The notes under the pieces were generated by a model, which saw only the letters and a list, made by a program, of their open reading frames with translations, had not been told where the DNA came from and ran no database searches. The translations under genes were made by a program, and so were the position numbers. Of a DNA stretch of 64,000 bases, positions 1 through 64,000 are shown piece after piece. Each line of letters begins with the position of its first letter. Position 1 is the stretch's first letter. Source of the DNA: Bigelowiella natans CCMP2755 (Eukaryota > Protista > Cercozoa); contig ADNK01003331.1 in assembly GCA_000320545.1 (NCBI GenBank), positions 22,577-86,576 on the forward strand, in the 5' to 3' direction.

Positions 1-636
1 GGCAGGTACAAGCCAATACGTATAGCTTGGTATACCAGGCATGTTCCAGGCATTTTTATATTAGGTTTTGCTAGCAACAACAACATGTCATCTACTACGT
101 ACGAACACAACACTACAATAAAAACGGTTATAGTCGTCGAGCGTATACGTTAATGCATGCATGCTAGCAGCGCGTGATTATTATCCGTTCCGAATGATGC
201 GATGCGATGCTGCATTTTTGCATGTACAATATCATCGATTTATAGCTAGTTATTATTAAATTGGCTTTGTGATTGCTCTAAGACGCCAATGAATCGCCAC
301 CCACATATATTTACATTTTGTATGGCTTACGCCAAGCAGCAGCACAAAGGCACGCATTACCACTGCGACGATCTAGCAAAGATTGCTCTAATCATCAGCT
401 ATGCACACACACAAAGCATATTTGTTAGCGTCGATAATCGACAATGTTGCCATAGATAGTACGTACATTAGTTTCCGATAGGCGTCACCGTACATATAAG
501 ATCGACATATTTCAACTGCATCGTGTGCCATACACTCATATCTATTGAGCAGCGCCTTATACAAACAGCTAGATCTGCCGGGAAACAATGCGGAACGTTT
601 TCCTCCTCAAATTGTTAATTTGAATAATAACTCATT

Positions 637-1361
637 TTAGGATTTGTTTGCTTTCGCAGCTTCTTTCTTCTTCTTAGCAGCAGCTGCGTTGGCAGCACGT
701 TGTCGTTCAGCCTCGGCTCGTTCAGCTTCCTCTCTCTCTTTCTCAGCTTCTTCAGCCAAGCGTTTCCTAGTTAGAGATTCCACACACAATAGGAGACAAA
801 TGCAGATCAGTACGATGCGCTTGGATTTCTACGTCCATATTTTGCTGGTGTGGCGTGATGTACACAAGATCCTATGAAGAAGAATGGGTGAAAGATAAAG
901 ATGCTCGCGTGCTTCAAGCCAACATTTCCTTGATACCTTCTCTTCTTTTTCTTCTCCTCCAACTTGGCTTGAAGCTCCTCTTGTTTGCATGATATGAGGT
1001 CCTGGTGGTATTCATAGTAGAAGTAGCACCAGCCGGAGCAGTAGTATACGTGAAGGTAATCAGCATGAGATCGAATATTTATTGCCATAATGCTTATTCG
1101 AGACATTAGTAAAGCTACAATCTCCCTTTAAATTCTCCCCTTTAAATAAGAGCTTGCACATTCTTGCCCTTTCCCACTGCATTATTTGTTTGAAATGAAG
1201 CCATTTTAGTAGTAATTGCATAGTAACACACACCTCGTCGCAGTAGCACACGTCATAAGCGGCGACAACCATGCAGATGTATGAGCAAAACTTGCTCTCC
1301 TTCAACCCATCTTGCACACGGAGATATCTGGAGAATTATAAATGTTACCGATATCGTTTTG

Positions 1362-1417
<56 letters not shown>

Positions 1418-3455
1418 AGGCAAGACGACGTTGAGAACTACCCATTCAGTGAATACAACAAACATGCATGAAGAACAACGGTGCCTCGACCAAATCCCAC
1501 CTTAGAATAGCTTCTCTTCGTTGCTTTCTCTCCTTCCAAGTACGTTCTCCGCGGAATACGGCCTTGCTCATACGCTCTACATTGGCCAATCATGAGAATG
1601 GTAGTAAAGGTAGGAAGAGGAGGAGGATCACGTCAGAAGTGAGGTAGTATTTAGAACAACCAGATTGTTTGCAGCTTGTAACGAGGAATGCAACAAGATA
1701 TGCACATTGCTATTTCTCGCAAGCTCTGTAATGATCGTTTTTCTTCTCTTTTCAACAATTCGTCGTCTGCAAGGATCTACCCCTCCCCCCCTTCAGTCCC
1801 GTCAACAATCTCATCTTTGTGGCTTCACTTACGAATAAGTTGCGGAGAGAATTGGTCCTCCATGCACGCGCGAAGATCTGGCTCCTTCATGCTAGGAATC
1901 TTTTAAAGAGTATACACACACGCACAAGTACAATAATAACACATGCGAAAGGGAGGTGGGCGATTGACTCAGCTGATTAATATGTTTGTTCTGTGCGCTT
2001 ATCAACCTAGCATAGTATTGATTTTTGCTTTCTACTAATGCTACGAAGGCTGGCTGTGGTAAGTGCATGCCCTTCATGCATCGCATTCCCCGTCTCACTC
2101 GGGTTTTTTTTAATATCGTTTTCATTCTATTCCTACGCTCTTCTTGTTCTTACTACGATGAAATAGTGTACCTCTGGAAACCAAGATGCCCTCACGTCGT
2201 CGATATCATAATCCATTCCTGATGGCGAAGAAACCCATCGGGTTACGACTTACATGCACATCAAAGTAATTTGAAGAGGAAGACATACCATGAGCAACTA
2301 GAAACTCTGTCATGGCATAATCGCCTCGATACGCCTGTGAAAGGTAAAGGAATATTCCAATAGCATCAATTTATGAAGATGGTTGTTCCCAAGCATGTAA
2401 TATAAACGTTCTAAAGATACATATATAGCATGATACATACCGCCCACTGCACAGGAGTCAATCCTTGATTCAAAACGATCTTCTGATCCTGAAAATTCTG
2501 TTAAATAGTTACCCAATCAGAGCAGTTTCAGCCATCATGCAGCGGTTTCATATGCAAGGTACAAGATAGAAATGAGCTTCAATCAGAAGATAGCATAAGA
2601 AGTACTACTTTCAAAGCAAGCGAATCTCCCAGCCGCGAGCACATCCATCGCAATTTAGCCAATCCTGATGATGGACAAATTTGTCAACAACAGTCTTATT
2701 CTTTGGGTTCTCTTCATTCCACAGCGTTAGTCCCCTCTTTCGGGCATGAGCGTCAAGCGGCGTAGGCGTTGAGTCGGGCAATAGACGTGTACTATTTAGG
2801 CTGTTTCAAGGTTGTTTTCAGGTAAGGATGAAAAGTACCTCCGTCCACGACGAGAGTTTTCACTGCCTCTACCATTCCTGCAAATAGAAGAACCCAATTA
2901 TTAATAGAATGCGTTGGATATATTTTAGCAGGTCTTCGGTGCGCAAGCTATAAAAACCTGTCTCAGAAGCCACTCCCAGGGCAGTGCAACCAGTTTTACC
3001 ATCCTTTATCACAACCATTATGATGTTATCTTTACAGTGATTACCAGCATAGTGTAGGTAATGCCGTGTTAGCTACTAATGTACAACAACGCTATGCAAC
3101 AAATAGCGCCGAACCTTATCTTGCTGGTCGACATTGACATATGCTTCAAGCTCCCACAACCCGCCATTCGCCCCGGATACTCTACAGAGCAAAGCAAATA
3201 CTGACTACCATATAGCGAAGAAAGACATACACGAGAGCAATACTTCAATTTAGCCCAGTGCAACAACGTTTTGAGAACGTCAACGTGGCCCTTCTCAGCA
3301 GCCTGATATTCATAAAATAAGGGAAGATGAGGAGTCTGTAAAGGATAGAGAGGAAACTAGTGCCGCTCACACATCAGAAACACAAAAGAAAACGCCAACA
3401 AGCGCCCGCAAGAAACGCGTGTAAATTAGTTAGTAAGATTAGTTGTCGCATAAAG

Positions 3456-3505
<50 letters not shown>

Positions 3506-4467
3506 CAGAGAGAGAGGGAGAGGGAGGGAGAGAGAGAGAGAGAGCGACGGGAAGATGGTACCATGTGAAGAGGGGTACGTCCAGCATTCACGTCAGCCTT
3601 TTCCTGTATTGTAATGTAAAGGCCAAGGAGACAACAACAGTCAATAGTGCTCTGCTGCTGCTGCTGCTTAAATGCCATACTCTAAAACGACCACTGCAAC
3701 AGTCTAAAGCCGGAATTCTTCATCTTAGCCCCCCCCCCCCCCCCCATAGATTATCAGTGAATAACAAGGCGAAATACCGAAAAAGACTGTCAACTTTCTC
3801 AAGGCTATCGTAGTGTTTGTATTGGTTGTTTCTCATGATAGTCTCTTCCTTTCCTCTATCACTGCCCACCGACCGATATAGTGATGTTGCAATTTCTTGC
3901 TAGATCCTTGTCCAAAATCAACTGCATAATCTTGGCGTCGCCCTGAAAAAAAAGCCCAGGCAAATATCAGTATTATCGACAATGCTACCGGAAAAACGCC
4001 ATGGGAATGCAAATTTCTTTCTCAAGATTAACAGAGAACACGTTTGTAGTACCATGAGAGCAGCGTGGTGTGGGGTTGGAATTGGTGGGGTAATAGATAC
4101 CAGAAGGCTGTCCTAATAATGGCGGAATTGGTAGTGATTTATTTATTATTAGCCCTTCAAGGTTAAGGAAGTTGAAAGCGATTAAAAGATGGTGGAAGTT
4201 GTAGATGTGAGAACAACCTGCGCGTGTAGGATCTTCTCGACCCTCTCATTTGTATCGAGTAAGTACTTACAAACCTGATGATGGTGGAAATTTTAATGCT
4301 GATAAGAATAATAATGTATTCCAATCACGAAAATTAACAATAAAAAACGATACAAAAATTACGACACAAAAGCTATAAGCGTTGGGAACAACCCAATTCT
4401 AATACGAAGCATCAATGTACGCATGTTCTAAATGTATATCACTTCATAGCGTCCATGTCAGTGTCAG

Positions 4468-4507
<40 letters not shown>

Positions 4508-5437
4508 CGATTGTTCTGATGATTCGATAGAGAGAAGACAATACTTCAAAATTCTTGAGTTTTATCGCATCAGTAAGATGGTCCGTGAACACCTGGAAAA
4601 TGAACCAAAACAATCAAATCAAGGCGAGGAGGACCTGAATACGACGCATCAAAAAAAATCGGGAAATTATCTGAAAATAGGAATTTCCTAATGATGGCTG
4701 CATTTACAGATAATATATACTTCACTATGAGCAATTTCCACCACCTCAGCGTTATGATTGATCAGGACTTTGCAGATTTCCAAATTCCCCAACTGCACCT
4801 GACAGATAGTTTCAATCCATTTAGCTGCATATGAGAACAAGTAATTTTCCATCGTTGAGGAATAGGAACTTATCCATACCGCTCGCTTGAGGGGCTTTCC
4901 TTTGAATTTTCCCGACTTTTCGAATCCACACACCTGAGAAACGCAGACATCACATAATGAAAAGATGTGTTCCCAACTCTTTCCCAAATGGGCAGATGAT
5001 CGGTTTGCATAATTTCTACTAGGGTTCCTAGTTAAAAAAAAATCCATAACAATACGGCTAAGTCCAAATCTTAAATATCCACGCACCAATGCCGTTTGTG
5101 AGCTCGCGTCCCTTTCTTTTGGCTCTTCTGCCGATGGATCTTCAAGTTCGATCTAACCAAACGCAAAAAATGCAGACTTCCTAAATCATTCGGGAGTGTA
5201 AGCGAGTTGGTGCGAATACCAGTTTGGTGATATCCTCTGAGGTGATTTTTTTCTTTTCGATTTTCTGGTCTATATCGCCAGGAATAGGCACACTGATCTC
5301 CCGAAAGGACACATACTATCGGAAAGGTAGAGATAACTCATGACACAGAAGATTAGCGGAAATAGGCATAAATGAATGCCTTCAACTGAATCATTATTCG
5401 CGCAGAAATACCTGCAAGAGCTTCTGGAATAGCTCAT
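637..5437 (-). CDS. Multi-exon ankyrin-repeat protein with C-terminal coiled coil (may be two adjacent genes; 5' boundary approximate)
   Basis: Minus-strand exons with ankyrin motifs: VQLGNLEICKVLINHNAEV (~4740-4800), EKADVNAGRTPLHM (~3560-3605), AAEKGHVDVLKTLL (~3265-3303), DGKTGCTALGVASETG (~2958-3003), GMVEAVKTLVVDGG (~2840-2878). Last exon KRLAEEAEKEREEAERAEAERQRAANAAAAKKKKEAAKANKS* ends at TAA 637-639. Confidence 0.6.
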
Positions 5438-5949
5438 GCGGTAGAGTCGGTCCTTTGTTCTTTTTTTTCCCTTTCTTTTTTCCCATTATCAGAAGTAAAC
5501 AAACCTTATTTTGGCCTGATGGGATTTTATAATTATTGGTACATTTACTTCTAGAGAGTAGGTCGCTAAAATGAGGGGCAATCGAAAGAAGATAGGCTGT
5601 CTTGAGTCACATGATCGCTGGTTTCGATAAAATATCATAGTTATTATTCATCTGCTCTACTTGGATTTCAAAAACGCCTTATGCATGCATAGAACGAAAC
5701 ACGGATATCCGTATGCATCGATGAATTGTTGCAACCTCTGTCTCTTCGATTGGATTTCTTTGCTCGAGGAGGGAGGGGCGATTTGTGTTCAAACCGTTTT
5801 AAGCATTATCTAGAGTATTCGCTCTTGAAACTGATGAGAAAAGGGATCCAAATGCCCACTATTTATGCAGGACGACAATATTTTTTATATGTCGTTCTTA
5901 GGTACCCAATCGTTGGTGCGTTTCTCGGGAGCCACGTGTTAGTGAAAAG

Positions 5950-6673
5950 ACACTTTGGAAATGTAGTTTTTCATCATTGTTTCATTGTTTCCTGTGTGTT
6001 TTTTCTTTACCCGGAAAACATCTGTACATCACATTGTTCTTGTTCTTGTTTCGTACACTGCAAATATCTCGTTACATTTTGGAAATGTAGTTCTTTGTCA
6101 TTGTTCATTGTTCTTGTTCTTGCACAACAACGCCAATCAATGACCAAGTCATGCCATTTTGGCAAACCAGCTAGTTGATTTGCTAGTCACAGTCCTCACT
6201 GAAACCAGTTCGAGGCACTGCATTTTGCACGCTGCAAGTGTCTTGCAACACTTTGGAAATGTAGTTTTTCATCATTGTTTCATTGTTTCATTGTTTCAAT
6301 GCCGACCTGGCCAAAACGTTCAATCAAAAACAATTTTCTGAGCTGTCAACGCATGTTTGTTCCTCAACGGGAAACTTTTTGCATTGTCAGCCCCATGTTC
6401 ATGTTCGAAGGTGCAGTGCATCGTGCTCGTCGTCCAATCGATCCAGCGTTCAAAGCACACACGTGACAACTTCACTCGCAGGATCTGTGGCGCACCCCAA
6501 GTTCAAATCACAACAGCCAGGCAGTTGCGTCGTTGCTTTGGGCGGTGTCGCACAGGCCACCCTCCAGCCCTGCGCAGCAACAATGCTGGAATGCTGGAAT
6601 GGCAGTCCAGCACTGGGCACGCACCTTGGGAACAATGAGGACAATGATGAAAAACTGCATTTCCAAAGTGTTG
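5950..6673. repeat. Local ~40-bp repeat family ACACTTTGGAAATGTAGTTTTTCATCATTGTTTCATTGTTTC, three direct copies and one inverted copy
   Basis: Direct copies at ~5950-5991, ~6074-6113 (degenerate) and ~6246-6298; inverted copy at ~6629-6673 (reverse complement caacactttggaaatgcagtttttcatcattgtcctcattgttcc). Confidence 0.85.
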
Positions 6674-7580
6674 GGTTCACCTTCACATCGTGTTTCACAG
6701 CAGCCAGCGACCGTTGCATCATGGCGCTGCTCGGTGTGGCTTTCACGTTCAACGTGCTTTCCAGTTTTGGCACCGCTAGACCGTCAGCGAGCGAGCCAAT
6801 TTTGACAGCTGCACAGGAAGCAATGTGAGGAAACTCCGGACAGAGAAGTGCCGCCCATCCATGCCAGCACGCGAGCCTTGGCGCGCGCCATGATGGACAC
6901 AGCAACACACTGCGTGCATGTCTGTCATCGCCCTGCTCTTTGTGCATCGTTTTTTGGTGCTTGCATTGGGAAGGTGTGGATCATTGCAGGAGGCACTCAC
7001 GTCAAGACGCACGATGGCCAGGTCGTGGTGTCAGATGGTCAGGTTCACGTTCTCCAGTTCTCACGCGGACACGCTAGCTGGCCATGTGGTCAGTTTGCGA
7101 CCACCAAGTGCATGTGAGCGCGCATGCTCATGCACAAGTGCAAATGGTGGTGCACGTTGTGCTTCATCACGTCTCACATTTTCATGTGAGCATGCTCATG
7201 CAGGTTCAGGCTGTCGTCACTGCAGCTTGGCTGGTCACATGGGGGCATGCAACGTGAGTTGCATGCCCAGAAACGTGGTCACAGGAGGGGGCGTGTGCAG
7301 CTGGAAACAATGATCTCGGTCAACTCCCAAACCGTGGATGTTTCCAGGAGCACCCTCGGCACTTTGCTTGCGACAAGTGGTCGGCCTGCGTGTCACAATG
7401 TCATGGGGAAAAATGGCCTGCACTTTTCCCAATGTTTCAGGCAACTGCGACTGCGCAGCATGTTGCTGCTGGGGATGCTGTGTGCCCAGCACGTGACGTG
7501 CATTGGCGCGCAACCAGCTGGTTCAGCATGCTCCAAACGACCCGCAAGCACGCGGTGAGCTTTCCCCACTGCAAGGGGAA
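6091..7580. other. TpA-erased tract 1 (probable relic of repetitive or foreign DNA, identity unresolved)
   Basis: By eye only 5 TA dinucleotides in ~1.5 kb (about 6172, 6184, 6262, 6777, 7075), four of them in CTAG. Overlapping Tyr-free ORFs in several frames. Confidence 0.8.
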
Positions 7581-7718
7581 GTAGCAGATGCTCTCTTACA
7601 CAACGGTACAATTATTGAACATTGTTACTCTGGTTTGGAAATACAATCATAATAGAGTTATGATGATTGTGTCTGTTTTGTTCTAGTTGCATGCCGATGG
7701 AAAAGTGTGCTTCGGTGT

Positions 7719-7916
7719 TCAAGCATAGTCATCTACAACTTCGCTCATTAGACAAATGTGGACTTCCATGAGTTTATCTCTTAGTTTGCGATAGAATTCA
7801 GGATTCAGTTCGGCTTTTGGTTCATCTATTACGAGGACGATTTCACCAAGTTTATGGTCAATGTCACAGATTTTATCTGCTGTGCTACTTTTATTTACTT
7901 GATTAATATTACTCAT
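7719..7916 (-). CDS. Small intronless hypothetical protein (65 aa) in virus-like insert
   Basis: AT-rich intronless ORF sharing an upstream motif (TAAAGAATT...ATAAsATTAA-ATG) with ORF 8162-8821. Confidence 0.5.
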   Translation of the reverse strand: MSNINQVNKSSTADKICDIDHKLGEIVLVIDEPKAELNPEFYRKLRDKLMEVHICLMSEVVDDYA

Positions 7917-7948
7917 ATTAATCTTATGGTGAGATAATTCTTTAAATA
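7917..7948 (-). promoter_or_regulatory. Putative viral-type promoter TATTTAAAGAATT-N8-ATAAGATTAAT-ATG
   Basis: Same motif and similar spacing to the ATG as at 8822-8850. Confidence 0.5.
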
Positions 7949-8041
7949 GAAATCATAGCTGGATGTTTTGTAAAAGTGGAATCCTTTTGCTAATAGTATA
8001 TGTTGTTAAGTATGTATGTTGTGGCAGTCGCATATATGTTA

Positions 8042-8126
8042 GCATATCGCTTCGTAATAGCAGTCGCATATAGCACCGCACATCGCTTCGTAATAGCAGT
8101 CGCATGTGTATTAGCACGGCATATCG
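8042..8126. repeat. Short tandem repeat (~36-41 bp unit, gcatatcgcttcgtaatagcagtcgcatat)
   Basis: Copies at 8042-8077 and 8078-8118, plus a partial copy from 8119. Substitutions fall at TA vs CA/TG positions. Confidence 0.85.
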
Positions 8127-8161
8127 TTTGTTTCATAGGTAGGAACACATATTTGCATGTT

Positions 8162-8821
8162 CTACTTTGTTGATGGTGTGTGTTGTTGTCTTGTTTTCAA
8201 ACATTTCTTGGTCCTTTGATGTCTTCGTAAATGCTTTTTGGTTATGGCACAATTACAGAACTCACAATTTGCCTTTTGTTTAATTTCTTCTAACATTTTT
8301 TCTTTGTTTGCTTCTCTATGTTTTTTGTTGTGTTGTGTTAGTGTGTGTTGTTGTCTTTTTTTCAGACATTTCTTGGTTCTTTGATGTCTTCGTAAATGCT
8401 TTTTGGTTACAGCACAATTACAGAACTCACAATCTACCTTTTGTTTCATTTCTTCTAACATTTTTTCTTTGTTTGCTTCTCTATATTTTTTGTTGTGTTG
8501 TTTTATTTTTTCTTTGTTCGCTTCTCTGTATTCTTTCTTTTGTTGATTTATTTTTTCTTTATTTGCTTCTCTGTAGTTTTTGCTGTATTGTTTCATTTTT
8601 TCTTTGTTCTTTATTCTATATATTTTGGTCGCTATTCTTATTTCTTCTTTTAACAATTTGTATAACTTTCTTCTATCATTTTTAATTTTTTCCTCCAAAG
8701 CACAACCTTTTTCCATACTGATATACTCCTCTTTCAAACTATTTCTCATTTTAGCGACATCAAGTTGTATTATTTTTATGTTTTTTCTTATTTTTAATAA
8801 TTCATTTTTTAACTCTTCCAT
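8162..8821 (-). CDS. Virus-like protein with YREANKEK repeats and duplicated CxxCxC...HLRRHQRTKKC zinc finger (219 aa)
   Basis: Intronless, very AT- and Lys-rich; four (Y/H)REANKEK units and a 165-nt internal duplication. The architecture resembles small proteins of NCLDV, virophage and Polinton-like viruses (recognised by motif, not searched). Confidence 0.7.
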   Translation of the reverse strand: MEELKNELLKIRKNIKIIQLDVAKMRNSLKEEYISMEKGCALEEKIKNDRRKLYKLLKEEIRIATKIYRIKNKEKMKQYSKNYREANKEKINQQKKEYREANKEKIKQHNKKYREANKEKMLEEMKQKVDCEFCNCAVTKKHLRRHQRTKKCLKKRQQHTLTQHNKKHREANKEKMLEEIKQKANCEFCNCAITKKHLRRHQRTKKCLKTRQQHTPSTK

Positions 8822-8850
8822 TTAATGTTATAATATTCAATTCTTTATAT
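8822..8850 (-). promoter_or_regulatory. Putative viral-type promoter ATATAAAGAATT-N7-ATAACATTAA-ATG
   Basis: Immediately upstream of the ATG at 8821; matches the motif at 7917-7948. Confidence 0.5.
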
Positions 8851-8965
8851 CGTTTTCCTCTTCATTTTAATTTCAACCCCACTCAAATTAGTGCTTTCTT
8901 TTACCTCCTTCATTTTATAATTAATGAGGGCTTCTGGGGCTTTTCAAAAACCAAACTTTTTAATA

Positions 8966-9005
<40 letters not shown>

Positions 9006-9193
9006 TACTTACATACTTTAATATATAGAACCCCCGCCCTTGAAAAACACCCCCTGGGAAACATAAGTACAATAATGTAATATGATACAGCATAATAATA
9101 CAGTCGCATAACATAGTCGCATCGCTTTGCGAGGTGTGCTTAGCACACACACTGCCATTGGCAGTTATAACAATCATCATTATTATTACTTAC

Positions 9194-9850
9194 ACATCAC
9201 ACACGTCAGACACAGCACACGTGATCTGGACTAGCAGATGATGTGCACAATCTGGACAATGTGTGCAACGTGTGCGCATGTGTCTGTTGTTCAGCGCGCG
9301 CGCACTGTTCCAGTGTTGCTGCGGTGCTCCAATTGTGCCAGTGTGGTCCTGTCGGTCCAGTTAGCCAGACTTGTGGACCATGTCGCATGCGCACGTCGCT
9401 AGCTGGACAAGTGCAGGACGTGCGAGCACGTGTGGGCCCCTGGCGGGCTAGCGGGGCACACGTGTGCGTGATGCCTTGATTTGGTTTCACAATCAAGACC
9501 AGAGACATGTGATTTTGCATGACACCAAGTGCAGATGTGTGATGCATGCTAGCATGCGTGACTGCGTGACACCCACACACAAGTGTGCATGCACAAATTC
9601 GAGATTTGTCGATATTTTTCTTCTGTGCATGTTCTGCTAGCTAGCTAGTCTAGCTAGCTAGATGTGTACAGGCATAGATGCGGCACGTGCGCACTGGCGA
9701 ACTGCACAGAGTCAGCATCAACGGATGCTGCATCTGTCATGTCTACATGTCGCATTGTCATCTAGATCATCGTCATGCATGGCTGGAATTTGAAACGAAT
9801 GCACATCATTTGCGAAATTTCAGTGGTGACTGTTAGCATTTTGAACGTAT
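9194..9850. other. TpA-depleted, CTAG-rich tract 2
   Basis: Residual TA is mostly in CTAG (e.g. gctagctagctagtctagctagctag ~9636-9661); excess TGCA, CATG and CACGTG. Confidence 0.75.
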
Positions 9851-9971
9851 CATTTGCCACGTAAGCTACTTCATTAATTCTTTCGAGAGACATTTTTAGT
9901 TGCTAGCATGTGCGACATGGAGTATTTTGTGAAAGTTTTTGGCTAATGTCATTCGCATATTTGTCAATTCA

Positions 9972-12816
9972 TCATGGCATTGAGGCTGTAACTTCGATCT
10001 CAATTTTCATTTCAGGGGCGACAAGCTGGGACACAACAGTGGTGTTTGCGGGTAAGGCGTTTTTCATCCATTTTCCGACTACAGGGGCAATTGCTTTGAA
10101 GGAATCTACGATGCAATGTATCAAATATGTATTAAAGTACGACGACAGCATAGAGTCTATTCCAACTCCCATCTTCCAACCTATCGTTCTCAATCTCCCC
10201 CCCCCACCCTTCTTTTCTCTGGACTTCTTCCTTTGATCCAATTAACTGTGCACGCGTGTCTCATGTGAAGTTTTATGCGCATATATGAGCTGCTATGAAT
10301 AGAGTGCAAGTGGTGCTAAGAAAAATCTTGATGATTCAAAATGTATGTTTAAGTCCAGTTGCTGATAACCGATGCTTGCCAGGTGGACACGAATACGAAA
10401 GACACGATCAATATGTGAACCAGCTTTGACCAAGGCTTCTGCTATGTTGAAGAAGCACTGTTCGGCCTATCGCGCAATCATCAATTGAAAGGTAAAATTG
10501 TTAGTCAATAGTGACAATGCGATAGTCGTGTGATTTGCCCTTCCAACATTATAACCTGTACAACGGCGCTGGGGTCTATGCTCATTCGGCTGTAATCATA
10601 ACCTGTTGTTCCAGACACGTGCACTTGCTTGCCTACGACCTACCACCAGTCAATCGAATCAACAGATAGTTTTTGTGTTTTTAGTTCGTCATCATAAACA
10701 AAATCACAACATCACTAAACCATCATAATCAATGTTATCATCCTCAATCTTTCCTGGTAGAAGAACCGAATGGTGATGACCTACCACTGCACGGCTATAG
10801 CTTGCAAGGGATTCAAACGTGGATCCTGATGATACTCGGGCAAAACCGTCGACTGTATGGCCTTTCTTCACCTTGTATCCCAAACCAGCTGCCCCTCCAT
10901 TTTTTTTTTTCCCCTCTTCCGATGAAGTAGCAGTTGCTATCGCCTCTCCAACAAAAAATACAGCTCTTCTATTATTCATAATCTTGCCCTTCCCCTCATT
11001 TTCCTTCTTTTCCGATATTTTCTCAAAAGCAATCCGCAGCTTTGCCACCTCTGGGTCCGAAAGACTTCCAGCCCAACGCATGGTGATGGGGTGCTTTAGA
11101 ATCTATTAACCGCAGAAATATAATGTTAAGTTTACAGAAATTGGCGTAGAAAATGGTGGACCTCTCTCTTTGACCGAAAGTTTGTTTTCTGAACTATCTT
11201 CTATTTGTAGACACCTTGTCGAATGTTGAGTTGAGCTCTTTAGCCGTATAGCTTTCCGGTAAATGAAGCTGTTCTTCCCACACAACACGTGAGACACAAA
11301 GACCAGCCTGCTCAAGGAGCGTTGCGCATCTAACGAAAATTGGAACAAAATAGGAAGACAGAAAGCATAATTAGTTGAAAGACAGGTCTACTAGACTATT
11401 AATAAGGTATATTTCGGATGACGTATTTTTAGACTATGAGGCTACTACAAAACACTTGCAACACGCACTCATATCTTTCGAAAAGGGTAATACTTCTGTG
11501 TGTCTCCTGTCACTTCATTTGGATACTTCTGGGAGAAGTTACAGACCTGTGAGGAAGAGGATATGAGGCAAAACGAACAAAGGCTTAGAAAAATGAAATA
11601 ATTAAAAAAATCGATCCACTCTTCCATTATTGACTGTCGTATCTCACAATATAAACTTCGCCACACAACAAGCTATTTCCAGTAATGCCATATGATTGAT
11701 TCAATCGCACTTTGATACCACCTCTGCAGCCAAATTAATACAGTACGATCTTATGTCAAATTCCTTTCCGAACCCTAATTGTCGCACGCAATGGCCTCAG
11801 AAGACGCGAGTTTGATACAGTACATGGATGCTGAATGCATGCCATAAGTAAGGATACCAAAACTATAGAAATCGCTATGTTCTATCAAATTATATCATTA
11901 GCTTCTGTGTATGATTCACAAGTTGAATCCGTCTCTACGTATTGGATAGACAACAAACCTGAAATGCAGAGTTTCCCTCCTGGGTTGAGGAAATCAGCCC
12001 ATTGACGAATAGCTTTAGCAGGGTCTATCAAGTATACCTGCCATAAAGTTAAATACAGAATATTCCTTATGGTGCTATGTTTGACTGTGAGTGTCATCGT
12101 CTTGGCATCACAGATCTGCTACAACGTTGTGCAAATTCCTTGCACGTGCATATTTCATTCTGCCACCAGCGCTGAAACGCAGAGTATTCGGTCAAACTTT
12201 GTCGGCATCCCTTTTTTCTCGAGAAAATCGGCAGTGAGAGACGAAACATCACAGACCTCAAACCTGAATGTACACAAGTTGCTTATCACGAGATGATTAC
12301 TGCTATAGAAGGTTTTGGTCTCGTGTTGCTCTCTTTGTCATGTCCCCTCAGGGACTAAGGATTATTCTATCGGATATTACTGTGCGGTGGTAATTCCTTC
12401 CTCACGGGTCGCTTTACGGACTGATTTGATCATTTTTGGAGAGAGGTCTAACCCGTACACTTTCTTGCATAGTTTCGCTGCCCTACGCGCAGCCATCCCC
12501 GTTCCACACATGAGATCGAGGACCGTATGTTCAGCTTCGATGCTTGAATTCGATATCTATGCACAAGAATGAAGCAATAACTTTTACCTTCAAATGAAAC
12601 GCATTTGTCTTATTTTGCTTCCAATTATTTTTCCTTCCAAGCGACAGCTGTAAAGAAGTCACTTTTTCCTCTCAGTTATTTACTAACCAGTATGTCCGCG
12701 TGGGCCTTATGGAACTCCGACCATCTATCAGTCGTGTCATACGCTTCCGCACGGTGATCGAATACTTTCTGAACGCGTGTGGTGTATTCCTTCTCATCAG
12801 TTTTGGTAGTGGCCAT
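9972..12816 (-). CDS. Class I SAM-dependent methyltransferase fused to C-terminal RidA/YjgF/YER057c/UK114 domain
   Basis: Exon 1 (12816-12688) MATTKTDEKEYTTRVQKVFDHRAEAYD; motif I VLDLMCGTG...VYGLDLSPKMI; FDRILCVSAL; DPAKAIRQWADFLNPGGKLCIS. Then RidA: RVSSGSTFESLASYSRAVV / VGKQVHVSGTTG / AEQCFFNIAEALVKAG...VFRIRVHL / PANTTVVSQLVAPEMKIEIEVTA, stop at 9972. Confidence 0.75.
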
Positions 12817-14931
12817 TGCGAATGAGGAGCGGTCAAGCTGTGACGTTCGAGGTGACGTGGACCTTGTGCACTGTGCACTACTTCAAGTACCTGTTAATAA
12901 AAGCTCTTTCTAACCGAAACCCGGTAATAAATGTGAGTGGAAGATAATTCAAGTCGTTTTCACCATGCGACATTTAATATGGAGCACTTTAGTTTAAAAA
13001 TAGTTGATACGATATTTCATCGATCAAAGGCAAATGCCGACCGATTTGTATCGACGACATGATTTAGGATGGCGACGACGACTAAAACGACCGTACGGAT
13101 AGAACAACCGACTGCAATGAAGCTGATAGGGTGACGTGCCTCTTCTTTCCATTGCATCACAGGAGGAGGACTGCGGTATCTTGAATCAGATTATACTGGA
13201 ACTGAAAGAAGTACAATGAATAAGTTTGATGATGATGATGATTATTGTGTGGTATTCCTTTTAGGCCAATCACATCATGCTTCTCCTCGCAGTCGTATTC
13301 ACGCAGACATGCTTGTTTATTTGGTGATTTCTAAATCAATCTGCGATCATCCGTTTGACGGATCTATTTACGAGCCTCACTTATTCGGTATCTCCCCCCC
13401 CCTCACCTCCTCCATGCTTCCCCTTTGGCGATAGCTCCATGCTATCACCAAAATTGGGGCTGTCTTTCTTCGGGTCAAACTTCGTGCTCTCGATCGTCGG
13501 TATTTGGATGTTAGAGTCTCGGAGACCGCGCCCTGCTATTCTAGTAAATGATGCACATTATGCACTATGTGTTCACCATGATATAACAAGCATAAGGGTT
13601 GGAAATAACAACTTCTTCAAATTAATCCTGAATACCTCAGTATCTCGCAGTCCTGCTTTTCACAATAATCAACGATGCGACGTCCTTGAGTTTCTTCGGT
13701 GTCTTACTATGTAATTTACCATAGCTTCGATTTCAAACTACATGCCCTTAACCAACTTTGAATTTTGCGTTAAACGTAATAATTTTTTATGTGTTAGATG
13801 ATGATGGGTTTGCTGGAATGGTCTCATTAGGGTATTGCTATATTTTGCCTATTTTGATTCGTTTTATGATCGCTGCATTACTTCTCTGCCCTCTGTTTTC
13901 TTTCACCCGCTTCTTCATCGAGAAAAGTTCATGTCTGTTATCCTTATTTGTGAAGGTATTATCATCATCATTATTGTTAATATTATTATCATTAAAATTG
14001 CTGTTTCTTATTTTTCATGCTCTAAAATCTTTTCGTCTGTAGAGATTCCAGCACGTATTAGCTGAAACCATTTGATATTGTCAAACAAACTGCGTATGAA
14101 AGTTAGCCTTTTTTCACAGCCTCTACTTTCGGTCATTCTCTACCAGGAAATATCGAAACGGGGGGGGACGCTAAGTAAGAAAATCAGAATGCCTGTGTCT
14201 GAGACTAGTAACATTTTTTTGCTAAATACTACTTCACACGTAGACATCAAGGGATTTCATAAAGCTATGCGAAGGTGACAATAATTTGTCAACAGCCCAA
14301 TGTTTCGATCCTCAATCAAGCAAATAGATTCTGGAAATGGAAGATAAGATATACAGAGATGTATACGATAAAAGAACGGCATGACTCAGATTGCGGAAGG
14401 TGTTACTCTGACTAATGTACAGCTGGCTATATGCACAAAACGGTGCCATTGTAGAAAAATGGCGCCTGCAAACCTATGCAAATGGCAACCACCCCAGCAG
14501 TTATAAAAGCGGAGAGCATATCAAGTATACAGCATGCGATTACTGTACATATATTGAAGACGCGACAGTGAATCGAAATGTGCGTGTATGCCGTCATGTC
14601 ATGTTGCATGCGTTTCATTGCAGATTCCTATGCACTTCACATGCCATGCACGTGGCTTAAATTTGAGTTACAAGCGTAAAATAGTCATCAACAAGTGACA
14701 CAGCTGACATAGCAATAGAGAGCCATGCTAGCATGATTTACAACATGAGCACACATGGAATTACTAGATTGCTAGATTGGTTTGGCGTGTAAACATCGCA
14801 ATGCATCTAGTCATGTTCGTTTATCGACATGTAATATAATGGAGCCTTCCAGTCTTGAACATCGCATGCTACATCAAATAATAAAATTAATGTAGACATG
14901 GTGCTTTAGTATCTGTACTTTATGAACGAAG

Positions 14932-15219
14932 CTAACCCCAACAGAAGTCCTTCCAAAACCGAACGATGCGTTTTTGAGCTGGAATGGGATAATTTTTCTC
15001 TCCGATTGGATCGCAATGCCATATTTCTAGGGGTATAACCTAATCATTGGAACATAGCGAGAGAGATCATTAACGAAGACATAAGCAAGATCTTCGGTCC
15101 TAATGGAATGGCATCGTGCAGTGAATGATTCTAGAAGCTGATATCGTTTCAGGAGTTTTGCTATGTCTTCTAACGTGAAAGAACAACTCAGAAGTATATC
15201 ATTGGCACGAGCAAACGTA

Positions 15220-15272
<53 letters not shown>

Positions 15273-15592
15273 TCAAGATTAGGTTGTTTGAGTGGGCGGG
15301 AAGAACCTTGCTCGTTATCATGCCTCGTTGTCGTTCTAGAGGCTTTCCTAGCGGATGATGCACATATCTGCGTTGATGCCATTACACCAAACAAAAGATT
15401 GAATGAGAATCAAGTATTCCTCATTACTCTAAACAAAAGATTGGATGAGTATCAAATATTCCTTTAACTCCTCCCCAACTACGTTTTCTCTCCTCTTTGT
15501 GTGTCGTCGCCAGCATGGACCTTATTCCATCCAAGACTATATCTTTGGGTCTATGAGAATGGCCGAATACGTGAACATGCCTAATCGTTGTC

Positions 15593-15623
<31 letters not shown>

Positions 15624-15969
15624 CTTCTTCTCTAATATTCTTTGTTGTTTTTTCTGGTCGACTGGAGCTTCCAGTTATAGAGTTGCTAAATCCTATGCCT
15701 CTCTTGGACTCACTACTCTCCCTATTCCCCGCCTTTTTCCCATCTGACAAGGCACTCTTTAATCGCCGTATTTGGTCATCGAGACTCGTGCTTCCTGCGA
15801 CTTTAGCAAAGCTGTATTTTAAAGATAGGAAAGTGAGAGAGGTGTCATCGCATACCCATCAACGAGTGTTTTTTTCCTTGTTTGTATTATACAGAGGATC
15901 TAGCAGTAGTAGCAATTGTGTAGCAGTAGATGCAGCAGTAGATACAGCAGCAGCAGCAGCGCTACTCTG

Positions 15970-16000
<31 letters not shown>

Positions 16001-19000
16001 AACCGATATGCACTTTTTTCCCAAGCTTTTCCTACCCAAAACGGCTGAAAGCAGTATTAAGCACAGCAGCAAAGCAGGAACATTTAAATGAATAAACGAT
16101 TCAATAAATATTTCATGGAGCAAACTCGCACAACCTTTAAAAGACCAAAAGGGGCCGATATATGTTGCTATGCTGTCTAACGTTAAACGTTCTTTCTACA
16201 CGCATATCGTTACTACATCGAATCGATCTGTGTCAGGGTCAAGCCAATCTGGAAGCATTTCCCTTCGGGGAAGAAAATGACTGAAAGTGATGACACCCTC
16301 TCCGTCACCTTGCTCCAGCCTTTGTATCTATATAAAGAGCAGTAGTAGGTGAAGGAAGAGAGCAGGGAAAAGTGTAGAGGCCTCAACGATATTCGTGATT
16401 GTGTATACGGATACTCAACCTTTGCTTCAAATACAACTAAGCTCTCCTTCTGTTCCCCCTTATCCTCTTTCTCACCACATGCTCAATGGTTTCCTCGTTG
16501 CGTTTATGCATTTCTCCAGATACTCCTAGGGGATACCTGCGCAACGAAAAAGAAGAAGAAGATAAAAGAAAAAGAAGACGAAGAAACAGAGGGGTTACAG
16601 GACGAGAAATGTGATTAGGAATAGCATTTCGGGGGAGGAAGAAATCCTTTCAAATGAATAGAAGGTAGACCGAGCTGCAAGAACAGCGAAGAAACGAGGA
16701 TATAATGCAACCAAATGTTTGGTAATGGCATGGAAGACAGCAATGGAGGCGAAAATGATACATATTCTTGGTAGTTAAGAAGATTACGGATAGACTGCGA
16801 GGATGGAGGAGAAAAATAAGGATTGAAGCAGAAGGATGGAAGAAAGGATGGAAGAAGAAGAAGAAGAAGGGAAAAAAAAGAAGATAGAGGGTGGCATTAT
16901 TACGAGCCACATCGTGTTGAGTATGGAATCTCCAGCTCATCAGGCCAGCTACATCTTGCAAAATCTCCCCAAGGCCAGTATCTACCACAATATATGTACA
17001 GAAAATATGAATAAAAATATATTGCCTACTATTATCTTGAGAAGAAGCGTTCTCACAGCGTTAAAAACACATATACTTTTCGTCCACAGACAGGCTAAAT
17101 AGCTGTTCCGTAGGACAAAACATACCACCGGGGCTATGTAACTCGACTTCGATTTTTCAAGATAATAATGCACGAATGAACGACATGGCGCTTCTTCTTC
17201 TAAATGTCCTAATTGATTCACTGTATTTAGCTTCGATTCCATGGATGAAGGATTTCTTCCCGCCAACCCTCCCTTTGTTTTGCTATAAGATTGTTCGTTG
17301 CATGCTCGATTATGTGGACTTGTTTCATTGCTGGTGTTCCAAAGGCAAATTATTACGTGAGGTCTCCTGCATTTGGGGAAGTAGCGGCACTGCTACTAAC
17401 AAATGAAGGCATCATCGATGACTCGATCCGTGATGATGATGATAGATCTTCTTCCTTTTGATTCGGCACACCAAGTATTGCTTCTGGTGCTACCTCCGCC
17501 ACATTCTGCCCGCCTCCTTTTTTCTCGGATAAGGATTGTAAATCTTTTGACGTTAATCTTTCTTCTGGTGGCAAATCAAGTGCTAAGCTTAAGTCGTACC
17601 TAATGAATACAAAAGTAGTTTGTATGATGTATCAGCTTGCTCACACTTTAGATAGGCACAGAACAGAAATCGGAAAGCATGATCTTCTACCGCTCCAATT
17701 CGAGGAAGAGTCAAAGAAGACAAGCAATGAATAGCCACGTTCTTTACAAGAATTGTAGAACTAAATTTCTCGATATCATTTTTCTATATAAATAGCCTGA
17801 AATTCTACTTAAATTGTGACACATACCAGCTCAGGAGAGGCACTACCCAAACTCCCTAATATCCACAAATTCATTGGTAGTATTAGCGACTAATTTCACA
17901 CGGTGGAAGAAGGATTTTCCATATTAGTCCTCCTATAGAAGCACCACCTCGATCTGCTTTGCGGTTGTATGTACCCCGAGTTTACGGCAAAGAACTTCCA
18001 CTTGTTTCAGCTTTTGAAATGAATCTTGGTGATTGTGATTTGGACCCGACGATGATAATGAAGATGAGGATGATATTGATGACGTCGGTTGCACTACATA
18101 TTGAGTAGCGTAACAGCAAGGATGATAATTCTGTTTTTGATTTTTGTTTAGGAAAATTAGATGTTGATTACATCGCACCTGTAGTATTGTCCATTTTCTC
18201 TGAGGTCAAGGTCTCAATCCACAATTCATGATTCCCTACATGTTCATTCGTACAAATCCAATCCGTTTGCATAACATTTACATGCCCAAAACCAACCAGA
18301 CAATGGTAATAACATGTGCTATCAGCGATTCTGATAATGCTCTACCTGGTACGAAGAACACGTGAGCAAATCTTCCAACAAGAGTGGACAAAGTTTCTTC
18401 TAGAATCTCCATTCGATGCCTAATAATTATGTGGGTTTCGAGGAAGGAGACAAGATTGAAGAGCGAGTTTATCTTTACGGCAAGGTTCACGTATTACGAT
18501 ATGTCTCCTGCAATAAGAAGGACGTCGTTTGGGTTTTTCGGATAGATTCGGTTGCGCACCCATTCCAGATTCTGCAATCAATCAACAGAGAGTTATGACT
18601 TAGGAGAGTGGGTATTTGCACCTGAAGCAACTTTAGGGAGGTAATAATCAAATTAGAAAGCGAGCCAGACCTCTACTTTATCAGAGTGTAGATCAGATAT
18701 GCAGCAGATGTTGAATTTCTGGGTGTTGGTCGATGCAGATTCATGGGCCGAAGATGGGGTGGATGCATAAGCAGCGGAAGAAACACAGTGATATCTTGGA
18801 AGTATGTATTCTCCCTTTCCGTTGATATGGTATCCTTTACACATGTAGAAGAGGAAGGCAGATGTACAACAAAATAACCAATTAATGAAACACAACTTCG
18901 GCGCGCTAAACACATAGGCCACCAACGCGTTGTGCCACCCCCCCAAAGACCTACCTCCAAATTGAGATGGTATTGAATTTCTCCTTATTATCAGAGAAGG

Positions 19001-19120
19001 AGTGATACTGCGAAGACGAACAGGCCTTTGCCGCTCTCCAGAGAATCGCACGGTTGCCATGACCAGGAGAATGACCGAGAAAAGGAGGAGGAAAGATGAT
19101 GATGATGATGGTGATGCCTA
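14932..19120 (-). CDS. Calcineurin-like metallophosphoesterase with hydrophobic N-terminal leader (start approximate)
   Basis: Motifs in order across exons: ISDLHSD, LLIAGDIS, VFFVPG/NHELW, WVVPLLSWY, WGDFARCSWP, VITFSHFLP, FAKVAGS, HVFGHSH, YVHHPLGKP. Probable stop TAG at 14932. Confidence 0.85.
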
Positions 19121-19619
19121 TGGAAATAAAACCTCTGTCAGGAGTTATACAATTGATAATATGAAGACTGCTAGATAGAAATCCTACTCTGCCAACGAAT
19201 AACAGAACGTGCCAAGCATATTTACGTCTGGCATAATTACATTGTAACGCATGGCAGCACTGCAGCTTTCTCCCTTCGCCGTGTGGATCATCAAGCCCTC
19301 TTCCAACCTAGCGGTTTGCACGGAGATGAGTTTCGTATAGAGAAAATCAGCATATTTCAGTGTACAGCACGTACTTGACAGCGCGACCCCCCCACACAAC
19401 TTCAACAGCTATGAAGCCATGGAACCCGATCGAGGAGAGTCGAACGTCGAGTAGCCCGAAGTAGTAGGGTTTCAGCGTCGCCGACAATGATTCAGATGTT
19501 CTTAGGATGATATTTGCTCTTTTTGTAACTGTCAAACAACAATTGCAACAATACGACAGCGATGACAGAAGATGGAGTCCTTGAATCAACAATTGTGAAT
19601 CAACAGCTTCATCAATGCT

Positions 19620-20600
19620 GTGACAATGCATTCATTCTCAACGAACGAACGAACCAACTAACTAGCTGACGTCATCAACATGGCCCTCGCCTGCAATCAA
19701 GCATGCGGGCAGGGGCCTGCCCAATGAATGACACTAGGACACCTGGAGTCATTGCTTCCGATCGATGCAGGGATCATCACGTTCGACATCAGTGTTGTTG
19801 AAGTGATGCTTCATGACGAGTCGAAACGCAGCACATTCTAGCATTTCTAGAAGTACGAGTTGCTGACATCACCAGATTGCTCTCTACTGGTGCACGCTAG
19901 CCTAGCTGGCACTGAGATCGGTCCACACCGCGCGAGCAAACGCACGCCGTGGGTGGTGCAGCGTGGTTGTGAGCCGATGCTAGCGATGAAACAATGAAAC
20001 AATGATGATGCAGTGTTTATACAGTGCTAGATCGACGATTGGTCTGGTGGTCGCAAATGGTCGAATGCATTCCATGATCGATGCACGCTAGCCAGCATGC
20101 ACGCAGCACAAATCGGCGTGTCCGTTAGAACGTGCTAGCTAGCTAGCTCAGGATGCATCTAGAAATCTGCTTGTGCTAGATCAACGTGTGCGCGTCATTG
20201 GCTCATTTGCAGGCATGTGTGCATGGCTACATGGTTGACAAGATCGAGAGAGGGCATTCTAGCATTGTGGATGCAATGACATCATGTGTGATGTTGCACG
20301 TCCATCACGCGCTAACAACAACGTGCATGCAAGCTAGCTAGCATGTAGATCATGAAACACAGAACTAGCAACCATGCATACAACATACAACGATCTAGTT
20401 GACAATGAAGGACACAAGATGCTCATGTCAGAAATTGTCATCTTCACAAGCATTATTTCTCGTTGCTCAATGAGATTTGTATCGTTACGGGGGGGGGTGA
20501 CGTATAAACACCCTTCTGCACGTGCATTACTGCTACCTTGAGTGCTCTCATCATACACATTCCCCAGTCTCATGCATGGCTAAGTGCATGTGCTAAACGC
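19620..20600. other. TpA-depleted, CTAG-rich tract 3
   Basis: Most remaining TA is in CTAG (ttctagcatttctaga, gctagcctagc, gctagctagctagct). Contains a reverse partial match to the 5950-6673 repeat (gaaacaatgaaacaatgatga ~19988-20008). Confidence 0.75.
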
Positions 20601-20660
20601 ATTTGAGATTGCCATTAACATTTTCAGAAATAGTACCTAGAAATTATCGCAGCAGAAGCA

Positions 20661-20698
<38 letters not shown>

Positions 20699-21036
20699 TG
20701 CGTATTCACGCATTTAACTCATATTTATGTACGTGTTTGTGTACTACTCTCAATTAATATAACCAGCTATTTCAACGATTTACCTGGCCTTCAAGATACT
20801 TTTCCTTTTCAGTTTGTTTCTGAATCAACCTATTAAGATAATTCGAACAGCATTGATGTCAGCACTGACACTACGGTGGGAGATTGGTTGTGTAAGAGCG
20901 ATATGATGATGAAATTGCTACTTTTGGAGAGTGTCGCTTTTCGTTCTCGGGGTCTGAAATTTCAATAGGCACCACGCAAAACGAAGAACAGTTCAAAGCA
21001 ATATAGAGGATTTGTACGGGAATCAGCATACACACA

Positions 21037-21070
<34 letters not shown>

Positions 21071-21083
21071 ATATCAATATGCA

Positions 21084-21134
<51 letters not shown>

Positions 21135-22892
21135 AATATCATACATATCAGTAGCAATGAAAAGAATAAAATAATAACAAATTATAACAATAATAATAAT
21201 ACTAACAACAATCTTGGTGAAACGATACTACTCATCGATAGCAATACCCAGGAAAGAACGCATACGTGAAAAATGACTGACCTCCATCTCGAGGGTTACT
21301 GCGAATGTACCAGGAACATCCCACATCTTTGCCACTAAATCACCTTGAGAATAATAATAATAGCAGCAGTGACAATAATCGGTAGGTGAATTCGCCACCC
21401 ACATTGATGAGATCATCTTCATCACAACAGAAGAAATTAGAGAGTTACTTCGCCAATGTTGTGTTAACGTAGTTGGTACCCTGATTTTGTAGTTTTTTGA
21501 TATCATCATCGGCTCCTTTTGCTTGGTATTTCTCAGGCCAATGAAAACCAAAGGTACATCTGTCGTTGAGGAGGGAGGGGGTGAGACCGCTATCACATCC
21601 TAAATGACAACATACTACTTGCCTTCCGTGATTTCCTTCGCAATATTTCTAGTGCACATCCCTCGTCCCCCTCCCCCCTCGCTCCCCTCGCGTTTTGAGT
21701 CACCTGTAAGAGCAAATGCAGTACTCGAAAAGCTTCTCCAGGCCTAAATATGTAGTGTGGAATCGTATCGTTCTTCTTTCTTCATCAGAAGATATTTTGA
21801 ATTTCTAAAGAACACACACGATGTTGTAACCGATTTGTTCCAGAAACAAAGCACAACAAGGTATTCTTAGCACATGATGGTATGACTACATTGTATCATT
21901 ACTAATTGCGTACGTGCATTGAAATTTGCAAGATGGTATGTGGAGACGTTTATCGTAAAACATATAAATTAACCTTTTAATATATTGATAGATAGTAACA
22001 CGATTTCTATTCTAAATAGTGCGAACGAATCACGCCGAGTATATCTGCTTTTCCTCTTCTTCATCATCTTCTTCTTACCACCACTACCAAGTCTAATTAC
22101 TACTACTACTGCTACTACTACAACGACGATGATGACGATGACACTATGACGAAGACTGTGCTAGTACCCAACATCCAGCCAAGCAGTGAGCTCATAAACG
22201 TGTGCTGCATTTCCACAGGTCGGACCTTCACTCAAACAAAATAAATAAATGATTAACGATAACAATGGGACATACTACTCACGATAATAAATAGCGATAA
22301 GATCGTTTCTGTTTGAATGATTAGATGACACACCTCAAGTCGAACAAAGCATATTCCGTCCACTGATTTTCTGGAAGTGGAAAAATAACACATCTCTTAA
22401 CGTTTATTACGTACTAATCACAAAGACAGTAGATAGAAGGTCTTCATCATACAATTTGAAATTATATATTAGGAACAATGTGATAACAGTAATAAAAATT
22501 GTGGATTTGAGCAGTCTCGTGTATGTCAACAACACCGCTACCACAATACGAACACTGTATATACCTTAAGGCTACTTTACGATACAAAAGAAACTCCATT
22601 GTGGGGAGAGAAAAGGTCACACCAAGTACCAGGACTTGTACCTTCAAAGTCATCAAAGGAACCAAAAAAATAGTAAGGAGAGGAAGATGAAAATTGTTGT
22701 CGCTTTGTCTTCGATATCAAGAGCAAAGGCAGCAGCAGCAGGAGGAGGGGGAGTGGGAGAAGTAGGAGAGGATGAAGGAAGGCTGGGAGGAAAATAGAAT
22801 AATTGTCAAAACCTTCTCCAACGCAACACGTACTGCATCCTTGCAATATATATCTCCCACCAAGAAATTTCCTTCTGCTCATGAGAACATGT

Positions 22893-22928
<36 letters not shown>

Positions 22929-23697
22929 AAGAGGTGGTTGGTGGTGGTGGTGATGATGATGACGATGATGATGGTGACAGCATATTCATTGAGCATTATT
23001 ATCTTGACAACCATCTCTTCGTTTGCCTCTAGAAAGAAGTAAATGTACCCTTCTATTACTACTACTACTATTACTACTACTACTACTGTTCTGTGCCATC
23101 ATTTCTTGCATCTTGCACTCACGTCATTGTCGCTACTACTGCTGTGAGTACTACCTCTTCTGGTACTATTTACTACTGCGACTAAACCAATAATAATGCT
23201 ACTACTACTACTACTATTGCAAGCTACTGCGCCCTGCTGCTCTATCAAAAAAATCGAATAAATGCTAATGCATAGTATATATTCTAACGAAGGAGTAGTA
23301 GTAGTAGTAGAAGAAGAAGAAGAAGTAGTAGAAGTATTAGTAATACCCTTGTCCACACAAGCAATACGCTCAACAATGTCCTCGTCATCATTTTCCTTGA
23401 TGTTCTTCTTTATCCGGTGCCATAAGAAGTTTGAATCGTCGTCGGTCTGATTACAAGCACACACACACATACACACACACACATTAACGTATAATACGTG
23501 CAGTAGCGAAAACACGTATGGTTTAATCGGAAGGTAGTGTATGATCTTCCCCAGAATCTTATAAATGATAAATACCACTACTTGACAATAATAATGCCTT
23601 ATCAGTTCAGTGGTGGTGGCGATCTCTCAGTTGTTGAAAAATAGCAGCATTTCATGAGGCTACGCCGGTGTTGGAAGAACGAATACAGATGATGACA

Positions 23698-23731
<34 letters not shown>

Positions 23732-24182
23732 CTTCGTCTTATTCCTATGAGGAAATGACGTTGATCGGTGGTTTCATGGCTATTTTTAAGCTCAAGAATA
23801 TGTGTTTGTTGTTTGTTGTTGAGTACCACATACTGCACAACCAAGGTCTTTTCTTTGCCGTCATACGAGGCATAAGCAATGTGCTAAAGGCAGAATATAA
23901 TTATAGAATAGGGTAGTAGTAAGACGGAGAAAGAAAGAGGACAAAGAAATCATTATCAACGGATCACAATTACTACTACTACTACTAATAGTAGTAGTAG
24001 TACTCAATGGCGCTGCTGCAAGACGTATGTGACAACATTCTTCTTCTTCTCCTTCTTCTTCTTCTTCTTCTTCTTCTTCTTCTTCTTCTTCTCCTACATT
24101 TAGCTTGTGCCTATCCGTGAGAACCAAATTACAAGAATGCAAACGATCCAGTGTTTTGGACAACCCCTTGTTTGTTAGGAGA

Positions 24183-24231
<49 letters not shown>

Positions 24232-24427
24232 CCAAACGAAGGGGCGAAGGGGGGGGGGAGGGAAAAAAATTACAAATATATTCAATATCAGTATGCAGTG
24301 TAGTGGCATTTGTCATCATCGATATCTCAATTCAAAACGAAGAAAAGTAAAAAAAAGAGTAAACGACGCTAAGAAGCAAAGCTTGTGGACTTCGAGATAG
24401 AGAACACAAAGACGACACACGCAAAAC

Positions 24428-24464
<37 letters not shown>

Positions 24465-25197
24465 GTGATTAATAATCATAATGATACTGGGTATTTCTCC
24501 TGAACAGCTTCCCAGTCAAAGCTGACTTTCACGGTGCAAATGTGATATCTGAGCAGCATCATTCCAACGAAAATAGTAATAACAACAGATCAAACTACGC
24601 AACCCTTATCACAACTATTAATGATGCTGCCGCTGAATTTGGTGATGACGTGCGTGAGGACGTTGGTTAGTTAGTGAGCAGTTAGTTCCTCAAATTACCT
24701 TTTCCCATTGATTTTCTTTGGTTGAAACTTCTTGGTCATCGTAGCTTTCAAACTATCCATGCTAGAGAAGAAGAGAGGATATATCAATCACAGACGAACA
24801 ACGAGAGAGGAGGCCAATACCGACTACTTATTATGTGTAGGGAAGAAGTGAAAGATGATAATGATGACACCACCATTCCGTGCAAATGCAAAGCAGGGTT
24901 GCTTAGGTGATAGTAGTAGTAGGTTACATTGCTTCAAGAGATTTGCTTTCTACTTTCCCGTCCTTGGCCATTGAATTTGCGCCGAACAATGAATTAAGCC
25001 CGAAGAATATAGACTTCAAACTGATATATTAATATTTATGTATATAACCAGGAAAAGGTAACACGGGTAGGGTAGTAGGTGTATTATTCAGATTCCAGTA
25101 AGGACGAAGGAGAAGAGAAAGGGGGGGGGGAAGGAGGCAGATGATATTCCAGGAAATGTATAGTACAGTAGTAGGTGTGCGTACGTACCAGAGAGAA

Positions 25198-25240
<43 letters not shown>

Positions 25241-25242
25241 TG

Positions 25243-25280
<38 letters not shown>

Positions 25281-25572
25281 GTGCGTAGTAGTAGTAGTAG
25301 TAGTAATAGCTACCTAACGAATGAAGAAATGATCCAGCCAGTTTTAACGTTCCAACCTCTAGAAAAGAACAGAAGAAGGCAGTAGAGGAGGATAACATTC
25401 AAGATACATGACAACATGATGTTTGACTATGTGTAAGACGAAGTATACCATAGTGCTAATTGAGTAGTGTATATAACATATCTGTATTATATTTATATTA
25501 TTCTACATGATTCGACTAATGGTGCTCAGATGTTCTCGGATGATTGAATGAGGAAGTCAGAGTAACACATAT

Positions 25573-25604
<32 letters not shown>

Positions 25605-26259
25605 CCTCTGGCATGATAGTATTGCAGTATAACAGTGTTGTTATTGTTGTAGTAGTAGTAGCAGTAGTAGTAGTAGTATAGTAGTAGTAGTAGTAGTAGT
25701 ATCGAAAGCACTACCAACCTATATTTCAAATAGTACTTCTAAATCAATTTGGAGAGAACATACTTTTCAATTGGAAGTTTCTTCCTAATTTTCAATCCCT
25801 GGAATATGTGGTGAGCAAGGCCTTCCGCTTGGAAGCTCTTGAGATTATTATTATTATTATCATAATTATTATTATCATGTCAAACAATAAACGACAAATT
25901 ATTCGTTGGAAACTACTGAGGTAACAATCCCACTACTTTCTACCAAAGATGACGCTTTCAATACAATACAATAATGATGCGTAAATACTAAGAGTAGCAA
26001 AACGACGTATTCTACCATGCCATCATCATCTTGGGAAGTATTTGTTTGCTACTATTAGTTATGACTAATACTACTAATAATAATGATAATAATAATAATA
26101 ATACCTCGAAATATCGTATGGATCGCATCTTACACTAAATGCTATAACTAATTATATTCTATTACCGCTTTCAATACTTCAAGATCAATAATGTGTACAT
26201 CGTTTGCAATGTCATTCATTGCATCTCGAGTCGACTGTTACAACACAACTAGAGATATC

Positions 26260-26350
26260 ATTATCGAGCCACATTCTTGCTGAAACAATGATGGTGTGCG
26301 TTAGGATTATCGAGCCACATTCTTGCTGAAACAATGATGGTGTGCGTTAG
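26260..26350. repeat. 46-bp-period tandem duplication containing a minus-strand branchpoint and acceptor
   Basis: attatcgagccacattcttgctgaaacaatgatggtgtgcgttag at 26260-26304 and 26306-26350; minus strand reads CTAAC...TTTCAG. Confidence 0.9.
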
Positions 26351-26661
26351 AGCGTTTAGAGAACAATGACAAAGATCCAACAAATCGGTCTGCATTGATT
26401 CCACTCATTCGATTCCTAGTTGTCAACAACCTTGTCGTTCTTCAAAACTTTCACTTTCGACTTATCTCCCTTGTATGTCGCCAATATTGCCTGCCTTTTC
26501 TGAGAGAAGAAGAAGAAGAAGAAGAAGCAACAGCACGCACCAACACAAAACATAAGGGAGAAAACGGAACTATTCTTGTTTTTTGCTTTACTTTCCATTC
26601 AGAAAATCTTTATTTTATTGTACTAATTATCAATGATGTATTATTCCTCGAAGCAATAATA

Positions 26662-26712
<51 letters not shown>

Positions 26713-27346
26713 CATGTACCTCATCGCTTATCTCTGGGTCAAGCAATTCACTTGGAAAACGGAAATCAGCACGGGCTACGACAAAGCCACGTCCTTTAAC
26801 CTAATAATATTAGATACGGTGAGTAGTTCTAAAGCAGCAAATGACAACGATGTGGACACGTCATCTTTCCTACTATTATTCCTCTCTACACATGCAGGCA
26901 TGTGATCCACTAAAGATATGCATGCATGCATGCCATCCTTCAATAAAGATGATATCGTTGCTGAGTAGTAAGTAGAGCTAGCTGCTTTCATCTACTACTT
27001 TACCGGGGCTGTATTGGCTTTTGGAACTACTGCTGTTTTTGACTCTCCAGGCTTTTTGAGTGAGAAAGATCTATTCCCCATTCCAAAACCTATGCGGCAT
27101 CAAGATGTGTTAGAGATACTGCTGTTATTGCTCGTATTTTGGTATTTAATGCTACATATAATAAGTAGACACTTCTACGAATGCAAGTGTGCTTTGTGTG
27201 TGTGTGTGTGTGTGTGTGTCAGCGGCAGTTGATGAGCGGTACGATGGAAGATTTGAACTATATACTACTTGTGCAGTTGTTGAACGCGTAACATTTAATT
27301 GTATGTGCGGGATGCATGCATGCTGAAATAAATTTAAAAACTAAGA

Positions 27347-27381
<35 letters not shown>

Positions 27382-27535
27382 GAAAATGCTTACCTCCCCC
27401 GAAACCACCGATTTTAGGTTTGCTGACACTTTTAGCTTTGGAGGCTTGGCCACTAATAAGTTGTTAGAAATATAACAATTGTTAGCGGAAGATAGAGATG
27501 TGGCAAATAAAATATCTTGCTAAAGGCTACTACTT

Positions 27536-27781
27536 ACTACTCACTCAGGCATACTATCTTGGTAAAGGCTACTCACTCACTCACTCACTCAAGCATTATA
27601 ATAGAGATGGATGGATCCCCATGTCAAACGGTGTGCATTTACTCACTCACTCAGGCATAATATCAGAGATGGATGGATCCCCATGTCAAACGGTGTGTTC
27701 TTACTCACTCACTCACTCAGTCACTCACTCACTCAGGCATAATATCAGAGATGGATCCCCATGTCAAACGGTGTGTTCTTT
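27536..27781. repeat. Minisatellite, ~60-80-bp unit with variable (ACTC)n
   Basis: Three copies of ...actcactcaggcataatatcagagatgg(atgg)atccccatgtcaaacggtgtg plus partial units. Confidence 0.9.
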
Positions 27782-29161
27782 CGCCTACAACAGACCAAGA
27801 AGGTGATGAGCGAAGTAGAAGTATTATCAAAGAGCGTAGTATGAGTCGTATGAGTCAAGTGACCGTTTTTGTTTAAGAAACTCTGCAGCCTATTCTCACG
27901 GGATCCCTGAGGTTATTTCACGATTTGATGGATGAATTAAGATAGGAAAGGAGCAAGTACGATGACTTGTTCTGTCTCCTTACCCCATCATTAATTGTCC
28001 AGAGGTTGCACGAGAGTTGCTTCTCCTTTTCTCCCAGCGCCCATCTGTAATAAAGATTTTGCGGAATCTTCGTCAACCAACTAACGACGATCGCAACGAC
28101 CACAGCCGTCCAATTTGTTGTTGTGATACCTCGTATGTTGGCTTATCTCTCCTAGGAGTTTCACGATGTCCTTGCGCGTAGAAATTTCATCTTTGTGCTC
28201 GGCGCTCTGTTTCTGCATTGTTATTACTACTGCTGCTGTGTTGTTGTTATCGTGGTGCCTCCTCCTCCTCCTCACAGGCTTAGGAGTATCTGACAAATCT
28301 ACTACCTACTACGACGCACGTTGGGAACTTACTTACACATTGGAATGTTCGAACAAATGGAAGAAATTTTATATCTGCGACAACGACTACAGTCCATTTT
28401 GAGAAAGAAAACACTAGAATGTGCTATGAAAGGCTACTCAGTTCCCAGTTTTCTCTCAACGTACGACACCTCAAATGTGATGTCGTTCAAATGAAAAAGC
28501 AACAGACAGCCGAAAGCTTGTGAGATCAAATGGCGGCTGGTGAAATGAACCCTGCTAGCCTGGCTAGCTGGCTTGATGGCTTGTGTCATGCTGGAAACTC
28601 TCTAGCTCTGCTCAACGTGACGTGCACGCAGCAATGACAACAGCTAGATCAAACAAATGCCATTGCAGCTGTGCCAGCCTCCTGGCCATGCCTAGATGCT
28701 GGTGTGATTGCACGCGATCGTTTGTGGAACCCGTGTGTCAATTTGCTGGACCCCAAGCTAGCAAGCGCAGCCAAACTTGAACCTTCAGCCAGCGAGCGCA
28801 GCGCTTCGAACATGCCTTGAACACGTTCTGGAGACGACATGTGAAGCATTTTCATGTGTGCGGGTGACGTGCATGCGATGCATCTAGCTGACAGCTGGGC
28901 ATGCCAGCATGCCAGCATGCTGGCTGCACCGGCCAGTCTAGCAGTGCACGTCTAGGTCCAGAGGTGTCTAGGTGTGTGTGCAATGTGTGTGTGGATCATG
29001 GAATCATGTCGCCGTGTCCATTGTGGATGACGTGATGCAGCACGTGTGAAACCTAGCAATGTGTGCACGTGTCGACGCGTGTCAAAGTGAAACACACCAG
29101 CAGCAACAGCATGGGACATGCATGGAAAAATCATTGCAATTGACATTGAAACCATCAGATG

Positions 29162-31982
29162 TCACACAAATGTCACCAAAATGCAATTGAAGTGCATCAT
29201 GCATGACAATTGCAATGCTGTCCACGGTGCTTGGGCACACTTGAGCTGATGCGCTGCGCAAAATTTTTTTCCAACGTGTCCTTTGCCGCACCACTCGCAC
29301 CAATGTTTGTGTCTACTAGAGCTGCCACTTTTGTGTGGATTGAGGAGTTTCCTGAGCTCTTGGAACCCGGCGTCTGGTGTGACATGATCACTTCGCCTGC
29401 CAAGTGTCTGAAAACAACTGTGAAAAAACGCCAAATTTTTCCGTTCAAGTGCGTCTGTCCTAGCAAATTTCAGCCCGCCTGAGCAAGCTGTCAGCTTCTG
29501 AACCTCATCAGATGAGTCATCAGAATCCACGTTTGATTCAATTGGTCCAGGATTCTCTGAAAAACAGTTGGAATGAGCAGCACTTCTTCCACATTGCTCC
29601 CCCATGTGATTGACCCAAGTGTGAGCACAAGGAGTCACAATCGTGCTAGGAAGACCCTTCATCTGCACGTCATCCACACCTGGTTCTCCATTTCCAACAA
29701 GCACACACAAACAAAAATTTTCAACACGATGATTGTCATGAATTGCACACACACGCACACGCCTCACACCACACGTGTGCATGCGCATGTTGTTCGTTGT
29801 TCTCACCCTTCTTCCATGAGCGCCTCCATGAAATCCGAATGTTCCTTCCACATTTCTTCACAAGTCAGTTCTGGCCCGTCTCCTGGCCAAACCATCAGTC
29901 TGCGATGCATTTCAACCCAGCTTCTTGCCGATTTTTGCAACAGCTCGCCTCTCCCAGGATTGACTTTGTGCAGGCGTTCGAAGTCCCATTCCTCTGAAAT
30001 CTGCAGCATCTTCGCCATTTTCGGAGTGGCCCAAGTGAATCCTCCTGCTGCTGATCCATCTTTCACCTCACACGCCTGAACTTGAACTCAGTCGTGTTGA
30101 ATGGAGCTGCTTGCAAGTCGTTTTCCATCTGTTTCATGCCCTCCTGAGGGGTGCCTGGCTCTGTGTTTGTGATGTCAGTGAACACGTGAGCTGTGATCTC
30201 ATCGTGAAGAAACCGAAACACGAGGTGCATGTTTTCACTCCAGCGACGTTCCATCGGTGCAAATGGAAGAAGATCAATGTGCTGCCTTCCATGCTCTTTG
30301 AGAGGTCCCGAGAAGCGCTGCTTTTCTGCAGCCCACTTCACAGTCATGTCCGCTCGATCCTCAGCATGACAGCAACAGCACAAGCAGTTGTGGTTTTTCA
30401 AATGGAAACCAACCACACCGTGGATGATTTTCATCCATTTTGCGTCTCCAGTGTGGTGCAGCCTCACTTTCCTCTGGCACCCTTTCCACATGAAGCCATC
30501 CTCTTGCAAGTCCTTGAGTTCAGTGAACAACGGAGTGAGACATTCTTGAAGCATCGGTCCATTTTCATTGCCAACGAGAAGCGCCAACACGCACTGTCTG
30601 TCCTCTCTGTGCATTGGGCCCTCATTGAGAATTCCAAATTGAAACGTGACAGACTTGAAAGAATTCCCTGTTCCACGCCCATCACCTTCAAGCAGTGTGT
30701 CATGCGTCGTGCAATTTTCGAGCCCTCGATGCTCAAAAATGTGCTTGAAACACTTCTCTGGATGCACCACGAAATGCTTTGCATCATGAGATGTGTCAAA
30801 CTTGGACTTTGTGGCCAAATTCATTTCACTTTGCACTTTCTTGACCGAGTGCGTGGAAGGAACAGCATGCGAGAGCATTCGAACTTCGTGGAGTTTTTTT
30901 TTGGATGGTCCACTGTCAACCAAGTGCAAAAACTTGCCAACCACATTGGCTGCTTTGGTGCCTTTTCGAAAAGCCACCTTCACGGAGCATTCTTCTTCAA
31001 CAGCGAATTCCAATGCTCCACATCCACAGAGCTGTGTGCACCATTTTTCTGCTGCCCGAGATGTCAAGCGAGAGATTTCAGATTCTGCTGCTTTCCGGCG
31101 CGCAATCAAAGCGGTGCGTTTGATTTTGGAATCATCCTTTGGCTTGCGTTTTGGACCCATGATCAAACACGAACTCCCCATTTTTTGCTTCATTGAAGAG
31201 AGCTTGGCTCGAATTTTCTTCGAAGCCCTGCCTCTGCATTTGGAACGATCTGATGCCACTTGATGGTTCTTTTGTGCAGAAGACTTCGATGCCTGGAGTT
31301 GGATGGAGAGCTGAGTGGCTTTGCTGTTGAGGGATGACAGACGCTTTTCCGACTTGGACTTCTGAGCCTTGAGCTTGGAGCTGCACAGCACCCATCGTTT
31401 TTTGTCGGCGATCGACATCTCTGACAATGCCGAGTTTCAGCACTTCTGTTTCTTTTCTGAGAGCCTCAACTTTTTCTGTGAGCTTCCTCGCTTTGGCTCT
31501 GGATGCAGTGGCTGAAGCAATGGCATCGGTGCGCTGCATCACTGTTTCCTGCTGCTCTTTTTGGGCGCGCACAAGCTCTTTTGGATTTTCAATTTTTCTA
31601 GCTGCCTCTTTGGCCGACCTTCTCTCTTTTTGCTCAGCTTCAATTCAATGTCAAGTTCGTCAGATTTTTTTTTTGCCTCATGAACCTCCGACATTGCCTC
31701 GGTGGCTTTCTCTTTCCACCTCGAAACCGCAGGGCTCGAAGAATGAAGTTCGGCTGACTTTCCACCTCGAAACCGCAGGGCTCGAAGAATGAAGTTCGGC
31801 TGACATCTTTTTTGATTTTTTTCCGGAAGCACAATTGCCATCACAGTTGTGCCTGGCACCAAGCAAAGGGTCTTCTCGTGGGTTTTCGCCATGATGTCCC
31901 TTGTGTTCGAAGGACACGATCCTTCGCAATGTCGAAATCCCGCCCGAAGCTGGGGGAACGTCTGCTCAGAATGTGCAAGCAA
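29162..31982 (-). pseudogene. RAG1/Transib-superfamily DDE transposase, frameshifted and TpA-mutated, one 113-nt intron (29806-29694)
   Basis: Ordered motifs EGDGRG (D at 30681-30683), LALLVGNE, TGDAKWM..G (D at 30444-30446), NCLCCCC (CxxC), MHLVFR, IVTPCAHTWVNHMGE (cf. RAG1 ITNYFHKTLAHVPE), DALERKN (E at 29444-29446), C-terminal CEWCGK...HQLKC finger. Frameshifts near 31760, 31560, 31420 and 30070. Confidence 0.8.
31712..31803. repeat. Exact 46-bp tandem duplication within transposase 5' region (frameshifting)
   Basis: ctttccacctcgaaaccgcagggctcgaagaatgaagttcggctga at 31712-31757 and 31758-31803. Confidence 0.9.
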
Positions 31983-32272
31983 GCGTCATGAAATCAACAA
32001 ACTGACACCGAAAACTCTGCAAACAATCAAAACACAATTCTCTTTTTCTCTCGCAAGAGAGATTGAATCGAACACTGCATTTTTGTCGAACCTTGTGTTC
32101 TCCTGCTCGAAGCAGGGAAAGCAATTTCACCAGGTTCATCGCCTCTTCCACGACCATGAGAGCCCTCCACCCCATTGCAGGCGCCTCCGAACTTTCAAGT
32201 GAAAAAAAAAATGTCAACAAGTGTTGATTCGGATGTTTTTTTTTGCGTGATTTCACCTGAGCGAATTTTCAA

Positions 32273-33136
32273 ATGAAAGACATTTGGCACAGCGGTGGGT
32301 GGGTGTTCACCCCAACGTGTCAATTCGAGCAAGCAATGAGGGGAGATGGGGCCCGAGCTCGGATTGCACGGAGCCGAGGCATCCCAAGGGCGCTTCGCCT
32401 GGCAGCAGAGCAAAGGGAAGAATCAACATTGAAAAATGCCCTGCTGTCAATTCGAAGATGCGAAAAAAAACTCCAAGCGAGGGAGAATCGTCGTCATCTC
32501 AAGCGCAGGATTTCACGCAAAACGTGCAAGACGCTTTTCGAGGAGAAACAAAGTTGCAAATGCGACAGACACGGACCAGGGGCCATGATCAACAATGCAG
32601 TGTTTGGATCACAGCAGGCATTGAAAAGATGCACCCTTGGGAAAAGAGCCACAGCTTCTTTCAGTCTTCCCATCTCGAAGGAACACTTTCTCCAACTTTG
32701 GAAAGGATGCGCGAAGGTGGAGATGATGTCCATCATGGAGAGCAATGACACAGAAGGTGTCCTGTCAGCAACCATGGATGGTGAGAGGCAATGAGACACG
32801 TCGAATGAGCTGGCAGAAGCACTTGGAATTGAGCCAAACGAGGGAAATTGGGTGATTCGCAGAATGTGTGGATTGGACCCTTTGAAGAGGAGAGATTGCA
32901 GTTGCATTCACGTTCAAAAGTCTCACGCTGATGAAAAAAACACAAAGGTGACGTGGAAGAGTCAAACACTTCGACAGATTGACATTCGAGGGACGGAAAG
33001 GGTTGCATCGAAGAGCAGAATGACATTTCGTTTTCCTGGAAACGTTGCGCCTTGCTCAACTGAATTGAATGCTGAACAAAGGCCAAAGTGTCAGGAGCTC
33101 AACGCCAAGAAAGCTGAGAAAGCTTCCAAAAGGTGA
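32273..33136 (+). pseudogene. Second transposon-borne ORF (~287 codons, one internal TGA at 32792-32794), function unknown
   Basis: ORFs 32273-32794 and 32852-33136 are in the same frame, separated by a single TGA. Protein-like composition, no Tyr, divergent from the transposase. Confidence 0.5.
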
Positions 33137-34314
33137 GTTGATTGTTGAAACTGGTCAAAGCAACATTCACCACTCAATCTGTGATGCGTTTGATCAGAAA
33201 TCGGAAGAGGAAGAAAAAATCTTCTTCGAACCAGCAGCTTGCACACATCAATGAGCATCGAGTTAGATCGTCCCAGCCTGTGGTGATGGCACCAAGTGTC
33301 AGTCAGAAGCGAAGTTTCATTGACAAAACCATCAGAGGCAAGGTTCCTGCTGCTTTTTGTGTTGCTGTGTCTGTCACAAATGAGCTCGAGGCTCAGCTCG
33401 AAGCGAACATGTGACAGCATTGCTGAGCCAGCACGCTCATGCTGATTTCTGGGCTTCCACAGCTAGCTTTGTGACCCAAACATGGCAAACATGGAGAAAT
33501 GTGATTGATGATGTGTTTCAAAACAGCTGCGCTGCGATCACATCAGCGCTGCGATCGATTTTCATGCTGCTGCGTTGCTGGTGTAGTGCTAGCGGTAGCA
33601 CAAATTGACATCCGTCGACATGTGCATGTTGCTGTCCAGCTAGCTAGCTCCAGAGCTGTGCCAGCTGTGGCTAGCTAGCTGGTGTAGCTGTGTCCGCTCT
33701 GACCAGCGTAGCTAGCTAGCATCATCTAGTCATTGCAGTCATTCCTCCATTCAGCCATCCAAATGTGGAAATCTGTGTGCTTTGTCATCATCATCATCAT
33801 CATCATCATGCATCATTGGTGCATGCGCTGGCACAATGATGGTCATCACATCTAGACATCTGTCTCGACATGTGCTCTAGCGTTTGCGCCATGCCATGCA
33901 ATGTGTGTTGATGCATGCATGAGTGACAATGGCATTGTTTTTGTGCAAAATCTTGGCGTGCTACTGTCACGTACGTGAAAATCTGTGTCATCGCACAACA
34001 TGCCAGCACTAGAACATGCGAGTATTCATCGAAGCTACATGCGCATGCACGTCACAGGCTAGCAGGTAGAGCTCACTAAAGACACAGTAAACATAATCTA
34101 GTTATGTGCATTGTGCATGTACATTGTACATGCACATGTCTACAAATGTGCCAGAGTTATTTAGGGGTGTTCGAACTGATGAATTCATCAAACAAGGGAC
34201 TGTGACAATGAGAAACAACGACATTGCAAGTAATCTTTTAAGTGTTAATAACATCATAGTTGCATGTTGCATGCGCATCTGGCCATCTACAATCAAACGC
34301 AAACCGTATCGTAG

Positions 34315-34670
34315 TTATTCTGAGTTAACAATATACTTGTCAATCCATCCGAACAAATCTTGCTCCGAAAACTGCAAATGGTTTCCCGGGGTGCTCTCGA
34401 AAGCAATTTTCCCCGATTCGTCTGCAGTTTTGAGGCCGAAGAGATCCTTGGTGTACCATTCAGTCTCCTTCATGGTAAGAACTTTCTTCCGAGCCCCATC
34501 CTCAAAGTGTCCCCACCATTCCCCTTCATTTGGGAACACCATTGTATCGCCCATAGCCTTCACCATAACGAATTTGTTTGTTTTCCCGAAGTTTTCATTG
34601 TAAGTGGCATTAGTTGTCTGACCGATTAAAAACCAAGGATATTTTCAGAATGGAATGAACGATAGGTATG

Positions 34671-34703
<33 letters not shown>

Positions 34704-36461
34704 ACAGTAGTAGTAATAATAGTCGTATAAGGACAAGTAAACGAACTACCAATCCCTCGTTATTCCAATCTGCGAGTTCAGAATATTTCTTAAACGCTTG
34801 GCTCTGTACCTGTAATCAGCAGAGCAGGGAAATTGCAAAAGATGCATGCCATTATAGAGTTATAAATTTAAGAAAGACGACGCCGGGAGCATTGCGGACT
34901 AAAGTGTGCCAGAATTAATGTGTTTTAGTGTATATAATTTGCTATTGTATCTACATTTCTGTGTAGTGTGTGTGAGTTGAAAGTGCATAATAGCTTTATG
35001 GTGACTGAATTCTACACACCCTTGTTGGATCCCGGAAATAATCAACTTGAAAGAGCATATTTTGCGTGACAGGGTTGTATGCAGCATCTCCACACGCAGA
35101 AGCAATTGCTTTGCAAATGACGTTCTTGCTGGGGTCACATTGAGGAAATCTGAGGATTAGATAAATTGTAAAATTGGGTGGACCAATAATGCTGTAATAT
35201 TATATATATATCATAATATTCATAATTCATTCAAAATTACAGCACTTCGCAAAATTTGAGTATGAATACTGAAATTTAATTTGTGTCCTTCGAGGAAAAA
35301 AAACACGGAATGTTCTTTATTTCTTGTGAATTTTCCTCATAGTGCTTACTAATACCCTGCCACTCCAGAAACAGTTCCGTGAACATGAATGACGGCATTG
35401 ACGGGAGGATCATTGTACTTTTGGATGTATCCTATGATTGAAACACATCATATTTTACTAAGCTAGTTCCTTTAGAATTCAATTTTAACCGATAGAGTGT
35501 CAAAAAATTATGGACGGTGCATTCGAATGAATCCCTGGTGTCATAAAATAAGATATGTAGAATAATAATACTTAAATCCAACATTCAGACGAATATCGAT
35601 AAGCTTTGTTGTAGCGAGAACTTGCCGTACAGCGAGACAAAATCATCGATATTTCAGTCATAGTTTGTAATATCTTGAAAAGGATACTACTATATTGATG
35701 GATTGATGCTAAAACAGGGAAAGTAATGCATTATTTCCCGTTTTTCTTCTTCTACCTCGAAGAACGCTGTTTCCTTGACTGAATCCGAATGCATTGAACC
35801 CATTTGCAAGTTTGGGGTCGGCACGGACTTTTTCTGCAAAAATCTCAACGTTCTTGTTCATGGTCATGAAAAAGCCATGGATTGTATCCGTCGGTTGGTT
35901 GTCGCCTTTACATATAGGATTCCGATTTAAATAATAATGATACCGCTGTGACGAAAACGTTAGCGATTTTTCATCTGTGCAGGTTGCGTGTCTTCCCAAT
36001 CGCTTTCGAGTTTACCCCTCCATCTAGAAAACATACCCGTTGGAATGCACGTGGAGTATACTCCTGCATGTTTTCCGGCGTCTGCAGTGATCCTTAATTG
36101 ATGTAAAATATCATTATCAGATGAAATGTTCTAGGAACATAGGAAAAGGCTTCACTCTAAGCAACCTTTTCATTCCCGGATTGAAACAGGAATCTCCCAT
36201 CCCGTGCGCGAAGACAAAGGGTAGCACGTCAGCAGCTTTGCCACCCTGCTTCTGAACTCGTGCTTCGAGTTTGTAGTTCGTTTTATTCATTGCCGGGATG
36301 TCTACAATGCTTGCGATGGGGGACGACCGAATCATTTCTGCCAACACTTCCGGCGAATGCTCCCAAAGTTCAAGAACATCAAGCAAAGGATGATGATTTT
36401 CCTCCGCAAGTTGTGCGAGGGGGAGGATTGGCAAGAGGAGGAAGGCAGGGAGAAGGTACAT
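34315..36461 (-). CDS. PPT1: Palmitoyl-protein thioesterase 1 (secretory/lysosomal alpha/beta hydrolase)
   Basis: Signal peptide MYLLPAFLLLPILPLA; FAHGMGDSCFNPGM; GFNAFGFSQGN (catalytic Ser); YIQKYNDPPV; DYFRDP; DTMVFPNEGEWWGHF; DLFGLKT; GNHLQF; stop at 34315. Confidence 0.95.
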
Positions 36462-37105
36462 GGCCGTAGGGGGTAGAGGAAGGATTTGTCATTAGGACAA
36501 AGCGACATCGCAGTCAAATCGATTTGGTAAAAAATAGAGGGCATTTCCATAACTTTAACAACTATATCTTAATGGTCCCCCCTTCGTATTTTTGCTAGAT
36601 CTATTTCGGCAAAACCGCCAAAAATCGGATTTTCCACGTGCGAAGAAGTGTGTTATTATTATTTACTCGTAGATCTACCTGGATCTGATAATAAATGAAC
36701 AATCAACTATCTGCTCTCCGGTTAGATCTAGATCTAGTCCAAAAAAAGTATCCCGTTTTCAGCCTAAAGTGCACACCTTCTTTTTCCTCTTTTGCTATTA
36801 TACCTGTAGCAACAACAACAAACAGCAACAAACAACAACTTGGAACATCGGCTGTAGCCAGTACGAGCACCACACAATTTGTTGTCACTATTGTTATTGC
36901 TGTTATTGTTGTTGCTGTTGTTATCGTTGAGTCATTATTGATAAATTGGAAACCGAATACTTCCTAGATCCAGTACAGACAAGAACATTGGATGATGATG
37001 ATGATGCGACAAGAACTGACAAACTGACGACAGAAAATTATTAAGACATTATTTCATCGTAGTAGGCGACGAGGCAACCACGAATCTCCCCCCCCTCTCG
37101 CCACC

Positions 37106-38989
37106 ATGCTCTACACAATAATATGCGCGACCGTGGTCGCAGCCTCCACATTATCAAGAGGTAGTATCGGTATTTCCAGAGGGGCAACAATATCACTTCA
37201 TGGTGCCCCTAGGCAAAGTACCAAAGTGAGAGCCATGGGGGAGGGACATTCCCCTACAGCAGGCTATTCTACGCTATTGCAAGCAGCTGGATCATCGAGT
37301 ATTCATCGGTCTCATCCAATTTTACCTTCGGTCTCCACTTTTAGTGCTGCTAATATGGCTGCTGCCCCTTCTTCTCCTTTGTATTCTTCGTCGTTGGTAA
37401 GCAGCCCAGGGAATTCAGCCAAAGGATGGCGACTGGAAAAAAGAAGTAGAAGAAGAAGCTCTTCACCTTGGCTCGGGCAGGCCAGAAGTAAGAGCAACGA
37501 GGAAGAAATTCACGACAATGGCGAAACATCTTCAAATCCAGTTGGCTTTGCCGTCGCGACGACGAAGAAACCACGCTCTCCAACTACTACTACTACTACT
37601 TTAAAGCTAAATAAAGCTGCGGATGTTGCAGGAGCTGCCATGGCTTTAGTTGGATCTTCGATGCTGTACCCATCTCTTGCCAACGCGGAGGCAATAACAG
37701 CAACTACTACTGCATTTTCTGGAGGTTTCTTGCAGGTGATATGTATGTATAATATAAATAATCATATGGAAGTAAATTTACATGTGAGTATGCTTTTACG
37801 TGCATACATACGTGCATGAAGTGTTGACCATAATGATGTTTATCTTTCATCATCTTAAGTGTTGGCCATAATGATTTCTGTCTTTCATCATCTGTGTGTG
37901 GGCATCGTAGGCCCTCTCTTTGGTATTTGCGTCCGAGATTGGCGACAAAACGTTCTTTATCGCCGCACTACTGGTTGGATTTTATACAACACAGATAGTA
38001 TTCTGCCATAATAAGCAACACGATTTTTCGATACTACTACTTGTGAGAAATCTGCCATAATAAGCAGCACATTTTTAGATACTGCTGGTGAGAAATCGTG
38101 GTCGTGAGTCAATTGTTGATGGTGGAATAGAATGACGATAATAGCAGCAAAGTGGAATAATGTTGAAGTGGTTCCTTGGTGGAATAGAATGACGATAATA
38201 GCAGCAAAGTGGAATAATGTTGAAGTGGTTCCTTCTTGGAATCGACTTCTTGTTGTTGTCCATTTTTCGTGATTCACTAATTTCTCACATTGTGGTTATT
38301 AGTCTATGCGATCTTCCCGGTTACTTGCCTTTGGAGGCTCGATGTTGGCCTTAATCACAATGACAATTATCTCAGTTCTGATTGGGCAGGTGGTGTACTA
38401 TAATACAGCTGTACTACGTACGTAGCCGTATCAGCAATAAAAGAGCTGGAGGTGGTGATGGCGGTGGTGTTGGTGCGTCCACGAAGAAATGGTTTGAACA
38501 TTGCAATTTCGTAGTAGTAGTATGTATCTAAAGGAGATAAAAGAATAGAGGCAGCCTACTAGACTGCAAAAGTGACTCAAAGACTGAATAAGAACTACTA
38601 TGGTCCTCCTCCTCCTCCTCCTCCTCCTCCTCCTCCTGCTCAGATCTTCCACAATGTTCCTGCTTCACTAACTGGGGGCCTTCCATTAGACGATTATGCA
38701 GCAATTGCCTTTCTAGGATACTTTGGAGTCAAATCTCTCATTGTAACCTGCTGCTGCTGCTGCTGCTGCATAGTGTACTCATTATGTCGTGAGGAGGGAG
38801 GGAGAATCTGCTGCCTGCCCTATCTGGAAATTCTTCTTCAAGTCGAGTTCTTTAATTTGCCTACTATTATATACAGGATGCGTACAATCTGCCGGACGAT
38901 TCTGCTGGTGTAGATGATGAGCTAGAGGTAATGATATAATGAGTATTTCAATTCTTTGTGGAAGCACTCTATCCTCCCCCCACTTCTCT

Positions 38990-39051
<62 letters not shown>

Positions 39052-39600
39052 ACTCTGAAAGAGAGAGAGAGAGAGAGAGGCAAAGACCAGTACCTTGTCA
39101 TAATTATCAGTATTTCAGCTGCTGCAACGCACACACATGACGACTACTACTTCTCATATACTAACTTCTTTTCCCTCCGTACACACATGACGACTACTAC
39201 TTCTCATATACTAACTTCTTTCCCTCCTCTAATAATAAATAAATAGGAGGCTGAAAAGGATGTAGCAGGTACTAAGGGCGATACACAGATTCAGCTGCTC
39301 CTCGAAGCATTCACTTTGGTAGCACCTAGCAGCATTTATAGATGAGAGTCACCTTATCATTCATCAACCACTTTTATTCCTTACAACACACGTATAATGC
39401 TGATGCAATAATTGGAGATAATGATGTTGTTTGTGCGTTGTCGTGTGTGTTATCAGGTTTTTACAGCTGAACTTGGAGATCGCTCGTTTCTGGCGACAAT
39501 CGCTTTGAGCGCAGCACAAAATCCTGTTATGGTAAGTGAAAATCAACCCTATCCTGCGGCCATTTTACATTCATAAACACAAATGCACACACACAAATGT

Positions 39601-39638
<38 letters not shown>

Positions 39639-40012
39639 TATATATTATTTGTGTGTGTGTGTGTGTGTGTGTACATATGTCGGTATGCTGTAATACTTTC
39701 CCTTCCTTATACAATTAGCATTTTATAAAAGAAAGAATTATAGACTTTTTCATCATGCCGCAGAGTGAGAGTGATTAGTGTCATCGTTTTGCTGGTGAGT
39801 TTTGTTATCTCATTGAAGAAATCTGTTGGTCGCATCGTATAATGATATTAATAAATTATAATAAAAATAATATTAAGGTTGCATCTGGAGCTATATTAGC
39901 TCACAGCCTAGCTACTGGCATCGCTGTTGCGAGTGGTGCCTTACTCGCAAAATACATCTCAGAGAAGGTTGTCTACCAGTAGAAGATATTACACACACAC
40001 ACACACACACAC

Positions 40013-40094
<82 letters not shown>

Positions 40095-40304
40095 CAATGC
40101 AAGCATTTAGTAGTCATTGTAAGAGATATAGATTGTAGAGAATCCAAACAGTACCCTTTTTCCTTCCCCTCCTCCTCCTCCTCCCCTTTCTCTTCTTCTC
40201 AATGTACTTCTCCTTTGTATGTGATTGTTGTCAAGGTTGTTGGGTACGTTGGAGGAAGCCTCTTTCTCGCATTTGCTGTCACCACAGCCTTGGGATTATT
40301 TTAA
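37106..40304 (+). CDS. GDT1/UPF0016 (TMEM165/PAM71-like) Mn2+/Ca2+ transporter with long N-terminal targeting leader
   Basis: Two signature motifs [14 protein letters not shown] and [14 protein letters not shown]; [11 protein letters not shown]; [13 protein letters not shown]...[19 protein letters not shown]; GT-AG introns; stop TAA 40302-40304. Confidence 0.95.
38120..38234. repeat. Exact 57-bp intronic tandem duplication
   Basis: tggtggaatagaatgacgataatagcagcaaagtggaataatgttgaagtggttcct twice. Confidence 0.9.
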
Positions 40305-40319
40305 AATTTTGCTGTGTGG

Positions 40320-41100
40320 GTTTGTCATTGCAATCGTCATCGAAGCTACTTAAACCCGGTTGAAAATAAGACATCATGAGATCGAGATATAACTCAAATT
40401 GTGTGCCTACTACACCGAGATTTGCTTGCGAGTCTTTAATGCGATGATAGCCATGTACGAACGCCGCTGTGAGTCGTGCAGATGTTGATGCTGCCCATAT
40501 GATATCGGATCGATCGCATCATGAGGCGGACAGGGCATGCTATCCCAGTCACACTCCGTGCGCTGTACATTGCCAGATTGCCACCAGCTATCATTATAAC
40601 CGGCGGCAGACACTATGAGACGGATGCAATGAAATGTTTGAATTTTTTTCAATTGTCATCCTAATGTAGCTGCAGACACTATGCAACCGTTGTCAGTTGC
40701 AACTAGCACCGTATGCATATCTAGATACATGTGTACACGCCGAAGCCAATGACTAGCAATTAGCAATTCAAGCAATGCCGTCTGAGCGCTGTCTAGCTAG
40801 CTAGCTGTGGCCGCTGCCTTGCTAGTTTGCATATGGTCACATTAGAATGACCATTGAAAAGATTAAACAATTTCATTATGTCTAGATCTAGAGATGTCCG
40901 TCTCATCATGCACATGTGCATGCATGTTTGGCGTTTGCATGTTCACATGCACATTACGTACATGTAGTGTGGATCTTGTAAGTACAAGTAGTGCAGCATG
41001 TGTACTTTCATCGATGATGCGATGGCGCTGTCTGCCCCCTATACAAGCTGTAATTCGAACAAACAAAATAGCAAGCAGATGGTGCCATTGCTTTTTGCTT
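40320..41100. other. Partially TpA-depleted intergenic tract between convergent genes
   Basis: Excess TGCA, CATG and CTAG (ctagctagctagct ~40793, cacatgtgcatgcatg ~40911); depletion is incomplete. Confidence 0.5.
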
Positions 41101-41208
41101 ATTGCTGATTGATGTAAACACTTATTAGCTTGTTGTATATCGTATCATGCACAGAAAGTAAACACTTATTAGCTTGAAGTCTATCTCATGCACAGAAAAC
41201 AACAGACT

Positions 41209-42620
41209 CTAGGGGGAAAGTATGTCCTCTTCAATAACCGTCATTGGTATTAAGTGTGGGTCTTCATAGGCACTAATCCCTTTAATTTTCTCCGTCAAAC
41301 ACATGATTCTACTGCAACTGATGGTTTCCCTGCTCTCTTGCTGCCCTAGACGAATGGACGCCGTTGAAAACCGTTGATCAGAAGTAACAGCCACTCTAGA
41401 AGATGATCTCGAAAGAAAGTACTCCCCGCCGAGCTTTCTCCACTCCACAGCAGCATTATAACGTTTTTTGCCCTCGACGGCACAATGTTCGTGGTGGTCT
41501 TTCATGAAACCCTTCATCAATCGTTGTTCCTAAAATAAGTATGGGATGTGAGCAATGATAAGGTTGGATATAGAGTTTTTACCAAAGGTAGCCTTTGTGC
41601 GTGTTTGTTTCTATTCAAAGTATCCTTGCTGAACAGCTGTATAAATACGTTAAGTCCTTCTTCGTAATCCTCCCGGCTGCATATAGTCGCAGCACCATGA
41701 TCGCCCTTACCAACATGCAAGTAACTACGGAGGCTTTTGAAGGTGCAAGACCACTCCTGAGGCGGTATCAGACCAGTTTTCTTTTTCCATAGAAGATATT
41801 CACGCATTAGTTGTACTTCCCGAGGTGCCTTGGGACAAAACCAAATCACATGCACTTTCATCTGCTGCCCGATTTTCTCGAAGTACTCTCCACACTGGAA
41901 AATGCAGGGCGTATCATTTGGAAGAGGTAGTAAGCGCTCAAGCTCTACAACTCCGTTTCTTACCTGTTTGTTCAATAGAATCTGGTCGCCTAAGTTGTGT
42001 CGTAGCAAGCTCATAGAAGTCTTCCACTGAGAAGAATGCTCGCAGAATGACGACGATGACGACAACGAAGACGATAACGGATTTCCGATATCGCTAGCAT
42101 CGTGGCATCTCTTCTGCTTAAGGCACTGGCGTACAGCTTTGATATTGTCGGAGGCTTTCGGACAAATAAAAATGATATGTCTCTCGATAAAGCGTTTCCT
42201 CGTAATTTTCTTTTTGCACCCCTCGAAAGGGCAGGTGGAACCATCGCATCTGTTCAGGGGGGGGGCAACAGCTGGGAGCTCGGTAGAAGAAGTATCAGAT
42301 GGTACGGTAGCAGAGTGGCATGTTTTTAGCAGGAACATGCACTCCTCAGCCACTTCCATGATCACGGGGTAAAAAAGAGCTCTAAATTCTGAATTTGAGA
42401 GCTGAGAAAGGATGGTGGTCCTAGAATCACCAGTAGTAGTACCATCAACGTCCTCGCCACTGATACTACAGTCAATGTTTCCTATCGGTAGGCCCCCCCA
42501 TTGTCCAAATTCACGGATTAGAATCGCTTTTGCTTTTTTGTACGACATTTTTTCCAACACCTTGGGGTCGTCCATTGTCAAAAATGCTTCATATAAGATC
42601 TCCCTTGCCCTTTCTTCCAT
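41209..42620 (-). CDS. Hypothetical ~452-aa protein with two C2HC-type zinc-finger-like motifs; two exons (42620-41583, 41529-41209)
   Basis: A 53-nt GT-AG intron (41582-41530) joins ORFs 41517-42827 and 41209-41520 in frame (RLPL/EQRLMK). Motifs CPFEGC-x11-HIIFICPKA and CIFQC-x13-HVIWFCPKA. Confidence 0.7.
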
Positions 42621-43285
42621 TGTAATGTGGCTCAAAAGAATAAAAAAAGAGACTAGATGAACTTTAGGAGCAATGACGATGTTCAATGGAATTGTTTCTG
42701 CATTCAATTCCTGAGGCTGGCAACCTGAACGAGGGGAAGGAGGGAAAGGCCGATCCGAGACTTTAGGGACGACGTGGGATGATGACGCATGTATGAAATC
42801 CCCTTTGTTTATTGAATTTGTCAACACTCGTCACTAGAAACGCCGCCCGTTTAAGTTATTTATTTATTTCCAGAAGGAATACATGGGAATTTAAGGAAGA
42901 GTCAATTTTATCTCTCTGTCGCAGGATAGAAATTGCGAAAGAGTATGGTGCATGGCCGCCCTTCCAGTGGTTGTGTGTGACCGATCGGAAAGCAAAGACG
43001 GAGAAAGCCATGCTTGGATTTTCAACACAGCACAAGAAAAATGACGAACCTACACCTGACGAACATATACCACTTGTACGTCTAGACGATTCATCGTGGA
43101 CACATGGTTTCTCAGTTGGCGAAGGTGGTGACGAACGTAAAATTTGAAGGGGGGGTTCGGTAATGTCATCAATACGATTGGATAAAAGACATAATACAAT
43201 TTTAATTTTTCGACTAAGTCTTCTTTTCTTATGGAAGCATGTTTTTCCTTTTTCAAACCGAAAAAAAATATGTGATTTTGCTCAG

Positions 43286-44189
43286 GGGACAAACTACAGC
43301 GAATGGAAACAATCGCACGAAGTAAAGATGCAATGCTAGATGATATGGAGGTGAGGGGGGAAAGAAGCGATTAATTCATCATCATGATCATCATGATCAT
43401 CATCACCATCATCATCATTATATTTCATCGCATGTTGCTTAAGGCAATTATGAATGAGCGACGTAAAAACGATAACACTAAAGACTTATTAAAAAGACGT
43501 GTTGTCTGAAGCAACATGTATGTGTCAACGGAAACAACGCCGATTTTCTCTCCAGCCTGAGCACAAACGCCATGATAACATACAACCGAGGAAGAATAAT
43601 TTGCTTTATCTTTGATGCAGAATTTGAATAGAGTAGACGATTATTATTGTATTTCCGATTGCAACTCAAACTGAAACGTGCGTGTTGTTTGTTTGTTTGT
43701 ACTACTACATTTTCTCTTCTTCTTTTCATGCAATTTAATAAGTCGGCTGTAGATCGTTTAGGTTTTATTGCGTCAACAATCCGCAGTGAGGTGTGCATCT
43801 TGTGTATTCATTTACATAATCGAAATCCCTTTGACGACATCGTCATTTTCACCGTACAACTTCATTGATCAGGTGATAGAACACAACGATATGCTAGACA
43901 CTTTGGATCAAGACATTGATGAAGCAGACGAGGTTAGAAAAAAGCAAGCTTGTTAGCATTTAGATGACATGATTACTCTTTCTCAGCGGATGGGCTCAAC
44001 AATGAAGAAAATAACCAAGTTACTCGGCACGTCTGACAAAGGACGGTATGATGGCATCGTGTATTTAGTAGCCTCTTCCTGTGTGTTATAAAACTCAACA
44101 GTCTATCCCTTTTCTACACCAGGTTATGCTGTATCTTCTGGCTCATAGTTATCAACGTAATCTTAATAGTTATATTAATATTTTTTTGA
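43286..44189 (+). CDS. Qc-SNARE, syntaxin-6/SYP6-like (5' exons may extend to ~42870)
   Basis: Exons DKLQRMETIARSKDAMLDDME / SAVDRLGFIASTIRSE / VIEHNDMLDTLDQDIDEADE / RMGSTMKKITKLLGTSDKGR / LCCIFWLIVINVILIVILIFF*: SNARE heptad plus C-terminal TM anchor. Confidence 0.85.
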
Positions 44190-44449
44190 CTTTTTTGAAG
44201 TTGAGAGATTAGTTTCCACCAAACCAATCCTTCCGTGCCCTATCACGAGCACCCAGTTCCAGTGTTACATGTCTGTGTCTATAAATTTATTTATTTTCCA
44301 CATCTATCTATGTATGCGTGCGTTTTTGTCTATTCCTTAGTTGTAACGATGATGCTATTTGTTATTAGCCTATCCCGTGTTTGCAGTTATCTTGTCGATA
44401 GAGAAGCAATGAGTTTTTCAAATTGTAGCGGTAGTGTAATGACAGCGTC

Positions 44450-45400
44450 ATGCATAACAGCGTTTGTATATTTGTGTATGTGTGCAACACTATCTCCGCG
44501 AATGCTAATCATGCAACTTACACACGTATTCACATGCGCTTTGTCGAGAGTACTGCTCCCGCAAAGCTAAGGTTACACTGCAGCTAGCTGGACTTGTTTC
44601 TTTGACCTCTTTAGACTGCTAGAACGTCGTTGACGTAGTAGTAGCAAACCCCATAAACTCCCTAGCTTGCTCAGACCAAATCGTACGTTGGCCCGCTATA
44701 GCTAGCTAGCCCGCCTCCATTCCCTAGATTCATGGATTTGCTATTAAGACGTAGCCACGCAACTTTTAGCAACACGTACGTACGACTATAGAAACAGCGA
44801 AACAGCAACGTAACCAATCATCAAGAACGGTGGATGACTACATTAGGCGCATGCATCGCAGCTATAATAGCTCATTCATGTGCCATTCCTAAATTCTAGC
44901 ATTGTAGTCGCTGCGCAATGTGGTGTGTGAATTGGTGCATGCGCAGCGCGCAGGCCTACACTGTGTACACGCCTGCACGTACACATGCACGTCTAGATGT
45001 GTGTTGCGGCTATCCAGCTACACTGCATGTCTGTCACCACGTGATACGATGTGTGCGCTAGTGTACAAGTGCTAGCTAGTGTGTGCTAATGTATGCTGTT
45101 AATGATAGTCGCGCGCTAGCCAGCTAGCCCTAGAGCCAGTCAGTCGCGCTGCTGCGTATAGTTATCTTGCTGTGCTAACACAACAGTGCAAACTATAAAA
45201 CTAAATTCACGATGCTGCTGACAGCTAGATAATGCTGCTGATGCGATGCCATGCTGCTACGCTGCTGCGGCTTGCTAGCTCATAAGCTTGTGACTACTAG
45301 ATTAAAGCGTCATGCAGCATGTGCGCGCACATCACACCCTAGCACCGGCCATGCAAACATATTGCCCGGTACGGTGGTAGTTGTTGCATTTTCGCGATTT
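44450..45400. other. Partially TpA-depleted, CTAG-rich intergenic tract between convergent genes
   Basis: Many gctagc/ctag words and TGCA/CATG/GCGC runs, strongest at ~44900-45360. Confidence 0.55.
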
Positions 45401-45512
45401 TAGATTCTTATCTGATTCAACGTAATCGCGAGATACAACTTTCAAATCACCAGTGTTATTTCGTTCAGGGCACCAAACCATCCTACATTTCCCCAAGTAT
45501 ACACTACGAATT

Positions 45513-45546
<34 letters not shown>

Positions 45547-46046
45547 AACTACAATTACTTTATTTAATATCGATAATAATATCGTAACTATTGCCACTCT
45601 ACCTCTCACTAAAATAACCAATACTAAGGGTACATAAATTATCGCAATTATCGGCGAGATCGACGAGGAAAAAGAAACAGCTCGTACGACTTGGTACTAT
45701 TGGAAATACTTTGGTAGGCGGATTGGTGGAAGAAGATTAGAGAGGATGATGATGCCAGGGCATCTTTATAAAGATACCCTCCTTCTTCTTCATCATCATC
45801 ATCTTCTTCCTTACAGTTACAATCAAATCTACTATGTAGACACATCATACTGCTCTACTTGCCGTGAAGGCTTTAATTAACGACTACACTATTGAAAGAA
45901 TATCGATAATAAATAAATATAGCATATGTTGCTGCTGTATAGATTGCTAGATAAAATATGATAGTGTTCATTCAGTTTTTCTTCTCATACTATATTTAAA
46001 ACAAATTCATAATTCTTCATGACCGATGCTTGATCACACAAGATCA

Positions 46047-46486
46047 TCATGTATTATTACTTTTTCGCTTGTTCCCTCGTGAGTGTATGCGTTGGTGTTG
46101 CGAGAAGGTGCTCCTTTGTGCAAATCTTTTGTCGCACTTGTCGCATTTGTAGGGCTGCAGCAGTAGCAAGCACATTGTTTGTTATTCAACAATACATCAA
46201 TACATCAAATAGAAAAAGAGAGTTTCCGTCAGCATCAGCATCATAATAAAGAGGAGAAACGAGCCAGAGGAAGAAACGATACACACACATACCGCCGTGA
46301 GTCAATGCAACACAATCAAGAATGAATAAATGAACGTTTGTTCCCTCTTCACTCCCCTATACTACTAACTAGCCCTCTCCTCTCACTAAGTTTCTATGCT
46401 CACACAAATGCCTACTGATAGCGGCTAGTATATTGTGTTTTCAGAATGCCCAATTAAATAGATTATATGCATATTAGCATGAATTG

Positions 46487-46522
<36 letters not shown>

Positions 46523-47477
46523 GTGTTACTACTAACTACTACTACTACTACTACTAACACCTTTTCGCCGGTATGGGTCCTTATATGTTGTATAAGATTT
46601 GATTTTTGGTTGAATCTCTTAGTACAGTGCTCACACGCTGTGATAGTTAGTAGTAGTAGTAGTAGTAGTATGAGATAGTAAGTTTATATCTGCAAATACA
46701 TGCACTGTAATGCAAGTACATTCATCTGTTTGATATGATTATGCTAGAAGATGATGCAATTCTGAGCGACGATGTTAATATTGACTCATTATTAGCTGTT
46801 ACTGACCGTAAGGTTTTTCCCCCGTGTGGATGAGATAGTGACGCTTTAAATTATATTTATGATTAAATCTCTTACCGCACTGCTGACAGGTAAATGGCCG
46901 ATTAGCGGTGCTTCCTCCACTACCCCCCCCCCCCCCTCCTCCTCCTCCTCTTGTAGCAGTACTACTATTCATGACCCCCCTGTCGCCAGGTTGACTACTA
47001 CTACTACTACTACTATTTGTAGTAGTAGTTATCATCATCGATGATCCTGAGGCTGCTGCAACCGCGGCTGCGGCTGCTGCTGCTGCTGATGTTATGTCTA
47101 CAAATGATGATGATGACAAAGGAGGACGAGGAGGAGGAGGAGGAAGAAGAAACAACGTTAATAGATAGAAATAGCAACCCGTTTAAGGAGAGATATGATG
47201 ACGGTATGATAGATAGATAGATAGTAGGTGTGTCGTGATAAGTATTAGTAAGTCATACTGCTGGATGTGGATGGAAGGAACACACCGGCAGCAGCAGCAG
47301 CAGCAGTAGTAGTAGAAGTAGTCATCGTCTTTTGCTGGTGTACGTTACCAAGGCTGACGCCACTAACAATGTTCTTCAGTCTTGAATTATTCTTCATATC
47401 ACGCTGTTAAATTTATTGAATTTGATTAGCTATTGCCTTGTTGTTGTTGTTGTTGTTGTTGTTGTATGATGGCGATC

Positions 47478-47510
<33 letters not shown>

Positions 47511-47764
47511 GTGGAAAACAGCTTCTGGTGCTAGCCATCGATGATACCGATAATAGTAGGTTATTATAACACATAATATGATTATTGAATCATCATCATT
47601 ATCATCTTTTGTCGTCACCATCGTCTTATGCTACTATTGAATCATCATCATCATCATCATCTTTTGTCGTCACCATCGTCTTATGCTACTACTACTACTA
47701 CTATTGAATCATCATCATCATCATCTTTTGTCGTCACCATCGTCTTATGCTACTACTCCTACTG

Positions 47765-47801
<37 letters not shown>

Positions 47802-49247
47802 CTACGTTCCTACTCCAATATCATCATCATCATCATCATTATGGTGCTGTAATACCCAACCTTTGAATCTCTTCTCCCTAGTCCTCCTTCCTCTGCTGCT
47901 GCTGCTGCTGCTGCTGCCCCTCCTCCTCCTCCTCCTCCTTTATTGTTTGGGATGACTAGGAATGGAGCTGGAAGGCCAGTGCTAGATGCCCAAGCATAGC
48001 TAACACCATTCATCTTATTCATGGACGATGACGACGAGGGTATCTGTAACGGTGTATTTCCTTGAACAGGGATGCGCATTCTCTGTATGCAGTAGCGAGA
48101 TACAACAAAATCATTCTCTGTACCGATATATAATATAATATAATATAATATGGTATAGATCATAGAATAATTAATAACAATTAAATAACAATTAAATAAT
48201 GATAATAATAATAATTATAGTACTACCTGTAAAAGGAACACGGGAGAGAAGTTGAGTCGCTTTGAAGAATGGTTGGTTTTTGTGTCGTTACGGTTGTTAT
48301 TGGTACCACTAGTTCCAGTAATGACACTACTACCTCTACTCCTTGTATTCAATTTATTCTTATTATTTTCAGAAGAAGTAGAAGAAGAAGAAGAAGAAGA
48401 AGAAGAAGGACCTCCAACTGTAAGTGGCGAGCTGTTAATATTTCTGCTACCACCAGCACCCTCACCATTGCTTCTGCTGGTGACTGCTATACCACCGCCA
48501 TGTTGATGCTGCTGCTGCTGTATTCGAGCCCCCCTTCTTGCTCTTTTCCCCCCTCCTCCTTCTCCTCCTCCTTTTTTAGCCTCATTATTATGTTGTGCAG
48601 TGACTTTCTGTCTCTGCTGCTGTTGGGTATTGACGCTAATACTTTTTTTTCCGCCAACACTGCTGCTACTAATACTACAAGCACTATTACTAATACTACG
48701 ACTACCACTTGAACCTTCGTTCTTAATATTATTATTTCTGAAGGAGGAAGTAGTAGTACCACCCTGTGCAGCAGCAGCAGCCGCAGTAGCACTGTTATTG
48801 TTACTATTATTATTCCCCGTGACTACTAGTACTCGTGCAGTACCTCCTGCAGCAGTAGCATCCCTATGACTGTTTATATTGTTGTTGCTGCTACTAACCC
48901 CATTTCCACCACCACCATCAGAAATAGCGGCTGTGCTTACTATATTTTGAATACCTAAAATAATTGTGTCATTAGCACTAGCAGGAATAAAAAGGGGGGG
49001 TGGGGGGGGGGGAAGAATCGTGCTCGATCTGATCAACCCAGCAAAAAGTGAAGTGTTGTTGATAATTGTGCTAATAAGTAATAAAAATTGTGACAACTGA
49101 CTGACTAAAAATAGTAGTAGGTAGGTAGGTAGGTAGGTACCTTCCAAGCTAGGTATTTGTATCGATTGCATGCCTGGTGGTATTGGAGGTACACCAGAAA
49201 TAACAACGGGAAAGCTACTCACCAGCCTACTGCTGCTGCTGCCGTTA

Positions 49248-49278
<31 letters not shown>

Positions 49279-49584
49279 TGGTGAGGGGACCTCCTTCGTT
49301 AATGGAAGAGTGCTGGTGTTGTTGCTGCCGCTTGAGAGACAACGAGGATGGCGGATTAGAGGGGTTAGGGTGGTTTTGCCGGTTGTTTGAGGACGACGAC
49401 AGCATGTCTGATGAAGAAGTTACCTGAAAGTAGAAGTAGATCATCATCACTGGTATCATCATGTGCATTTATCTTCCATGCTACCATGATGCTCTTGATT
49501 GGAAAAACGTGCCATTTGATGTTATACATGCAAAAACTCGATGACAGTTTGTTCAATATTGCACAACGTCGAACCCAAAGAGAA

Positions 49585-49645
<61 letters not shown>

Positions 49646-50247
49646 CAGACAGGGAGAAGAGGTGTGCATTTACTACCATAGTCGTTCCAGGAATGGCGGG
49701 AATGGTTGGAAGTGAAGAAAGGGACGACAATGTACAAATTGCGTTAGAATTATTTGCAGTTGTTACTATAGAAGAAGCCGTTGCTGCTGCAACGTTAGTA
49801 AGAGCAGACGTTAATGCTGTTGAATCGGCGGCACCGGACAAAGAGATGAGACTGGGGAGGGTGCCGGGAAGGGGGGGCAGTAGGGTCATCCCGACATTGT
49901 TTCCCTGTCGTCATAATTAAACGTTAGCGGTAGTTCAATAGGATTAAAATGAATTAAAACTTGCACATGGATCAAATATAAACAAAAAGCGAGTTTGAAT
50001 CGTGTCCTACGTTTGTGGACGAATTTCCCGTGTTAGGGCCCTTGCTATCCTTATTATTGCCCACTTTTACTACTGCTGCAGATCTGCCCAGTGATTTGGA
50101 TATCGATATCGACGTTCCAGCTGGTGGAGAGAGAAGTGATGAGGAATCGTCTTCTTCCAACTGCGGAATCCCCCCCCCGTTTTTTGAGACTATCGTAGGT
50201 AATCCCAACGAATGCTCGCTACTATTATTTGGGTTGTTTACGATCAT
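46047..50247 (-). CDS. C2H2 (Kruppel-type) zinc-finger protein with long low-complexity N-terminus (5' exons approximate)
   Basis: Three fingers with HTGEKPY linkers: [29 protein letters not shown] / [26 protein letters not shown] / [24 protein letters not shown]; stop TGA at 46047. Confidence 0.88.
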
Positions 50248-51694
50248 ACAACTTGGGGGTCGTAATGATGAATAACTACCCTCGTCACTGTTACACACTC
50301 CCCTTTCTTCTCAAACTTCAATAATATTTGCAGTTTATCGTTAAGGTCCTGGATAATGTTCAACTTGAAGTCGAAAAAACCTCTTGATCACGGAATCAAC
50401 GAGTAGTCTGTCGCCTACAAAGCGTAGGGGGGAAAATGTTTAGATCTATGAATACCTCTCATTTCTCATTTGGATTCGATGAATTATTTGAATTTCTTTC
50501 AATATAGGATTGTCTTTCGATGTGGGATCTCAAAACTATCCACTAAGCTTATCGAATCATGTGTAAGGTTGGCTCGTCGACAAGTCTTCTAGTCTAGTCC
50601 ACCATTTCTATTTATAGTACGAGTACCTAATTTCTTCGGCAGTAGTCTCTAATGGTGGTGACTAGACTGCAAAGTGAATCAGGAATAAAAATGCACAAAG
50701 ATCGAGGTTCGGGAATGGGTTCGGAAGAGGGGGGGGGTGCCAAGTTTGCCACTATAATTCTGTAAGACCCAGGTGGATAGGTATGATTCATACTCAGTTT
50801 ACCGATTATTACTTAATCTTAGATACTAATCCAGTCGTATTACGTATAACTTTCTTGGAATATCAAGTCTCTTCTACGTAATCAAAGGCACCTAGATGAT
50901 TAAAAACTTCTCACAGAGTCCGGATACTCAGGTATATCTCATTATTATTTTCTATGCCTGCGTCATGAGTTTTAATTAAATATAGTACTCCTGATATATT
51001 CTTGAAGCAAATAGGATAAAATTATAATTTATTATCACATAACAACAAAAAACGTGGTTTACAACCATCAATTCTTCATATTTTAAGTATAAATGTCCTA
51101 CTGATGTCAATATATATCTTATTTTGTGTTTCATTTTTTAAAATTCTATAGGCAACATTTTTTAATACATATGTATCCCGGTTTTTTCATGAGTCTCAGT
51201 GAACGGTGGACCCGCTTTTCAGCACTTGCGCTGAACATAATGGAAAGGCATTCCAATTTAAAAGGTACGGTAGACAAATTCATCAGCCTAATCTTTTGTG
51301 AAACTTCTTTTGATAATTATTCCTAAAAAATCTCTAATCTTCGTTTGTAAGGTACATGTTGCTTAATTGTTCCGCTTAAAAATTTTAAATTTGAGTTTCT
51401 ACCAGACCATTTTCACACATTAAAGCTGATAATATAAAGTTAAAAATGCGAAAACTTGAGTTCACTGTAGTTTAATGAGAATAAGACTGAAAAACTAACC
51501 AGGCATCGTTTCCAAATGCAGTCAATCAGAATTTTATTACATTTTCGGATAGGAAAGGCGGGCCGAACTCACCGAGAAAGGAACACAGGGGATTATCAAT
51601 GTCTGTAGCATCTTCACATCACATATTCAACATTTTAGGATGCATGCTTGTAGAAGTTACCTCCTCTTTAGTTCTCTAATGTAAGATCTATATT

Positions 51695-52697
51695 ATGGAA
51701 TTTGAACTTCATGAAGTCTATGATTCTTCTTCGAAACATACATACATCGATTCAAAACTGATATTCCCCCAAGAAATTACAGCTTGTACGACTCTCGAGA
51801 AGACTAATTGTTCTGGATTTTTGGTCAACTACTTCTCGGTTTTGTTTTTCTTGCGTATAGGAAGCAAGAGAGGGGCATTCTGTTTTTCATCATACTGTAG
51901 ATCCAAAATCTCACAGACTCGATATTTTTCGATACTGGATCTAGATCTAAATAATGGACACATTTGAGAAACAGACCACCTTGTCGCATTAATGCCATAT
52001 CCTTGAATTTTGAACATGACGAATGGTCTGAAATTTGTTTCTACGACAAGGGAAAACATGCATGCTTCAAAGCCCAAACCAAGATAGATCATCACAACCC
52101 AACGCACAACCTATTTTTTGGAGGAGGAGGAGGAGAGCACACGGATGATAATAACAAATCAATAAATCAATCAATGACGCCTTAGCAACATGCTTATTTT
52201 AAATGCTGCTCTGCGAGAGATTGCCTCAGTTTATACGAAGACGACGACGATTTCCTTTCATCTATACCTGCCGCCATTCCCGAAACCATGCATGGCGCAC
52301 AGTACTAAATTTGTGCACTGTACTCTTCTGATAAGATCAATGTATGTACCAATACACATAGATGGTGGTGCATCGTGGAGTGGATTCTTGGCGAATTATG
52401 GTCGAATCCGAGACGATGACGGTATTTACACGGTGAAGGACCTTGGAATTCATGCTGCGAACGGACGCCCACTTGGAGCTTGCTCATGTATCAAAGCTTC
52501 ATCAAAGGGCCATCTATACATCACAGATACATTTAACCACAGGATCATTAAGGTTGTGTGGTCATTTTGATGAATATTATTGTTCACCACAACAACGGTT
52601 GAGGGTCACTCACTACCATCTACTCACACTCAATTTCTATGCATACTATTTTACTACATACAACATAGCGTGCATGACTAACTTTCGAAAGATTGAT

Positions 52698-52741
<44 letters not shown>

Positions 52742-52914
52742 AATGATGATGATGATGATGATGATGGGTATATAGTGATGATAACTAATGACGTTAATTA
52801 CACGATAAAATCTTTGAGAAAACTGTTCCTCCTCACTAATTATTAAATGGAAAAAAGGTTTCAAATGTGGGAAGGTGTTATCATCACGGACCAAAAGTAC
52901 TTATTACATAACCT

Positions 52915-52949
<35 letters not shown>

Positions 52950-53118
52950 TGTTGTTGTTGTGATAGTAGTAGTTGTAGTTGTAGTAGTAGTAGTACGGCT
53001 ACCACCTATCACATAACCTGTAGTAGTAGTATTAGTAGTAGTAATAGTAGTAGTACGGCTACCACCTCCAATTTAGAAACATAGTTATCATCACCAAAAT
53101 CCTCCTCCTCCTCCTTCT

Positions 53119-53149
<31 letters not shown>

Positions 53150-53338
53150 GCATCCATGATTTAGCAGCAGCAGCAGCAGCAGGTTGAAGAGTATGCAGGT
53201 GGTGAGCAGGGGGATGCGGATGGACTAGGCTCAAACGCAGAGTTTAACTTCCCTCAAGCGTACGTACCACACCGCACGACGACGCAGCAACACAACATGC
53301 ATATGCAGTGTCAATAGTCACGCTTATGGGCTTTTTCT

Positions 53339-53377
<39 letters not shown>

Positions 53378-53670
53378 GCACACCGAGTTGAATTCTCGTA
53401 ATATGATCTGTATCTCTTACTTTGGGATGATGTTGATGATCATCCCCAATCAACAACAAAAATACTCTAGGGGAGGAGGTAGCATTATTAAATGTATTTC
53501 CATCATGTGTACCCAGGAATAAATAGCATAGAATAGTGTACACGTCGTCTTCGTCTATCCACCTATCCATATCTGGGTAAAGGATTGCACTTTATCATCT
53601 ATACACCTATCCATATCTGGGTTGAGGGCATTCACCAACCTACTTTATGATCGGTGCTTCTTCTTGTTGC

Positions 53671-53702
<32 letters not shown>

Positions 53703-53897
53703 ATTGTTATTGTTGTGATGGTGTCCATGCTGCTGGTAAAAAGTCTATGCATAGATTCTGATGAAAACGTATACGTTGCTGACACTGGTAACAACAAAAT
53801 ACGACGAATCTCTCACGAAGGTAGTGAAGAGAAAGGACAAGAAGGAACAATAACGAGAGAAGGATAATAATAAGAAAGGAGGGAAGGAGGAAGGAAG

Positions 53898-53959
<62 letters not shown>

Positions 53960-54158
53960 AGGCCCATCAACTGCCACCACCAGTCATTTTGACATTTCTG
54001 CACAAAACACTATTTACTTACCGCAAGACAGTAGTAGTAATAGTACTAGTAGTACCTGTTGAAAGCTTACTTTCAATACATATAATAACGAATATATATG
54101 TAGTGGATTTGTGGCTGCTGCTATTATTCCGTTTAGATTTAACACGCACGCACGCACA

Positions 54159-54199
<41 letters not shown>

Positions 54200-54251
54200 A
54201 CATATTTTTTCCTTCTCAGTACTATACTTACCACGACATATAATATAATAA

Positions 54252-54304
<53 letters not shown>

Positions 54305-55091
54305 TTGATATATTTTCTTATTGATAAACTTAACATGACGATACGATTACATCGCGTATGTGATGCGACAGGCCAACATGTTTCCTCGTTAGATTTCCAT
54401 CATGATCTTCCATATGATGGTGATGATGATGATGGTAATTGTCAATGGGGTGGTGAAGAAGCAGCAGCGAGTGGAAGAAGAAGAAAACGAAGAAGAATAA
54501 GAGTAGTATTGAAAGAGCCACAGGTGAGTAAGTGAGTGTGTAGGTAGAGTAGGGATTGAGTACTACTACTACTACTCAGTCAGTCACTCATTGAAAGTGT
54601 GTCACTGAGACTGCCTCACCGAATAACTAACTGCTACTGGGAGGAGGAGGAGGAGGAGGAGGAGGAGGAGGAGGAGGAGGAGGAGTTGTATGAAACTGCT
54701 GCAGATATTCGTCTTTTTTGAGCATTTCTCTGTGAACCATATATTCGTCCATCGTCGTCATCGTTTTCATAATATATGATAATGTAGAATAGTAGTAGTA
54801 GAGTATAAGTAGTAGTGTCACATCATCGTGTTGAAAAACCTCCTCCTCCTCCTTCTCCTTCCTCCTTATTATTACGACAACAACAACAAAAGGGTGTAGC
54901 GATGGATGCGAGTGGTTTACTATACATAGCTGACACAAACAACGGACACATCATCAGCACCCGAAAATGGAGGTACTACTACGTACTGCTACTATGCATA
55001 GCTGCTGCTCACACAAAGAACGGACATATCATCATAACTCGTAAATAGAGGAGGTGCTGTTTCTTCATGCTGCAGCATATATAGCTTTGTA

Positions 55092-55123
<32 letters not shown>

Positions 55124-55372
55124 TTACTCCTACGCAGCAGCAGTAGCAGGGATGTTCGTGATTTATGATGATGATATGCAAAACAATAACGAGTCATAAA
55201 CAAACTATAGCAGCAGCACAAAATAAGAAGTCGTCGTCAATATACAACAAGAAGAAGAAGAAGAAGAAATAACAGCTAGGAGAGAAGGGAAGAGACGCAG
55301 AGGGAGGGTTGTCACCTTACCCATACCTACTACTACTACTACTACTGCTACTCTTGTGTTTCATCTTTACTA

Positions 55373-55419
<47 letters not shown>

Positions 55420-55861
55420 CTCTCCTTTTTTCACCTAGACATCATCACCTTAATATTGCAGCATTTTAAAAGAGGAGATTAGCTGCAAGAAGAAGCAGCA
55501 GCAGCAAATGATGTTACAGCAAAATGAGAAGGAGGAGGAGGAGGAGAAGGGACAACAGCAGCAGCATCACGAAGAAGAAGAAGAAGGAGAAGAAGAAGTC
55601 AAATGTAACTAACTATATCCTACGCTGAGTAGCACTCTATCATCATCATCATCATCATCATCCTTATTAGTGGTAGCAGCAATAGATAGTAGCAATATTA
55701 TATAATAATTACTACTCGTAGTCGCTCACCACCAGTAGCACGCCTTCTCTCTGTTGTTTGTTCCAGTAGTACTACTACTAGTAGTAGTAGTAGCAGCAGT
55801 AGAGGTAATAGGAGGAAGAAGAGGAGAATCTGAAGCAGGGTCGATGTTCCATCGTTATGAG

Positions 55862-55894
<33 letters not shown>

Positions 55895-57352
55895 AACCCA
55901 GCAGCACAACGAAGAAGTGGTACCAGCACTGTGCCTACCAACCCCCCTCCCTACATATTCGAGCCGAGGTAATAAAAAATAGTTATCATGATTAGGCTTA
56001 AAGAGGAAGAAAAAGAGAAGAATTATGTTGGAAGAAGGAGCAGCCGTCGTGTTGTTTGTTTGTTTGTTTGTTACTTCCTTGAATGTGGTGAGATGATACT
56101 ACAACATACTGATTATATCAATCTACACACTGATACATGATACACAACAGGGATATCAGTGTGGATGGATACGGACGAGTGTTTGCTTTAGACTCTACTG
56201 ATCATATTATAGGTAGTAGATAATACTACAAACAGTAAGGCTGCTATTAGCGGTGGTAGAAGAAGAAGAAGAAGAAGAAGAAGAAGAAGAAGAATGAAAA
56301 AGAGAAAAGGAAATAGTAAACAAAAAGAGATCTGATATTTGTAATGATAAATGGCAAACTACTACTACTACTACTATTACTACTACTACTACTCAATTAC
56401 TCAGGTCCTTGTAGTCATCGTATATTAATTCTTTCTCCTACACCTAAGAGAAGGAATCAACATCATCATCATCATCATAATTCTCCTGGCATGATGACCA
56501 CCAACGAGAATAGTAATGATGGCGACAACAATTGTTGTTTCAAACCTTTTGCGGGGTATCTATCTACTACCCTCATTTTGTACTACTATTACTACTACTA
56601 CTACTACTACTATTGCTACACTGCTACTACTACTATTGCTACACTGCTACTACTACAAATTAATATTACTAAGAGACTAAAATTTGTGTGTTTCAATGAC
56701 GACTACTTTAGAGCCTGCACTCCTACTTGATCATCATCATTATCATTATCATCATGAGAATATGGTTCTTTCTTCTTACTAAAACTAAAAGCACCATGTT
56801 GTTAGTTCATTATTGTTGTTTATTTGTTTTTATCGTCAACCTTGTCTTAAGTCAATTTGGCAGCAGCTGATAACCACAAATTCCTCTTGTCATCATCATC
56901 AGCATCATCATTATCATCATCATATTAAATTCCTTTCAGTTGTTTTTATTCGCAATCATCTTTCCTTCTTCCTACTCATGGTGATCTTATGATGAGGATT
57001 ATGATGTTTTATAATGTACATCTGGATTAGATCGTTCAACTATGGATATCGAGACGGATGGGGAACAAATGCACGGTTTAAAGGACCACAAGGTAGTAAT
57101 AAGAGTAGTAGTAGTAGTAGTAGTAGAAGAAGAAGAAGAATTAGGATTTGGATATGACAAGTAGTAAGGTCTATATCATTGCCATTGAAGATCATCATCA
57201 TCATAATCATCATCATCATCACCATAAATGTTTTGTGTTGTTGTTGTTGTTGTTGTAGGAATCTGCTGTTTGTATGATGGAACAATCTATGTCGCAGGTT
57301 GTTGTTTACCTCCTCCTCCTCCTCCTCCTCCTTCTCCTCCTCTTCGTCGTGT

Positions 57353-57387
<35 letters not shown>

Positions 57388-57903
57388 TAACAGCTCTGGT
57401 TATATATCATATCCTACCTACCACTGCTGCTACTACAATTCAGCATTTAATACCTACCCAGTGTAGTATTCTGCAAGTTATTTATTATTGTACAAGCAAC
57501 TTGCAGCTTGCTATGTCTTTTCTTCTTCTTCTTCTTCTTCTTCTTCTTCTTCTTCTTCTTCTCGATCATTATGAAATGATGCTATCCTACTAGGAATATT
57601 TTCCTTCTTTTGAATCATAACCTCCATTCCATGGACCCCCTCCTTTTTCTTACGATGATCAAACTTCATAAATAGACACCTATAACCACAAAATTAGGGA
57701 AATATCTCCTGATGGTAATTATAACTATTAGCATTCATTCTCTATTTAATGAGGATGAGAGAGAGAGAGAGAGATAGACAGAGAGCAGACGGAGGGATCT
57801 AGAGGAGAAGAGGGATCTTTATTATATGATTACTGAAATATTACTGTACTTGACTCTGGTTGTTATAGTACATTCGTGGCTGCTACGTATACTATCAAAC
57901 ACA

Positions 57904-57938
<35 letters not shown>

Positions 57939-58514
57939 TCAAAGAGATGTAAAAAATTAGGTCAAGACTATCAAACACATTATTAAGCGTATACTACCAA
58001 ACACAGATTAATTATTATTCTCAAAGAGATGTGATGAATTAGGTGAAGTAACGACTATTCATACTTCTTCGCCGCTCGAATATCCAACAAGTCAGAAAGA
58101 CTACCACCGCTGCTTTTTACTACTTGACTGCTATTTATTACCATAACAAATCTGGGGTGGGTGGGTGGGTTGATTATGGTGGTGATTATTGGACTATACA
58201 GTGTTGTTCATCATCATCATCATCATCATAGGGAAGATGGTAGATATTTGTGTGCAGCAAGCAGCAGAAAGTACATCGTACTACTGCATCATCATCTCTC
58301 ACGCTTTCAACAACTTGCACATCGTCGTTGTTCACTATATATTATTATCACGTCTACCATTATTCATGTATTCGTGGTTATTTCTTCCTGTTTTTCATTC
58401 CAAGGTATATGTGCTTTAAACGGGGATTCATCCGTTACGGATGGAGTTAACAATCGCATCTTAAGATTGGTATTAAGCAATATATTCACTACTGTCACTA
58501 CGACGAATATTTGA
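51695..58514 (+). CDS. NHL-repeat (beta-propeller) protein, multi-exon; boundaries approximate
   Basis: GHLYITDTFNHRIIK; YAGGEQGDADGLGSNAEFNFPQ; LCIDSDENVYVADTGNNKIRRI; GVAMDASGLLYIADTNNGHI; GYRDGWGTNARFKGPQG; DGTIYVA/DTYNHKIREISPDG; VTDGVNNRILRL. Confidence 0.85.
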
Positions 58515-58794
58515 AGGAGGAGGATTTCACAAAGCGAGACGAGGAGGGGGGGTAGGAGAAGGGTATGTAGCAGCACTTCCGCATTTCAATTTAAAATAGA
58601 GTAGACAATAGATGGAGTTTGAAAAAGGTCTTGATTATGATGATCATCATATACAAGTACACCTTCTTCTTCTTCCAGACATTACCCACTCAGAAACACT
58701 ACCTTACCAAACGAAGGGCTGTTGTGCGGTAAGTAGTAGTGTGCAACCATAGCTCTATTTCAATCACCATACACACACGATATATTTATTGTGT

Positions 58795-58832
<38 letters not shown>

Positions 58833-58937
58833 CAAGTTTTGTGTTGCTTTCCATTCATAAAAAAAGTACATATGCAAGTACTACTACTACTATCTACTAC
58901 TACTACTATATACTACTACAACTTCCATGCGTACATG

Positions 58938-58974
<37 letters not shown>

Positions 58975-59099
58975 GTATAAGTTGGTAACAAATTGTTTGT
59001 ATCCATGATGCATAATGGTTGATATAGCATGATGGATGATGATTGATATAGGCTTGGATGTAGTTTGGACTCAAAAGTGTGCGGTGTATTGAGAAAAGG

Positions 59100-59803
59100 T
59101 CAAATCGTAGCAGCACTCAGGCAGCAGCAAGTAAATTAAAATATGCAATATATCGATAACATCATCATGATAATGACTCATATCAACAGTGGAAAAAGAA
59201 AGGTCCCACCCGCATTCAAGTTCGGATTTCTCATAGGGAGTTAGAAACGGAAGAAGAGGAGGAGGAGGAGGGGGGGGGGGGAGAGGGGACAACTGCTACC
59301 TCAGTTGCCGACATGACCAATACGAATAGTCGTTTACTAAAAGATAGTCATTATTTCAACGAAGAAGAAGAGTGGGTTCCTGGCAAGGTCAGATAAATGA
59401 TCATGATGATGATGATGATGATTATGATGATGATTATGATGATGATTATGATGATCATGATGATTATGATGATCATGATGATGATCATGATGATCCTTTC
59501 TCTTCCTCTCTCTTATATATATATTATATAATATCATCATTACAATGCACACGTGTGAATAATCTGCTCACAGAAAAGCAAGGAGGAGGGCAGTATAAAA
59601 AGAAAAGGAAAGAATATGCTACTACTCAGTAAAATAGGGTAATAATGATTATGATAGAGCAATCAATCAATCGATCAATCAATAAATAAAAATGCGGTAC
59701 TTTAGGGTGATAATAGTATATAATTCGTCGGAACATAACTGCACTTTATTTATTTAGCATAATTGTATGCTACAACTAGTCGTGAGTTAAGTAACCCTGA
59801 TGT

Positions 59804-59836
<33 letters not shown>

Positions 59837-62108
59837 AATGTATTTAACAGCTTTATATTATTGAATGATGCTAATACGATTAGATGGGTAAGTGCCACCG
59901 GGGGGGGAGGAGTTACGATACTAGACGCTTATGCTGCAGCGACAATGTAATAATAACGATAATAATAACTTTTTATAATACAAAATGGTAATGATGATGA
60001 TGATATGTTAATGTGATGGTAAGCATCACCACTTACAAATGTTATTCTTTGTTATTTCACGACGTACGTATAGTAGTATGTTGTAATATTCGTTTTTATT
60101 TCTACCATAATATCTACCGATTATCCGCCGCATTGTTTCTTCATCTTCCTTTCGACTAGATTACCATGTTATTATTTCACTTTGGTATCCCCCCCCCCCC
60201 CTCCCCCCCCTCCTCGTTATCCTCCTCTAAATGTAAGGTAAAATAAGATACGATTGCTGCATATAACGAGAATACACCGAAGATGCTTATTACTGAGTTA
60301 TCATCGTCTTTATATGACTCACTACTCAATTCCCATTATTTAGGCCGAAGGGAGGAGGAGGAAGAAACAACAACAACAACATCATATTGGGAACTGGTTG
60401 TTATTATTTTTGTCATGATCAATTCATTGTTGTATCAGATTCAATTGCCTCTTTCCAAGTTACTACTATTTTCATTTCTTTTTGAACGCAGTCGTATTTA
60501 CTACAACATCATCTTCCTCCTCGATAACAACTGAAATGAGTAGTAACTTTGGACATTATAATACTCGATACTACAAAAAAAGGGGAAGGAAAAGAAGGCT
60601 ATACACATTCTTCTCACATTATTTATTCTTTGTTGTTTGAATAATAATACGTGCAGCTAAGAAATATCCGAAGTCCTTTCAGCTGCAGGAGCAGACTTTT
60701 GGTCCTCCTCCTATGATGCCAGGGGTAATATGATATAAAGATACTGAGAGAGTAGACCTCATCAATTCTTTGTTTTATGCTGTTGTAGATGTGAGTGTTT
60801 AGATAAATCTCACATAAATCACCATATTATTACCATTCATACTCTTCTAGCTTAGCCACCATCATAGTCGTCATCATCACCATCATCATCATCTCCTTCT
60901 TCATCATCACCATCACCATCTCTTTCATCATCACCATCATCAATATGTACTACCACCCTAGTATGATTCAAGGGAGGTAGGCATGCTGCCATGTTGGAAA
61001 TGCAAGATGTATGGGGTAACAATAATAAGCAGTAGCAATAATCACCAATACAGTGCTACACAAAGACGTAATAAAATGTTTAAGCTTACAATTTCAATTT
61101 GTACAACTGTAAAGAACAAGCCATTCTATATATGCTATGTTTGTTTTGGTTCAATTTTCATAATTATTCTTACTATTGTTTTATTCTTATTTATTATCAT
61201 CATCATCATCATCATCATCATCATTCGTGTAGCATACGTGATTGCCTGTGTTGCTTGGGCATTGCTATTATATCTTATTACATGATATATTATCATTAAC
61301 TGCGTATGATGATGATGATGATGATACAGCATCCGTTCCAGTACTGTGCTACACCCGAGTTATATCTCAATCGATTGGATGACAACCAGGAAAATAAAAG
61401 GTAGTAGTACTGCTATCGATCCCTGCTCAGTAATTGATGATGATGACGATATTCACAAAATAACAAATACAACTCATCATCAATATAACTACTATTTTTA
61501 TGAACTCTATGATACTACTCAGAGATGGTCAGAGACTGTGGAAGTGGATTAAATCATGGGATGAATTTGTAACTATAGTACTACTATTTGTGTGTATATA
61601 TGAATAACAATGACGCCAAGATTAAGAACAAGTGAAGAAGAAGAAGTAGTAGGTGATGGTGGTGATGGTTTATTTTTCCATCATTATGTGAGCATTACTT
61701 ATGTACCATTATCATCATTGATTAAACACAGGCTGAGGCAGAATCATTTAGATGGTATAATGGAACTTGGCGTTGTGAGGAAATGAGGTGTAGAAGTGGT
61801 AGAGTAGGAGTAGTATTAGTAATAGTAGTAGTAAATAGTAGTAAGTAGTAGCAGTAGAACGAATAAGTAGTAAGTAGAACTACTGCCAATAAAAATCTAA
61901 TAATAATCTAGTGGTTAGTTAGTGATTGACAACACATCATGATTGTTATTATCGTGTAATAACAATATTTGTCAGCGAACGACTCCTCAAGTCATATAAT
62001 ACTACTGCTGCTACTACTTACTGCTTAAATAATTCATTCTGGATAAACTTATTATGACTATGTTTTAGGCAGTATTTATGGGGTCCATTTCTGCACCGGA
62101 TACCGATG

Positions 62109-62149
<41 letters not shown>

Positions 62150-62722
62150 GGGGGGAAGGGGGAACGACTACTACTACTACTAATGGATGAAGGCTATGAG
62201 TAATTGTTCAACACGAACAAAACGGGGAACAACATCAATGACGATGACATCGGCAGCACATATTATTAAGATAATCATCTTATTTTCTCCTTCCTTTCTT
62301 TATAATATATTTTGATATCTGTGTCCATGGGCCTTTTAGAAATAAAATGACACCAAACGTTGTTTATTTATACACCACCCCATATGATGAGTGTTCCCTA
62401 TGTGTTTTGAATGAATATTCCTTTAACTTCTTTTGTTGCCCTCTTTTCCTCTTATTACATCTTAAAGGACGACTATCCTTGTCCAAATGTAACATTGATT
62501 CGTGAGGAGTATGGCAGGGTAGTTTGCTATTATTCTTACAACACATAATACTACCGGTACTGCCATCATTATATTTCTCTTCACAATATTTCAACCACTC
62601 AATCAATCAATCAATCAATCACCTTTACTGTTTGATCATCAGGGAACATTAGGTGAAGTGCCAGGGGCCAGGTGTCGTGTTGATTGCTTAGATCTTCTGG
62701 CATTATGATATCACCCCCAGTG

Positions 62723-62782
<60 letters not shown>

Positions 62783-63069
62783 TGGTGTGCGTGCGTGCAT
62801 GCCTGGCTCATGAGCCTATGTGTAAGTAATAATCATTATCATTATCATCAGTAAGCAGCAGCAGCAGCAGCATTCAAAGAGGTCGTTATATTCATAATCA
62901 TCGTATGAAATACGCTTAGGTGTGATGCCACATTAGCAGAGAAAGAGGCCGCACTTAGAATCGCAATGGAAACGTAATAAGTGGAACGATTATCGGAACT
63001 ACTACTACTACTACTACTACTACTACTGTTTCTATTGCAAGACAGTACACACACGTACATCATGTATTT

Positions 63070-63100
<31 letters not shown>

Positions 63101-63810
63101 GTACGGTAGAACAATGATATTGGGAATGAGGAAAATATACGAGAGGAGTGTGCATGTGTGTAAAATGAATCTTTCCTTTTTATGCACATGTAGTAGTAAT
63201 ACTAATTAATAGTAAAAACAATAGTAATGCTGTTAAGATTTGTTGCTCTTTATGATCGTCGTCAGGGTTTCCATCGTTGTAACCTTTATCATTATTATTT
63301 ATCGTTGCCCTTCCAGGAATAAAGACTGGTTAAATGAAACTAAGCGTCTCGAGGTCAGTTGTATTTAATGATGATAGCAGAGGCGGAATAGAAACTATAA
63401 GAAAAGGATCGACGTAACATATCCATTATCGTTCTTCCTGGAATTTAATACACACTACTCCTTTTTAGGGGATTTGCGACATATACGTTTACGTCTTATT
63501 AATAATACATTATAAACAGTTCAATCACTGGCGAGCAGACCAGTACATTAAGAAACTTAAAAGGTAGTGGATGTTTGTTGGAGGGATAGGTAGAACTAGA
63601 GTCTGCTACTAAACTCTTGTGAATTTGCTCAAACATATTTGTACAACAATCTCTAGAGCTGTATATTTTAATGTATGATACATGATAACATAATTATTTT
63701 TATCTTGAATAATTATCATCATTGTCATCATTATCATGTCACACATTATAAACTTTTGTGTGTAATACCGGAAGATATGACCGAGGATTTCGCGCCAAGG
63801 TAGTATATCT
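59100..63810 (-). other. Exon-like fragments of a hypothetical gene probably continuing beyond the window
   Basis: Minus-strand blocks bounded by AG/GT (DILPWREILGHIFRYY ~63750-63810; GGDIIMPEDLSNQHDTWPLALHLMFPDDQTVK ~62622-62719; IEWLKYCEEKYND ~62560-62605; PFLTPYEKSELECGWDLSF ~59195-59252). No recognisable domain. Confidence 0.35.
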
Positions 63811-63830
63811 GTGATTTTATGTGTTTTGTG

Positions 63831-63872
<42 letters not shown>

Positions 63873-63877
63873 GAAAT

Positions 63878-63927
<50 letters not shown>

Positions 63928-64000
63928 GTATATATATGGGGTATATTAATACATATGCGCATATGCATACACACACACACACACATGCACACAATATATA

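What the first reader, a model, noticed from the sequence alone, without database searches (positions are those of the whole stretch)
29620..29810. Direction of mutation is readable: intron acceptor TAG->TGG and conserved Tyr->Cys in the transposase
Seen: ORF 29803-30066 ends at GAAGG|GTGAGA (donor 29806). 113 nt later a T-rich tract ends ...GCTTGTTGG|AAATGGAGAA. Splicing there is exactly in frame (MEEG-NGEPG...IVTPCAHTWVNHMGE), but only if TGG (29696-29694) was TAG. Codon 29629-29627 is TGT at the position of the Tyr in the RAG1/Transib T-x-Y-x-H-x3-4-H zinc motif. Inference: both sites point to TA->TG, and the mutator disables elements by destroying splice sites as well as codons.
Basis: partly seen in the sequence, partly recalled or inferred. 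Interest (0 to 1): 0.8.

Follow-up and report, generated by a model that had tools for sequence, protein, structure and literature searches.

The report
TpA-erased Transib-like transposon: direction confirmed
A dead jumping gene in the alga Bigelowiella natans has had almost every TA rewritten to TG or CA.

Summary
The donor GG|GTGAGA (intron starts at 29806), a 113-nt GT-rich segment ending TGG (29696-29694), the in-frame junction MEEG|NGEPG and codon TGT (29629-29627) are all as described.

No copy in the genome keeps TAG or TAT.
- At the acceptor the five copies read TGG x3 and CAG x2. At the codon they read TGT x2, CAT, CAC and CGT. These are the two products of TA->TG/CA.
- All 13 aligned external homologues have Tyr there (TAT or TAC in the DNA read), in T-P-Y-[AC]-H-x4-H.
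- One homologue is collinear across the junction without a gap, so the 113 nt must be removed.
- Conserved Arg CGN codons are untouched (42 of 42), which excludes CpG decay.
- TA observed/expected is 0.00-0.07 in the element and 0.7-1.2 in the flanks.

The intron is specific to this family. A paralogue and an external homologue lack it.

A structure model of a homologue matches the RAG1 core (Z 22.5) and HzTransib (Z 20.5).

TpA->TpG/CpA hypermutation in B. natans was already shown by mutation accumulation (bioRxiv 10.64898/2026.01.13.699255). Earlier follow-ups of this scan reached the same conclusion on other DNA of this genome. The finding is real and neat, but a corollary of known work.

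The parts
29066..33624 (-). One dead copy (4,559 bp) of a Transib/RAG1-like DNA transposon, with only 10 TA dinucleotides left
   Evidence: Copy boundaries come from the other genomic copies. TIRs CA[CA/TG/CG]TGTCGACG are present at both ends. TA o/e is 0.00-0.07 against 0.7-1.2 in the flanks.
29807..31427 (-). Main transposase exon. It holds the catalytic-core motifs EGDGRGTG and HHTGDAKW plus C-x2-C, and is split in this copy by a private 1-nt deletion near 30076
   Evidence: ORFs are. Copy C218 has a continuous 783-aa ORF. The deletion is seen in alignment A1. A homologue's model matches the RAG1 core at Z 22.5.
29694..29806 (-). 113-nt spliceosomal-type intron, GTGAGA...T-rich...T[TA->TG]G. 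The acceptor AG is lost in this copy (TGG at 29696-29694; the mutated base is 29695)
   Evidence: All five copies carry the segment. The acceptor is TGG in window, C3043 and C2605, and CAG in C365 and C218. Removing the segment gives gap-free collinearity with P0003 and with paralogue C1189.
29225..29693 (-). Second transposase exon, carrying T-P-[Y->C]-A-H-x4-H, the ALERxNL block and a C-terminal CxxC...H zinc finger
29627..29629 (-). Codon TGT (Cys) at the position of the family-invariant Tyr; the ancestral codon was TAT
   Evidence: The copies read TGT, TGT, CAT, CAC and CGT. This position is Y696 in P0002, invariant in 13 homologues. The homologue codons are TAT and TAC.
29222..29224 (-). 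Former stop codon TAG, now TGG (CAG in copy C3043), so the frame reads through to the TGA at 29164-29162
   Evidence: This is the only in-frame TGG/CAG dimorphism in exon 2. It lies just after the zinc finger, where the homologues end.
32273..32794 (+). Remnant of a conserved second gene of the element, divergent from the transposase; function unknown
   Evidence: 37-41% identity to intact ORFs in environmental relatives L028 and L026. No Pfam match.

Best explanation
Window 29066-33624 (minus strand) is one of at least five dead copies of a RAG1/Transib-fold DNA transposon in Bigelowiella natans. After each copy inserted, the host's TpA-specific hypermutation changed essentially every TA. It became TG when the A of the sense strand was hit and CA when the A of the other strand was hit. 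This happened independently in each copy. In this copy that process turned the acceptor TAG of a family-specific 113-nt intron into TGG, so no AG is left. It turned the invariant Tyr codon TAT of the T-P-Y-A-H-x4-H motif into TGT (Cys). It turned the stop codon TAG into TGG, and it mutated the TA inside the terminal inverted repeats. What is shown: the states in all copies, the residues in homologues, TA erasure with CpG untouched, and the fold. What is inferred: that the 113 nt were really spliced (no RNA evidence) and that the H-x4-H pair is the zinc site equivalent to RAG1 H937/H942. The enzyme is unknown. The preprint proposes an adenosine deaminase acting on DNA.
For: (1) Five-copy alignment: the acceptor is TGG x3 and CAG x2; the codon is TGT x2, CAT, CAC and CGT.
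(2) Family-wide: 128 sites are CA/TG dimorphic, and all six possible splits among three copies are about equally common (13-21 each). Only 2 invariant TA remain against 138 invariant CG. TA o/e is 0.00-0.08 in every copy.
(3) Window profile: TA o/e is 0.00-0.07 at 29-33 kb and 0.7-1.2 in the flanks. CG o/e is the same inside and outside.
(4) At the 5 columns where at least 75% of external homologues have Tyr, the 21 copy codons are TGY 12, CAY 8, CGT 1 and TAY 0. At the 21 conserved-Arg columns all 42 CGN codons are intact.
(5) In-frame test: 12 of 12 CA/TG sites at codon positions 1-2 inside the real exon-1 coding sequence are TGY/CAY. The only TGR/CAR ones lie upstream of the coding sequence or at the expected stop.
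(6) Site 29315-29314 shows all three states: TA in the window, TG in three copies and CA in one.
(7) External homologues have TA o/e 0.57-0.65, with TAT/TAC at the motif.
(8) Junction: P0003 ...ITEEAEGIPGMDDFKSKGLP... aligns without a gap to ...LMEEG|NGEPGVDDVQMKGLP.... Paralogue C1189 reads MEGG-KGLPG as a continuous ORF.
(9) Fold: the model has pLDDT 86. RAG1 core scores Z 22.5 (404 residues, 3.4 A), HzTransib 20.5 and BbRAGL 20.5; the next family, P element, scores 12.2.
(10) Mutation-accumulation lines of B. natans show TpA->TpG/CpA directly.
(11) The genome is B. natans: JGI model Bigna1/142364 equals the C1189 ORF.
Against: No RNA evidence for splicing of the 113 nt. The closest relatives lack the intron, so it could in principle be an insertion that made the family non-autonomous.

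At the Tyr codon one copy has CGT and one has CAC, each needing a second change under the TA model. Simple parsimony at that one codon slightly favours CGT (5 steps against 7). The family-wide rates and the invariant Tyr in homologues override this.

79 sites have CG as one state, so some ordinary CpG change, or double hits, also occur.

No target-site duplication could be recognised.

Residue-level equivalence of the H-x4-H pair with RAG1 H937/H942 was not aligned here.
Confidence: 0.9

Rival explanations
1. The CA/TG dimorphisms are ordinary decay of methylated CpG (CG->TG or CG->CA). On this reading the ancestral acceptor position was CGG and the ancestral codon was CGT (Arg), there was never an AG acceptor, and the reader has the direction wrong.
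For: CG is one step from both TG and CA. 79 of 207 such sites still show CG in some copy. At the codon one copy has CGT, and parsimony there slightly favours CGT. This was my own first reading.
Against: TA o/e is about 0 while CG o/e (0.6-0.8) equals that of the flanks. There are 138 invariant CG against 2 invariant TA. All 42 CGN codons at conserved-Arg columns are intact, while every conserved Tyr is C, H or R. Homologues have Tyr, not Arg. CGG gives no acceptor although the 113 nt must be removed. The likelihood ratio for the acceptor pattern is about 1e8 in favour of TA. The direction has been shown experimentally.
Confidence: 0.02
2. The 113-nt segment is not an intron. It is an insertion that broke the transposase in the founder of this family, and the copies then spread using a transposase supplied in trans. 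The GT...AG look would be coincidence.
For: Paralogue C1189 and external homologue P0003 have an uninterrupted ORF here. L028 carries both TIRs, so it is genomic DNA. There is no RNA evidence. The segment is GT-rich low-complexity sequence.
Against: The boundaries are exactly GT and (T/C)AG, with a strong donor G|GTGAGA and a T-rich 3' tract. Removal restores the frame and gives zero-gap collinearity with P0003. All five copies covering the site carry the segment and none lacks it. No intact intron-less helper of this family exists in the genome.
Confidence: 0.08

Closest known systems
TpA-specific hypermutation of integrated foreign DNA in Bigelowiella natans (Mettrop et al. 2026, bioRxiv 10.64898/2026.01.13.699255)
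   Same: Same organism and same signature: TpA->TpG or CpA only, a GC-ward bias, and TpA-depleted, CpA+TpG-enriched clusters. Among TpA-depleted coding sequences, DDE-endonuclease and reverse-transcriptase domains are enriched. The direction was shown directly in mutation-accumulation lines.
   Different: The preprint measured two viral insertions (a giant-virus region and a virophage region) that are only partly depleted: the giant-virus region has Rho_TpA 0.45 and the virophage region is not depleted. This element is saturated (TA o/e about 0.02). The preprint does not mention introns, transposases, Tyr, stop codons or Transib.
Transib transposase, RAG1 core and ProtoRAG (HzTransib 6pqx, mouse RAG1 5zdz/4wwx, BbRAGL 6b40)
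   Same: The fold matches over about 400 residues (Z 20.5-22.5). Invariant D...D, then C-x2-C 20 residues after the second D, and H-x4-H about 240 residues later. This mirrors RAG1 D600, D708, C727/C730 and H937/H942 (PMC4914335). TIRs start with CA and the transposase is a single large protein.
   Different: No sequence-level match to Pfam or to PDB chains, even with profiles. There is a long N-terminal coiled coil and a C-terminal C2H2-like finger. A conserved second ORF is present. The TIR CATATGTCGA is unlike the CACAGTG-type heptamer (from my own knowledge). No 5-bp target-site duplication was found. Only 36 cluster representatives match among 1.84 billion proteins.
Repeat-induced point mutation (RIP) of fungi
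   Same: A host process that riddles repeated or foreign DNA with transitions at one dinucleotide, independently in each copy, destroying coding capacity.
   Different: RIP is C->T, mostly at CpA, and drives sequence towards AT and towards TAA/TAG stops (established knowledge). Here the change is A->G (equivalently T->C) at TpA, drives sequence towards GC, and erases TAA/TAG stops: 3.7 per kb in the element against 64-76 per kb in the flanks.

Membership tests
B. natans TpA hypermutation target (Mettrop et al. 2026) | Changes are confined to TpA and yield TpG or CpA | tested here: met
   128 CA/TG dimorphic sites, random splits among copies, and one site with TA, TG and CA together. Conserved Tyr codons have all become TGY/CAY.
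B. natans TpA hypermutation target (Mettrop et al. 2026) | [quoted passage not shown] | tested here: met
   TA o/e is 0.00-0.07 and TG and CA o/e are 1.2-1.9 at 29-33 kb. The flanks have TA o/e 0.7-1.2.
B. natans TpA hypermutation target (Mettrop et al. 2026) | Organism is Bigelowiella natans | tested here: met
   JGI model Bigna1/142364 (P0001) is identical to the ORF on contig C1189 of this genome.
B. natans TpA hypermutation target (Mettrop et al. 2026) | Elevated de novo mutation rate at this locus in living lines | not testable with these tools
   Needs the mutation-accumulation calls at this locus. With only 10 TA left, few targets remain.
Transib/RAG1 superfamily | RAG1-core fold: RNase H-like catalytic domain with the large zinc-binding insertion | tested here: met
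   The P0004 model has pLDDT 86 and pTM 0.86. Foldseek gives E 1e-10 to RAG1. VIA-align gives Z 22.5 with 404 residues at 3.4 A to RAG1 500-1007, Z 20.5 to HzTransib and Z 20.5 to BbRAGL, against 12.2 for P element.
Transib/RAG1 superfamily | DDE triad plus C-x2-C and H-x4-H zinc ligands at RAG1-like spacing | tested here: inconclusive
   Invariant D380, D460, C480, C483, H698 and H703 in P0002 numbering. The spacings D-20-C and H-5-H compare with RAG1 D708-19-C727 and H937-5-H942. The catalytic Glu was not pinned down and no residue-level superposition was available.
Transib/RAG1 superfamily | Significant sequence similarity to known Transib or RAG1 proteins | tested here: not met
   No RAG1 or Transib hit from Pfam or from PDB sequence and profile searches.
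Transib/RAG1 superfamily | 5-bp target-site duplication and CAC-type TIR termini | tested here: inconclusive
   TIRs begin CA[TA]TG, which is CATATG in the intact relative L028. No matching flanking duplication was seen in three copies with both ends. The flanks may themselves be mutated.
Spliceosomal intron | GT...AG boundaries and exact in-frame removal that restores the homologous protein | tested here: met
   The donor is GTGAGA. The acceptor is CAG in two copies and TGG in three, both derived from TAG. The junction is collinear with P0003 without a gap and with C1189.
Spliceosomal intron | Observed spliced transcript | not tested

The most novel reading that the evidence does not exclude
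The TpA-erasing process is not peculiar to this B. natans strain. Two relatives of this transposase from environmental metagenomes, P0010 on L030 and P0014 on L029, are only 31-39% identical to anything in this genome. Both show the same signature: TA o/e 0.12-0.19, CG o/e about 1.05 and Tyr 0.3-0.5% of residues. This rare RAG1-fold transposon family, with a coiled-coil N-terminus and a conserved second gene, may therefore be a recurrent target of a wider, undescribed protist defence. Its conserved Tyr, stop and splice sites could serve as a built-in read-out of that defence in uncultured organisms.
Probability: 0.3. Interest if true: 0.6.

Novelty: new member of a known kind. Interest (0 to 1): 0.3.

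Why it matters
The finding gives independent, sequence-only confirmation of the direction of an unusual AT-to-GC hypermutation that has so far been reported only in one preprint. It shows what the process looks like at saturation in a transposon. Every Tyr codon becomes Cys or His. TAA and TAG stops vanish, which creates long spurious ORFs on both strands. A TAG splice acceptor is lost in three of the five copies, and the TA inside the transposon's own end repeats is changed.

Two practical consequences follow for annotating this genome. Long ORFs inside TpA-free islands are not evidence of genes. Cys/His dimorphism between copies marks former Tyr.

It also places a RAG1/Transib-fold transposase in a rhizarian alga. 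That is of some interest for the deep history of the RAG1 fold, though it needs a proper phylogeny.

Tried and rejected
- CpG decay was my first reading after the five-copy alignment. I rejected it after the dinucleotide counts and the conserved Tyr/Arg codon test.
- Sequence-based identification of the transposase failed. Pfam on the window ORFs and on intact homologues found nothing relevant. PDB phmmer and profile searches returned only coiled-coil and C2H2 zinc-finger noise. Only the structure route worked.
- I looked for alternative in-frame AG acceptors in the 113-nt region. There are none (read).
- I looked for a less-mutated copy with TAG or TAT. None exists: all seven copies or fragments have TA o/e of 0.08 or less, and the only paralogue, C1189, is erased too.
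- I looked for a target-site duplication and found none convincing.
- Pfam on the second ORF gave nothing.
- A literature search for Transib in Bigelowiella found no papers.
- The exons were always handled as separate references.

Full report
**What is at the coordinates**

Read on the minus strand, the ORF 29803-30066 ends ...CTC ATG GAA GAA GG|GTGAGA. The G of the GT is at 29806 and the TGA stop lies inside the donor. A GT- and T-rich stretch of 113 nt follows, ending ...GCTTGTTGG (TGG = 29696-29694). Joining 29807 to 29693 gives MEEG|NGEPGVDDVQMKGLPSTIVTPCAHTWVNHMGE in frame. Codon 29629-29627 is TGT. No other AG in the stretch gives an open frame.

One addition: the break between this ORF and the 454-aa ORF 30063-31427 is a 1-nt deletion private to this copy (column 25).

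**The element**

- Searches of the window's own genome find at least five other copies or fragments, 87-93% identical. They are on contigs C218, C365, C1847, C3043, C2605 and C453.
- These copies delimit a 4,559-bp element at window 29066-33624 on the minus strand.
- The terminal inverted repeats read CA[CA/TG/CG]TGTCGACG.
- Copy C218 keeps a continuous 783-aa frame up to the donor.
- One distant paralogue (C1189, 44% amino-acid identity) is the only other family in the genome.
- The genome is Bigelowiella natans. The JGI model Bigna1/142364 (P0001) is identical to the C1189 ORF.

**Which way did the mutations go?**

In the five-copy alignment most differences are paired: TG in some copies and CA in others. 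My first reading was CpG decay (CG->TG or CA). The counts refute it.

- There are 128 sites that are CA/TG dimorphic. All six possible splits among three copies are about equally frequent (13-21 each), so the copies mutated independently.
- Only 2 invariant TA remain, against 138 invariant CG. TA observed/expected is 0.00-0.08 in every copy, while CG o/e is about 0.7.
- Along the window, TA o/e is 0.00-0.07 at 29-33 kb and 0.7-1.2 in the flanks. CG o/e is the same inside and outside.

**Functional constraint gives the direction**

- At the five alignment columns where at least 75% of external homologues have Tyr, the 21 codons of the B. natans copies are TGY 12, CAY 8, CGT 1 and TAY 0.
- At the 21 columns with conserved Arg, all 42 CGN codons are intact.
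- Inside the real coding region of exon 1, 12 of 12 CA/TG sites at codon positions 1-2 are TGY/CAY, which derive from Tyr. The TGR/CAR sites would have been stops in the ancestor. They lie upstream of the coding sequence (codons 29 and 56 of the C218 frame) or at exon-2 codon 157, exactly where the protein should end.
- Site 29315-29314 shows TA in the window, TG in three copies and CA in one.
- The ancestor therefore had TA at these sites, and each TA went to TG or CA.

**The two sites of the finding**

*Acceptor.* It reads TGG in the window, C3043 and C2605, and CAG in C365 and C218. With the empirical state frequencies, the pattern is about 1e8 times more likely from TA than from CG. A TAG ancestor is also the only option that supplies an AG.

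*Codon 29629-29627.* It reads TGT (window, C365), CAT (C218), CAC (C3043) and CGT (C2605).

- A profile search of 1.84 billion representatives found only 36 relatives.
- In the alignment of 13 longer ones, the Tyr of T-P-Y-[AC]-H-x4-H is invariant (Y696, H698 and H703 in P0002 numbering).
- Its codon is TAT or TAC in the homologue DNA read, which has normal TA o/e of 0.57-0.65.
- CGT and CAC each need one further change. That weakens simple parsimony at this single codon but not the overall inference.
- Three more exon-2 positions (codons 34, 40 and 43) are C/H dimorphic where homologues have Tyr or Phe.

**Is the 113-nt segment an intron?**

- Paralogue C1189 reads straight through (MEGG-KGLPG) in one ORF.
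- Homologue P0003 is an uninterrupted ORF on a contig that carries both TIRs, so that contig is genomic DNA.
It does the opposite. P0003 ...ITEEAEGIPGMDDFKSKGLP... aligns to ...LMEEG|NGEPGVDDVQMKGLP... without any gap. The 113 nt therefore correspond to nothing in the protein and must be removed.
- The boundaries are exactly GT and [T/C]AG, the donor is strong, the 3' tract is T-rich, and all five copies carry the segment.
- I read it as an intron specific to this family, with about 0.9 confidence.
- RNA evidence is lacking.

**RAG1/Transib**

- Sequence methods see nothing.
- An AlphaFold model of the core-only homologue P0004 has pLDDT 86 and pTM 0.86.
- It matches the RAG1 core at Foldseek E 1e-10. 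VIA-align gives Z 22.5 with 404 residues at 3.4 A against RAG1 500-1007.
- HzTransib and amphioxus BbRAGL both score Z 20.5. The next family, P element, scores 12.2.
- Invariant D, D, C-x2-C (20 residues after the second D) and H-x4-H mirror RAG1 D600, D708, C727/C730 and H937/H942 (PMC4914335).
- I could not make a residue-level superposition, so the 'zinc motif' label is inferred.
- On fold this is a Transib/RAG1-superfamily transposase. On sequence it is an unclassified, rare branch.

**What is known**

Mettrop et al. (bioRxiv 10.64898/2026.01.13.699255) ran mutation-accumulation lines of B. natans.

- They found about 1000-fold hypermutation in two integrated viral regions.
- The changes were almost exclusively A->G or T->C, and all such changes fell on TpA.
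- They also report 124 TpA-depleted, CpA+TpG-enriched clusters. Among TpA-depleted predicted coding sequences, DDE-endonuclease and reverse-transcriptase domains are enriched.
- They propose an ADAT2-like DNA adenosine deaminase as the enzyme.
- The preprint does not mention introns, transposases, tyrosine, stop codons or Transib.
- Earlier follow-ups in this scan reached the same 'real but known' verdict on other islands of this genome. I checked the preprint myself.

**Consequences seen in this copy**

These follow from the data, although 'disabling' is an inference.

- The acceptor AG is lost.
- The invariant Tyr, and every other conserved Tyr, is replaced.
- The stop TAG has become TGG, giving read-through.
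- The TA in the TIRs has changed.
- TAA and TAG are almost absent in all six frames: 3.7 per kb against 64-76 per kb in the flanks. This explains the many long spurious ORFs on both strands.
- Two of the five copies became CAG and keep a usable acceptor. Splice-site loss is a by-product of hitting every TpA, not a separate mode of action.

**Verdict**

The process is already known, and this is a new, well-characterised example of it. Interest is modest.

Noticed in passing
window 32273-32794 (+); L024:5080-5925 (+); L028:401-1150 (-); L026:3-599 (-): The element carries a conserved second gene of about 200-250 aa, divergent from the transposase. It is 37-41% identical between B. natans copies and two intact environmental relatives and has no Pfam match. 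It also shows Tyr->Cys/His (RRMYG against RRMCG).
   Followed up: partly
L030 (ENA ERZ23491953, P0010) and L029 (ENA ERZ21854029, P0014): Environmental relatives that are absent from this genome (31-39% identity) show the same signature: TA o/e 0.12-0.19, CG o/e about 1.05 and Tyr 0.3-0.5% of residues. P0021, P0022 and P0035 are also Tyr-poor. TpA erasure may act in other, unnamed organisms.
   Followed up: partly
window 29222-29224 (-): The transposase's ancestral stop codon TAG is now TGG (CAG in copy C3043), so the frame reads through for 19 more codons to a TGA.
   Followed up: yes
window 33613-33624 and 29066-29077; L028 ends: The TIRs read CA[CA/TG/CG]TGTCGACG in the B. natans copies and CATATGTCGATCAT in the intact relative L028, so the TA inside the TIR has itself been mutated. 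No target-site duplication could be recognised in three copies with both ends.
   Followed up: partly
window 29066-33624: Only 10 TA remain in 4,559 bp. Six of them are in CTAG and nine are followed by G. This agrees with other readers' notes that CTAG is refractory.
   Followed up: partly
window ~30076 (-): A 1-nt deletion private to this copy (TTCA-GGCG against TTCAGGGCG in the others) splits the transposase ORF. Every other copy carries its own indels of 8, 11 or 34 nt, or larger insertions.
   Followed up: yes
window 6001-7000: A second TA-poor stretch: TA o/e 0.16, CA o/e 1.95 and GC 0.49. It is probably another hypermutated insert.
   Followed up: no
window 28000-29065 and 33625-34100: TA depletion extends a few hundred bases beyond the element's TIRs (TA o/e 0.58 and 0.26 in the adjoining 1-kb bins). 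Either the mutation spreads into the flanks or the element sits inside older mutated DNA.
   Followed up: no
G000:C1189 (L023:1922-4673, minus strand): The only paralogous family in the genome (44% amino-acid identity) is intronless at this site and equally TA-free from about 2 kb to beyond 8 kb of the contig. JGI model Bigna1/142364 covers part of it.
   Followed up: partly
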